The position numbers and the translations under genes are program-made. A model generated the notes under the pieces. The model made no database searches, was not told where the DNA came from, and saw only the letters and a program-made list of their open reading frames with translations. Below, piece by piece: positions 1 to 38,234 of a stretch of DNA of 38,234 bases (positions are counted from its first letter, which is position 1; each line of letters starts with the position of its first letter). The stretch is from a virus (taxonomy: Duplodnaviria; Caudoviricetes): the IMG/VR virus record IMGVR_UViG_3300032225_001651, positions 1 to 38,234 of that record. One strand, given 5' to 3'.

Positions 1-88
1 GTTGCCTGCATCTGATTTGTTCTGCCTCAAATTACCCAAGACTATGCCACTCAGAATCACAATAGAACTCATCCCTCGCGGCGACGAA
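1..88 (+). repeat. Terminal direct repeat, left copy (circularisation overlap)
   Basis: gttgcctgcatctg...ctcgcggcgacgaa identical to 38147-38234. Confidence 0.95.
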
Positions 89-370
89 TCGCGCAAACGG
101 AAGCTCGCCGTCGTTGATGTCGAGAATGATGGAACGGCTGGCGACGGTCGCGGCAACGGTGAAGTCGGCAACTACCGAGTTGAAGCCGCTGGAGACTGCG
201 GTGAAGCGGGATGGGACGACTTCGCGGCCTTCACCATCGGCCCTCTCCCGCGAGGAAACTACATCGACACTTGCGCCGAAGTGATGACCGCTCTGCACTC
301 GGCTCATTGCCCGCCCCCAGGATCTCGCATCGCAGGGCAGAACGTCAAAAATCAGGCACGCGACAAATGA
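44..370 (+). CDS. Hypothetical protein, ORF of integron-like cassette 1
   Basis: ATG at 44 within track ORF 2..370; lies between GTTCTGCC (19-26) and GGCAGAAC (336-343); C-terminus reads into the attC-like arm. Confidence 0.75.
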   Translation: MPLRITIELIPRGDESRKRKLAVVDVENDGTAGDGRGNGEVGNYRVEAAGDCGEAGWDDFAAFTIGPLPRGNYIDTCAEVMTALHSAHCPPPGSRIAGQNVKNQARDK

Positions 371-422
371 CGCCATTTCCCCCCATTGCTAGGCCGCGTT
401 GCCTGCATTTTTCTTGTTAGCC
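337..422 (-). other. attC-like recombination site B (86 bp)
   Basis: Minus strand: R'' GGCTAAC, AAGAAAA, L'' ATGCAGGC, AACGCG ... CGCGT, L' GCCTGAT, TTTTGAC, R' GTTCTGC; imperfect inverted repeat with two extra bases on the L'' arm. Confidence 0.8.
367..420 (+). CDS. 17-aa mini-ORF crossing the attC-like arm (MTPFPPIARPRCLHFSC)
   Basis: ATGA overlap with stop of 44..370; TAG stop lies in the GTTAG box. Confidence 0.35.
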   Translation: MTPFPPIARPRCLHFSC

Positions 423-452
423 CTTCCCTGAACTTCCAACCAACCTAAAGCC

Positions 453-701
453 ATGAAAATAAAAGCGACACAATCATACGAAAAGGAAAGAGACGAAACC
501 ATTACGCAATACGTCGAACGCTGCCTTGACGGTAGCGACTACGACAGCGGACAATTAGAGACAATTGCTCGAACTGGTGGCAACAATAGCCGCGCAATCA
601 GCAGGCTGATCGAAGTCCTCGCATCAAAAGGACTGCTTACGGCTCCTGAAATCACTGGCATCGTTGGCTGTGAAAACTTGCAGGCAAAATTCTTGTGCTA
701 A
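453..701 (+). CDS. Hypothetical protein, ORF of integron-like cassette 2
   Basis: 82-aa ORF between GTTAGCC (416-422) and GGCGAAC (742-748). Confidence 0.75.
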   Translation: MKIKATQSYEKERDETITQYVERCLDGSDYDSGQLETIARTGGNNSRAISRLIEVLASKGLLTAPEITGIVGCENLQAKFLC

Positions 702-741
702 ATCTGGCGTTTTGGAATCACGGGCGCAAACTGTTCGGAAT

Positions 742-761
742 GGCGAACAAAGCATTATCTG
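742..761 (-). other. attI-like simple site bounding the cassette array
   Basis: Minus strand CAGATAAT-GCTTT-GTTCGCC: L box, 5-bp spacer, GTT R box; same geometry as attI1 (CCCTAAA-ACAAA-GTT). Confidence 0.6.
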
Positions 762-802
762 ATTCATATGAGAATTAGGCGAAGATTAGCATCTTTGCAG
801 AT

Positions 803-832
803 TTGCCTACCCATTGACTCTACGTGTATAAT
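803..832 (+). promoter_or_regulatory. Candidate sigma70-type promoter upstream of terS
   Basis: TTGCCT (803-808), 18 bp, TATAAT (827-832), followed directly by CGAGGAAACAATTA. Confidence 0.45.
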
Positions 833-848
833 CGAGGAAACAATTACC

Positions 849-1217
849 ATGCCAGCACTCAAGAACACACGTCACGAAGCTTTTGCACAAGCAAAGGCCA
901 AGGGCATGTCATCAAGTGAAGCTTACGAAAAGGCAGGGTATGCAAAAGACATAGCTCATGCCGCTAGATTGGCCTCAAAAGGCACTGTTAAGGCCAGAAT
1001 TGAGGAATTACAGGCCAAGATTGAGACTGAATTCGTGTTAACTCGCATGGAATGGCTCAACGAACTCAGGGATATTGCCACAAAAGCCAAGAAGGATTCT
1101 GATTACTCGGCTGCTAGAGGTGCATTGAGAGAGATTGGCCTAGCAATGCCGGGGTGGTATTCGCCAGAAAAGAACGAAGTGGACGGAAAGCTTGAAATTG
1201 TAATCAAGAAATTGTGA
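849..1217 (+). CDS. terS: Terminase small subunit
   Basis: LKNTRHEAFAQ...AYEKAGY...AARL...VKARIEEL N-terminal pattern; overlaps terL start; ATG 849 preferred over 768. Confidence 0.85.
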   Translation: MPALKNTRHEAFAQAKAKGMSSSEAYEKAGYAKDIAHAARLASKGTVKARIEELQAKIETEFVLTRMEWLNELRDIATKAKKDSDYSAARGALREIGLAMPGWYSPEKNEVDGKLEIVIKKL

Positions 1218-2560
1218 CCATCGAACTACCCCATCGTTTCAGTCCTCGCCCATACCAGCTACCAGCATGGCGGGCTATGGACGATATGAAGCGCGTTCTC
1301 ACGGTCTGGCATCGGCGGTGCGGAAAGGACAAGACGTATTTCAACAAACTGATTTGCCGCGCTGCTGAGACAACAGCGAACTATGCCTACTATTTCCCAA
1401 CGGCTACGCTAGGGCGGAAAGCTCTTTGGAAGAATGTAGACGTGGTGAACGGGTTGCGAGTCATCGACCACATACCAAAGGGATTGCTCGCGAAGAATCC
1501 GAACGAAACCAATATGATGATTGAGCTTATCAACGGCTCAACCATTCAGGTTCTTGGGACAGACAACCTTGATGTGGTCGGTGGTAACTTCTACGGGGTC
1601 ATTTTCTCGGAGTATCAGAACCAAAACCCGATGGCGTGGGATCTCACGCGGCCCATCTTGGCGGAAAATGGCGGTTTTGCATGGTTTAACGGCACGCCGC
1701 GAGGAGAGAATCATTTCTATGACCTCCTCAACACTAACTCGAACAATCCTACTTGGTTCACTCAAGTCTTAACCTGCGACGACACGAAGGCTATCAGCGT
1801 AGCCGACATCGAGGAAGAACGGCGCTCTGGCATGAGTGAAGCCATGATCCGGCAAGAGTTCTATTGTGATTTCTCCGTTCCGAATGAGCGCGCAATTTAT
1901 GGCCGATTCCTAAACAAAGCAGTGGCAGAACAGAGGCTCGGGCCGTTTCCGGTGGATGGTAGAGCGCCTGTTCATACGTGCTGGGACTTGGGCGGGCCAC
2001 TAAACACCGTGGTTTGGTATTTCCAGTGCTTACCCTACGGTGTCACTCGGTTTGTAGATTGCGATTACGGTCTTAACCTCACGCTAACCGAACGTTACGC
2101 GCACATGATGGCTAAAGGCTATTCTTATGGACGCCACTACTTGCCGCATGATGCACGCCAGACAGCGCGGACAGGTCGGACATTTGAGCAAGACGCGAAG
2201 GAAGCAGGCTTTAAAAGCATCATGGTCGTTCCTCCTGTTGCTGCGGTAGGGCAGGGGATTGATTACGTTTGTGAGCTATTCCCCACGTTCGAGTTTAGGA
2301 TTCCAGCATGTGAAATCGGAATCAAAGGGCTGAAGGCTTACGAGTGGGCACCCGTGAACGTAAACGGGTTGATAAGGAATGAACCCTTGCACACTTGGGC
2401 TAGTCACATCTCCGATGCACTGCGCACGATGGCAGAGGCTACCAAGCACGGTCTGGTTGATCGTGGTGGACTTACGACAGCTACCCATTTCCCTAGCCGT
2501 GCTTTAACAGGCTTCGGCGGATCGAACAGCAAACCTATGGAAATCAAAATCAGAAGATGA
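1214..2560 (+). CDS. terL: Terminase large subunit
   Basis: PRPYQ, Walker A WHRRCGKD, Walker B VIFSEY, GTPRG, nuclease motifs WDLG, YLPHD, SHISDALR. Confidence 0.95.
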   Translation: MTIELPHRFSPRPYQLPAWRAMDDMKRVLTVWHRRCGKDKTYFNKLICRAAETTANYAYYFPTATLGRKALWKNVDVVNGLRVIDHIPKGLLAKNPNETNMMIELINGSTIQVLGTDNLDVVGGNFYGVIFSEYQNQNPMAWDLTRPILAENGGFAWFNGTPRGENHFYDLLNTNSNNPTWFTQVLTCDDTKAISVADIEEERRSGMSEAMIRQEFYCDFSVPNERAIYGRFLNKAVAEQRLGPFPVDGRAPVHTCWDLGGPLNTVVWYFQCLPYGVTRFVDCDYGLNLTLTERYAHMMAKGYSYGRHYLPHDARQTARTGRTFEQDAKEAGFKSIMVVPPVAAVGQGIDYVCELFPTFEFRIPACEIGIKGLKAYEWAPVNVNGLIRNEPLHTWASHISDALRTMAEATKHGLVDRGGLTTATHFPSRALTGFGGSNSKPMEIKIRR

Positions 2561-2928
2561 CACCGATTCAGAAAGCGAAGCTCATGTATGAAGCATTGCC
2601 AAGACGTAGCTTCTGGCAGGACGTGAACACGCTCACGCATGACGGTTATGTTGTCAGCACGCCTGAGCTGTTTTTGATGGCGTTTGCGGTGAAGAGCGAA
2701 GACTTTGATAATGACCCTATCCAACTAATGCACCGTGACCCAAACGGCGACACTTGGTTTGTCTGGTGCCTCGTTGGATCTCTGCAACAAGCACTTCGCA
2801 TGATTCCACACCCGAAAAAATACATTGGCTTTGCGCGGCGTGGTGTGTTAAGACTACATGAATTCGAGGAAACAACTAGATTATGCGCTCGCTCACCACT
2901 CTCTGGCCTCCGGTTGATCTTGTCCTAA
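2557..2928 (+). CDS. Hypothetical phage protein
   Basis: 123-aa ORF coupled by ATGA to terL. Confidence 0.7.
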   Translation: MTPIQKAKLMYEALPRRSFWQDVNTLTHDGYVVSTPELFLMAFAVKSEDFDNDPIQLMHRDPNGDTWFVWCLVGSLQQALRMIPHPKKYIGFARRGVLRLHEFEETTRLCARSPLSGLRLILS

Positions 2929-3299
2929 ACTTCGGCGGGGGCGGCGGCGGGCCATCGGCTGAAGCGCTGGCCAAGCAGTCGGCGGAACAAAAAAAAGCGC
3001 AACGCCTAGCGCAAATGCAAGCGGATAGACAAGCAGGATTGCAGGAAAAGCAGTTAGCCGCGCAACAAAAGATGCTCATGGACTCTATCGAGTCCGCTCC
3101 TGAAGCTGTCACGACTCCGCCCCCGCCATCGGCTCAAACGTCCAGTGACATCGAAGACGCCAGCCAGCTAGCACGACAGGCAGCGGGTAAACGGTTTGGC
3201 CTGGGCAAAACTACCTTTGCGGGTGGAACAGGCGGCTACATGGCAGGCGCAACGCCGCTAGGCTCAAGCAATGCGGGCGGACGTCCTCAACTCGGATAA
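2883..3299 (+). CDS. Small virion-associated protein upstream of portal
   Basis: FGGGGGG N-terminus, Gln/Ala/Pro-rich, ends QLG; position typical of podovirus pre-portal genes. Confidence 0.65.
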   Translation: MRSLTTLWPPVDLVLNFGGGGGGPSAEALAKQSAEQKKAQRLAQMQADRQAGLQEKQLAAQQKMLMDSIESAPEAVTTPPPPSAQTSSDIEDASQLARQAAGKRFGLGKTTFAGGTGGYMAGATPLGSSNAGGRPQLG

Positions 3300-3302
3300 C
3301 CT

Positions 3303-5000
3303 ATGAACGAGATTCCAGCCAACGAAGCAACAGACCCGTCAGAAAAAGCCCTCGTTGATGGCGTCATGCGTCGATGGGACAGGGCGAAAGCTGAACGTTC
3401 TACGTGGTTGGCTCTCTGGAATGAGATGGCGAAATATGTTCGTCCCTCGGTTGATCCTGTTTTGCGGAGTGTCACGAACAACTACACGCCTAAGCTCACA
3501 GGCTTTGAACAACTCTTCGACTCTACGGCTATTCAAGCAAATCTTGTGCTGGCTTCTGGCACAATGGCACGCCTTACGCCTGCGCAAACCCCGTGGTTTC
3601 GCTTTGATCCTCCGCAACATCTACGCCAAAGCGACGCTGCAAAGCTCTGGTATCACGAATGCACAGAGATTGCGATTGAGGCTCTGGCAGTGAGCAACTT
3701 CTATACTGAGCTTCACAACCTCTATCTGGATCGTGGCGCGTTCGGTTCTGGCTGCTTCCATTGTGATTCCGGCCATGATGTGCCGCTCTGGTTCAAGACG
3801 AACGATCTTGGAACATTCAGCTACATGAACGGGGCGGACGGTCGCGTTGATACCGTGTTCCGCGAAATGCGCTTCGATGCGCGTGAAGCTGCACAGGAAT
3901 ATGGCGAGGAATCGTTACCTGAGTCACTGCAAAAGGAGCTAAAAGAAACATCGAGCAATTTCACGCATAAACATGATTTTGTTCACTGCATCCTGCCACG
4001 CACTGACATCAATCAGGCGAAGATGGACGCTAAGAACATGCCGATCGCGTCCATTCACATCCACGTCAAGACGCGGCAGATTGTGCGCAATTCGGGCTAT
4101 GCGGAAATGCCTACGTTTGGAAGTCGCTATCTCCGATGGGGTGACGCTTCCTATGGGTTCTGTCCTGCATGGCAAGCGTTGCCTGACATGCGGCAAAACA
4201 ACGATGTCAACCGCTTCGTGGATGTGCTCGCAGAAATTGCGGCGTTTCCTCGCATCCTGGCTCCACATGACTTTGACGGCGAAATAGATTTACGTTCCTC
4301 CGGCGTGACACCGTTTAAGAGTGTTCAAGACGTTCCTAGAGAGTGGGCAACCTCTGGCAAATACGACATTGCAGAAGCACGCATCAGATACCGAGAACAA
4401 AAGATCAACCAAGCTTTCCACGTCGAGCTATTCCAGCAATGGCAGGCCACAACTCGCGAAATGACAGCCGCAGAGGTGAATGCGCGTGAACTTGAGAAGA
4501 TCGAGCTTTTCAGCCCTACATTCACCTTGCTAACGACTGAGCTTTACGGCCCTCTCCTGCGTCGCGTGTTCTCGCTGCTCTTGCGCCAAGGTTGTTTCTC
4601 TCCACCTCCACAGGAAGCGCTCTATCAAAACCATCGTGGACGCTGGAGCATTCCAGATCCAAAGATTGAATACACATCACGCCTTGCCTTGGCGCTGCAT
4701 TCCGTTCGTTCCTACGCTCTCGACAAGGCAGTTGCGCGCATTGCTCAAATGTCCGGTTTCAATCCGCAAGTCGGAGACAATCTGAATTGGGATAAAGCCT
4801 TCAGAGACGCCACGATGGACGACGGTTTGCCTGCTGATTGGATGCCGGATGAAGACAGCGTTGCTAAAGCCCGCGACTCACGCGCACAGCAACAGGCTCA
4901 ACAAGTGCAGATTGGTCAAGCGCATCAGCTCGCAGACTCGGCTAGCAAGTTGGCACAGTCTGGACTCATCCCGCAACTTCCTAAGCAAGCACAGCAATGA
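3303..5000 (+). CDS. Portal (head-tail connector), T7 gp8/BPP-1 type
   Basis: 565 aa; LFDSTAIQA, SNFY, AFGSG, YGFCPA, MTAAEVNAR motifs; Gln-rich tail. Confidence 0.93.
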   Translation: MNEIPANEATDPSEKALVDGVMRRWDRAKAERSTWLALWNEMAKYVRPSVDPVLRSVTNNYTPKLTGFEQLFDSTAIQANLVLASGTMARLTPAQTPWFRFDPPQHLRQSDAAKLWYHECTEIAIEALAVSNFYTELHNLYLDRGAFGSGCFHCDSGHDVPLWFKTNDLGTFSYMNGADGRVDTVFREMRFDAREAAQEYGEESLPESLQKELKETSSNFTHKHDFVHCILPRTDINQAKMDAKNMPIASIHIHVKTRQIVRNSGYAEMPTFGSRYLRWGDASYGFCPAWQALPDMRQNNDVNRFVDVLAEIAAFPRILAPHDFDGEIDLRSSGVTPFKSVQDVPREWATSGKYDIAEARIRYREQKINQAFHVELFQQWQATTREMTAAEVNARELEKIELFSPTFTLLTTELYGPLLRRVFSLLLRQGCFSPPPQEALYQNHRGRWSIPDPKIEYTSRLALALHSVRSYALDKAVARIAQMSGFNPQVGDNLNWDKAFRDATMDDGLPADWMPDEDSVAKARDSRAQQQAQQVQIGQAHQLADSASKLAQSGLIPQLPKQAQQ

Positions 5001-5242
5001 CCTTCGAGGAGCGAGCAGCGGGCTTGAAACCCGAAGAAATCAACGCCTTCCGTGTGGCGTGTCAAACCGTCTTTGATTCTCCTCAAGGGCGGATGGTTCT
5101 GTCTCGCCTTGTGGGTGCTGCACATCCAATGATGCAAGTCGAAGGCATGACAGCCCATCAGCACGGACAATGCGAAGTCGTGGCCTGCATCTGGCGCTTC
5201 GCTGCACTTTCCACAACAGACATTCAACCACCAAAACCATAA
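4997..5242 (+). CDS. Bbp19-like small protein
   Basis: VFDSPQGRMVL...HGQCEVV pattern, directly after portal. Confidence 0.6.
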   Translation: MTFEERAAGLKPEEINAFRVACQTVFDSPQGRMVLSRLVGAAHPMMQVEGMTAHQHGQCEVVACIWRFAALSTTDIQPPKP

Positions 5243-5246
5243 TTAT

Positions 5247-5633
5247 ATGATCCTACTCAAAGGCAACGCCGTGTATCGTGACAGTGAGGAAATCGGGATT
5301 TACAATCCTGAAGATGGAATCTGCACTCTGACAGATAAGCAAGCCCCAGCTATTAAGGGGCAGATTCGACAGGCTGTTGAAGCGGCTGAACTTTCATTCA
5401 AGGGCTTCGCTTTGTTAGACAGCACTGAAGCTGACAATAGCGAGCAGGGCGAAACAAGCGAGCCTCTGACAAGTGGCGAAGTGGGCGACAAACCAGAAAT
5501 CCCGCCTTGTCCTGAGCAAGACCCGCAGTTCGGAGACTTAACGCCTTCCGTGGTTGAATGGTATCACGAATACCAGCCCGAAGAATACAAGGCCCGTTAC
5601 GTGGATCGTGAACGCAAAACCCATCTTGATTAA
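5247..5633 (+). CDS. Hypothetical acidic phage protein
   Basis: 128-aa ORF tightly packed in the head operon. Confidence 0.7.
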   Translation: MILLKGNAVYRDSEEIGIYNPEDGICTLTDKQAPAIKGQIRQAVEAAELSFKGFALLDSTEADNSEQGETSEPLTSGEVGDKPEIPPCPEQDPQFGDLTPSVVEWYHEYQPEEYKARYVDRERKTHLD

Positions 5634-5636
5634 TCC

Positions 5637-6611
5637 ATGAAATTCTATCTTCCCTTTCTCCAAGATGAAGCTGGCGACGGTTCCGGTTCTGGTGGTGCTG
5701 CTGCTACCAGCGGCGACGGTGCCGCCTCCAGCGCCTCGGCTGCTGCTGCCACGGCTGCAAGTAGCCTATCCACTGACGGCACGGCGGGCGCGGGCGCTGG
5801 TCAAAGTTCTGCTTCATGGTTGAAACCTGATTACACTTTCGAGGACGGTTGGCAGAATAGCTTGCCTGACGACAAGTTTGGGGATCTCAAGCCGACGCTG
5901 GCCAATTTCCGCGATTTCCCATCATTGGCGAAGTCGCTCAAAGAGTCTATGACGGCAGCACGGGCGCGGACTGACGGGATGGTCAAGCTTCCGGTTCCTC
6001 CGGCAGCGAATGCCAAGCCAGAAACGCAAGCGGCCTATGCTGCTGAGTTGGCAGCGTTCAACAAGGCTCTCGGTGTGCCTGAGAAACCAGAGGACTACGG
6101 CCTGAAAGCTCCCGATAAGATGCCAGATGGTGTCACATGGAACGAGGGCCACGCTAAAGAGTTTGCGGGCCTCGCTCACAAGATCGGCCTGAACCCGTCA
6201 CAGGTGAAGGCACTGCATGATTTTCAAATGGGGCTGACGACTCAATCCTATCAGGATTTCCAAAAACAACAGCAAGAGCACGAAGCCGCGCAAGACAAGG
6301 AAATCATGGAAGCGTTCGGCGCTCAAGCTGACCGTAAGATGATCGACGTGCAACGCGCTGCCGCTACGTTCTCGCCTACGGGCAAGGTGCCAGAGACACG
6401 GGCGGAAATGTTTAAGATGCTGGCTGCTGTTACAGCAGGCATGAGTGAAGACAAGCTTATCTCTTCGGCTCAAGTCACCAACAAGCTAGGGCCTGAAGCA
6501 ATGGCAACGGAAGAAATGCACAGCGAAGCCTATAGAAACCCCGGACATCCGCGACACAAAGAAGCCGTGGCGCGGGTAAATACACTCATGCAACAGGCTT
6601 ACCCCAACTAA
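5637..6611 (+). CDS. Capsid scaffolding protein
   Basis: Low-complexity N-terminus, LGVPEKPEDY, AHKIGLNPSQ, AYRNPGHPRH..AVARV C-terminus; upstream of capsid gene. Confidence 0.85.
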   Translation: MKFYLPFLQDEAGDGSGSGGAAATSGDGAASSASAAAATAASSLSTDGTAGAGAGQSSASWLKPDYTFEDGWQNSLPDDKFGDLKPTLANFRDFPSLAKSLKESMTAARARTDGMVKLPVPPAANAKPETQAAYAAELAAFNKALGVPEKPEDYGLKAPDKMPDGVTWNEGHAKEFAGLAHKIGLNPSQVKALHDFQMGLTTQSYQDFQKQQQEHEAAQDKEIMEAFGAQADRKMIDVQRAAATFSPTGKVPETRAEMFKMLAAVTAGMSEDKLISSAQVTNKLGPEAMATEEMHSEAYRNPGHPRHKEAVARVNTLMQQAYPN

Positions 6612-6650
6612 TTTCCGTGATACTCTGGGAGGTGTCCCACGGTCAAAGAG

Positions 6651-6680
6651 GCGTTATCGGGATTCCGATAACGCTTTTTT
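6651..6680 (+). terminator. Intrinsic terminator after scaffold gene
   Basis: GCGTTATCGG-GATT-CCGATAACGC perfect 10-bp stem followed by T6. Confidence 0.85.
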
Positions 6681-6682
6681 AT

Positions 6683-6710
6683 TTGCGCAAATCGAGGAAA
6701 CAACTATTAT
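6683..6710 (+). promoter_or_regulatory. Candidate capsid promoter with CGAGGAAACAA box in the spacer
   Basis: TTGCGC-AAATCGAGGAAACAAC-TATTAT (16-bp spacer), immediately after the terminator; same architecture at 22310-22337. Confidence 0.6.
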
Positions 6711-6834
6711 AGCAGTAGCCATAAGCTGAGACCCCACGATTGGGACTATTGAAGCGGGCGCGTCGCACTTCTGACCCGCATTCGCGGCTTATCGGGAAAA
6801 GACGGATTCAACCAAAATCCAATTCTCTTTTTCT

Positions 6835-7764
6835 ATGGGTAATCTACAGATTCCAGAGTTTGCCGTCCGCACTTTCGATAAGCGGTGGGAACTCGTTACA
6901 CAGCAAATGACATCGAAGCTGCGCGACAAGTGCACCGTCGATGAATTCGAGGGCAAGCAAAAGGTTTACAATGACCTCAACACGCTTGCATGGCAGGAAG
7001 ACACAACCCGCTTTGGCGATTCAAACCCGCAAGAAGTAACTGGAGATAAGCGCGTCCTCACCAAGCGCAACTTCTCTTGTATGGCGTTGTTCGACCGTAA
7101 CGACACCAACTACATCGTTAAGGAACTCACTACCCCCGGCAGTGATACCGAAATGGCGATGCAAGCTTCGTGGTCGCGCAGTGTCGATGACCTCATCATT
7201 GCAGGCGCAAGTGGAACTGTTTACGGTGGCGCTGAACCCTACGTGACTCCAATCACGTTGCCGGGTAATCGCTCCATTGCGGTCAACTACGTGCCTACAG
7301 GCTCGCCAACTAACTCGGGTTTGACGATTGCCAAGATTCGCAGTCTTGCCAAGCAGTTCGAACTTGATGACGTGATGATGGGTGAAAACACTATCTCTGG
7401 CGCTGATCCAATGTGCGTTTACCTCGCTATCGGTCCGAAGCAGAAAGAAAACCTTCTCGCTTACGTCGATAGCGCACCGAACGCACCGTTCGCAACCATG
7501 ATTGGCGACGCCATGATGGGTAAAGGTCTGCTGTTCGGGTTCAAGGTGGTTATCACAAACCGCCTGCAATACGCCAGCAACATTCGCACTTGCCTTGCTT
7601 GGTCCCCTATGGGCGTCAAGATCGTGCCTGACAAGTATGAAATCAACGTCGACCGCTTGGCCGAAAAGAAACACGCTATCCAACTCGCGGCCTACACCAC
7701 GTTTGGAACGATGCGCCGTTTCGAGAAGCATGTGGGTCAAATCTACTGCGACGAATCCGTCTAA
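6835..7764 (+). CDS. Major capsid protein
   Basis: 309 aa; QQMTSKLR, FGFKVVITNRL, C-terminal FGTMRRFEKHVGQIYCDE typical of podovirus capsids; synteny. Confidence 0.9.
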   Translation: MGNLQIPEFAVRTFDKRWELVTQQMTSKLRDKCTVDEFEGKQKVYNDLNTLAWQEDTTRFGDSNPQEVTGDKRVLTKRNFSCMALFDRNDTNYIVKELTTPGSDTEMAMQASWSRSVDDLIIAGASGTVYGGAEPYVTPITLPGNRSIAVNYVPTGSPTNSGLTIAKIRSLAKQFELDDVMMGENTISGADPMCVYLAIGPKQKENLLAYVDSAPNAPFATMIGDAMMGKGLLFGFKVVITNRLQYASNIRTCLAWSPMGVKIVPDKYEINVDRLAEKKHAIQLAAYTTFGTMRRFEKHVGQIYCDESV

Positions 7765-7793
7765 ACCCTGAACAGAAAGGATAAGTCAATCTT

Positions 7794-8306
7794 ATGGCTA
7801 CTTACAAAACAGACTTCGCCACGGCTCAAGACAACGTTGGTATCACACGGCAGCTTAACCCTTCCGCACGCGATACCACGCAAGAAACGAACGTGGCCGT
7901 ATTCACCTTCACTCTTACGGCGGCTTTGGTGGCTGGCGACATTCTCAAGTTGGGCAAGCTCAACATTGATAACGTCGTGGTCATTCCAGAAAGCTGCAAG
8001 ATTGTAGGTTCAAGCGGAACGGCTAAGTTCAACGCTAAACTCCAGTCGGTAACGGCTGGCGCAACGGCGGTGGATGAAAGCTTGGCTGCTACCTATGACG
8101 GCACAGGCGGCACGAAGTATATTGCCTTGGCACGTCTTGCCAGCGGCTTGAACACTTCGCTTGTTGCTGGCACAGCCGACAATGCAGGCGGCACAACTGG
8201 AAGCTATCTCCAGCTTCTGATTGCTACCGTGGCCAGCTTCAATGGTGGGGCCATTGGTGACACTCTCCAAATCGAAATCGCTTACCGTTCCCGTCTCTCT
8301 TACTAA
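7794..8306 (+). CDS. Putative capsid decoration/minor structural protein
   Basis: Beta-rich, Thr/Ala/Gly-rich, 170 aa, directly after the capsid gene and before a terminator. Confidence 0.6.
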   Translation: MATYKTDFATAQDNVGITRQLNPSARDTTQETNVAVFTFTLTAALVAGDILKLGKLNIDNVVVIPESCKIVGSSGTAKFNAKLQSVTAGATAVDESLAATYDGTGGTKYIALARLASGLNTSLVAGTADNAGGTTGSYLQLLIATVASFNGGAIGDTLQIEIAYRSRLSY

Positions 8307-8323
8307 GAGATTCAACCCTCAAC

Positions 8324-8361
8324 GCCCTCTGTCTCGCCTAGTGTGGGACAGGGGGCTTTCT
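8324..8361 (+). terminator. Hairpin/likely terminator after capsid genes
   Basis: GCCCTCTGTCTCGC / GTGGGACAGGGGGC stem (with G-U pairs) followed by TTTCT. Confidence 0.65.
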
Positions 8362-8366
8362 ACAAA

Positions 8367-8948
8367 ATGACTGTCACTGACATCTGCAATAAAGCCCTTT
8401 CGCACCTTGGCGAGTCCCGAATTGTGGACATCGCAGAACGCACGGTTGCGGCTGAGAAATGCCGTGATGTCTATGACCTTGAGCGAGACGCTTTGTTGCG
8501 CGTGCATCGGTGGAACTTTGCCCGTGACCGCGCTACTTTGTCGGCACTTTCTGCAGCTCCGGCCTTTGGTTGGGCTTTTCAATACACGTTGCCTGCGGAT
8601 TGCCTGCGCGTGCTGGAATTGAACGACAGCACAGATGACACAGCTTATTCAATCGAAGGGCGCAACCTGCTGACGAATGCGACGACAGCCAAGATTGTCT
8701 TCACTCGCCGGATACTCGACCCGAATCAATACGACGTTTTGTTTGTGCAAGCTTTGGCCTTGAAGATGGCGGCGGCACTGGCAAAGACGATCATCAACAG
8801 CACGGAAGAGAAAGGTGCTCTGCTGCAAGAGTTTTCCCGTGTGATGAGTGAAGCGGGCTGGGTGGATGCCGTCGAGAGCAAACCAAAGGTCATCGACCCG
8901 CTGAAAGGTTCACGCTCACTGAAAGCACGAATTACCGCTTACACCTAA
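8367..8948 (+). CDS. Tail tubular protein A (T7 gp11-like adaptor)
   Basis: MTVTDICNKALSHLG...HRWNFA...YTLPADCLRV; ATG at 8367. Confidence 0.9.
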   Translation: MTVTDICNKALSHLGESRIVDIAERTVAAEKCRDVYDLERDALLRVHRWNFARDRATLSALSAAPAFGWAFQYTLPADCLRVLELNDSTDDTAYSIEGRNLLTNATTAKIVFTRRILDPNQYDVLFVQALALKMAAALAKTIINSTEEKGALLQEFSRVMSEAGWVDAVESKPKVIDPLKGSRSLKARITAYT

Positions 8949-8949
8949 T

Positions 8950-11265
8950 ATGCCTCGTATCTCCATCAACGCATTCAACGCGGGCGAAATCTCCCCCGTC
9001 CTAGATTCGCGCACTGATACGGACAAATACAAAAACGCTTGCCGTATCTGCGAAAACTGCGTTCCAAAGATCCAAGGGGGCGCGTTTGGCCGTGCTGGAT
9101 TTGAGTTCATGGGGGCAGCTCGCTACAATGACAAAGGGGCGCGGCTGATTCCGTTCACGTTCAATATCACAACCAACTTCGTTCTTGAGCTTGGTGACTT
9201 ATACATGCGCTTTTGGAGCAATGGGCTTCAGGTGCAAGTCTCCGGCTCGCCTTACCAGATTAACACGCCTTACGCACTGGCTGACTTGTTTACCATCCAG
9301 TTCGCCCAGGTGAACGACGTTATGTATCTGGTAAACGGCACAACGCTTGTGCAAAAGCTCGTCAGACTGAGCGACACAAACTGGACGCTGACGCCTGTAG
9401 ATTGGAAATTTCCGGCGCTGCAAGACGAGAACGTGACGACAACCACGGTTGCTTGTTCGGTCACTACTGGAAGCGGCACTTTGACCGCATCGGCGGCACT
9501 GTTTGACGTGAAACATGTAGGCTCCTATTTCCAGATTGCCCACCGTCGCGACGCTGCGTTTGCTTCCCTTGGGCTAACAGGAGCGGGCAACAGTAGCGAC
9601 GTCCGAATCATCGGGAAGTATGACGTCTTCACGTATGGGAACTGGACAGGCACGGTGAACTTGCAACGCAAGAACGACGCCGGATCATGGGAAACCATAC
9701 GTTCTTGGAACGGCAACAATGATCGAAACATTCAGGCGAGCGGTTCACAAGATGAAGAAGCTATCTTCCGGCTTTCCTATACTGGAACAGGTGGCAGCAC
9801 TCCGCCCCGTGCGGTTCTTGAGCCTGCGGACTCCCGTATCTATGGCGTGGTCAAAGTAACAGGGTTCACCAACTCAACGCATGTCTCTGTTACGGTCATC
9901 AAAGATTTGTGGGCTACGTCGGCAGTTTCCACATGGAGCGAGGGCGCTTGGTCTGACTTTCGCGGGCATCCTCGGACGGTCACTATCGACCAGCAACGTC
10001 TTTGCTTTGGTGGCACTGCTTACCAGCCCTTGAACATTTGGGGTTCTGTCATTGGTGACTTTGAGAACTTCAAACGCACCACGTTAGCCGATGCGTCTTA
10101 TGCTTTCCAGATTGCCTCGCCTAAAGGCAATTCGATTGTGTGGATCACGTCGCAGACTCGTTTCATGGTGGGCACTCAAGGCGATGAATGGTTGATTGAC
10201 GCCACAGGGGGCAGCACAAGCAGCGGTAGCGGTGGAACGATCATCACAAGCGGCAACGTCAATGTGCAGCTTCAGACAAGCTTTGGCAGCGCCTACATTC
10301 AGCCAGTGCAGGCGAATGATACCATGATGTTTGTGCAGCGTGGACGGAAGCGCCTACGTGAATTTGTTTTCCAATATGAACGCCAAGCTTTTGGCGCTCC
10401 TGACTTGAATCTATTGGCCGCTCACATGCTGGACAATACAGGGGTGAAACAAATTGCCTTTGCGAGCAATCCTGACCCCGTGGTCTGGATCGTGACAGAA
10501 GACGGGCGCTTGCTCTCCATGACCTTTGAACGTGACCAGAACGTTGTTGGCTGGTCCCGCCATACGACTGACGGCACGGTTGAAAGTGTTGCAGTGATAC
10601 CTGGGGGCACGTCGCTTGCTGACGAAGTATGGATTACGACAAAACGAACCGTTATCAGCGGTGACACGACGCTAACCAAGCGATATATCGAGCGTCTAGA
10701 CCCTGCGAAGTGGCAGAAGCTCGAAGGCTCCGACATCAAACACATGATCTATCTGGACTGTGCGAAGGTAACAACGCTCGGCAGTCCAAGCGTTACGGTC
10801 ACAGGGCTAGACCATCTGGAAGGGCGCGAAGTGGGAATCCTTGCCGATGGCTTCAACCATCCGCGGCGAACGGTGCGAAGTGGCACGATCGTGTTGCAGC
10901 AAGAGGCAACGGTTGTTGTGGTTGGGCTGCCGTTCGTGCCACGCATTCAGCCCACCAAGCTGGATATTCCGATGCAGGACGGCACAGCACAAGGGCGCAA
11001 ATTCAAGACGCACCGCGCCACGCTTCGTTTCTGGAAAACGATTGGTTGCGAGTATTCGGACTCTCCAACGTCCGCTTTCTATGACGTGCCATTCCGCAAC
11101 GCTACAACAGAAGTCGAAACACAAGAGGCGCTGTTCACCGGACAACGCGAAGTGTTCCTTAACTCCATTCATCGAGACGCTATGGATATGACGTTGCAGC
11201 AAGTCGCGCCGTTACCCTTCCACGTTCTTGCAATGTCTCCCGTCTTCTCTGTCACAGGCCAATGA
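8950..11265 (+). CDS. Tail tubular protein B (T7 gp12-like nozzle)
   Basis: 771 aa; FNAGEISP, QQRLCFGG, IWGSVIGDFENF, VVGWSRHTTDG, GLDHLEG motifs. Confidence 0.9.
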   Translation: MPRISINAFNAGEISPVLDSRTDTDKYKNACRICENCVPKIQGGAFGRAGFEFMGAARYNDKGARLIPFTFNITTNFVLELGDLYMRFWSNGLQVQVSGSPYQINTPYALADLFTIQFAQVNDVMYLVNGTTLVQKLVRLSDTNWTLTPVDWKFPALQDENVTTTTVACSVTTGSGTLTASAALFDVKHVGSYFQIAHRRDAAFASLGLTGAGNSSDVRIIGKYDVFTYGNWTGTVNLQRKNDAGSWETIRSWNGNNDRNIQASGSQDEEAIFRLSYTGTGGSTPPRAVLEPADSRIYGVVKVTGFTNSTHVSVTVIKDLWATSAVSTWSEGAWSDFRGHPRTVTIDQQRLCFGGTAYQPLNIWGSVIGDFENFKRTTLADASYAFQIASPKGNSIVWITSQTRFMVGTQGDEWLIDATGGSTSSGSGGTIITSGNVNVQLQTSFGSAYIQPVQANDTMMFVQRGRKRLREFVFQYERQAFGAPDLNLLAAHMLDNTGVKQIAFASNPDPVVWIVTEDGRLLSMTFERDQNVVGWSRHTTDGTVESVAVIPGGTSLADEVWITTKRTVISGDTTLTKRYIERLDPAKWQKLEGSDIKHMIYLDCAKVTTLGSPSVTVTGLDHLEGREVGILADGFNHPRRTVRSGTIVLQQEATVVVVGLPFVPRIQPTKLDIPMQDGTAQGRKFKTHRATLRFWKTIGCEYSDSPTSAFYDVPFRNATTEVETQEALFTGQREVFLNSIHRDAMDMTLQQVAPLPFHVLAMSPVFSVTGQ

Positions 11266-11687
11266 ATACGGTTCCTCCACTCTACCAAGTCCGCAAATAT
11301 CAAGGCGGCCCAGACTTCCACCTTGTCAACGAATGGTGGTCAAAGCGCATGGATAAAGACTTCCCTGAAACGCTGCTGCCTCCAGACGGTTTCATTGTGG
11401 AACGTGACGGCGAGCCAGTGTGTGCGGGCTGGGTTTATCTCTCCTGCGGAATCGGCGTTGCGTTCGTCGAGTGGATTGTTTCACGTCCGGGTGAACCTAT
11501 GCCAGCGATGCGAGAAGCGTTTGGCTGTCTGATTGACTTTATGAAAGCCTATCTTCGTGAGAGTGATTACGGCTGCATGTGGATCAACACGCTGAAAAGC
11601 ATTTCCAGAGTCGCTGAAGGCATGGGCTTTGAGGTCATGGAAAAGGAACGTGTCGCCATGCTCACATCAACCAATCAAGATACTTAG
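11262..11687 (+). CDS. GNAT-fold-like protein (T7 gp13 position)
   Basis: LLPPDGFIVERDGEPVCAGWVY...AEGMGF pattern; between nozzle and internal virion genes. Confidence 0.6.
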   Translation: MNTVPPLYQVRKYQGGPDFHLVNEWWSKRMDKDFPETLLPPDGFIVERDGEPVCAGWVYLSCGIGVAFVEWIVSRPGEPMPAMREAFGCLIDFMKAYLRESDYGCMWINTLKSISRVAEGMGFEVMEKERVAMLTSTNQDT

Positions 11688-11690
11688 GAT

Positions 11691-12503
11691 ATGGGAATCG
11701 AAACCATCGTAGGACTTGCACTTGCCGCCGTTGGCACGGGGGTTAGTGCGTATGGACAGCATCAAGCGGCTAAGTCACAAGCCAGCATTGCAAACTATAA
11801 CTTCGCGGCTCAACAGCAAAACGCGATGATGCAGCAGCAGGCGGCGAACATGCAAGCGGCGGCGTTGCAGAAACAAGCCAGCTATGCAGACGCGCAAGCG
11901 AGCATCAACAATGCACTGGCTCAAAGCGAAGCACAGGCGCGGCTAAACAATGCCGATTCCATGCGCTCAAGCGCAGAGGCACAGGCGGCGGCGGATCGTC
12001 AGAACATCATCAGCAAACAGAAAGACTTTGAACGGTTCACGGCAGAACAGCGTGCGGCTATCGGTGCCTCCGGCGTGGTTGAATCCGGTTCACCCTTGGA
12101 TGCGCTCGCAGAAAGTGCGGGGAACATGCAAGCCAGCTTGAACGAGTCTCACTACCAAAGCGAAATCACACGACGCAAGACTTTGGGGCAGGCTGGTCTT
12201 GAGGAGTTCGGTGGGAAGCTGGCACAGGCAGGCGCAACAGCACAGTTAGGAGCAGGCAAGGCACAAGCTGATATGTTGCGAACGAACGCCAGTCTTGAGG
12301 CCCTGAAAGGCGCTTCTGCCTATCGCTCCGGCATGGAAGAAGCAAACATTGGCCTTATGTCCGGCCTGGCCCAAAGTCGCGGCTCTCAACTTGGATCTTA
12401 TGCGACGCTAGCCAGTGGCGCGGCTGGTATGGCGAACCAGTGGAATTCATGGCGCTATTCTGGCGCGATTGGTGGCGGATCGGGTTACAAAACGACTTAC
12501 TAA
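11691..12503 (+). CDS. Internal virion protein (gp14-like)
   Basis: Hydrophobic N-terminus, Ala/Gln-rich helices, QRAAIGASGV..SGSPLD motif. Confidence 0.8.
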   Translation: MGIETIVGLALAAVGTGVSAYGQHQAAKSQASIANYNFAAQQQNAMMQQQAANMQAAALQKQASYADAQASINNALAQSEAQARLNNADSMRSSAEAQAAADRQNIISKQKDFERFTAEQRAAIGASGVVESGSPLDALAESAGNMQASLNESHYQSEITRRKTLGQAGLEEFGGKLAQAGATAQLGAGKAQADMLRTNASLEALKGASAYRSGMEEANIGLMSGLAQSRGSQLGSYATLASGAAGMANQWNSWRYSGAIGGGSGYKTTY

Positions 12504-12504
12504 C

Positions 12505-14499
12505 ATGCCTGAAATCCCTTTATTTCTTCAAGGTCAACAAGTCCAGACACGTGGGCCGGGTGGCTTGATGCCGATGGACACGGAACGACGCCCACGGGTG
12601 GACTACTCCGGCTTGAGTGCGGCGGCTGGGCAAGGTGGGCAAATCGGCGCGCAAGCCGTGCTTGCTGGGCAGCATCCCTTGGCTAATGACTCCGGCGCTC
12701 GCGCTATCGAGCAAGGCACGATGCAAGTAGGGGGCGCGATTGGGCAAGTCGGCCAAGTCTTCAGCACGCTCGCGGATAAGGTGCAACAAGCGAAGAACAT
12801 TGCCGACGTAGCCGACTCAGAAAACAAGATGCAGGCGGCTCTTGCTGAGCATGAAGCATGGAAACAACAGAACCCTGACCCGTCCGGCTGGATGCCTCAC
12901 CTACAGGAAACGCTGAAGAGTGCGCAACAGAACATCTTGAGCAATGACCAGCTTTCACCGATGGCAAAAGACCATTTGGCGCTGTCCTTTGCAAAGACAG
13001 GCGGCGAGGCTACCAATCAAACCATGGTGCAAGCGGCCAAGGGGCAGTTTGATCGCGCACGCTCAAGCTTAATGGCGCAAGCTGAATTAGCGGCTGATTC
13101 AGGCGATTTTACAGGCGCTAAAGGTATCGTTGCTAAAATGGTCGCGGACGATTACTTGCCAACGGATCAAGGGGTAAACGTAAGTTTCAGACTTCGCGAC
13201 AAATCCAAAGAGTTTTATCATGCTCAACTTGAAATCGCGGCGGCAAACAAAGATGAGGCGGGCGCGCAAACCATCCTTGATGCTGGGCAGGCGCATGGAG
13301 TATTCAAGCCTTATGAAGCAGAGTTACAGAAAGTGACGACTGTTCGCAAGATCGCACAGAACAAGCTTCGCGATGACTGGACGGCGGCGATTGTTAAAGA
13401 TCCCGCTGAAGCATCAAAGCAACTCGCGGCCCGTGATGATGAGGGTAACTTCACGACGGCACCGGATTTGTCGCCAGAACTGCGAGATAGCTTATTGCAG
13501 AACGGAAAGCGGATGATTCAGACTTACCGAGTCGATGAAGCGGAAGAGCTAGATAACAAGATACAAAGCGGCGAAATCACCAAGCTGTCAGAACTGGAAG
13601 ATCACTTTAACAGCCGCAAAACCCACCTTCCGTTGTCCACTAAACAACAGTTCATCCACCGCATGAAGCAGGGGTTGCCGAATGATCCCGTCGCTTATAC
13701 GGGCATGTTTGGCGAGATTGCAGGGCTGGACTACAACAAAGAAGACCCAGACGCTTTGATGAAAGTGGCAGCGGCCAAAGAGAAGATCATCAATAACTTT
13801 CAAGGGCCATACCGTGCCACGCTGGAAGCGCATCTTGCGGACTCTGAGAAGATGGCTCAAGAAAATGCGCCAAAGCTGAAACTGACACGCGGCTTGGAAA
13901 AGTTAATGTCGGTTGATTTCGACGCTGGCGCGTTCAATCCGAATAATGAACCAACTCTCAAACCGATTGGTAATGCTGGAGAGCTTGACGCTCAACACAA
14001 GTCACTCATTGAGGATCAAATCACGCGGCCTGACGAACTGAAAACCAAGTTTGACGCCTTGGTGAAGGGTGACACTGCATTGCTTCCTAAGCCCAAGGAA
14101 GGCGCTGCCATTGTGGCAAATCGCAAATTTGGAGACTCGGCTAAATCGTTCCTTGGCTATACAACCTTTCCTGAGAAGCCGACACCTACAGAACTACGCA
14201 AAATTGCGAAGTGGGTTCTTAACAATGAAACTTTCGCAAGCACGGGCGGAAATCTTATGGTGAAAGATTTGTCCGTTCAACGTGCTGCCGTGCAACGCAT
14301 GGATGACGAACGGGCAGCCATGCAACAATGGATAAGCTCGCAACCAGCGGGAACTATTACCATGCAAGATGTGCTGAAAAAATACAACGCGGATATGCAC
14401 CATGAAAAGGATGCTGCCGCGCAAGACTTCCTCAAGGCTAAAGCATCGCCCTTCAACGGCACAAACGCTCTCTTCGGCTTCGGCCCTGACTCCCCATGA
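12505..14499 (+). CDS. Internal virion protein (gp15-like)
   Basis: ATG at 12505 right after the previous stop; MPEIP start, helical, synteny. Confidence 0.75.
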   Translation: MPEIPLFLQGQQVQTRGPGGLMPMDTERRPRVDYSGLSAAAGQGGQIGAQAVLAGQHPLANDSGARAIEQGTMQVGGAIGQVGQVFSTLADKVQQAKNIADVADSENKMQAALAEHEAWKQQNPDPSGWMPHLQETLKSAQQNILSNDQLSPMAKDHLALSFAKTGGEATNQTMVQAAKGQFDRARSSLMAQAELAADSGDFTGAKGIVAKMVADDYLPTDQGVNVSFRLRDKSKEFYHAQLEIAAANKDEAGAQTILDAGQAHGVFKPYEAELQKVTTVRKIAQNKLRDDWTAAIVKDPAEASKQLAARDDEGNFTTAPDLSPELRDSLLQNGKRMIQTYRVDEAEELDNKIQSGEITKLSELEDHFNSRKTHLPLSTKQQFIHRMKQGLPNDPVAYTGMFGEIAGLDYNKEDPDALMKVAAAKEKIINNFQGPYRATLEAHLADSEKMAQENAPKLKLTRGLEKLMSVDFDAGAFNPNNEPTLKPIGNAGELDAQHKSLIEDQITRPDELKTKFDALVKGDTALLPKPKEGAAIVANRKFGDSAKSFLGYTTFPEKPTPTELRKIAKWVLNNETFASTGGNLMVKDLSVQRAAVQRMDDERAAMQQWISSQPAGTITMQDVLKKYNADMHHEKDAAAQDFLKAKASPFNGTNALFGFGPDSP

Positions 14500-17400
14500 T
14501 TGACCCAAACGAACCACAAGCGCCCATTGAGAACGGGGATAATCTCCCGTTGCCCGTTGACTTGGTAGCGGCTCAAAACATCCGCTCGTTTTACACAAAA
14601 CCAAACTATGGTTTCAATGAAGGCGATATTGCCAGCTTTAATGATCTCACTTCCCACGTTCAAAACCCTGAACAGGACAGGGCGCGATTCTTCAACAATC
14701 AGTTCCTGGCACAGCACACAGGCAAAGATGCCAGTGAAATAGCGGCTTCCTCAGATTCATGGCAGAATGCCTATGCAAAGCAGAATTGGGGCAAGGATGC
14801 CGTCACGCCTAAAGAGTTCTTCGACCACAAAAAAGCAGACTACGAACTAGATGACAGCCTGTTCAAGCACGCTTCAGACGCGGCATTGCTCGGCACTCCG
14901 CCTGCGCAAGCTTACGGCGAATGGCAGACAGCGAACGAAGCGCATCCCTCGCTGAATACCCCGCTTTTTGCAGATTCGCACCGTGCCTATGATGCGGCCT
15001 TTAAACGCACGGAAGCGGTAGTTGCTCCCTATCGTTCGGAAATCCTCGGCGCTCTGGCTGAAGCTGACAGCCCCATGAGCGCGGCGGAACGTCTTGCCAA
15101 GCTGCCAAAGGACGTTCAACCCGCGGCCTTGCAGATGATGGCGGCACTTGCTCAAGCCAATGCGGGCAAGGGTGGGGAAGGACTCGCGGAAGGCACGGCG
15201 GGCCATTTGATACGGGGCGCAAAGGGCGTGGTGAATGCCTTGGGCACAGGACCGGAACGCATAGGCCTCTTTCATGCTCAAGACGTGCTCTCGCTCGATA
15301 ACGTCTCTGTTCCTGAGAACGTCGGCACTGACCCTAAAGCAGTCGCGTCATTTTTCCAGAATCAAGGCATGACGGGAGACGCGCAATCTTCCATGTCCGG
15401 CTTGCTCACTGGTTACACCAAGCTTTCGCCTGAACGAATCAGCGCGGCTCGCGAACAGGTAGACCAAGGGCTTTCTACAATGCGGATGGCGCAACAGATA
15501 AAGGAGATGGATGAAGGCATCATCAATCCTCTGGTTGCTAAGAACTTTGCACAAACGGCAGCGTATGGGCTGGCTGACTTCAGCCCATGGATCGCGTTAG
15601 GCGCGGCGGCTCCAACGGCTACGCTGCCCGTTCTCACGGCCTCGTTGAAAGAAGATCAGTATCAGAACTTCCTTCGTCAGAACCCCGGCATGGACGAACG
15701 CACGGCAGATGCTCTTTCGACCGCCTCGGCTATTCCATCGGCGCTAGCAATGGAATTCGGCAGCGTCGCCGTGATGAAAGGTGTTCCAACACTGGCAGCA
15801 ACCATGCCTTCGCTGGCTCGCTGGCTGAATCAACCTGTATTGACCGCTTCGGCTGGGCTGGTAAAGACGGCGCAAGATACCGCGATACACTCTTTGGGCG
15901 GATTTGTTGGCATGAAAGCAAGCGAAGCTATGCCTACCATTGTTCAAGGTTTGGCTTCTGCTCTATCTGAGGATGTCCCTGAAGTGAAATGGGATGAGAG
16001 AATAGCAGAATTTAAGAAAATCCAAACCAACGGGGAAATGCTTGTTCCGGTGGTGCTCATGTCGCTTATCAGCGCCGGCCATGCGAGTTTCCAGCAAGTA
16101 GGACACTTTAAAGAAATGGCGAGCAATGCCGATGCTTTGCGCGCCGTGGGTGGATTCGATGAAAGCCAAGTGAACAAAATCACGCTGGCAGCGAGCAAGG
16201 GTGACTTGCAAGGCGCTCAAGACCTCATGCGCGAAGGCTTCAAGGCTACGGGGCTGGATCAAAAGGAGCTGGGCGCACAGCAACAAGTCCTCGCGAAGAA
16301 CTACGCCGATTTGATGGAGCAACGCAAAGCAGGCATCGAACATCTCCAGAACACGGGCGCGGCTCCTATCTTCCAAGCAAACGAAGACGGAAGCGCAAGC
16401 CTTACATTCAAAGACGGCACGAAGGCCAGCTATCCAGACAGGCAAAGCGCAACGGACGCGCTTTATAACCATATCGAACAGCAAAAGGTAAACTTGCTCT
16501 CAAGTGTGCGCGAACATGGGGCGCGAATGCTGGCGAGCGTTCCGGCTGGGGAAGAATACGCGCTCAACTATCATCCTGAGAACAGGACGAATATCAACGT
16601 CGAGAACGACGCGGCTGAAAAAGCAGTCCAGAAAGCGACGGCGGATGGATTGGACGAAGCGGGCATTGAAGCTGCGCGGGTCGCTGCCATTGAGAAAGTG
16701 AAAGCTTCGATTCAAGAGCGTGCCGACATCGGAAAGCGTCTTGGGGAAGAGGACAAGAACAACCAAGCGGGTTACGATCAAACCAAAGCCCTCGTCGATG
16801 CAACGGCGCAAGATAGCGACTCGCGGGATGTGGCTTATCAGATTCTTGGCGCGAATCGCTCTGAACTGAATGGGGAAGTGATGCGGCACACGCTAGACTT
16901 CTACAACGGTCACTCGGTTCTTACGTCGGCGGAAGAATTCGCAGAACGGGCGGCATCTCGCATGGTCGCTGATCCAAAACAACGCGCTTGGCTGCATAAT
17001 GCCTTGCGTGAAATCGAAGCACGCTCTCAAGCTCTCGGCGCTCCGTTGGAACTGCTCGGCGCGAAAGATGACGCACAAGTCACCGATGCAGATTTAAAAG
17101 AGGGTTGGTCGCACTTGGTAGCCAGTGAGTTTATCAACCAAGCTGGCACAGATTCACGACTCAAAGCAGGCGCTAAAGATGTGGCAGCGATTCAAGCACA
17201 CATTGCCAGAGTCAGGCAAGCGATTGACGAAAGCAAGGCATCGCCCGCGATGGTCGCAACGGCTCACTTCTTTGATTCGTTTATGAAACGGGCGGAAGTG
17301 CTGAAACAGCTTGCTGACTCCGGCCAATTACCTGACGACGTTCACGGGATGCTGGCGAAGTCGCTGGGCCTTGATGAACAGCACTTGCACGAACAAAGCG

Positions 17401-20400
17401 CGATAAAGGAAGCCGAAAAGCTCAAGCAAGAGATGGCGGCGAAGGGCTTAGAGTTGAGCGGGGAAGATGCGCCGTTCAGCATGGTTGACGCAAAGGTAAT
17501 TCAGGGGTATCTTGAACTTAATGATATTCCGCTCGAAAAACAGGAAGGCGCAAAAAAAGCTATTAGCAAAGCGCAAAAAGCTTCTAGCAAACCCTACAGT
17601 TTATCATTACCCGAAACCAGAGGAGTGGATAGGGGAATCATCAACAGCGCCCGAGAACGTCAAGCAGACGCTTATCGTAGATTAGTTCTTGGAGACACTG
17701 AGGGAACACGCAAAAACATTGCTGAAGGTGTCCCAATGTCTTCATTGATGGGGCAATTTATAGGGCGCGAAATTCCCAACTTTGATATTCGCGGGGCAGT
17801 AATTGATACCCCTAAAGATTTAGCCCTGCATATTTTGGCGCATCGAACGCCTTATTTTGAGTCACTGAAAGTCATTGTATTAGATGACAATTCACAGGTA
17901 ATTCACTCTCAGATTGTTCATGTTGGTTCTCTAAATGAAGCTGTGGCTAGTCCGCAGAACATATTAGGCATTGTAGATGCGGCAAAGATGCTAAACCCTG
18001 ACGTTCCTGTAGGTGGGTTTATGATTTCTCATAATCATCCTTCAGGTGATCCAAGTCCAAGTGATGCAGATAGGAGAGTGACTAAATTGCTTGAGTCAGC
18101 TTCTCAGATGTTAAATATCCCTTTCGTGGATCATGTTATCACCAATGGGAAAACTTATTTTTCATTCAGAGAATCCCTTTTAATGGTTGGAAATGGAGAA
18201 TTTACAGAAAATGGCAAACTCCGACTGTCTGAAATTAAACCGTCCCACAAATTTGGGGATTTGGCCGATTTTGAGGCAATCCCAATGGATGAACGTAAAA
18301 AACTAAGTCAGCCAGACCATTCAAAATCAATCATTGATACGCTACGGACTACAGACCCGAACCAAATCCATGCCTTGCACTTAGATACTAGGCTAAATTT
18401 AATTGGTGTTACAAGGCACGAACTGGAAACCAACAAAGTTAATTCAGTTAGCCAAATTCTTGATAATACCAGAAAAATGGGTGCCTACGGTTTTATTGTT
18501 TCATTTCCTGAAAACGTAAGTAATGAAAATGCAGGAAGCTACATCTCAAGATTAAGAGATGGGGCAAAACTACTTGAGACAAAGTTCTTGGATGCTTCAA
18601 CAAAAGAGATGCATTCCCGCGTTGAATTTGGCTTGATGGAAGATTCTAAACCATTTGCGCAAGCTGAAAGCTACTCACTAGCTCCTCACAATCTCGATTC
18701 CTCCTTTGCAGGCATTTACGACGCTTTCAAGCGCTCGCCAGATTTGCGGCGTAACATTGGGCTAGAGGTAGCTCGGAAGCTATCGGCTCGGCTGAATGGA
18801 ACGGATGGAAGCGAAGGGCTGCACGATCTCGTTGCCGCGTCTCGCTCTCGTTCGGATCTTCAAAAAGAATCCGGCGTGCGTCAAGCTCTCCGCGAGCGTG
18901 AACTTGTAGACGAGGGCATGAGCAAGCTAACACCGGAAACGATGGCGGCTTTTCATTCTGATTCCGCGATTGCCGATGCGAGGAAACAACCAGTTATCGA
19001 AAACCTCATTCGTCCCGATGCCAACGCGATAGCAGGCGTGAAGGGTCGCATGATGCACCCGTCTAGAGCGGAATTGACCTTAAAGGGTGAATACGAAGAC
19101 GCACCGGAAGGCTTGCCCCCGTGGTTTTGGGGTGGCAACCTCAAGCCGGATCAAGCGGCACAAGAGCTATTCGAGCAAGGTTTGATTCCAGATGCTTACC
19201 CTTCGACCATGTGGGCGGCGGTTGAATCCGCGTTTAAGACAGCAAACGCCAATAAAGCGGACATCCGCAAGGCTCAAGATGCCGTCAAAGGCGTAGAACG
19301 CACAGCCAAGACACAGGCTCGCGATGAATCGAAGGCTTGGTTTGATAAGGCGGTGAAAGACCAGCCAAGCAACAAGCAAAAGCTTCTCGGCTGGCTTCGC
19401 ACGCTGGACGCTCTCACCTCGGCTTTGCCTCCAGAAGTGCGCGCCAAAGTCGGCGGCTACACAAAGCTAGCCAGTCTCACCACGGATGAAGCGCGCTTAA
19501 AGGAAATCGTGCGCCGTTCGGAAAAGATGCAGGTCGAGCTTGAGAAGTATCTCCAAAATGAATTTAGAGGGCAAATTGACGATTTGCTAGACAAGGCCAG
19601 CTCAGAGAAAAATGGGGCAGGCGTTCGCATTTCAAAGAAATTCACGGCAGAAGGGCAACACTATTTTGATGAAGCTAAAAGGGTTTCTGACATGTCGCCC
19701 ACTGAACTTAGCGCCCATCAGGAGAAACTCGAAAACGATCTTGATACGCTTTCGCAAGGGAATGTTGATCCAGATTTACAAGATCGCTTGCTACAGGAAA
19801 TCGGTATTGCCTCGGTTTATGGTAACTTGGACAGTAAAGATGCTGAAGGGTTAGCCAATGCTCATGCGGAATTACAAAAAGCTTATGAAGAAGAGCGGGG
19901 GATTAGGCAATCAAAAGACACGGCGCGTAAAAACTATCTAAAAAGCATTGCTGATAATGCGATTGAAAAGCTGGGTAACTTGAGAAAGATTGAAGCAGTT
20001 GACCTGCACAATGCAAAAACCAAGCGGAAAAAAGGAGCTGCCACGCTAACAAATGCCTTCAACAGCTTAGTGGATGGCACGCTGTCCACCACACATGACA
20101 TTCTTTCCCGTGTGCTTGGTGTCGATGCTGAAGCAACCAAAGAATTTGGTGACATCCAACAACGGCGCGCAAACCACAAAGCCAAAGAAATTGAGATTGA
20201 GCTAACAAAATCTTGGGAGGATCATCTAACTAAGCTCTATGGCGGTGGTGTAACAGCGCGTTACAGGTGGATTTCCAAGCTTGCAGCCTTACGGCAAACG
20301 GAAGAAAAGACGGGTGTTTTTGTTCAAAGTGGACGCAAAATCGAAACCAAGCCCGTAGATATAGAGCGGGCGCGTGAAGTCGTAGCTTCTGGCGATGGAA

Positions 20401-22277
20401 GCAAATACGGGTTGGATAGCGTAGCGGTTAAGCAGCTAAAAGAACAGCTTGCCGCTTTGGATTCTGAGAATGCTGAGAGGACAAAGCAAAATGACCTTGC
20501 GGACATTCGTAACAAAATGCTTTCCGATGGTGAAGAGCCAGAATCAAAAAAACGCTTACGCAGTCCTAAAAGTCTCGAAGTCAAAAACGAACTCAACAAG
20601 GGAACTCCTGTAGAGCATCACTTAACTCAGTTTGAGGGACTTAAAGCCCTTATGTATTGGGAACAAAAACGCACACGGGCCTTAATGGAAAATGAAGGAT
20701 GGGGAGAGGAAAGTATTGCTCAACTCAAGAAGTTTCTTAAACCGGAAACTTACACTTTTCTTCCTTGGATACGATCAGCTTATGATCGTGGTTATAATCA
20801 TGCCAATCCAGTCAATGAACGCATGTTTAATATGACGATGGCGCGAAATAAGGACTATACCCCTATTTCAACGGCGCACGGTGAGAATGAGGCGGAAGGA
20901 TCGGCGCTTGACGCTTTGGTTGCTCCTGTTGGTTTAAGTTTCGGCGCTACGATTGAGCGCGTCCCTCATAATGCAACGCTTCGCATTCCCGACGCTGTTG
21001 ACGAAGTTTTTCAACACTATGCAAAGCTTTCTCATTGGGTGGCGAATGCTGAAAAAATCCGCGATATGCAATCTGTCTTGCTTCGTCCTGAAGTCGTGAA
21101 AGCTATCGAGCTTGCGCATGGAGATTCCGCCGTCCGTTCCATACGTTCAAGGATCGAAGACGAAACTGGAGAGGGACAACGCAAAGCGGCGGGTTATGAA
21201 TGGATTCGGCGTTTAGGTTCATCTTTCCAGAAAATGCGGACTTACAAAGCTTTGGCGTTTAATATCGGAACGCCTATGAAGCACGTTACGAATGTGCTCA
21301 AGGTGGCTGCTGACGAACAAATACCAACATCATCACTTGCTCTAGGTTACGGTAAATTGATTAGTGGCGAGTTACACCGAAACGGATCCATAGATCGCGT
21401 GATGCAATCCGAAACCATTCGTAATCGAATGGAAGCAGGCACGACGCCAGACCAGCGGGTTGCATCAGGCTTTGGCAGTAATGCACACGGGCAATTTGAA
21501 CAGCTTATGACCGATGGCATGAAGGGAATTCGTTATGCAGATGCCAAGTCGAACGGTTGGGGGGCAGCGATTGCTTATGATTATTATAATAACGTTGCGA
21601 AGTCTGATTTAAAAATGCAGCCAGCAATCGCAGACGCTTGGGCGATGGATAAGGTTGATCAGCTTGTTTACCATACGGCGGTTCCTGAAGATATTGCGAC
21701 TCGAACAGGGTTACAAAATAACAAATGGCAAAACCTTGTTTTCATGGGGATGTTCAAAACGCCAGCAGTTAAATGGGCATCAATGGAAGTTCATGCCGTT
21801 TTGCGTGCTTTTGATAGCGCCTCTAAAGGTGAATGGAATAAGTCATGGAGAGCAACAAGAACGGCACTTGTCACTCATTTTGCCGTTGGTGCAATGGAAG
21901 CTACGGTTATGGGGCTTTACCGTTATGCGTTTGTGAAACATGACGCAGAAGAAGCTTGGAGTCCTGAACATTACGGAGAGGCAATGTTGCTCGGTCCTCT
22001 TACGGGAATCGTTGGAGTAAGTGAAATAGCGCAAGAGACGATTTGGAAAATGCTAGGCATTCGTCATAAGCCTAACAACGGGGAAGGTTCTGCGCTCATT
22101 GAAGCCTTGCAACGCGCTATGCGCGGCGAAGCCGCCACAGGAAAAGACAAAGCAAAAGCAACGGCTGAACTCGCGGCTGATACGGTCGGCTTGTTCTCTC
22201 CGGCTACGGGTGTTCTTCCTGCTGTCGCACTTCGTATTTATACTTATTTCGCCAATCTCTTAGGCGCTGATAAATAA
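14496..22277 (+). CDS. Giant internal virion (gp16-like)/polyvalent protein with internal RadC-like JAB domain
   Basis: 2593 aa; last of the internal virion genes; E...HNHPSGDPSPSDAD...DHVI motif at about 17860-18140. Confidence 0.85.
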   Translation: MIDPNEPQAPIENGDNLPLPVDLVAAQNIRSFYTKPNYGFNEGDIASFNDLTSHVQNPEQDRARFFNNQFLAQHTGKDASEIAASSDSWQNAYAKQNWGKDAVTPKEFFDHKKADYELDDSLFKHASDAALLGTPPAQAYGEWQTANEAHPSLNTPLFADSHRAYDAAFKRTEAVVAPYRSEILGALAEADSPMSAAERLAKLPKDVQPAALQMMAALAQANAGKGGEGLAEGTAGHLIRGAKGVVNALGTGPERIGLFHAQDVLSLDNVSVPENVGTDPKAVASFFQNQGMTGDAQSSMSGLLTGYTKLSPERISAAREQVDQGLSTMRMAQQIKEMDEGIINPLVAKNFAQTAAYGLADFSPWIALGAAAPTATLPVLTASLKEDQYQNFLRQNPGMDERTADALSTASAIPSALAMEFGSVAVMKGVPTLAATMPSLARWLNQPVLTASAGLVKTAQDTAIHSLGGFVGMKASEAMPTIVQGLASALSEDVPEVKWDERIAEFKKIQTNGEMLVPVVLMSLISAGHASFQQVGHFKEMASNADALRAVGGFDESQVNKITLAASKGDLQGAQDLMREGFKATGLDQKELGAQQQVLAKNYADLMEQRKAGIEHLQNTGAAPIFQANEDGSASLTFKDGTKASYPDRQSATDALYNHIEQQKVNLLSSVREHGARMLASVPAGEEYALNYHPENRTNINVENDAAEKAVQKATADGLDEAGIEAARVAAIEKVKASIQERADIGKRLGEEDKNNQAGYDQTKALVDATAQDSDSRDVAYQILGANRSELNGEVMRHTLDFYNGHSVLTSAEEFAERAASRMVADPKQRAWLHNALREIEARSQALGAPLELLGAKDDAQVTDADLKEGWSHLVASEFINQAGTDSRLKAGAKDVAAIQAHIARVRQAIDESKASPAMVATAHFFDSFMKRAEVLKQLADSGQLPDDVHGMLAKSLGLDEQHLHEQSAIKEAEKLKQEMAAKGLELSGEDAPFSMVDAKVIQGYLELNDIPLEKQEGAKKAISKAQKASSKPYSLSLPETRGVDRGIINSARERQADAYRRLVLGDTEGTRKNIAEGVPMSSLMGQFIGREIPNFDIRGAVIDTPKDLALHILAHRTPYFESLKVIVLDDNSQVIHSQIVHVGSLNEAVASPQNILGIVDAAKMLNPDVPVGGFMISHNHPSGDPSPSDADRRVTKLLESASQMLNIPFVDHVITNGKTYFSFRESLLMVGNGEFTENGKLRLSEIKPSHKFGDLADFEAIPMDERKKLSQPDHSKSIIDTLRTTDPNQIHALHLDTRLNLIGVTRHELETNKVNSVSQILDNTRKMGAYGFIVSFPENVSNENAGSYISRLRDGAKLLETKFLDASTKEMHSRVEFGLMEDSKPFAQAESYSLAPHNLDSSFAGIYDAFKRSPDLRRNIGLEVARKLSARLNGTDGSEGLHDLVAASRSRSDLQKESGVRQALRERELVDEGMSKLTPETMAAFHSDSAIADARKQPVIENLIRPDANAIAGVKGRMMHPSRAELTLKGEYEDAPEGLPPWFWGGNLKPDQAAQELFEQGLIPDAYPSTMWAAVESAFKTANANKADIRKAQDAVKGVERTAKTQARDESKAWFDKAVKDQPSNKQKLLGWLRTLDALTSALPPEVRAKVGGYTKLASLTTDEARLKEIVRRSEKMQVELEKYLQNEFRGQIDDLLDKASSEKNGAGVRISKKFTAEGQHYFDEAKRVSDMSPTELSAHQEKLENDLDTLSQGNVDPDLQDRLLQEIGIASVYGNLDSKDAEGLANAHAELQKAYEEERGIRQSKDTARKNYLKSIADNAIEKLGNLRKIEAVDLHNAKTKRKKGAATLTNAFNSLVDGTLSTTHDILSRVLGVDAEATKEFGDIQQRRANHKAKEIEIELTKSWEDHLTKLYGGGVTARYRWISKLAALRQTEEKTGVFVQSGRKIETKPVDIERAREVVASGDGSKYGLDSVAVKQLKEQLAALDSENAERTKQNDLADIRNKMLSDGEEPESKKRLRSPKSLEVKNELNKGTPVEHHLTQFEGLKALMYWEQKRTRALMENEGWGEESIAQLKKFLKPETYTFLPWIRSAYDRGYNHANPVNERMFNMTMARNKDYTPISTAHGENEAEGSALDALVAPVGLSFGATIERVPHNATLRIPDAVDEVFQHYAKLSHWVANAEKIRDMQSVLLRPEVVKAIELAHGDSAVRSIRSRIEDETGEGQRKAAGYEWIRRLGSSFQKMRTYKALAFNIGTPMKHVTNVLKVAADEQIPTSSLALGYGKLISGELHRNGSIDRVMQSETIRNRMEAGTTPDQRVASGFGSNAHGQFEQLMTDGMKGIRYADAKSNGWGAAIAYDYYNNVAKSDLKMQPAIADAWAMDKVDQLVYHTAVPEDIATRTGLQNNKWQNLVFMGMFKTPAVKWASMEVHAVLRAFDSASKGEWNKSWRATRTALVTHFAVGAMEATVMGLYRYAFVKHDAEEAWSPEHYGEAMLLGPLTGIVGVSEIAQETIWKMLGIRHKPNNGEGSALIEALQRAMRGEAATGKDKAKATAELAADTVGLFSPATGVLPAVALRIYTYFANLLGADK

Positions 22278-22309
22278 TAATGTTCTACGTGGAACGAGGA
22301 AACAACTAC

Positions 22310-22337
22310 TTGTCAAAATCGAGGAAACAATTACAAT
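22310..22337 (+). promoter_or_regulatory. Candidate tail-fibre promoter with tandem CGAGGAAACAA boxes
   Basis: TTGTCA-AAATCGAGGAAACAAT-TACAAT (16-bp spacer); second box at 22295; ATG 7 nt after the -10. Confidence 0.65.
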
Positions 22338-22344
22338 CAGAACC

Positions 22345-23322
22345 ATGAGCGTTTCGACTTCCGCTTCAGCCTTCGTATTCACGGGGAACGGCTCAACGTC
22401 GACGCCTTACGCCTTCACCTTTCCGGCGTTAGATCGCGCTCACATCTACGTTGCCACGACTACGGCGGCGGGCGTCGTTACCGTGCTTGCTGAAGGTGTA
22501 GGCTACACCCTGACAACCACGTTAGACGGGGAAGGCCGCATTATCGGCGGTAGCATTGTCACTGCCACAGCTTACAATAGCACGTATAAAATTACTGTGT
22601 TCCGTCAGACGGCGCTGCTTCAGCCCACTGAATTACCAGAGACAGGGCCGCTACCTTCCCACGCCATCGAAATCGGTTTGGATCGTAACACGCTGTTGTT
22701 GCAAGAGCTTCATCGCCGTTTGCTGGCTTTGGAAGGGAACTCTGACTCTGGCAGCGTGGTTGTTGTTCCGGCTGGCTCTACTGGCACGGATTCCTTGCAG
22801 GATGTCGCCACATTCGACAACGCCACAGTGCGAGGAAACACTAAACCAAAGCGCATCGGGCAACTTGGCCTTCAGCTTTCAGATAATACCCTTTGGCGCG
22901 CCACGTCCATTTCAACAGGCGCTTGGGTGTCGGTGCCGATTACAGGCGACACGGGCGCGGCTGGTCCCGCTAATTCTCTCGATATTGGGACGGTTAATTC
23001 CGGCTCCTCTGCTTCAGCTTCTATTGCAGGTGCGCCCCCAAACCAAGTATTAAGCTTAGTATTGCCCAAAGGTGACAAAGGGGACACGGGCGATGTTGGC
23101 GGCGTCGGTCCTGCAAATTCTCTTTCTATTGGCACTGTGACTGTAGGGGCTGCTGCTGCAACGATTACCGGCACAGCGCCATCGCAGGTATTGAACCTTG
23201 TTCTTCAAAAGGGTGATAAAGGTGATGCCGGCAATGATGGAAGTAATGGCGGAACTTTTGCCGATGCTCCCGCCGACGGTTTCACATACGCTAGAAAAAA
23301 TAATGCGTGGATTAGAGTTTAA
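22345..23322 (+). CDS. Tail fibre with T7 gp17-like N-terminal adaptor, collagen-like repeats and foldon-like C-terminus
   Basis: FTGNGSTSTPYAFTF...IEIGLDRNTLLLQE; duplicated GPANSL.IGTV...QVL.LVL.KGDKGD unit; DAPADGFTYARKNNAW end. Confidence 0.85.
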   Translation: MSVSTSASAFVFTGNGSTSTPYAFTFPALDRAHIYVATTTAAGVVTVLAEGVGYTLTTTLDGEGRIIGGSIVTATAYNSTYKITVFRQTALLQPTELPETGPLPSHAIEIGLDRNTLLLQELHRRLLALEGNSDSGSVVVVPAGSTGTDSLQDVATFDNATVRGNTKPKRIGQLGLQLSDNTLWRATSISTGAWVSVPITGDTGAAGPANSLDIGTVNSGSSASASIAGAPPNQVLSLVLPKGDKGDTGDVGGVGPANSLSIGTVTVGAAAATITGTAPSQVLNLVLQKGDKGDAGNDGSNGGTFADAPADGFTYARKNNAWIRV

Positions 23323-23333
23323 ATTTTAACACT

Positions 23334-24608
23334 ATGGGACTTCAACCATCTGACTTCACTACTGGCGACATTGCATTGTCTCGCAACACAGGCAACGGCA
23401 CTTGGGAATTTACCAAGATGCCAGCAACGCCAGATACGGTGTTTGGTATAAACGGTTCCGGCGTTGTTACGGCTATCGCAACAAGTAGTCTTGGCGGGGG
23501 TGCTACCAGCTTTGCCGGACTCACAGGCAAAGCAAGCACGGCTCAAGGTGGACTAAATCAGGACAATTCAGGAACTTCAACCTTTACACCAGCTCAAGGG
23601 GTGTTTTTTGACTTGGTTCAAACCAAGACAAATTACATTGAGGGAATCTTACAAAATCTTAGTGGTGCAGCAGCAGCCAGCACTGACTTAGTGCTATCTA
23701 ATGACGTTTCCACAGCCACGACGTTCTACGGCAATTTTGGCATTAACTCCAGTGGCTTTACTGGCAGCGGCTCACTCAACCTTGCCAGCGCTACTTATCT
23801 TACTGCCACTAGTGGCGAACTTGTCCTAGGCACTACGACAGCTAATGGGATTAGGTTTGTTACCAATTCAGGAACAACGGATGCGCTAAACATCACTAAT
23901 GCAAACGCTGTTATTTTTAATCAAACATGGAATGCCGCTGGAACTACTTTCAACGGTTATGACATTAAAATCACAGACACAGCAAGCGCTGCTGCATCAG
24001 TGGCTTTTCGAGTGTTAGGTGGCGCGTCAGCTTCCGCCGTCTTGTTCTCAGTAAGACGAGATGGATCATTTCTTTTTACGAATTCTGATTCTAGCGGGTC
24101 TATTGGAACATTTACTACCTATTATGGTAGCATTAACTTTACGACTAATGGTTCTACCGAGTTAATCTGCTCATCAAATTTAATTACTTCAGCATCAAAA
24201 TTTGGAGTTTCTCAGGCGTCAGGAACTGTTGTTGGATATTTTTTCTTAGATTCGGCTGGAGTTTTTGGGCAAAGAAATTCTACAAATGCCCAATCCTTCC
24301 GCGTTTACGGCACTTACACGGACGCCAGCAACTATGTTCGTCTTGGTCTTAATACCACTTCAACAACGCTAACGATTGCCGCAGAATCAGCAGGGACAGG
24401 TGCGGCTAATATCGACCTTGTGCTAACACCGAAAGGAACAGGCAATATTAGCCTACCAGGTGGCACCATGTTTAAAACAGCAGCAGCTTTAACGAATGGA
24501 GCTGCCGCAGCCGTGGGAACTTTGACTAATGCGCCTGTAGCGGGGAACCCTACAAAATGGGCACCTATTAACGATAACGGAACAACACGATATATTCCAA
24601 TGTGGTAA
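23334..24608 (+). CDS. Second tail fibre/receptor-binding protein
   Basis: 424 aa, Thr/Ser/Gly/Asn-rich beta protein, NIDLVLTPKGTG motif, ends RYIPMW; AT-rich. Confidence 0.7.
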   Translation: MGLQPSDFTTGDIALSRNTGNGTWEFTKMPATPDTVFGINGSGVVTAIATSSLGGGATSFAGLTGKASTAQGGLNQDNSGTSTFTPAQGVFFDLVQTKTNYIEGILQNLSGAAAASTDLVLSNDVSTATTFYGNFGINSSGFTGSGSLNLASATYLTATSGELVLGTTTANGIRFVTNSGTTDALNITNANAVIFNQTWNAAGTTFNGYDIKITDTASAAASVAFRVLGGASASAVLFSVRRDGSFLFTNSDSSGSIGTFTTYYGSINFTTNGSTELICSSNLITSASKFGVSQASGTVVGYFFLDSAGVFGQRNSTNAQSFRVYGTYTDASNYVRLGLNTTSTTLTIAAESAGTGAANIDLVLTPKGTGNISLPGGTMFKTAAALTNGAAAAVGTLTNAPVAGNPTKWAPINDNGTTRYIPMW

Positions 24609-24612
24609 TCCT

Positions 24613-24861
24613 ATGAACTTATCTCTTTCAGATTCAGCTATTGCCGCGCTTGAAGCGGAAGCTTCTAAACGGAATACCGTAGATTCAAAAGGTAAAACTA
24701 CAGCGGAAACTCTAGCGACTGAGCTAGTCGAAAGTGCCGCTACAAGTTATGCTGTCTCAGCAACTCGGGCGAAGGCTGAGGCTCTTTGGGCAAAGCTCCA
24801 AGCTGCACCATCCGAAGTTCAACAAGCCGTCTTAGCGGCAGCAGAAAATGCGCTTTTATAA
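24613..24861 (+). CDS. Hypothetical small helical protein
   Basis: 82-aa Ala-rich ORF tightly following the fibre gene. Confidence 0.65.
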   Translation: MNLSLSDSAIAALEAEASKRNTVDSKGKTTAETLATELVESAATSYAVSATRAKAEALWAKLQAAPSEVQQAVLAAAENALL

Positions 24862-24864
24862 TTT

Positions 24865-25029
24865 ATGAAACCAACCAAAGAACAACTAGCCGAAGCCATC
24901 GAAGATTACGCAGCTGCAAAAGCTACGAATCGTCCCAATCTTATCCAAGCCACAGCTAAACGGCTTAGTGAATATGTCGAAGCTTTGTTTGCCCCTAAAA
25001 ACCCTTGTCCTGACGTTGAGCCAAAATAA
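24865..25029 (+). CDS. Hypothetical 54-aa protein (not in ORF track)
   Basis: MKPTKEQLAEAIEDY...VEPK; fills the gap exactly, TAATG-coupled to the next gene. Confidence 0.65.
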   Translation: MKPTKEQLAEAIEDYAAAKATNRPNLIQATAKRLSEYVEALFAPKNPCPDVEPK

Positions 25030-25496
25030 TGCTAACTTACCGCTACAGTCCTATTTATGTATTTGCCACTCCTGACGGACGTGACGCATTGCCAGCGTTG
25101 AAAGATGCGATGGTTAAATGGGCTAAAAGCGGATTGGTTGCGTTCTCGCCAATGGTAGGAGATAAACGAATCTTCTTTGAGTTTGGCCCTTTGGATGACG
25201 GCGTTATTGCCCATACTTATTTACCAACTCAAGAAGATGATTACACGCGAATTGTCTTCAACGAAGAAACCGACTGGAGCCTAGCAACTGGATGGTGGAG
25301 ATTGAATCCTTTCACGTTTGGCTATGAGAGCTTGCTACAAGTCTTCTGTCATGAACTTGGTCATGTTTTGGGATTAGTCCATGCGCCCAACAACGCTAAC
25401 TCGGTCATGATTCATAACGATGACGTGAACGGTATTCATCAAGCACCCTTTCCGACGAAGTGGGATTTTGAACAGCTTAAAAAACGACTAGCATGA
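25029..25496 (+). CDS. Matrixin-like (metzincin, M10) zinc metalloprotease
   Basis: HELGHVLGLVH (HExxHxxGxxH), Met-turn NSVM, upstream GVIAHTYLP. Confidence 0.85.
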   Translation: MLTYRYSPIYVFATPDGRDALPALKDAMVKWAKSGLVAFSPMVGDKRIFFEFGPLDDGVIAHTYLPTQEDDYTRIVFNEETDWSLATGWWRLNPFTFGYESLLQVFCHELGHVLGLVHAPNNANSVMIHNDDVNGIHQAPFPTKWDFEQLKKRLA

Positions 25497-25657
25497 GCTA
25501 CCCATCCCCAGCTTGCAAAAACACACAGCACGGCTGCGCTTTGTTCGCCTTCGTGGTCATCATCGCGGCGGCGGTGCTTTGTGCGTTCTGCGCCGTTGGA
25601 GATGCCGGGACTAAAGCGCAAGAACTACCCCACCCCCACACAATCCCCCACCCATGA
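25493..25657 (+). CDS. 54-aa membrane protein (not in ORF track)
   Basis: MSYPSP...ALFAFVVIIAAAVLCAFCAV...; ATGA overlaps at both ends. Confidence 0.6.
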   Translation: MSYPSPACKNTQHGCALFAFVVIIAAAVLCAFCAVGDAGTKAQELPHPHTIPHP

Positions 25658-25998
25658 CTGCCCTTGCTCGCGCCATTTATAATGATATTCCCGCTTACAT
25701 CGTCCGGGGCATTCTGGTTGCCCTTTCCATGCTGACGTTCGGCTATGTGGTCTTTTGGAGTGATGACCACAATGATGCTCGTTACATCAAACAAATGGAC
25801 TGGAAACGTGAACATGATCGCGTGCTTGATGCGCAAAAGGAACATGCGGAAAGGATTATTACCATGGAACGTGCGCAACGTTCGACTGAACAAGTCAACG
25901 TGGGCGTTGCTAAAGACCTTAGCTACCTCAAAGAAAGCCAAGGCCGATTAGAAAAACACATTGAGGAAGCTTTAATGGTCCTCAAATCCAAGCCATGA
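25654..25998 (+). CDS. Membrane-anchored coiled-coil protein (candidate i-spanin or holin)
   Basis: N-terminal hydrophobic segment then a charged helix; followed by a lipoprotein. Confidence 0.55.
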   Translation: MTALARAIYNDIPAYIVRGILVALSMLTFGYVVFWSDDHNDARYIKQMDWKREHDRVLDAQKEHAERIITMERAQRSTEQVNVGVAKDLSYLKESQGRLEKHIEEALMVLKSKP

Positions 25999-26195
25999 GA
26001 ACCGCGCTTCTATCTCTTCTGCTTTTCCTGAGTGCGTGCTCCTCGCCGCCACTCCCGCCGCATGTCATTCAATACAGCGGCAAAGGCACGCTGACCGTGA
26101 CCGTGCAGCGCGAACAGCCAACCAATATTTTAACTTCTGTAGGCGAGAGCCTTGGAAGCATCGCCAGTAAACTCGTTCCCTTCTTATTGCCATGA
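25995..26195 (+). CDS. Lipoprotein (candidate o-spanin)
   Basis: Signal peptide with lipobox LSAC followed by SSPPLPP. Confidence 0.65.
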   Translation: MRTALLSLLLFLSACSSPPLPPHVIQYSGKGTLTVTVQREQPTNILTSVGESLGSIASKLVPFLLP

Positions 26196-26629
26196 ACTTC
26201 TTTCAACGTCTTGAAGATCAAATCTTGAAAGCCTACCATAGCTTTCTGACTCCTGCCGTTACCTCGGTCATTGAGGGACAAATCGCCTCGGTAAATCTTG
26301 ATCCGGTTCATGCCGACAAATCAGGCGACGAAAAGCATTTCTTGGTTGCGGCTTTTGTCGCTGACTTCTTCAAGATCGCTGAAACGGTGGCTCACAGCTT
26401 GGTTAAGATTGTCTTTGATCGACTGGAAGCCAAAGAGCCTGCTATTCTTCAGCCAATCACGGAACAGATTGAGCAAGCGGCGCAAGGCGTGGTTTCTGAC
26501 GTGGCCGCACAAGCCAGCGTCTCCATGACAGCCAGCCCTTTTACCCAAGCGGCAACGATCCAATCCCCGAAGGGAACGCTTGCCGCCGTGCTTTCTATGC
26601 CAACGAATCTCACCCCCCAAGCCCCTTGA
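26192..26629 (+). CDS. Hypothetical protein of lysis block
   Basis: 145 aa, ATGA-coupled; KSGDEK...V motif loosely recalls LL-H-type holin-associated proteins. Confidence 0.55.
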   Translation: MNFFQRLEDQILKAYHSFLTPAVTSVIEGQIASVNLDPVHADKSGDEKHFLVAAFVADFFKIAETVAHSLVKIVFDRLEAKEPAILQPITEQIEQAAQGVVSDVAAQASVSMTASPFTQAATIQSPKGTLAAVLSMPTNLTPQAP

Positions 26630-26631
26630 TT

Positions 26632-26928
26632 ATGCCTCCTAATCTTTACATCCCAATCCAACCCAAGGACACGAAGGAACCCGCTTTCTACATTGGCTTA
26701 CTGAACATGTTCATCTCTTCAGGATGGGCGAAACGCCAGGGCTTAAAGTATGCAGGGATGGCAGCGGCGATGCTAGGCACTTACCTGGCTAACAACATTC
26801 ACCCGGACGATACGAATTTGATCCCTACGATCACCGCAGGCGTGGCTGCAGCGTTGGCCTTGGGGTTTGAATTCGTTCAAAGTTACTTTGCCACTCATGC
26901 CGCTCCTAAAGCTGAAGTAGTCGAATGA
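26632..26928 (+). CDS. Two-TM membrane protein, candidate holin
   Basis: Hydrophobic segments YAGMAAAMLGTYLA and IPTITAGVAAALALGF; upstream of the candidate endolysin. Confidence 0.55.
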   Translation: MPPNLYIPIQPKDTKEPAFYIGLLNMFISSGWAKRQGLKYAGMAAAMLGTYLANNIHPDDTNLIPTITAGVAAALALGFEFVQSYFATHAAPKAEVVE

Positions 26929-26986
26929 GCTTCACGGACTGGATTGATATTATCGGCTCTGCGCCACTTCCTCCCCCTTCTCGCGA

Positions 26987-27385
26987 ATGAACACCATCAC
27001 AGCCTCCAGCTTTGCAGACATGGCCGATGTCGCACGGTATCAGCACGCTAAAGCGATGGGCTGGAGCGATGCGCGGGCCTTTAAGGTCGGTGACAACGGC
27101 ATAGGCTTCACGGGCCATCTATGCGCAACGGAAACTGAAAACTGTTGCGCTTTGCCTTGGGAAATCTGGATGGGCAAATGGGGTGATAAAGCACATGCAG
27201 CGGGGCGCGGCGTCTCCGTCACTTACAACGGTAAGACCGTTCACGGTAGGATGTGGGATACCATGCCGCATCTTGCACAAATCACGAACGGGGCAGGCAT
27301 TGACTTGAACCCAGGCTTCGCGAAAGCCTTTGGCGTGAAACCTCCCTTTATGCTTCACGGGGTTACTTGGGAATGGATCGACTAG
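26987..27385 (+). CDS. Candidate endolysin, double-psi beta-barrel (RlpA/barwin-like) lytic transglycosylase
   Basis: CCALP...VSVTYNGKTVHGRMWDTMP...GIDLNPGFAKAFG matches the DPBB pattern; last gene of the late operon. Confidence 0.6.
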   Translation: MNTITASSFADMADVARYQHAKAMGWSDARAFKVGDNGIGFTGHLCATETENCCALPWEIWMGKWGDKAHAAGRGVSVTYNGKTVHGRMWDTMPHLAQITNGAGIDLNPGFAKAFGVKPPFMLHGVTWEWID

Positions 27386-27605
27386 CCCGCATCTTTGCAG
27401 GGTGCTTTCCTCCTATCTGCTTGCGTCTATAGGCGCGTGAACGCTCGCGATGTTTCTGCAACGCTTTGGGTGTGATGCGCTCGGCAAAGAACTCTTTCTT
27501 CCTGCGTAGAACCTTCTTCCTAAAAGTGGGGTTCTTTGCGTGGTAGTGGTTTCGATACCATTCCCGCTGATAGGCTCGCTTGGCCTCAAGATCAATTGGC
27601 GTCAT
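27363..27605 (-). CDS. Small basic hypothetical protein
   Basis: 80 aa, KRAYQREWY, Arg/Lys-rich; overlaps the integrase 3' end. Confidence 0.55.
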   Translation of the reverse strand: MTPIDLEAKRAYQREWYRNHYHAKNPTFRKKVLRRKKEFFAERITPKALQKHRERSRAYRRKQIGGKHPAKMRASRSIPK

Positions 27606-28710
27606 CGCTCAGATAATGGTTACTGGTCGTTGTCGTCGTCGTGTGTCCTAGCGCCTTGGATGCTTCCTTTACGCCAGCAAGCCGCGCCGTGATTGCATCC
27701 TCAGTCAATTCAGCCAAGTGGTCGGCGTAGAGTCCGCGCAATCGTTGCAAGGGTTTCTGCACGCTCGGCATGAATGGCTTGAGCCACTTCTGAGGCTCGA
27801 ACGCAAACCAGCGTTCGCGACTCTCCCACACGGGCAAGACAAACAGTTCATCTTTGGGTGTCGCTTTGAGTTGGCGCGCTAGCTCGGGGTCTAGGATTGT
27901 GGCGCGATAGCTGCGTCCTGTCTTCGTGAGAAAGTCCTCCTCTGGCCTGTCCCGTAGCTCGACGACTGGCTTGCCTCGGTGCTCTGCATACCATCCGCCA
28001 CGTAGCGCCATGATTTCGCTACGGCGCAAGCCAGCAAAGCGAGCCGTCGCTAGTGTTCGCCAATCGGGAAGCGTGCGCGGATTAGTCGCCAGCGATTGAA
28101 TTGTTTCTAGGATCTCCGATTGATCCAGTTCAGCGGGCGGACGTCTGACAACGGGCAACCAATGAATGTCACAAGCGTCTTCTGGAATAATGATTCCTTC
28201 TTCCTTGTAGAGCGGGCGCAATCGCTTGATGAAGATCGAGGCCGCGCAACGGACAGCGGTATTGATTGAGGCATTGCCTAGCCTGCGCTTTGCAAGATCG
28301 AGTTTCCCGCCTTGGCGTTTGGTCATAAACTCCCGCCATAGCTTCGGGCCTATCGCATCAATGCGAACGTCTTTTAGATCGCGGCCCCATGCTTCCCTTA
28401 CGATGCACTTGAGCCACATCACATTCAAATCTTCGGCCTTCTGGCCTGCTCGCTTGGGCATGACACGATAGAACTCCACAACATCGGCGAGCGTGCGATA
28501 GCAGGGCAGCGTGGTTTTCTGCGCTGCTTGCTCAAGATGCTGACGTGCCAATACTTTAGCCACGTCTAGACTAGCCGTTCCCGTTCTAAAGTTCACCGTC
28601 CTGCCCTTCGCCCTGGATCGTAGACGCCATGTTCCATTGTCCAAGGCGAGCGGGTATTTGATGCCGTTGTGAACCAACGAGGCAATTTGGGGCAATTTTG
28701 GGGCGCGCAT
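27592..28710 (-). CDS. int: Tyrosine integrase
   Basis: AGLRRSEI (R), TKT (K), QRLR (variant HxxR), LGH...NHY (H, Y); adjacent to a tRNA-derived attP. Confidence 0.9.
   Translation of the reverse strand: MRAPKLPQIASLVHNGIKYPLALDNGTWRLRSRAKGRTVNFRTGTASLDVAKVLARQHLEQAAQKTTLPCYRTLADVVEFYRVMPKRAGQKAEDLNVMWLKCIVREAWGRDLKDVRIDAIGPKLWREFMTKRQGGKLDLAKRRLGNASINTAVRCAASIFIKRLRPLYKEEGIIIPEDACDIHWLPVVRRPPAELDQSEILETIQSLATNPRTLPDWRTLATARFAGLRRSEIMALRGGWYAEHRGKPVVELRDRPEEDFLTKTGRSYRATILDPELARQLKATPKDELFVLPVWESRERWFAFEPQKWLKPFMPSVQKPLQRLRGLYADHLAELTEDAITARLAGVKEASKALGHTTTTTTSNHYLSDDAN
28686..28706 (+). repeat. Integrase arm-type sites, left pair
   Basis: TTTGGGGCAA (28686) and TTTGGGGCGC (28697). Confidence 0.65.
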
Positions 28711-28792
28711 AACTTTAAAAGTTACCTGTTTGATAACATCGAAATATAACGTGTTATCTCCGAATGTCCCGCGAAATCAACCTTTGGAGAAG

Positions 28793-28849
28793 TGCCGGCG
28801 GCCGGACTCGAACCGGCACTATATCACTATAACAAGATTTTGAGTCTTG
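28793..28849 (-). other. attP core: 3' portion of tRNA-Leu(CAA)
   Basis: Minus strand CAAGA-CTCAAAA-TCTTG anticodon arm, long variable arm, GCCGG-TTCGAGT-CCGGC T arm, CGCCGGC-A; 5' acceptor strand and D arm absent. Confidence 0.9.
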
Positions 28850-28883
28850 GTTTGAAACCTTGCTGGGTAAGGGCTGGCTTGAC

Positions 28884-28905
28884 AATGGGGCGCGGTTTGG
28901 GGCAA
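28884..28905 (+). repeat. Integrase arm-type sites, right pair
   Basis: AATGGGGCGC (28884) and TTTGGGGCAA (28896), same orientation as the left pair. Confidence 0.65.
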
Positions 28906-28958
28906 GCGTGGGTATTCAAAAGGCTTGAAAATGACACGATTAAACCCATGATTTATTT

Positions 28959-29162
28959 ATGAAGCTGCTGATTTTGCCCTTTTTATTTGCCGCCAGTCTT
29001 GTGTTGACCAGTTCGCGCAAGGCTCCGTTTGTCCGGTGTGCTCCTTACGCGCTGGTGTGTCCGGCGTGTGTGGACTGCAAAGCGTGCGTCGAGTGCGCGA
29101 AGAATCACAACCGCTGTTCAGTGTGCCGTGATAAAGACAAGCCGCCCGTGATGCCTAAGTGA
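28959..29162 (+). CDS. Small secreted Cys-rich protein
   Basis: Signal-like N-terminus; C...CPACVDCKACVEC...CSVC (8 Cys). Confidence 0.65.
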   Translation: MKLLILPFLFAASLVLTSSRKAPFVRCAPYALVCPACVDCKACVECAKNHNRCSVCRDKDKPPVMPK

Positions 29163-29214
29163 GGCGCGCTTAAATGTCTTGCGTATTACCTGCGTGTTTG
29201 CCTATATTGCGGGT

Positions 29215-29409
29215 ATGAAGATAGTTCATCTTTACATCTGCACTGCCATTATCACAGGAGCTATTTTTTATGCTCTGCGAGCTATCACTTTTGAAGTTGG
29301 CTCAAGCGGTGACACAGTTGGAATCATCAGAGGTCTATCTGACCTAGAGACACAAATGAAGTCTATAGAGTTCGATCTTCAGCGCATAACTCAGCTTTTG
29401 ATCAAATAG
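29215..29409 (+). CDS. Small membrane protein with C-terminal coiled coil (moron-like)
   Basis: ATG 29215; hydrophobic N-terminus; TTGCGT-18-TATATT just upstream suggests a leaderless transcript; AT-rich. Confidence 0.55.
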   Translation: MKIVHLYICTAIITGAIFYALRAITFEVGSSGDTVGIIRGLSDLETQMKSIEFDLQRITQLLIK

Positions 29410-29479
29410 GCATTTGTGCCTAAGAAAAAACAATAGTAATAAAGTTTAGTTATTACTATAACAAGTAAGCATGAAAAAG

Positions 29480-29662
29480 TTATTTACTTGGGTTTCTTTG
29501 ATGAGGGTCTACGATCTTGGGGGCTGGTTGTGTTAAATCGCGCAAATAATCAGCTAGCGATTTATAACCAAGCTGTTCGAGCTTCCCTCTAATCGCTTGG
29601 TGTTCTTCGTCTGTAACCCAGACGCCTATTTTTTTCTTATTGGGGTTTCTTTGGTTTGGCAT
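29480..29662 (-). CDS. Ribbon-helix-helix regulator, candidate lysogenic repressor
   Basis: KKIGVWVTDEEHQAI...LGYKSLADYLRDL RHH pattern; leftward gene of the divergent switch. Confidence 0.75.
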   Translation of the reverse strand: MPNQRNPNKKKIGVWVTDEEHQAIRGKLEQLGYKSLADYLRDLTQPAPKIVDPHQRNPSK

Positions 29663-29669
29663 GTTCTAA

Positions 29670-29764
29670 GGTGTGTCTACACCGTAGGAAATACAATTTA
29701 AAAATATGTAAATTTATTTTGACAGGTGTAACCCCACCAATTATATATTGGGTGTAACCACACC
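29670..29764. promoter_or_regulatory. Switch region: three GGTGT-N4-ACACC operators and rightward promoter
   Basis: GGTGTgtctACACC (29670-83), GGTGTaaccCCACC (29725-38), GGTGTaaccACACC (29751-64); TTGACA 29719-24 with TATATA/TATATT at 29742-49. Confidence 0.85.
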
Positions 29765-29938
29765 ATGAAAAAGCAAATCATTATTCATACCGATGAATTA
29801 ACACACGCTTGGTTAAGCGATGAGGCTAAGGCTTCACGGCGCACGCTTGGCAATCAAGTTCTTTATCTTCTTCTTGGGATTAAGGACGTTGCTAAAAAAC
29901 CAAAGCTTCAGACCAAACAAAATAACGCCGTAGCATGA
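29765..29938 (+). CDS. Arc-like ribbon-helix-helix protein, 57 aa (not in ORF track)
   Basis: MKKQIIIHTDELTHAWLSDEAKASRRTLGNQVLYLL; ATGA overlap with the next gene. Confidence 0.75.
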   Translation: MKKQIIIHTDELTHAWLSDEAKASRRTLGNQVLYLLLGIKDVAKKPKLQTKQNNAVA

Positions 29939-30135
29939 GTGCGCCCGTCGTCACATCAACCAAGCTTTCGGAAGTCAGCGGCCTCTGCCTGCAAACCCTC
30001 AAGCGTGAACGCAAGTTCGGGCGCTTGGCTGGGGAAAAGAGGGCGGGAGTGAAAGGCTACGTTTACACGGTCAAGGAGGCCACCAACTGGCTTTCCTACA
30101 AAGGACTCCAAGACAAGATAGCTTTGCTGTCTTGA
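29935..30135 (+). CDS. MerR-type HTH protein, candidate excisionase
   Basis: TKLSEVSGLCLQTLKR...GRL...YVYT; small, basic, early operon. Confidence 0.6.
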   Translation: MSAPVVTSTKLSEVSGLCLQTLKRERKFGRLAGEKRAGVKGYVYTVKEATNWLSYKGLQDKIALLS

Positions 30136-30168
30136 GAACATCACAACCAACTGAGGAAACAACTATCT

Positions 30169-30393
30169 ATGACTCTATTTAACAACTTCCCATCACAGGA
30201 ACATCAGCAAGCGCTGCAGCGCATTTATGCACGCCACAGCCATCAAGCAAACCAAGCTCGCGCTTTGGATCTCAAGAAGCGGATTCCGCTACGTGACGAG
30301 ATGCCATCGAGAGGCATTACCAAGGGCGAAATCATCGCGTTGGTTATCCTCGGCCATGCCGCATTTGTGATTGGCTACGCCTTAACCAAGTAA
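30169..30393 (+). CDS. Hypothetical protein with C-terminal TM segment
   Basis: 74 aa; IIALVILGHAAFVIGYAL. Confidence 0.65.
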   Translation: MTLFNNFPSQEHQQALQRIYARHSHQANQARALDLKKRIPLRDEMPSRGITKGEIIALVILGHAAFVIGYALTK

Positions 30394-30399
30394 CAAAAC

Positions 30400-30429
30400 G
30401 CCCCGCCTCTGCGCTAACAGAGACAGGGC
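30400..30429. terminator. Intergenic hairpin, possible terminator or attenuator
   Basis: GCCCCGCCTCTG-CGCTAA-CAGAGACAGGGC preceded by AACAAAAC (T-tract on minus strand). Confidence 0.4.
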
Positions 30430-30459
30430 AACAAGCAACGAACTGAGCAGAACGAGACT

Positions 30460-30723
30460 ATGGAAGAATCTACAACACGCATTAAGCCTGTCAAGAAAGC
30501 TGGACACTACGAACACACGCTAGGGGGGCTGAGTTTTTTTTACACGTTTAGCAAGGGCAGTGACCAAACGAGGGACGAACCCGCAACGCCTGACGAACTC
30601 GTTGTATATTGCGTCTTTTCCGCACAGTCGGGGGACTCTCTGACGGAGGACTATGACAACGGGCTATTCAATGAAAGCGTCATCATTGGCGAACTGTTGG
30701 AAGCTCACTACGAAAACAACTGA
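30460..30723 (+). CDS. Hypothetical acidic protein
   Basis: 87-aa ORF in the early operon. Confidence 0.6.
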   Translation: MEESTTRIKPVKKAGHYEHTLGGLSFFYTFSKGSDQTRDEPATPDELVVYCVFSAQSGDSLTEDYDNGLFNESVIIGELLEAHYENN

Positions 30724-30724
30724 T

Positions 30725-30994
30725 ATGGAATCGAGCTACCCACAACATTACCGTGATACTCTTGACCGTGCTAGGCTGTTGCTGAGTCTGGCCGTTGGAA
30801 CAGAATTTGAGAGCGAGGCAAAAGACCAGCTTGATTATTTTGAAAGTTTTTTCAAAAAGCTCCACGAATCCGCACAGCAAAAGCGCCAACTCATCCGCAA
30901 CAAGATCAACGATGAACTGAGCGTTGTCGCCCTCGGTGGCGAGGTTAAACCATCTGCAAAACGACTTATCAATTTCATTGAAGGAAACGCATGA
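30725..30994 (+). CDS. Hypothetical protein
   Basis: ATG 30725 one base after the previous stop; ATGA overlap with erf. Confidence 0.6.
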   Translation: MESSYPQHYRDTLDRARLLLSLAVGTEFESEAKDQLDYFESFFKKLHESAQQKRQLIRNKINDELSVVALGGEVKPSAKRLINFIEGNA

Positions 30995-31773
30995 ACCAAT
31001 CTCCTGAAATTAACGAACTGGCTAAGGCGCTAGCATTAACTCAAGCCGTTGGCTTAGTCGCTATTGAGAACACGAAGAACTCTCACCTCAACAGCAAGTA
31101 TGCCGATTTGGTGGCGGTTTATGAAGCAGTGCGTGAACCGATGGCGAAGAACGGCTTGGCGCTCGCCCAATTTCCCGGGCAACTCCGCGAAGTCGGCGGC
31201 AAACATTGCTTGAGCATTACCAATATGCTTCTGCATGAAAGCGGCCAATACATCTGCGTCGAAATGGAAATGCCCGTTCCTCCTGAACAGAAGGGCTTGA
31301 ACCCTGCGCAACTCTTCGGCCTTGTGCTGACTTATGCGCGGCGTTACGGCCTCTGCTGCGTTCTTGGGGTGGCTACTGGTGACGATCAAGACGCACAAGA
31401 AGCTTGGCGCAAGAATGAGCCTCAACGGATGCAGGCAACGGATTCTTCCACATGGCAAGAACTTTACGACTCGGGCGCGTGGCGTAGCTTTCCCGCTCCT
31501 GACGATCAGGAAATGAGAAACCTTGGTGACTTGGCTGTCTCTGAACTAATCCCGCTCATCAAGACGAATCTGGCGAACGGTGCGAGCAATCAAAGCTTGG
31601 TGGCTGCTCACCTTAGCATTGTGGATGCACGGGCAAAGGCTCGCGGTATGTCGCTGGTTGAGGCGATGAAGGCGGCACAGTGGAACGGGGCTTTCGATCT
31701 GGCGCAACTCAAGCCGGATGAAATCTTGGTGTTAGCTAAGGCAGTGGACGCTTTACCGAAAGGCCAGCCATGA
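30991..31773 (+). CDS. erf: ERF-family ssDNA annealing protein
   Basis: INELAKAL...SKYADL...LLHESGQY...GLVLTYARRYGL..VLGV..GDDQD. Confidence 0.9.
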   Translation: MNQSPEINELAKALALTQAVGLVAIENTKNSHLNSKYADLVAVYEAVREPMAKNGLALAQFPGQLREVGGKHCLSITNMLLHESGQYICVEMEMPVPPEQKGLNPAQLFGLVLTYARRYGLCCVLGVATGDDQDAQEAWRKNEPQRMQATDSSTWQELYDSGAWRSFPAPDDQEMRNLGDLAVSELIPLIKTNLANGASNQSLVAAHLSIVDARAKARGMSLVEAMKAAQWNGAFDLAQLKPDEILVLAKAVDALPKGQP

Positions 31774-32759
31774 GCGAGGAAACAACTACTTGCCCAAGCT
31801 TTGCGCCATATTTTGACGTGAACACGCCGCTACCTGCGGAACGTTCACCCGATTACAAGGGTTACATGCTCGGCCTGAAAGACACGGTGTATCATGCTCA
31901 CCCTGCGCTGAATGCCTCCACGCTGAAGCATCGCACGCCTGCGGAAATGCTGCATTCAATGACGAATCCAAGCGAGGTAAGCCATGAAGCTTTGGCGCTC
32001 GGAACGGTGGTTCATTGGGCAACGCTGGAACAATGGCGTTTCAAGGAATGGGAAAAGCACATGATAATTTGTCGCACCAAGGGCTTAGACACGCAAAAGG
32101 CGGACATCGACCGTGCAGAGAATCCTGATAGGCTAGTTGTCACTCCTGAGATTGTGGAGACTGCGCACAGGTGCCTTGATGCCGTCCAAGCGAACGCTAC
32201 AGCAATGGCTCTGCTAGATGGTCGTGACCCTGAAGACAGCTACGGCACAAAGTCACCAGTGACCAGCGAAGCAACGGGCCTTTATTGGGATGGGGTGATT
32301 TGGCGAAAGTGGCGCGTTGATCTTCTACCGCAAAAGCTGCCTGTCTTGATCGACGTTAAGAGCACGCGGGCGCATCCGTCTGAGTGGCGCAAGGAATGCT
32401 TCAAGCTGGGCTATTATGAACAGGCTGTTTACTATGCTCATAACCACTTCCTGCTGACAGGGGAATGGCGCGATTGGGCTTGGATCGTCGTAACGAACAA
32501 AGCGCCGTTTATGTGTCGCGTCGTGCGTATGCGTAACCTCCGCAAGTCGGACCCGCTTTATGAAGAAAGTATCTGGCGCTCCACACGGGAAAAGCTCGGC
32601 CTTGATGACAGTCTGAGGATCGGCCGAATCCCGCAATTCATCGCTGCGGCACAGGAAACAGAAGCGATGCGCGCAAGGGTCAAGCTTACGCCTGCCGTGC
32701 TGCGGTCCATTTGGGTAGGCTACGAACAAGAGTCACCTATTCACGAAATCATTGTTTGA
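31770..32759 (+). CDS. RecE/exonuclease VIII-like PD-(D/E)xK nuclease
   Basis: YHAHPALNASTLK, ALGTVVH, SE, KWRVD, IDVKST, GYYEQAVYY. Confidence 0.88.
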   Translation: MSEETTTCPSFAPYFDVNTPLPAERSPDYKGYMLGLKDTVYHAHPALNASTLKHRTPAEMLHSMTNPSEVSHEALALGTVVHWATLEQWRFKEWEKHMIICRTKGLDTQKADIDRAENPDRLVVTPEIVETAHRCLDAVQANATAMALLDGRDPEDSYGTKSPVTSEATGLYWDGVIWRKWRVDLLPQKLPVLIDVKSTRAHPSEWRKECFKLGYYEQAVYYAHNHFLLTGEWRDWAWIVVTNKAPFMCRVVRMRNLRKSDPLYEESIWRSTREKLGLDDSLRIGRIPQFIAAAQETEAMRARVKLTPAVLRSIWVGYEQESPIHEIIV

Positions 32760-32764
32760 AACCT

Positions 32765-33520
32765 ATGCTCTCAATTTTAACGCATCTTGATCTCTTTACT
32801 GGAATTGGTGGTTTCTCTCTTGCCGCCGAGTGGACAGGTAAAATTAAAACAATTGGCCATGCAGAAATCAGCCCATGGCAAAGCAAGCTACTCGCGCAGC
32901 GATTCAAAGACATACCGAATTATGGAGACGTGCGAAACCTCAAAGGCATTCGTGCCGACATCATCACAGGGGGATTTCCTTGTCAGCCTTTCAGTCTCGC
33001 CGGGAAGCGCAGAGGCCAAAGCGATGACAGATACCTCTGGCCGGAAATGCTGCGAATCATTGGCGAGTCTGGGGCTGAGTGGGTGCTTGGCGAAAACGTT
33101 CCTGGTATCAACGACTTGGCACTCGACCAAATACTATCTGACTTGGAAGCTCTCGGCTACTCCGCGTGGCCGTTTGAAATTCCGGCTTCAGCCGTGGACA
33201 GTGACCAACTCAGATTCCGTGTCTGGATTCTTGCCCGCCATAACAGCAAACGAAGGCAAAGGAGCAGGACCGAAGCGATGGAAGGGGAGCAGAGACTATC
33301 GGGGTGCAAAGATGTCCGAGGGACTCCGCACATCGTTCAACGACCCGATATATACGCACCCAAACTTTGCGGAAGGGCAAATGGGATATCCAAGAGACTG
33401 GACGCTCTTGGAAATGCAATAGTCCCGCAAATCGCCTACAGATTTTTCCAGTGGATACTGGAAAACAATGAGACGCAACAAGACCTTTTTTCAGTAAACC
33501 AACAACAGATAAAACCATGA
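32765..33520 (+). CDS. C5-cytosine DNA methyltransferase, large (alpha) polypeptide lacking motif IX
   Basis: DLFTGIGG (I), GGFPCQ (IV), ENVPG (VI), QLRFRVWI (VIII), RLDALGNAIVP (X); ATG 32765. Confidence 0.9.
   Translation: MLSILTHLDLFTGIGGFSLAAEWTGKIKTIGHAEISPWQSKLLAQRFKDIPNYGDVRNLKGIRADIITGGFPCQPFSLAGKRRGQSDDRYLWPEMLRIIGESGAEWVLGENVPGINDLALDQILSDLEALGYSAWPFEIPASAVDSDQLRFRVWILARHNSKRRQRSRTEAMEGEQRLSGCKDVRGTPHIVQRPDIYAPKLCGRANGISKRLDALGNAIVPQIAYRFFQWILENNETQQDLFSVNQQQIKP
32859..33422 (+). CDS. Nested +1-frame (beta) polypeptide of the methyltransferase with TRD and motif IX; start uncertain
   Basis: Frame open 32787-33422; FLPAITANEGKG and HPNFAEGQMGYPRDWT; ATGs at 32859, 32922, 33024. Confidence 0.7.
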   Translation: MQKSAHGKASYSRSDSKTYRIMETCETSKAFVPTSSQGDFLVSLSVSPGSAEAKAMTDTSGRKCCESLASLGLSGCLAKTFLVSTTWHSTKYYLTWKLSATPRGRLKFRLQPWTVTNSDSVSGFLPAITANEGKGAGPKRWKGSRDYRGAKMSEGLRTSFNDPIYTHPNFAEGQMGYPRDWTLLEMQ

Positions 33521-33951
33521 GCCAAGTAATAAGCCAATATCCAGAAGTTACGGAAACTCGCACCCTTAAAACGGTGCTTGATGCCAAAGAAATCACAGAT
33601 GCTAGCATGGAGAATGCGCGGCTAGTCCGTGAGATTGGAGCACTCGAAGACGCTAAGAAAGCGAGCGCTTCAAGCTACAAGGCACGAATCGAAGAGAAGC
33701 AGGCAAGACAGGGCTATCTGTCCGGCCTCGTTATTGAAGGTTGGGAAGATCGGCAGCAGAAATGCTACTGGATCTTTGAGACAGCGGGCAAGGATGCGAG
33801 CGGCGAATTGATTCCACATCCTGAGAACAAGACGCTTATTCGTCAAGACACGGGCGAAGTTGTGGAAGTCGCGAAGATGACACAGAACGATTTTGATTCC
33901 AAGGAATTGCCCTTGGGTGATGTAGCGGAAGGAATCGACGAAGAAGAATAA
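33517..33951 (+). CDS. Hypothetical phage protein
   Basis: 144 aa, coiled coil then LIRQDTGEVVEV, acidic tail; ATGA-coupled. Confidence 0.7.
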   Translation: MSQVISQYPEVTETRTLKTVLDAKEITDASMENARLVREIGALEDAKKASASSYKARIEEKQARQGYLSGLVIEGWEDRQQKCYWIFETAGKDASGELIPHPENKTLIRQDTGEVVEVAKMTQNDFDSKELPLGDVAEGIDEEE

Positions 33952-33955
33952 GCCG

Positions 33956-35710
33956 ATGACTGCTACCCTCCAGACTGTCCACGATATAGCCGCGCCCGTG
34001 CCGTTGCCTTCGCCTATGGTTCTCCCGCCATTGCGAGACAGGTTTATTGTCGGTCTGGCGGGTAAGTTCCGCGAATGTCCCGTTCCTCTTTCGGTAGAAT
34101 GGATGTTTAAACCGCTTTGGAATAAGAACCGCACCGACTTCATAGAACGCGGCTTTGCGCTTCGCTCGCATAATGACAGGTGGTTCTTGCAACAGTGGCT
34201 GTTGCCCGATGGCAAGGGCTACACGCTGACCCCAATAGGACAGGAACGCTTAGAAGTCCTACAGGGGCCGCGTGACTCGGCGCTTTCGGCTGCTCCTGAG
34301 CCTGAAACGCAACTTGATCTTCCTTCGCTGCCTATGGGCTTGGAAGAAAAGCTCTTTGATTATCAAGTCCAACCAGCACGCCAGCTACTCAACGCGCTGA
34401 CGACTGGCGCGGATGAGTGGAATTATCCAGGCGCTTGGGACTGTTCCGCGCTCGGCACGGGCAAGACTTATCAGGCGTTAGCCGCTGCCATCGGGACAGG
34501 GTTAGAGGTCGGTGTGATTTGTCCGTTGTCGGTGATTCCAGCTTGGAAAAATGCTTTCAAACATTTTGGCGAGGTTCCGCGCTTCATCCGCAACTATGAA
34601 TCTCTCCGCACTGGCAACCGTGACTATGTGAAGCTCGAGCAATACCGCGATAAACGCACGGGCCACGCGGGACGGCGTTTTAACTGGACGGTATCGCCAA
34701 CGGATACGGTTTTGCTTTTTGATGAGGCTCACATGGTCAAAGGTGGAACGACGAAAAACGCGGCGCTCGCTATCGCTGCCATTCGCCAACGGTTCCCCCT
34801 TATCTTCATTTCTGGCACGCTCGCCAGTGACCCTACGCACATGAGAGCGACTGGCCGCGCCGTTGGGCTGCATGAAGGCGGCGAGAGCTACAATCGTTTC
34901 TTGTTAGAGCATGGGTGCGAGCAAAGTCCAAACCGTGGAATGACATTTATAGGCGGAAAGAAAGGGCGTTTCTACCTCACGCGGATTCATTTGAAGGTAT
35001 TTCCAAAGCGGGGCGCTCGAACACGGATTGAGGACTTAGGAGATAGATTTCCTGAGACGCAAATCATGGTGGAAGCTTACGAGACTGGCGAGACGGCAGC
35101 TATCAACAAGGCTTTCAAGGTCGCTGCTCAAACCATTGAGAATCTGACAAAGCAGGGCATGAGTGAAGGGCAAGCCAAGATGCTTTCGCAGACAGCATGG
35201 ATGAAGGCTTTTCACGAATCCGAACGGCTCAAGGTGCCAGCAATTTGTGAGAAGGTGCAAGAGGAACTTGAGGAAGGGCGCTCCGTAGTCGTCTTCGTAA
35301 ACTTTACCGATGTGCGCGAAGCTTTGATGACCAAGTTAAAGACGCAATGCGCCATCTATGGCGGTCAACATGCCTTGCAGCGTGAACAAGCTATTGCTGA
35401 CTTCCAAGCAGACAAGGCGCGTGTGATTGTCGCCAATATCGACGCGGGCGGGGTCGGTGTGTCTCTCCATGATTTAAACGGGGATTATCCGCGAACTGCT
35501 ATCATCATGCCAACGTGTAAGGTGGTAAGTATTACACAAGCTCTAGGCCGTGTGCATCGGGCAGGCGGTAAAACCAAGTCACGCCAGATAGTTTTCTACT
35601 CCACAGGATTCGAGGAAACAATCTGTCAAAACATCCGGCGAAAAGTCGGAAATCTCACCGCGCTGAATGACGGCGAGATGATGCCAGTCACTCACTTTGA
35701 CCAAGTATAA
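33956..35710 (+). CDS. SF2 (SNF2-like) helicase
   Basis: LFDYQ, LGTGKT, FDEAH, ISGT, AGGVGVSL, QALGRVHRAG. Confidence 0.92.
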   Translation: MTATLQTVHDIAAPVPLPSPMVLPPLRDRFIVGLAGKFRECPVPLSVEWMFKPLWNKNRTDFIERGFALRSHNDRWFLQQWLLPDGKGYTLTPIGQERLEVLQGPRDSALSAAPEPETQLDLPSLPMGLEEKLFDYQVQPARQLLNALTTGADEWNYPGAWDCSALGTGKTYQALAAAIGTGLEVGVICPLSVIPAWKNAFKHFGEVPRFIRNYESLRTGNRDYVKLEQYRDKRTGHAGRRFNWTVSPTDTVLLFDEAHMVKGGTTKNAALAIAAIRQRFPLIFISGTLASDPTHMRATGRAVGLHEGGESYNRFLLEHGCEQSPNRGMTFIGGKKGRFYLTRIHLKVFPKRGARTRIEDLGDRFPETQIMVEAYETGETAAINKAFKVAAQTIENLTKQGMSEGQAKMLSQTAWMKAFHESERLKVPAICEKVQEELEEGRSVVVFVNFTDVREALMTKLKTQCAIYGGQHALQREQAIADFQADKARVIVANIDAGGVGVSLHDLNGDYPRTAIIMPTCKVVSITQALGRVHRAGGKTKSRQIVFYSTGFEETICQNIRRKVGNLTALNDGEMMPVTHFDQV

Positions 35711-35716
35711 ACAACC

Positions 35717-36160
35717 ATGAAAGAATATTGCACGATAAGAGTAAACGGCGATCCAAAGCCACAACCAAGACCACGCGCTTTTGCGCGTAACATGGGCGGC
35801 GGCAAGTTCGCTGCCCGCGTCTATGATGCAGGCACGGCGGAAGGTTGGAAGGGGCAGATAGCCTTGGCTGCGAAAAGCCATCTTCCGGCTACTCCGTTGG
35901 AAATGCCGCTCATGGTGTCTCTCTATTTCTTCTTAGCGAGACCTAAAAGCCATTACACAGGCAAGGGTAATCTGAAGCCTTCTTCTCCAAGCCAGCCAGT
36001 CAACAAGATGGACTGTGACAATCTCGCCAAGAGTGTGCTGGATGCGCTCACGCAACTAGGCATGTGGCGTGATGATGGGCAAATTACGCAACTTGTTATT
36101 TCCAAGTCCTTCACGACTTCTGCCGCTGGAGTCACAATCATAATCACGCCACTTGAATAG
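35717..36160 (+). CDS. rusA: RusA Holliday junction resolvase
   Basis: PKPQPRPR...KMDCDNLAKSVLDALT..GMWRDDGQI. Confidence 0.92.
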   Translation: MKEYCTIRVNGDPKPQPRPRAFARNMGGGKFAARVYDAGTAEGWKGQIALAAKSHLPATPLEMPLMVSLYFFLARPKSHYTGKGNLKPSSPSQPVNKMDCDNLAKSVLDALTQLGMWRDDGQITQLVISKSFTTSAAGVTIIITPLE

Positions 36161-36163
36161 CTT

Positions 36164-36628
36164 ATGTCGAAAGCAGTCCAAAGAATAGAGCTAGGTATTC
36201 ACCTCCTTGAAAGCGGCAAGTATCGCGCTCGCGTGGATCGTGGCGGCACTCCGCTTGTTGCCGTTCGTCCAACGCTGGAACTGGCGCAAGAATGGCGACG
36301 TGTGACAATCGCAAACTTTCCAGCGGGCAAGCCCACAGGCATCAGGAGCGGCGATTCTATCCACGATTATACGCCGCAGATAGGCGAGGAAACAAATTAC
36401 GACTGGAGGAAGATTATCAAACGCTACGATCTCCAAGCGGATGAAAGAAAGCGTCTGCGAATGGTCGGGCAATACCTCAAGAACCATTCAGGCCAGACCT
36501 TTGTTTCTGAGGCCATCGGTAAAGCCCTCGCCATGCGTCAAGAGGACGTGATGGAAGCGCTAAAGGTTCTTATTCATCTTAACTGCATTGTGCGCCTTAA
36601 AAACGGGTTCAAATGCGAAGCAGCTTAA
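36164..36628 (+). CDS. Putative DNA-binding protein (AP2-like N-terminus, winged-HTH-like C-terminus)
   Basis: GIHLLESGKYRARV...TLELAQEWR; EAIGKALAMRQEDVMEALKVL. Confidence 0.55.
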   Translation: MSKAVQRIELGIHLLESGKYRARVDRGGTPLVAVRPTLELAQEWRRVTIANFPAGKPTGIRSGDSIHDYTPQIGEETNYDWRKIIKRYDLQADERKRLRMVGQYLKNHSGQTFVSEAIGKALAMRQEDVMEALKVLIHLNCIVRLKNGFKCEAA

Positions 36629-36632
36629 CAGA

Positions 36633-37349
36633 ATGAACGTTATCACTCTCACCCCTGAAGAATTGGCTGGCATTATCGCTAATGCCGTGGCTATCGCTTT
36701 GTCTTCGCGTGACAAAAAGAGCACAGGAGCAGAGCGACAAGCACGTTACAGAGAGCGTCACAAAGCGTCACAAACCGTAACAGGTGCCGCGAGTGCCGCA
36801 AGTGACGCGAGTGACGTAACAAGTGACGCTTGTGACGCGAGTGCCGCGAGTGCCGCAAGTGACGCGAGTGCCGCGAGTGCCGCGAGTGCCGCAAGTGACG
36901 CGAGTGACGTAACAAGTGACGCTTGTGACGTAACAGTGACGCCTAAACCCTCCCCCTCGCCCCCTCCCTCCTCCTCTCTCCCCAAACCCCTCTCTCCTCC
37001 GCCCACCCCCGCACCCCCACCCGCACAACGCGCGAGCGCACCCGTGCGTAAGGAGCCACAGAAAAACCTCATTCCTGAGACTTTTGATCCTCAAGCCGTT
37101 GAAGCGCTGCAACGTTGGGAAGCCTACAAAAAGCAGCGAGGAGAGACTTACAAGCCAATGGGATGGGAAGCGCTTTTGAAGCAGTTAAGCGCCTACCCAA
37201 CCGTTACAATCGTCCATGCAATCGACAATTCGATGAGGTCCAACTACGCCGGGCTTTTCCCCGAAAAAATCAACCAAAGAAACGGCAAACCAGCGCCGAA
37301 ACCGCAACAACCAAACATCCTTGAAGGAATGAAAGTTTTTAAATTATGA
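36633..37349 (+). CDS. Replication initiator (lambda O-like) with internal iterons
   Basis: TGAERQARYRERHK, repeat linker, Pro-rich stretch, C-terminal W.AYKKQR...NYAGLF; precedes a DnaC-like gene; ATG 36633. Confidence 0.75.
   Translation: MNVITLTPEELAGIIANAVAIALSSRDKKSTGAERQARYRERHKASQTVTGAASAASDASDVTSDACDASAASAASDASAASAASAASDASDVTSDACDVTVTPKPSPSPPPSSSLPKPLSPPPTPAPPPAQRASAPVRKEPQKNLIPETFDPQAVEALQRWEAYKKQRGETYKPMGWEALLKQLSAYPTVTIVHAIDNSMRSNYAGLFPEKINQRNGKPAPKPQQPNILEGMKVFKL
36784..36943 (+). repeat. Tandem iteron-like array, 17 GTG(A/C)CG units; probable replication origin
   Basis: 9-mers gtgccgcga, gtgccgcaa, gtgacgcga, gtgacgctt and 11-12-mers gtgacgtaaca(a); inverted gcgtcac copies upstream. 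Confidence 0.85.
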
Positions 37350-38074
37350 TTGATACCAAATCACAAGTTGAGTGCCTCTGCGCTACCTGCAACCAGACCT
37401 TCTACGACGAGGCTATGTCTATCGGTGGCAGGGTAATCAAGCCTAACCAATGCGAAGCCTGCGAGATAGGCGAGAAAGGCAAAGCTACGGCCAAGAATGC
37501 GCGTCCAGTGATCGAGCTAGGCGAGGACTGGCCGGAACGTCAGAAAGGAGCCATAGCAAACCGCAAAGGACAGGCGCTAGAGGTTGCGGGAATGTTTTGG
37601 TCGAAGATGGTTTGCAAAGGTCAAGCGACGATCATTCTGTTTGGCGACAGGGGGCGGGGTAAAACGTGGATAGCCTGCTATTGGGCTTACCTTCGCGGGC
37701 AAGCTGGGGATGATACGGGGATGTATCGCACGGCCTATGACTTCTTTCTTGAGATACGGCAAGCTTGGCGTCAGACATCCAAGGTTTCAGAACGTGAGGC
37801 AATGTTGCCCTATCGCAACACTCCGTTTCTTGTTTTAGATCAGCTTCACCAATGCCGCGCCCTTGATGCTAGTGGCGGTGACAAGGCAGCAATGTGGGAA
37901 CGCATGGCGCTTGCTGACTTACTCGACTATCGGTATCGCGAGCAACTTCTCACGGTGTTGATTGTAACGCTGCCAACCATTGAGGAGGTAGCCGAAGTGA
38001 TTGACGCTGACATTTGGGAGCGCGTGAAAGAGTCTGGCGGGCTTGTGGCCTGTAATTGGGAAAGTTACAGATAA
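37346..38074 (+). CDS. DnaC/IstB-like AAA+ helicase loader
   Basis: CxxC...CxxC, Walker A GDRGRGKT, Walker B FLVLDQL, LLDYRY, ends WESYR. Confidence 0.85.
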   Translation: MIDTKSQVECLCATCNQTFYDEAMSIGGRVIKPNQCEACEIGEKGKATAKNARPVIELGEDWPERQKGAIANRKGQALEVAGMFWSKMVCKGQATIILFGDRGRGKTWIACYWAYLRGQAGDDTGMYRTAYDFFLEIRQAWRQTSKVSEREAMLPYRNTPFLVLDQLHQCRALDASGGDKAAMWERMALADLLDYRYREQLLTVLIVTLPTIEEVAEVIDADIWERVKESGGLVACNWESYR

Positions 38075-38171
38075 CGTCTTGGATCAGACAACCGCGTTAG
38101 CGAACCCATGAAGACGAATACTGAGAAAACTCATAGAGCCAAGGGGGTTGCCTGCATCTGATTTGTTCTGC
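38069..38171 (-). other. attC-like recombination site A (103 bp, spans the circular junction)
   Basis: Minus strand: R'' GCAGAAC, AAATCAG, L'' ATGCAGGC, AACC ... GGTT, L' GTCTGAT, CCAAGAC, R' GTTATCT; shares ATGCAGGCAAC with site B. Confidence 0.75.
38108..38161 (+). CDS. 17-aa mini-ORF crossing the attC-like arm (MKTNTEKTHRAKGVACI)
   Basis: ATG in the attC loop, TGA in the distal arm; parallels 367..420. Confidence 0.3.
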   Translation: MKTNTEKTHRAKGVACI

Positions 38172-38234
38172 CTCAAATTACCCAAGACTATGCCACTCAG
38201 AATCACAATAGAACTCATCCCTCGCGGCGACGAA
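38147..38234 (+). repeat. Terminal direct repeat, right copy
   Basis: Identical to 1-88. Confidence 0.95.

Follow-up and report, generated by a model that had tools for sequence, protein, structure and literature searches.

We propose that this temperate phage carries an integron platform with no integrase of its own: a phage-specific attI-like docking site joined by three or more attC-bounded cassettes with backward genes, likely built by an integron integrase (IntI) supplied in trans. By "the window" we mean the whole 38,234-nt stretch of DNA that was analysed.

Two attC sites on the minus strand

We built a covariance model from 15 chromosomal attC sites of Verrucomicrobiales integrons, using no sequence from the window, and searched the window unfiltered. 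Two sites stood out, both on the minus strand: site 1 (38069-38171, E = 1.3e-6), which is far from attI and degenerate, and site 2 (337-422, E = 4.3e-7), which has an intact hairpin. The next match had E = 0.06, and an unrelated 34.6-kb phage gave 0 matches at E ≤ 0.1. These are exactly the two attC sites that an initial annotation of this DNA had reported.

When folded, as that annotation had suggested, the two sites gave different results. Site 2 has the full attC box architecture (R'', L'', L', and R', with extrahelical bases on one arm). Its plus strand, which is the bottom strand, folds as an attC hairpin (z = -3.1; 0/200 shuffles equalled it) whose 3' arm has two extrahelical bases. Site 1 has this architecture according to the model, and its minimum-energy structure contains no attC fold (z = -0.05 and -1.2). 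The L box of site 1 has an A.C mismatch, and forcing the R box to pair gives a structure 2 kcal/mol above the best fold. A hairpin scanner scored site 1 at 8.0, which lies inside the shuffle background (0-3 per 38 kb), and we excluded this score from the evidence for site 1.

The R boxes pair across cassettes, as had been claimed, and the box coordinates quoted for this were all correct: 19-26 and 336-343 are exact reverse complements, and 416-422 agrees with 742-748 at 6/7 positions. Within either attC site, the R boxes do not pair with each other. Relatives show the same pattern. Among 15 related loci that we hand-picked as non-redundant, the four bases outside AAC/GTT fully pair (4/4) across a cassette for 34/42 neighbour pairs, versus 2/69 within a site. 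We rejected a REP or terminator reading of the repeats, as it leaves cross-cassette pairing and exact insertions and deletions unexplained. Given the two clustered attC sites on the record, a third that is implied (see below), and no integron integrase nearby, the array has what defines a CALIN (at least two clustered attC sites and no nearby integron integrase).

The supposed circular junction is an assembly break

The window ends (38147-38234) and begins (1-88) with the two copies of an 88-nt repeat, both on the plus strand, and this had been taken for a circular junction. The assembly is in fact broken at this repeat, which is internal, and about 670 bp with a further attC are missing. In run X1, which is possibly the source sample and which we used as assembled contigs and unitigs, positions 1-88 are their own 88-nt unitig of depth 327, while the neighbours have depths of 178-206. 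For comparison, a known two-copy 54-mer has depth 342. A 642-nt unitig of depth 178 overlaps both ends of the 88-mer, so the 88-mer must occur twice in the genome with 582 unique bases between the copies. The true circle is then 38,146 + 670 = 38,816 nt. A second contig with the same cassette-B and DnaC-like proteins is 38,871 nt, which is 38,816 plus a 55-base overlap. The 670-bp segment may otherwise be a free circle at phage depth, but this second assembly speaks against that.

The first copy of the repeat comprises an attC arm, a leader, and the first 15 codons of a gene; about 582 bp that follow it are absent from the record. In the second copy, the L''/R'' arm of a further attC, not of site 1, occupies 1-26; the other arm of this attC is off the record. 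The 30 nt before the second copy differ, and they end like the commonest Verrucomicrobiales attC spacer. The array has at least three attC sites, and is longer than the two sites and two cassettes first described. Its order is dnaC, attC site 1, an unseen cassette, the further attC, cassette A, attC site 2, cassette B, the docking site, and terS. The 414-bp cassette of the initial annotation is an assembly chimaera across the 88-nt repeat that leaves out about 670 bp; the unseen cassette and cassette A together span 1,084 bp. From the missing 582 bases, 30 nt were recovered as a loose end, and we obtained no cassette-A-start protein from the 38,871-nt contig. Other records that were judged to be circular by a short terminal repeat may be broken inside such arrays.

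Low-depth contigs of run X1 contain near-copies of the site-1 attC (window 38073-38158) in other flanks, so other replicons in this sample have the same attC type.

The phage, its host, and its only recombinase

The genome is podovirus-like and temperate, with genes for terS, terL, portal, capsid, and tail proteins from 849 onward. At its end are genes for Erf, exonuclease VIII, a helicase, RusA, a replication-O-like protein, and a DnaC-like helicase loader. The stop codon of the loader gene (37346-38074, plus strand; PHROG 50/3277) falls within the R' box of attC site 1. On the other side of the array lies the gene for the terminase small subunit (terS; 849-1217, plus strand; PHROG 51 and Pfam Terminase_2). 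A sigma-70-like promoter match lies ahead of terS (803-832, plus strand); this is a match to the consensus only, and 2 were found where 1.0 was expected. There was no promoter match on the minus strand within 1-1300. An Rfam scan of the whole window gave 0 matches.

The initial annotation had stated that the record lacks IntI and that its only recombinase already has a tRNA attP, and we agree on both points. A search with TIGR02249 found no match in the record at E ≤ 10, and the missing 582 bp are too short for intI. The sole recombinase is a phage tyrosine integrase (27595-28710, minus strand; PHROG 1), which has no match to TIGR02249 or to IntI structures in PDB. Beside it is a 3' fragment of tRNA-Leu(CAA) (28786-28848, minus strand), which is likely the attP of this integrase. 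The fragment was matched in 95/201 host-order genomes, and three of the four loci that we inspected were tRNA-Leu(CAA).

A Verrucomicrobiaceae MAG contig carries the nearest cellular relative of terL (70% identity). This contig and the attC type are the basis for our host assignment. Neither of the 2 Verrucomicrobia MAGs that carry terL relatives had an IntI match over the cut-off. Queries with the DnaC-like and cassette B proteins recovered no viral loci, and neither did a two-arm attC pattern.

Elsewhere in the genome, the motif CGAGGAAACAA is repeated at 830-855, 6680-6715, 22282-22342, 31772-31797, and about 30150. It precedes several genes (terS, capsid, tail fibre, and exonuclease) and is perhaps a leader or late-promoter element. 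Within the replication-O-like gene, 36784-36930 contains 9-nt tandem units and a two-copy 54-mer, which are likely origin iterons. A protein of 2,593 aa (14496-22277) is of the internal virion type; its sole PHROG match is short and is to an MPN/RadC-like "DNA repair" family.

Mobile cassettes whose genes run backwards

Cassette B (343-747, minus strand) is 405 bp, as had been reported, and is proximal to attI; its R boxes (416-422 and 742-748) pair at 6/7. It contains a gene for an 82-aa protein (453-701, plus strand) with no assigned function, no family or fold match, and 4 homologues besides itself. The cassette A gene (44-370, plus strand) runs through the R' box of site 2 and encodes a protein of 108 aa, also with no assigned function. 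This protein has no Pfam, PHROG, NCBIfam, Atlas, or PDB fold match (the pLDDT of the model was 82), and it belongs to a mobile family with 31 homologues. In five loci (L023, L024, L027, L029, and L031), DNA homology to cassette A is bounded by AAC boxes and the flanks are unrelated. Together with the cross-cassette pairing, this AAC-bounded homology supports the earlier claim that the cassettes were inserted from circles. Homologues without direct attC bounds are found in L025, L033-L037, L040-L043, L047, and L050. One of these, an attC-free homologue in L035 (6001-6327), is present on 28 contigs and apparently follows a gene similar to type I restriction specificity genes.

Comparing arrays also revealed exact gains, losses, and reordering. 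L048 and L049 are 100% identical save for one 271-bp cassette, and L074 and L075 have cassettes in common in a different order.

The direction of the cassette genes had not been remarked on. Orienting host arrays on intI fixes the minus strand of the window as the top strand, so both cassette genes lie on the bottom strand, antisense to the canonical layout. In a canonical integron, genes on the top strand are read from Pc; here both ORFs are on the other strand. Taking the longest ORF as a proxy for the gene, 40/47 linked cassettes are backward in 14 phage and metagenome loci, and by the same proxy 3/12 cassettes are backward in 8 host loci. In a mixed set of 21 viral loci that have the site-1 arm in common, 19/28 cassettes are backward.

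A docking site that is specific to phages

The array ends in an attI-like docking site (742-782, minus strand), with an R box (742-748), a 5-nt spacer, an L box (754-760), and a second L-like box (774-780). The stretch 742-760 does not fold as a hairpin. This is the geometry of a simple site: an R box, five bases, and an L box whose top strand ends in TAAT. The same geometry is seen in attI sites of hosts and phages and in the Shewanella attI printed in the accessible text of PMC9892861. By its layout and its place at the end of the array, we consider this site a putative attI.

A 36-nt element of the docking site also ends the arrays in L003, L004, L113, and L126. We built a pattern from these four sites and the window, and scanning with it identified 22 loci in 21 viral records, of which 16 were new. 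The pattern was found in 0/401 host-order genomes. These results bear out the earlier suggestion of an attI-like platform between the replication and packaging genes. We left out a duplicate locus and a near-duplicate record; of the remaining 20 records, 17 have a linked attC upstream of the docking site. IntI was found in 0/20 of them, including 0/5 that are at least 90% complete. The site in the window departs from the family at 767 and 782, which are both invariant in the 17/17 other sites.

Three of the integrase-less relatives have flanks that are 94-99% identical and different cassettes in between (L138, which is complete, L140, and L144). Homology ends at the far AAC and restarts at the AAC of the docking site. 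By this comparison, cassette exchange in this lineage appears to continue without an integrase of its own.

Other comparisons of the site were less uniform. The far R box of the array (38069-38075) mirrors the L box of the docking site at 6/6 positions, as do 61/200,000 random AAC pairs, yet this symmetry is not a rule of the family: relatives match at 1-4 of 6 positions, and their chains may be incomplete. A profile made from the attI sites of six intI-bearing phages (one with a truncated gene) ranked the window's site only 4th of 1,348 AACs.

Arrays precede terS in the close terL relatives L003, L004, and L005, and in L010 there are attC sites between terS and terL. Six other close terL relatives (L001, L002, L006-L008, and L055) have neither an array nor an empty site before terS; in two of these, about 600 bp upstream is available. 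Given this mixed presence, the content of the locus is variable, as the initial annotation had predicted, and the platform is patchy. In L145 and L146, two inverted copies of the docking site, each with the beginning of the Arg-rich ORF (described next), lie near the end of the contig.

In 16 of the 20 docking-site records, an ORF of at least 85 aa begins at the ATG equivalent to window position 768; one of these ORFs is chimaeric. They belong to one Arg-rich family of 99-120 aa. The protein has no PHROG, Atlas, isolated-phage, or viral-fold match, and it is nearly confined to phages (one weak match in 301 host genomes). By comparison with relatives, the window retains the first six codons of this ORF (768-785, plus strand), cut off and in frame with terS. 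The ORF is also cut off in L131, L133, and L135. Codons 3-5 of the remnant double as the second L-like box (774-780), and most relatives retain TAG in this box though the amino acids vary. The box is a putative accessory binding site.

Possible sources of the integrase

The initial annotation had suggested that the phage borrows a host IntI. Use of IntI in trans seems likely to us from the sequence comparisons: among genomes of the host order, 131/301 Verrucomicrobiales genomes have an IntI over the cut-off, and this order has the same attC family. The host chromosome is the obvious donor, but the IntI of a helper phage could also be the source, and either could serve. A true VchIntIA-like IntI follows attI in G001 (L023:7170-8195) and in L073-L077, which share the cassette pool of the window. 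The best PDB match of this phage IntI is VchIntIA (2A3V), and the integron-specific insertion is present. These complete phage integrons have up to 12 or more backward cassettes, and their attI differs in type from the docking site of the window. Two attI-ended arrays with a truncated intI (G004, L027:3984-4351, and L078, 6994-7144) look like snapshots of intI loss; in G004, a phage tyrosine integrase adjoins the array. We found neither an excision joint nor an empty site in the contigs of runs X1-X3, and contigs drop rare forms.

A proposed mechanism and its rivals

In the mechanism that we favor, IntI from the chromosome of a Verrucomicrobiales host or from a co-resident phage would excise cassette circles from folded bottom strands, and the circles would insert at G/TT of the phage site beside terS. 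The host-only model places the attC polarity on the minus strand and the ORFs are on the plus strand, so the bottom-strand genes would be read by the replication-to-packaging transcript that comes from dnaC, and no Pc would be needed. The degenerate far attC, which holds the dnaC stop codon, would anchor the array. The copy in the window is probably part-decayed, because this far attC is degenerate and the Arg-rich companion gene is cut off.

A bolder version of this proposal, which we put forward tentatively and think somewhat doubtful, is a parasitic phage integron: a phage-specific attI, tended by the Arg-rich protein in place of intI, would hijack the host's IntI and trade backward cassettes that circulate only among phages. 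It is unlikely that the platform is instead a dead relic, a fragment left over from a formerly complete phage integron whose intI was lost, with no further cassette exchange in this phage. Related phages do carry an attI followed by a true IntI (G001 and L073-L077) or by a truncated one (G004 and L078), and in the window site 1 is degenerate, one base differs between the cassette B boxes, and the companion ORF is truncated. But the docking site is of a different type from the site beside intI and never occurs with IntI (0/20), an integrase-less lineage with the same site differs in its cassettes at exact crossovers, and site 2 and the simple site are intact.

Exchange without any IntI seems improbable. 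The genome encodes both an Erf-like annealing protein and exonuclease VIII, and homologous recombination might swap cassettes by using attC repeats as short homologies; the two-copy 88-nt repeat, with its attC arm and 15 codons, is not a site-specific product. However, R boxes complement each other across cassettes (34/42), and the breakpoints are at AAC even between unlike attC sites, which implies circular intermediates cut at G/TT. We give little credence to the idea that exchange depends on the Arg-rich protein or the phage's tyrosine integrase, as recombinase or as essential cofactor, with host IntI dispensable. The Arg-rich ORF does have the position and orientation of intI in 16/20 records and is nearly confined to phages, but its product has 99-120 aa, no PHROG match, and no tyrosine-recombinase fold among viral structures, and the ORF is cut off here and in L131, L133, and L135; the tyrosine integrase has its tRNA attP and no likeness to IntI. 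Least credible of all is that the cassettes landed by chance at a non-classical attG (GWT) site behind dnaC and that the phage has no dedicated platform. GWT sites genome-wide do receive cassettes through IntI (accessible text of bioRxiv 10.1101/2022.09.11.507474), but many phages have the same conserved 36-nt site, with a fixed neighbouring gene, where the array ends, which largely refutes this explanation.

Relation to known systems

Clusters of attC without an integrase are already published for phages; the initial annotation had known of no established description. According to the accessible text of Qi, Rajabal, Ghaly, Tetu, and Gillings 2023 (PMC9892861), there are 17 CALINs among 10,705 phages, and five of six tested phage attC sites recombined with attI1 by IntI1. 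For functional phages, that text explains the clusters without an integrase by capture or illegitimate recombination. Like the window, these CALINs have small ORFs with at least two attC sites and lack an integron integrase. Unlike the window, the clusters of functional phages lack an attI in the accessible text, which reports attI in one case, a cryptic prophage of Shewanella that has an intI of its own; prophage integrons with IntI are also described for Vibrio and Shewanella. The same text describes no phage-specific attI, companion gene, systematic antisense polarity, or exchange between relatives, all of which are seen in the window's group, and the searched text of the supplement does not name Verrucomicrobia. 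In the supplement, a methyltransferase of MW202573 has a KPNV tail, as do genes that run backwards into an attC R' box. This hints that the published CALIN in MW202573 may also be reversed; our covariance model and hairpin scanner found none of its attC sites.

The sedentary chromosomal integrons of Verrucomicrobiales resemble the window in their attC family, polarity rule, and L-5 nt-R geometry. They differ in having intI, in their attI (the docking-site family was found in 0/401 genomes), and in having genes mostly on the top strand, whereas genes in phage arrays are mostly on the bottom strand. Integrons in Verrucomicrobia have been described (bioRxiv 10.1101/030866, accessible text). The complete phage integrons (G001/L023 and L073-L077) have the same pool of backward cassettes as the window, including cassette A homologues, and likewise end in attI. 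They differ in having a VchIntIA-like IntI right after attI and another distal motif; in this place, the window has the remnant of the Arg-rich ORF and terS.

Insertions at attG, or SALINs (Loot et al., bioRxiv 10.1101/2022.09.11.507474), likewise involve IntI acting in trans outside the integron. As far as the accessible text of that preprint goes, attG needs GWT alone, with nothing conserved beyond GWT and short motifs, whereas our site is long, conserved, and reused, with a 36-nt pattern in 21 viral records. In the accessible texts, mobilisation of CALINs in trans is described in PMC11389934, and recombination of the attC bottom strand in PMC11023631. In established integron biology, circles insert at G/TT of attI. 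What is known, then, is that phages carry attC clusters without an integrase and that IntI1 can recombine such sites. In the literature outside subscription papers, and in the accessible parts of the papers cited here, we found neither a phage-specific attI family or docking site nor systematic backward cassettes described.

Implications

A dedicated and reused phage docking site without its own integrase would mean that phages tap the integron recombinase to shuffle accessory genes. Part of phage mosaicism would then have a site-specific cause. The docking site, the attC sites, and the host IntI form a set of substrates that can be tested directly.

Integron cassettes are known as a bacterial store of resistance and anti-phage genes, and two 2024 preprints concern the defence genes that host cassettes carry. 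If the parasitic version of our proposal is true, then the phage transcript would express backward phage cassettes, which the host's Pc would leave silent, and capture by the phage would silence host defence cassettes. One recombinase would then serve two gene pools that are kept apart.

Follow-up and report, generated by a model that had tools for sequence, protein, structure and literature searches.

A probable array of integron-type cassettes in mirror layout in front of the terminase genes of a temperate tailed phage

The window, i.e., the whole stretch of 38,234 nucleotides that was analysed, represents a 38-kb temperate tailed phage, whose gene content was assigned by profile search. In gene order it encodes the terminase subunits TerS and TerL, a portal-type adaptor, capsid genes, a tyrosine integrase, Erf, exonuclease VIII, a helicase, RusA, a lambda O-like initiator, and DnaC. 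The cassette array is located between dnaC and terS: the gene for the DnaC-like loader (37346–38074, + strand) ends with a TAA stop that overlaps the AAC of the first hairpin, and the terminase small subunit gene terS (849–1217, + strand) is the first gene after the array. Within the initiator gene, 9-nt-unit repeats at 36784–36930 mark a candidate origin, as judged from the repeats only. These iterons had been placed about 1.1 kb upstream in an earlier note, which is right for hairpin A, lying 1143 nt further on, but not for position 19, to which the distance is about 1905 nt. A cultured phage relative with a terL identity above 60% was not found. The host is probably a member of the Verrucomicrobiota, as read from the label of the attC family, since six of the nine genome loci with a full attC site carry this label. 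A 12-nt motif recurs at 832, 2864, 6692, 22319, and 35610, where it precedes terS, the 2883 ORF, a capsid gene, and a tail gene, and it is possibly a late-gene signal.

The genome was scanned on both strands with a structural pattern consisting of AAC, 6 nt, a 7-nt box, an inner stem, an 8-nt box with one bulge, 5–6 nt, and GTT; applied to attC2 of phage TJE1 as a control, the scanner called the strand that had been published as the bottom one. Two attC-like hairpins were found in the whole genome, and in both of them the + strand reads as the bottom strand. Hairpin B (attC B, 337–422, 86 bp) scored 13 of 13 over 341–418, and hairpin A (attC A, 38069–38171, + strand, 103 bp), the first hairpin of the array and of the same polarity, scored 11 over 38073–38167. 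As 20 Markov-shuffled genomes gave seven sites at 10.5, four at 11, and none higher, B is beyond chance and A by its score alone is not, whereby A is backed by the family alignment. Hairpin B comprises AAC 341–343, inside which the crossover is predicted, a 6-nt spacer, L′ at 350–356, a bulged T at 399 and a bulged C at 406, which are six pairs apart and both on the 3′ arm of the + strand, a further 6-nt spacer, and GTT 416–418. The inverted R′/R″ and L′/L″ boxes, the AAC/GTT pair, and the 5–6-nt spacers of attC sites are thus present, with R′ of B differing from RYYYAAC at two positions. The last extrahelical base of B is the T, separated by a 6-bp stem from the other one, and A shows a single bulge, the C. 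The first extrahelical base is a C and not the usual G, as it is in 17 of 17 bacterial sites scored, and this is not disqualifying because the published anatomy states only that G is usual. In 17 aligned sites, 99.5% of 204 cells are paired and one pair covaries, so that covariation support is thin. Rfam gave no match. A third attC was sought at 742–830 and at 670–740 and was rejected, as neither region has an attC fold.

The edges of the units can be read from their flanks. Positions 19–25 are the exact reverse complement of 337–343 (7/7), and 416–422 matches 742–748 at six of seven positions, compared to 4/7 inside each hairpin. Positions 19 and 748, between which the cassettes had been placed, are therefore true unit edges. 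Flank complementarity is symmetric under both polarities, for which reason it was used for unit edges only and not as a test of polarity.

Cassette 1 is headed by the 3′ arm of a hairpin at 1–25 (+ strand; L″ 5–12, bulged C9, 6-nt spacer, GTT 19–21) and carries ORF1 (44–370, + strand), which encodes a conserved phage protein of an unnamed family, 108 aa long from ATG 44, and runs through the AAC into hairpin B. The predicted structure has four strands and a helix (pLDDT 82); it matched nothing in PDB and BFVD at E ≤ 0.001 and nothing in the Atlas. Over 50 codons and nine homologues, the ORF1 frame shows 207 synonymous versus 75 non-synonymous differences, a codon pattern that indicates purifying selection. 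The minus ORF at 32–376 is an in-register antisense shadow of ORF1. It was rejected as a real gene: it has no PHROG or Pfam match, its frame, with 16 synonymous versus 266 non-synonymous codon differences, is not under selection, and a stop interrupts it in 4 of 10 homologues. Its expression in place of ORF1, which had been named as an outcome that would overturn the reversed reading, is thus not indicated. Cassette 2 is headed by hairpin B and carries ORF2 (453–701, + strand; 82 aa), which belongs to no family, has four homologues at 52–76%, and gave a poor model (pLDDT 54; Atlas matches below 0.9). Loci with ORF2 were not found in viral contigs, and the mobility of cassette 2 therefore rests on its flanks and hairpin family. 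An adjacent hairpin is missing from 15 of 32 ORF1 homologues (read by eye), which suggests that ordinary phage genes get recruited into cassettes. Reversed units in the loci L139, L141, L048, L150, and L152 often hold DNA methyltransferase-like genes, as judged from translations.

The first 88 nt of the window (1–88), comprising the attC arm and the first 15 codons of ORF1, are the second copy of a repeat that is also found at 38147–38234. The record calls it a direct terminal repeat, but it is an internal repeat that collapsed in the assembly. The 88 nt form a unitig of their own at a depth of 327 in run X1, from which the record possibly stems, with neighbours at 178–206, and a separate 642-nt unitig at genome depth joins 59–88 to 1–30; unitig depth and the linking unitig together rule out a circular closure of the genome at the repeat. 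Because the 642-nt unitig links the end of the repeat back to its start, the assembly lacks about 582 nt ahead of position 1; the arm at 1–25 is hence part of a third hairpin, whose 5′ arm falls into this gap. The sum 38146 + 670 + 55 = 38871, with an assumed 55-nt overlap, equals the size of the other contig holding ORF2, and this 38,871-nt contig together with the equal depth favours a tandem unit rather than a separate circle. A metagenome scan did not recover the missing piece, of which 30 letters were seen; by eye, 24 of the 25 letters before position 1 match the loop of the sites in a host integron (L134, see below), as do 19 of 21 letters of the arm at 1–25 with these sites. The missing stretch is too short to hold an intI gene and is probably one more cassette, opening with the same 15 codons as ORF1; hairpin A heads this third unit, the gene of which lies mostly within the missing piece. 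The array then probably runs from hairpin A and the unit in the gap to the hairpin with its last position at 25, and on through ORF1, hairpin B, and ORF2 to the end site. Cassette repeats of this kind can make genomes look complete and circular when they are not. A contig of run X1 (depth 6.2) matches hairpin A over 38073–38158 from its AAC and then diverges, and a contig of run X2 (depth 3.2) matches the ORF2 tail over 702–748 up to the AAC ending at 748 and then diverges; these low-depth contigs may be weak extra signs of the same unit edges.

No hairpin starts at 742–748, where one had been expected. The region 742–762 (+ strand) instead consists of AAC 746–748, 5 nt, and an ATTAT box, and appears to be an attI-like insertion site at the end of the array and not an attC. 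Positions 744–762 match L004 over 19 nt, and the end site has 19 nt in common with an exchange point in other phages. Of four viral matches to the end site, one is unrelated, and the other three close off reversed units ahead of a terminase-like gene. In L075, a similar site stands where an ORF1 homologue ends, and the AAC-5 nt-ATTAT layout also precedes phage IntI-like genes. By itself, the short attI-like motif lacks specificity, as it has five copies in the window, and 742–762 does not match host attI-like sites beyond the AAC.

The bulges of B and of the arm at 1–25 lie on the + strand, which also codes for ORF1 and ORF2, so that the cassette ORFs are inverted relative to attC polarity, as the earlier note had claimed. 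In textbook integrons, gene direction is tied to attC polarity and to Pc, and a cassette has its gene on the top strand, followed by attC; here the gene is on the bottom strand, after the hairpin. In a survey of ORF1 homologues, sites scoring at least 11 are present in 20 of 32 ORF1-oriented loci, and 59 of 59 sites are on the coding strand. Around terL, sites were found in 5 of 19 loci, with 10/10 on the coding strand. These counts include several near-duplicate loci, and a few score-11 matches may be due to chance; L005, L011 (truncated), L014, and L015 have no scored site, and L013 is a duplicate of L009. In a crude test by the longest ORF, 35 intervals from viruses, metagenomes, and prophage-like regions gave the reversed layout in 26 cases, and six bacterial intervals gave the canonical one in five, whereby one of the misses is a tie at an ORF1 homologue. 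The viral contig L001 (329–3821) holds two hairpin sets of opposite polarity that face each other, with genes mostly on their own bottom strand.

The same hairpins are found the other way round in bacterial DNA. Host integron L134 combines an intI gene and an attI-like site with five attC sites of B's family, which have the C bulge and the 6-nt spacer, and its genes sit on the strand opposite the bulged strand, which is the canonical layout. The intI of L134 (10886–12794) has an in-frame TGA, due to either a pseudogene or a sequence error. The arm pattern gave 52 genome matches, of which 43 without a 5′ arm were left out; in the nine with a full site, the neighbouring ORFs are on the opposite strand in seven, on the same strand in one (L048, which has phage-like genes), and unclear in one. 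Overall, comparison of these loci supports the reversed polarity well. The suggested phage class of reverse cassettes distinct from the host pool stands in part: the layout recurs in phage DNA, but the hairpins belong to the host-integron family and appear not to be distinct from the host pool, with gene direction and cargo alone being different.

Exchange among related phages follows the same polarity. L139 and L002 provide two contexts for one 449-nt unit, which opens with a B-family hairpin, is 100% identical between the two, and has both of its edges at a + strand GAAC. Past the end site, L139, L140, and L141 agree at 99%, and L140 departs directly ahead of it: compared to L139, it is 99.8% identical from the end-site AAC on and unrelated before it. 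In L002, a B-family hairpin follows the last unit of L140. Among six ORF1 loci (15 pairs), identity is 0.53–0.89 in the upstream hairpin and 0.52–0.93 in the last 60 nt of the ORF, versus 0.37–0.52 before the upstream AAC and 0.39–0.54 after the downstream AAC. P0038, a protein from the 90% cluster of ORF1, diverges right past the Asn codon that is AAC 341–343. Because the upstream hairpin is conserved and the sequence past the downstream AAC is not, the upstream hairpin travels with the gene, which is what a bottom-strand crossover on + predicts. Units of the ORF1 family and of the B family thus occur in different contexts and are bounded at the core triplet, and near-identical phages differ, as their alignments indicate, by whole hairpin-plus-gene units that start at a + strand AAC. 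Since the natural exchange points are at the + strand AAC, the minus strand does not appear to be the recombinogenic one.

An intI gene is not present in the window, and no intI stands beside the array as in a complete integron; with at least two attC sites within a few kb and no intI, the array is a CALIN. The only integrase of the phage, a divergent tyrosine integrase (27592–28710, − strand), has a PHROG match but no NCBIfam match, and family searches led to its rejection as an IntI. Genes for IntI-like proteins that contain the IntI insertion are present in six phage loci (one is the contig of the search query itself, and two are identical). They follow a conserved AAC site at a distance of about 45 nt, with hairpins of the same polarity upstream in 5/6, and the protein scored 180 bits, which is below the family cut-off of 265. 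The loci L150–L155 (G010 C1, 28094–28885) represent a clade of phage IntI-like proteins that are 71–80% alike and encoded in the same direction as reversed cassettes; L152 and L153 differ just upstream of the conserved AAC site, and L093 has a similar site.

Phage attC arrays have been published before. Phage CALINs and the activity of IntI1 on them were reported by Qi, Rajabal, Ghaly, Tetu, and Gillings (2023; PMC9892861), and the part of that paper considered here terms the layouts of TJE1 and PH101 typical and does not discuss the gene strand versus the bottom strand. The TJE1 array is canonical, so phage arrays are not all reversed. In PH101 (KR534323, phage H101; L148, 25500–28400), the listed bottom strands are on the coding strand and the start codon is behind the hairpin, and IntI1 recombined these bottom strands better than the top strands (PMC9892861), where we take the forward oligo to be the bottom strand on account of the table heading and the aadA7 control. 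Our scanner at 11.5 missed the short PH101 sites, which were located by motif. attC1 of P12002L is also on the coding strand and did not recombine in the assay of PMC9892861. A literature search, with most subscription journals outside it, found no paper on reversed phage cassettes, though PH101 shows the layout; in the portion considered, bioRxiv 10.1101/2022.02.06.479319 treats intI orientation only.

The array shares with the phage CALINs of PMC9892861 at least two attC sites in a phage without intI, but it has an attI-like end, and its relatives show unit exchange. From the sedentary chromosomal integrons of Verrucomicrobiota (L134), which have the same attC family with C bulge, 6-nt spacer, and loop, it differs in layout: the host genes occupy the top strand and run away from intI/attI, whereas those of the phage occupy the bottom strand, run toward the attI-like site, and have no intI. 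With the canonical IntI/attC system it has in common the R and L boxes, the AAC, the T bulge, a 6-bp stem between the bulges, and a length within the published attC range of 57–141 bp (PMC5027507; PMC5371416); the first bulge is here a C and usually a G (PMC5027507). Accidental top-strand insertion (PMC5027507) was rejected as a source of the layout, as it inverts the whole cassette, gene and hairpin together, and here the gene is inverted relative to the hairpin. Self-promoted, oppositely oriented cassettes such as those for toxin-antitoxin systems have genes antisense to attC polarity. They are exceptions inside canonical arrays, whereas here every unit is reversed.

The array appears to work like an integron array, being neither a canonical cassette array nor a complete integron, and we consider it probable that it consists of integron-type cassettes in mirror layout, ends in front of the terminase genes at an attI-like site, and is moved by an outside integron integrase. 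An IntI of the host, probably one of the Verrucomicrobiota, or of a co-infecting phage would cut the folded + strand between A and C, excise hairpin-plus-gene circles, and insert them at 746–748. Transcription of the rightward early operon may run on into the cassette genes as its tail. As genes of an operon tail, they would need no Pc, and new units would land promoter-distal, which is the reverse of the bacterial integron. The genes point to the attI-like end and are not driven from the attI side as by a Pc, so that any read-through enters from the attI-distal side, in agreement with the earlier note; a minus-strand promoter-like match was not found in 1–1300. The lagging template promotes folding of attC, and the bottom strand is on the leading template in 25 of 30 chromosomal integrons (PMC5027507; PMC5371416); here it would be lagging. 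Because the genes are co-oriented with a rightward fork, the coding and recombining strand would automatically be on the lagging template, which would favour its folding, and the geometry of the + strand fits this. Reversal would then combine co-orientation with easy excision, provided that the origin is where the repeats suggest. Transcription probably restarts with terS, before which a promoter-like match at 803–832 is at chance level for the region.

It is unlikely that the hairpins are integron relics and that the units are swapped by homologous recombination of the phage at shared arms and not by IntI. This explanation would fit a phage that encodes Erf and exonuclease VIII and no intI, and also the 88-nt duplication, which covers an arm plus a gene start and is not accounted for by site-specific recombination alone. 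However, the edges in related phages share only about 4–9 nt and are at AAC even where the neighbouring hairpins differ, and in 41 pairs the flank match across the gene is 3.49 of 4, versus 1.85 within the hairpin, as circular intermediates predict. Recombination as in the preferred reading could also act on genes that are self-promoted or largely silent, with the link to the lagging strand being incidental. Against this, gene packing between 29935 and 38074 is dense, the gaps ranging from −47 to 94 nt, and ORF1 is under purifying selection. Furthermore, no sigma70-like + strand site was found before ORF1 or ORF2 in the sequence scanned, outside of which the missing piece lies. In favour of such genes, a terminator-like match is located within hairpin B (+390–405), which is at chance level, as is the second one at +34336–34354; moreover, the origin is deduced from repeats only, and the fork direction of a prophage depends on the host. 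Taken together, we regard this variant as improbable.

Very improbable is a canonical polarity, in which the minus strand recombines and + is the top strand, or a reading with the minus ORF as the true gene. It is indeed usual for the top strand to show a bulged C, as the coding strand does here, and the minimum free energies of the two strands are close (−15.3 versus −16.6). On the other side, the bulges are on the 3′ arm with a conserved T and are 6 bp apart, the host integron uses the hairpin family the other way round, the gene moves with its upstream hairpin and not with the downstream one, and the minus frame is not selected.

In the preferred reading of mirror-layout cassettes moved by an outside integrase, polarity would separate cargo pools that share sites, because host cassettes in the phage and phage cassettes in the host would be antisense and silent. 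A more far-reaching model, which we put forward tentatively and rate somewhat below an even chance, is that a mirror-image integron operates in temperate Verrucomicrobiota phages: attI would be at the end of the early operon, cassettes would be formed from phage genes on the recombining strand, a phage-specific IntI clade would serve integrase-less phages such as this one in trans, polarity would act as a lock on cross-expression between host and phage, and lytic replication would expose the recombining strand. A reversed phage class would imply two cargo pools kept apart by orientation, and phages that keep the recombination chemistry with a flipped gene would have a site-specific route to accessory-gene mosaicism. 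The weight of the window itself is limited because it is a small instance, with two or three units, cargo without assigned function, and no integrase. With one hairpin family present in either layout, short oligos would suffice for testing strand bias, the function of attI, and cross-expression.
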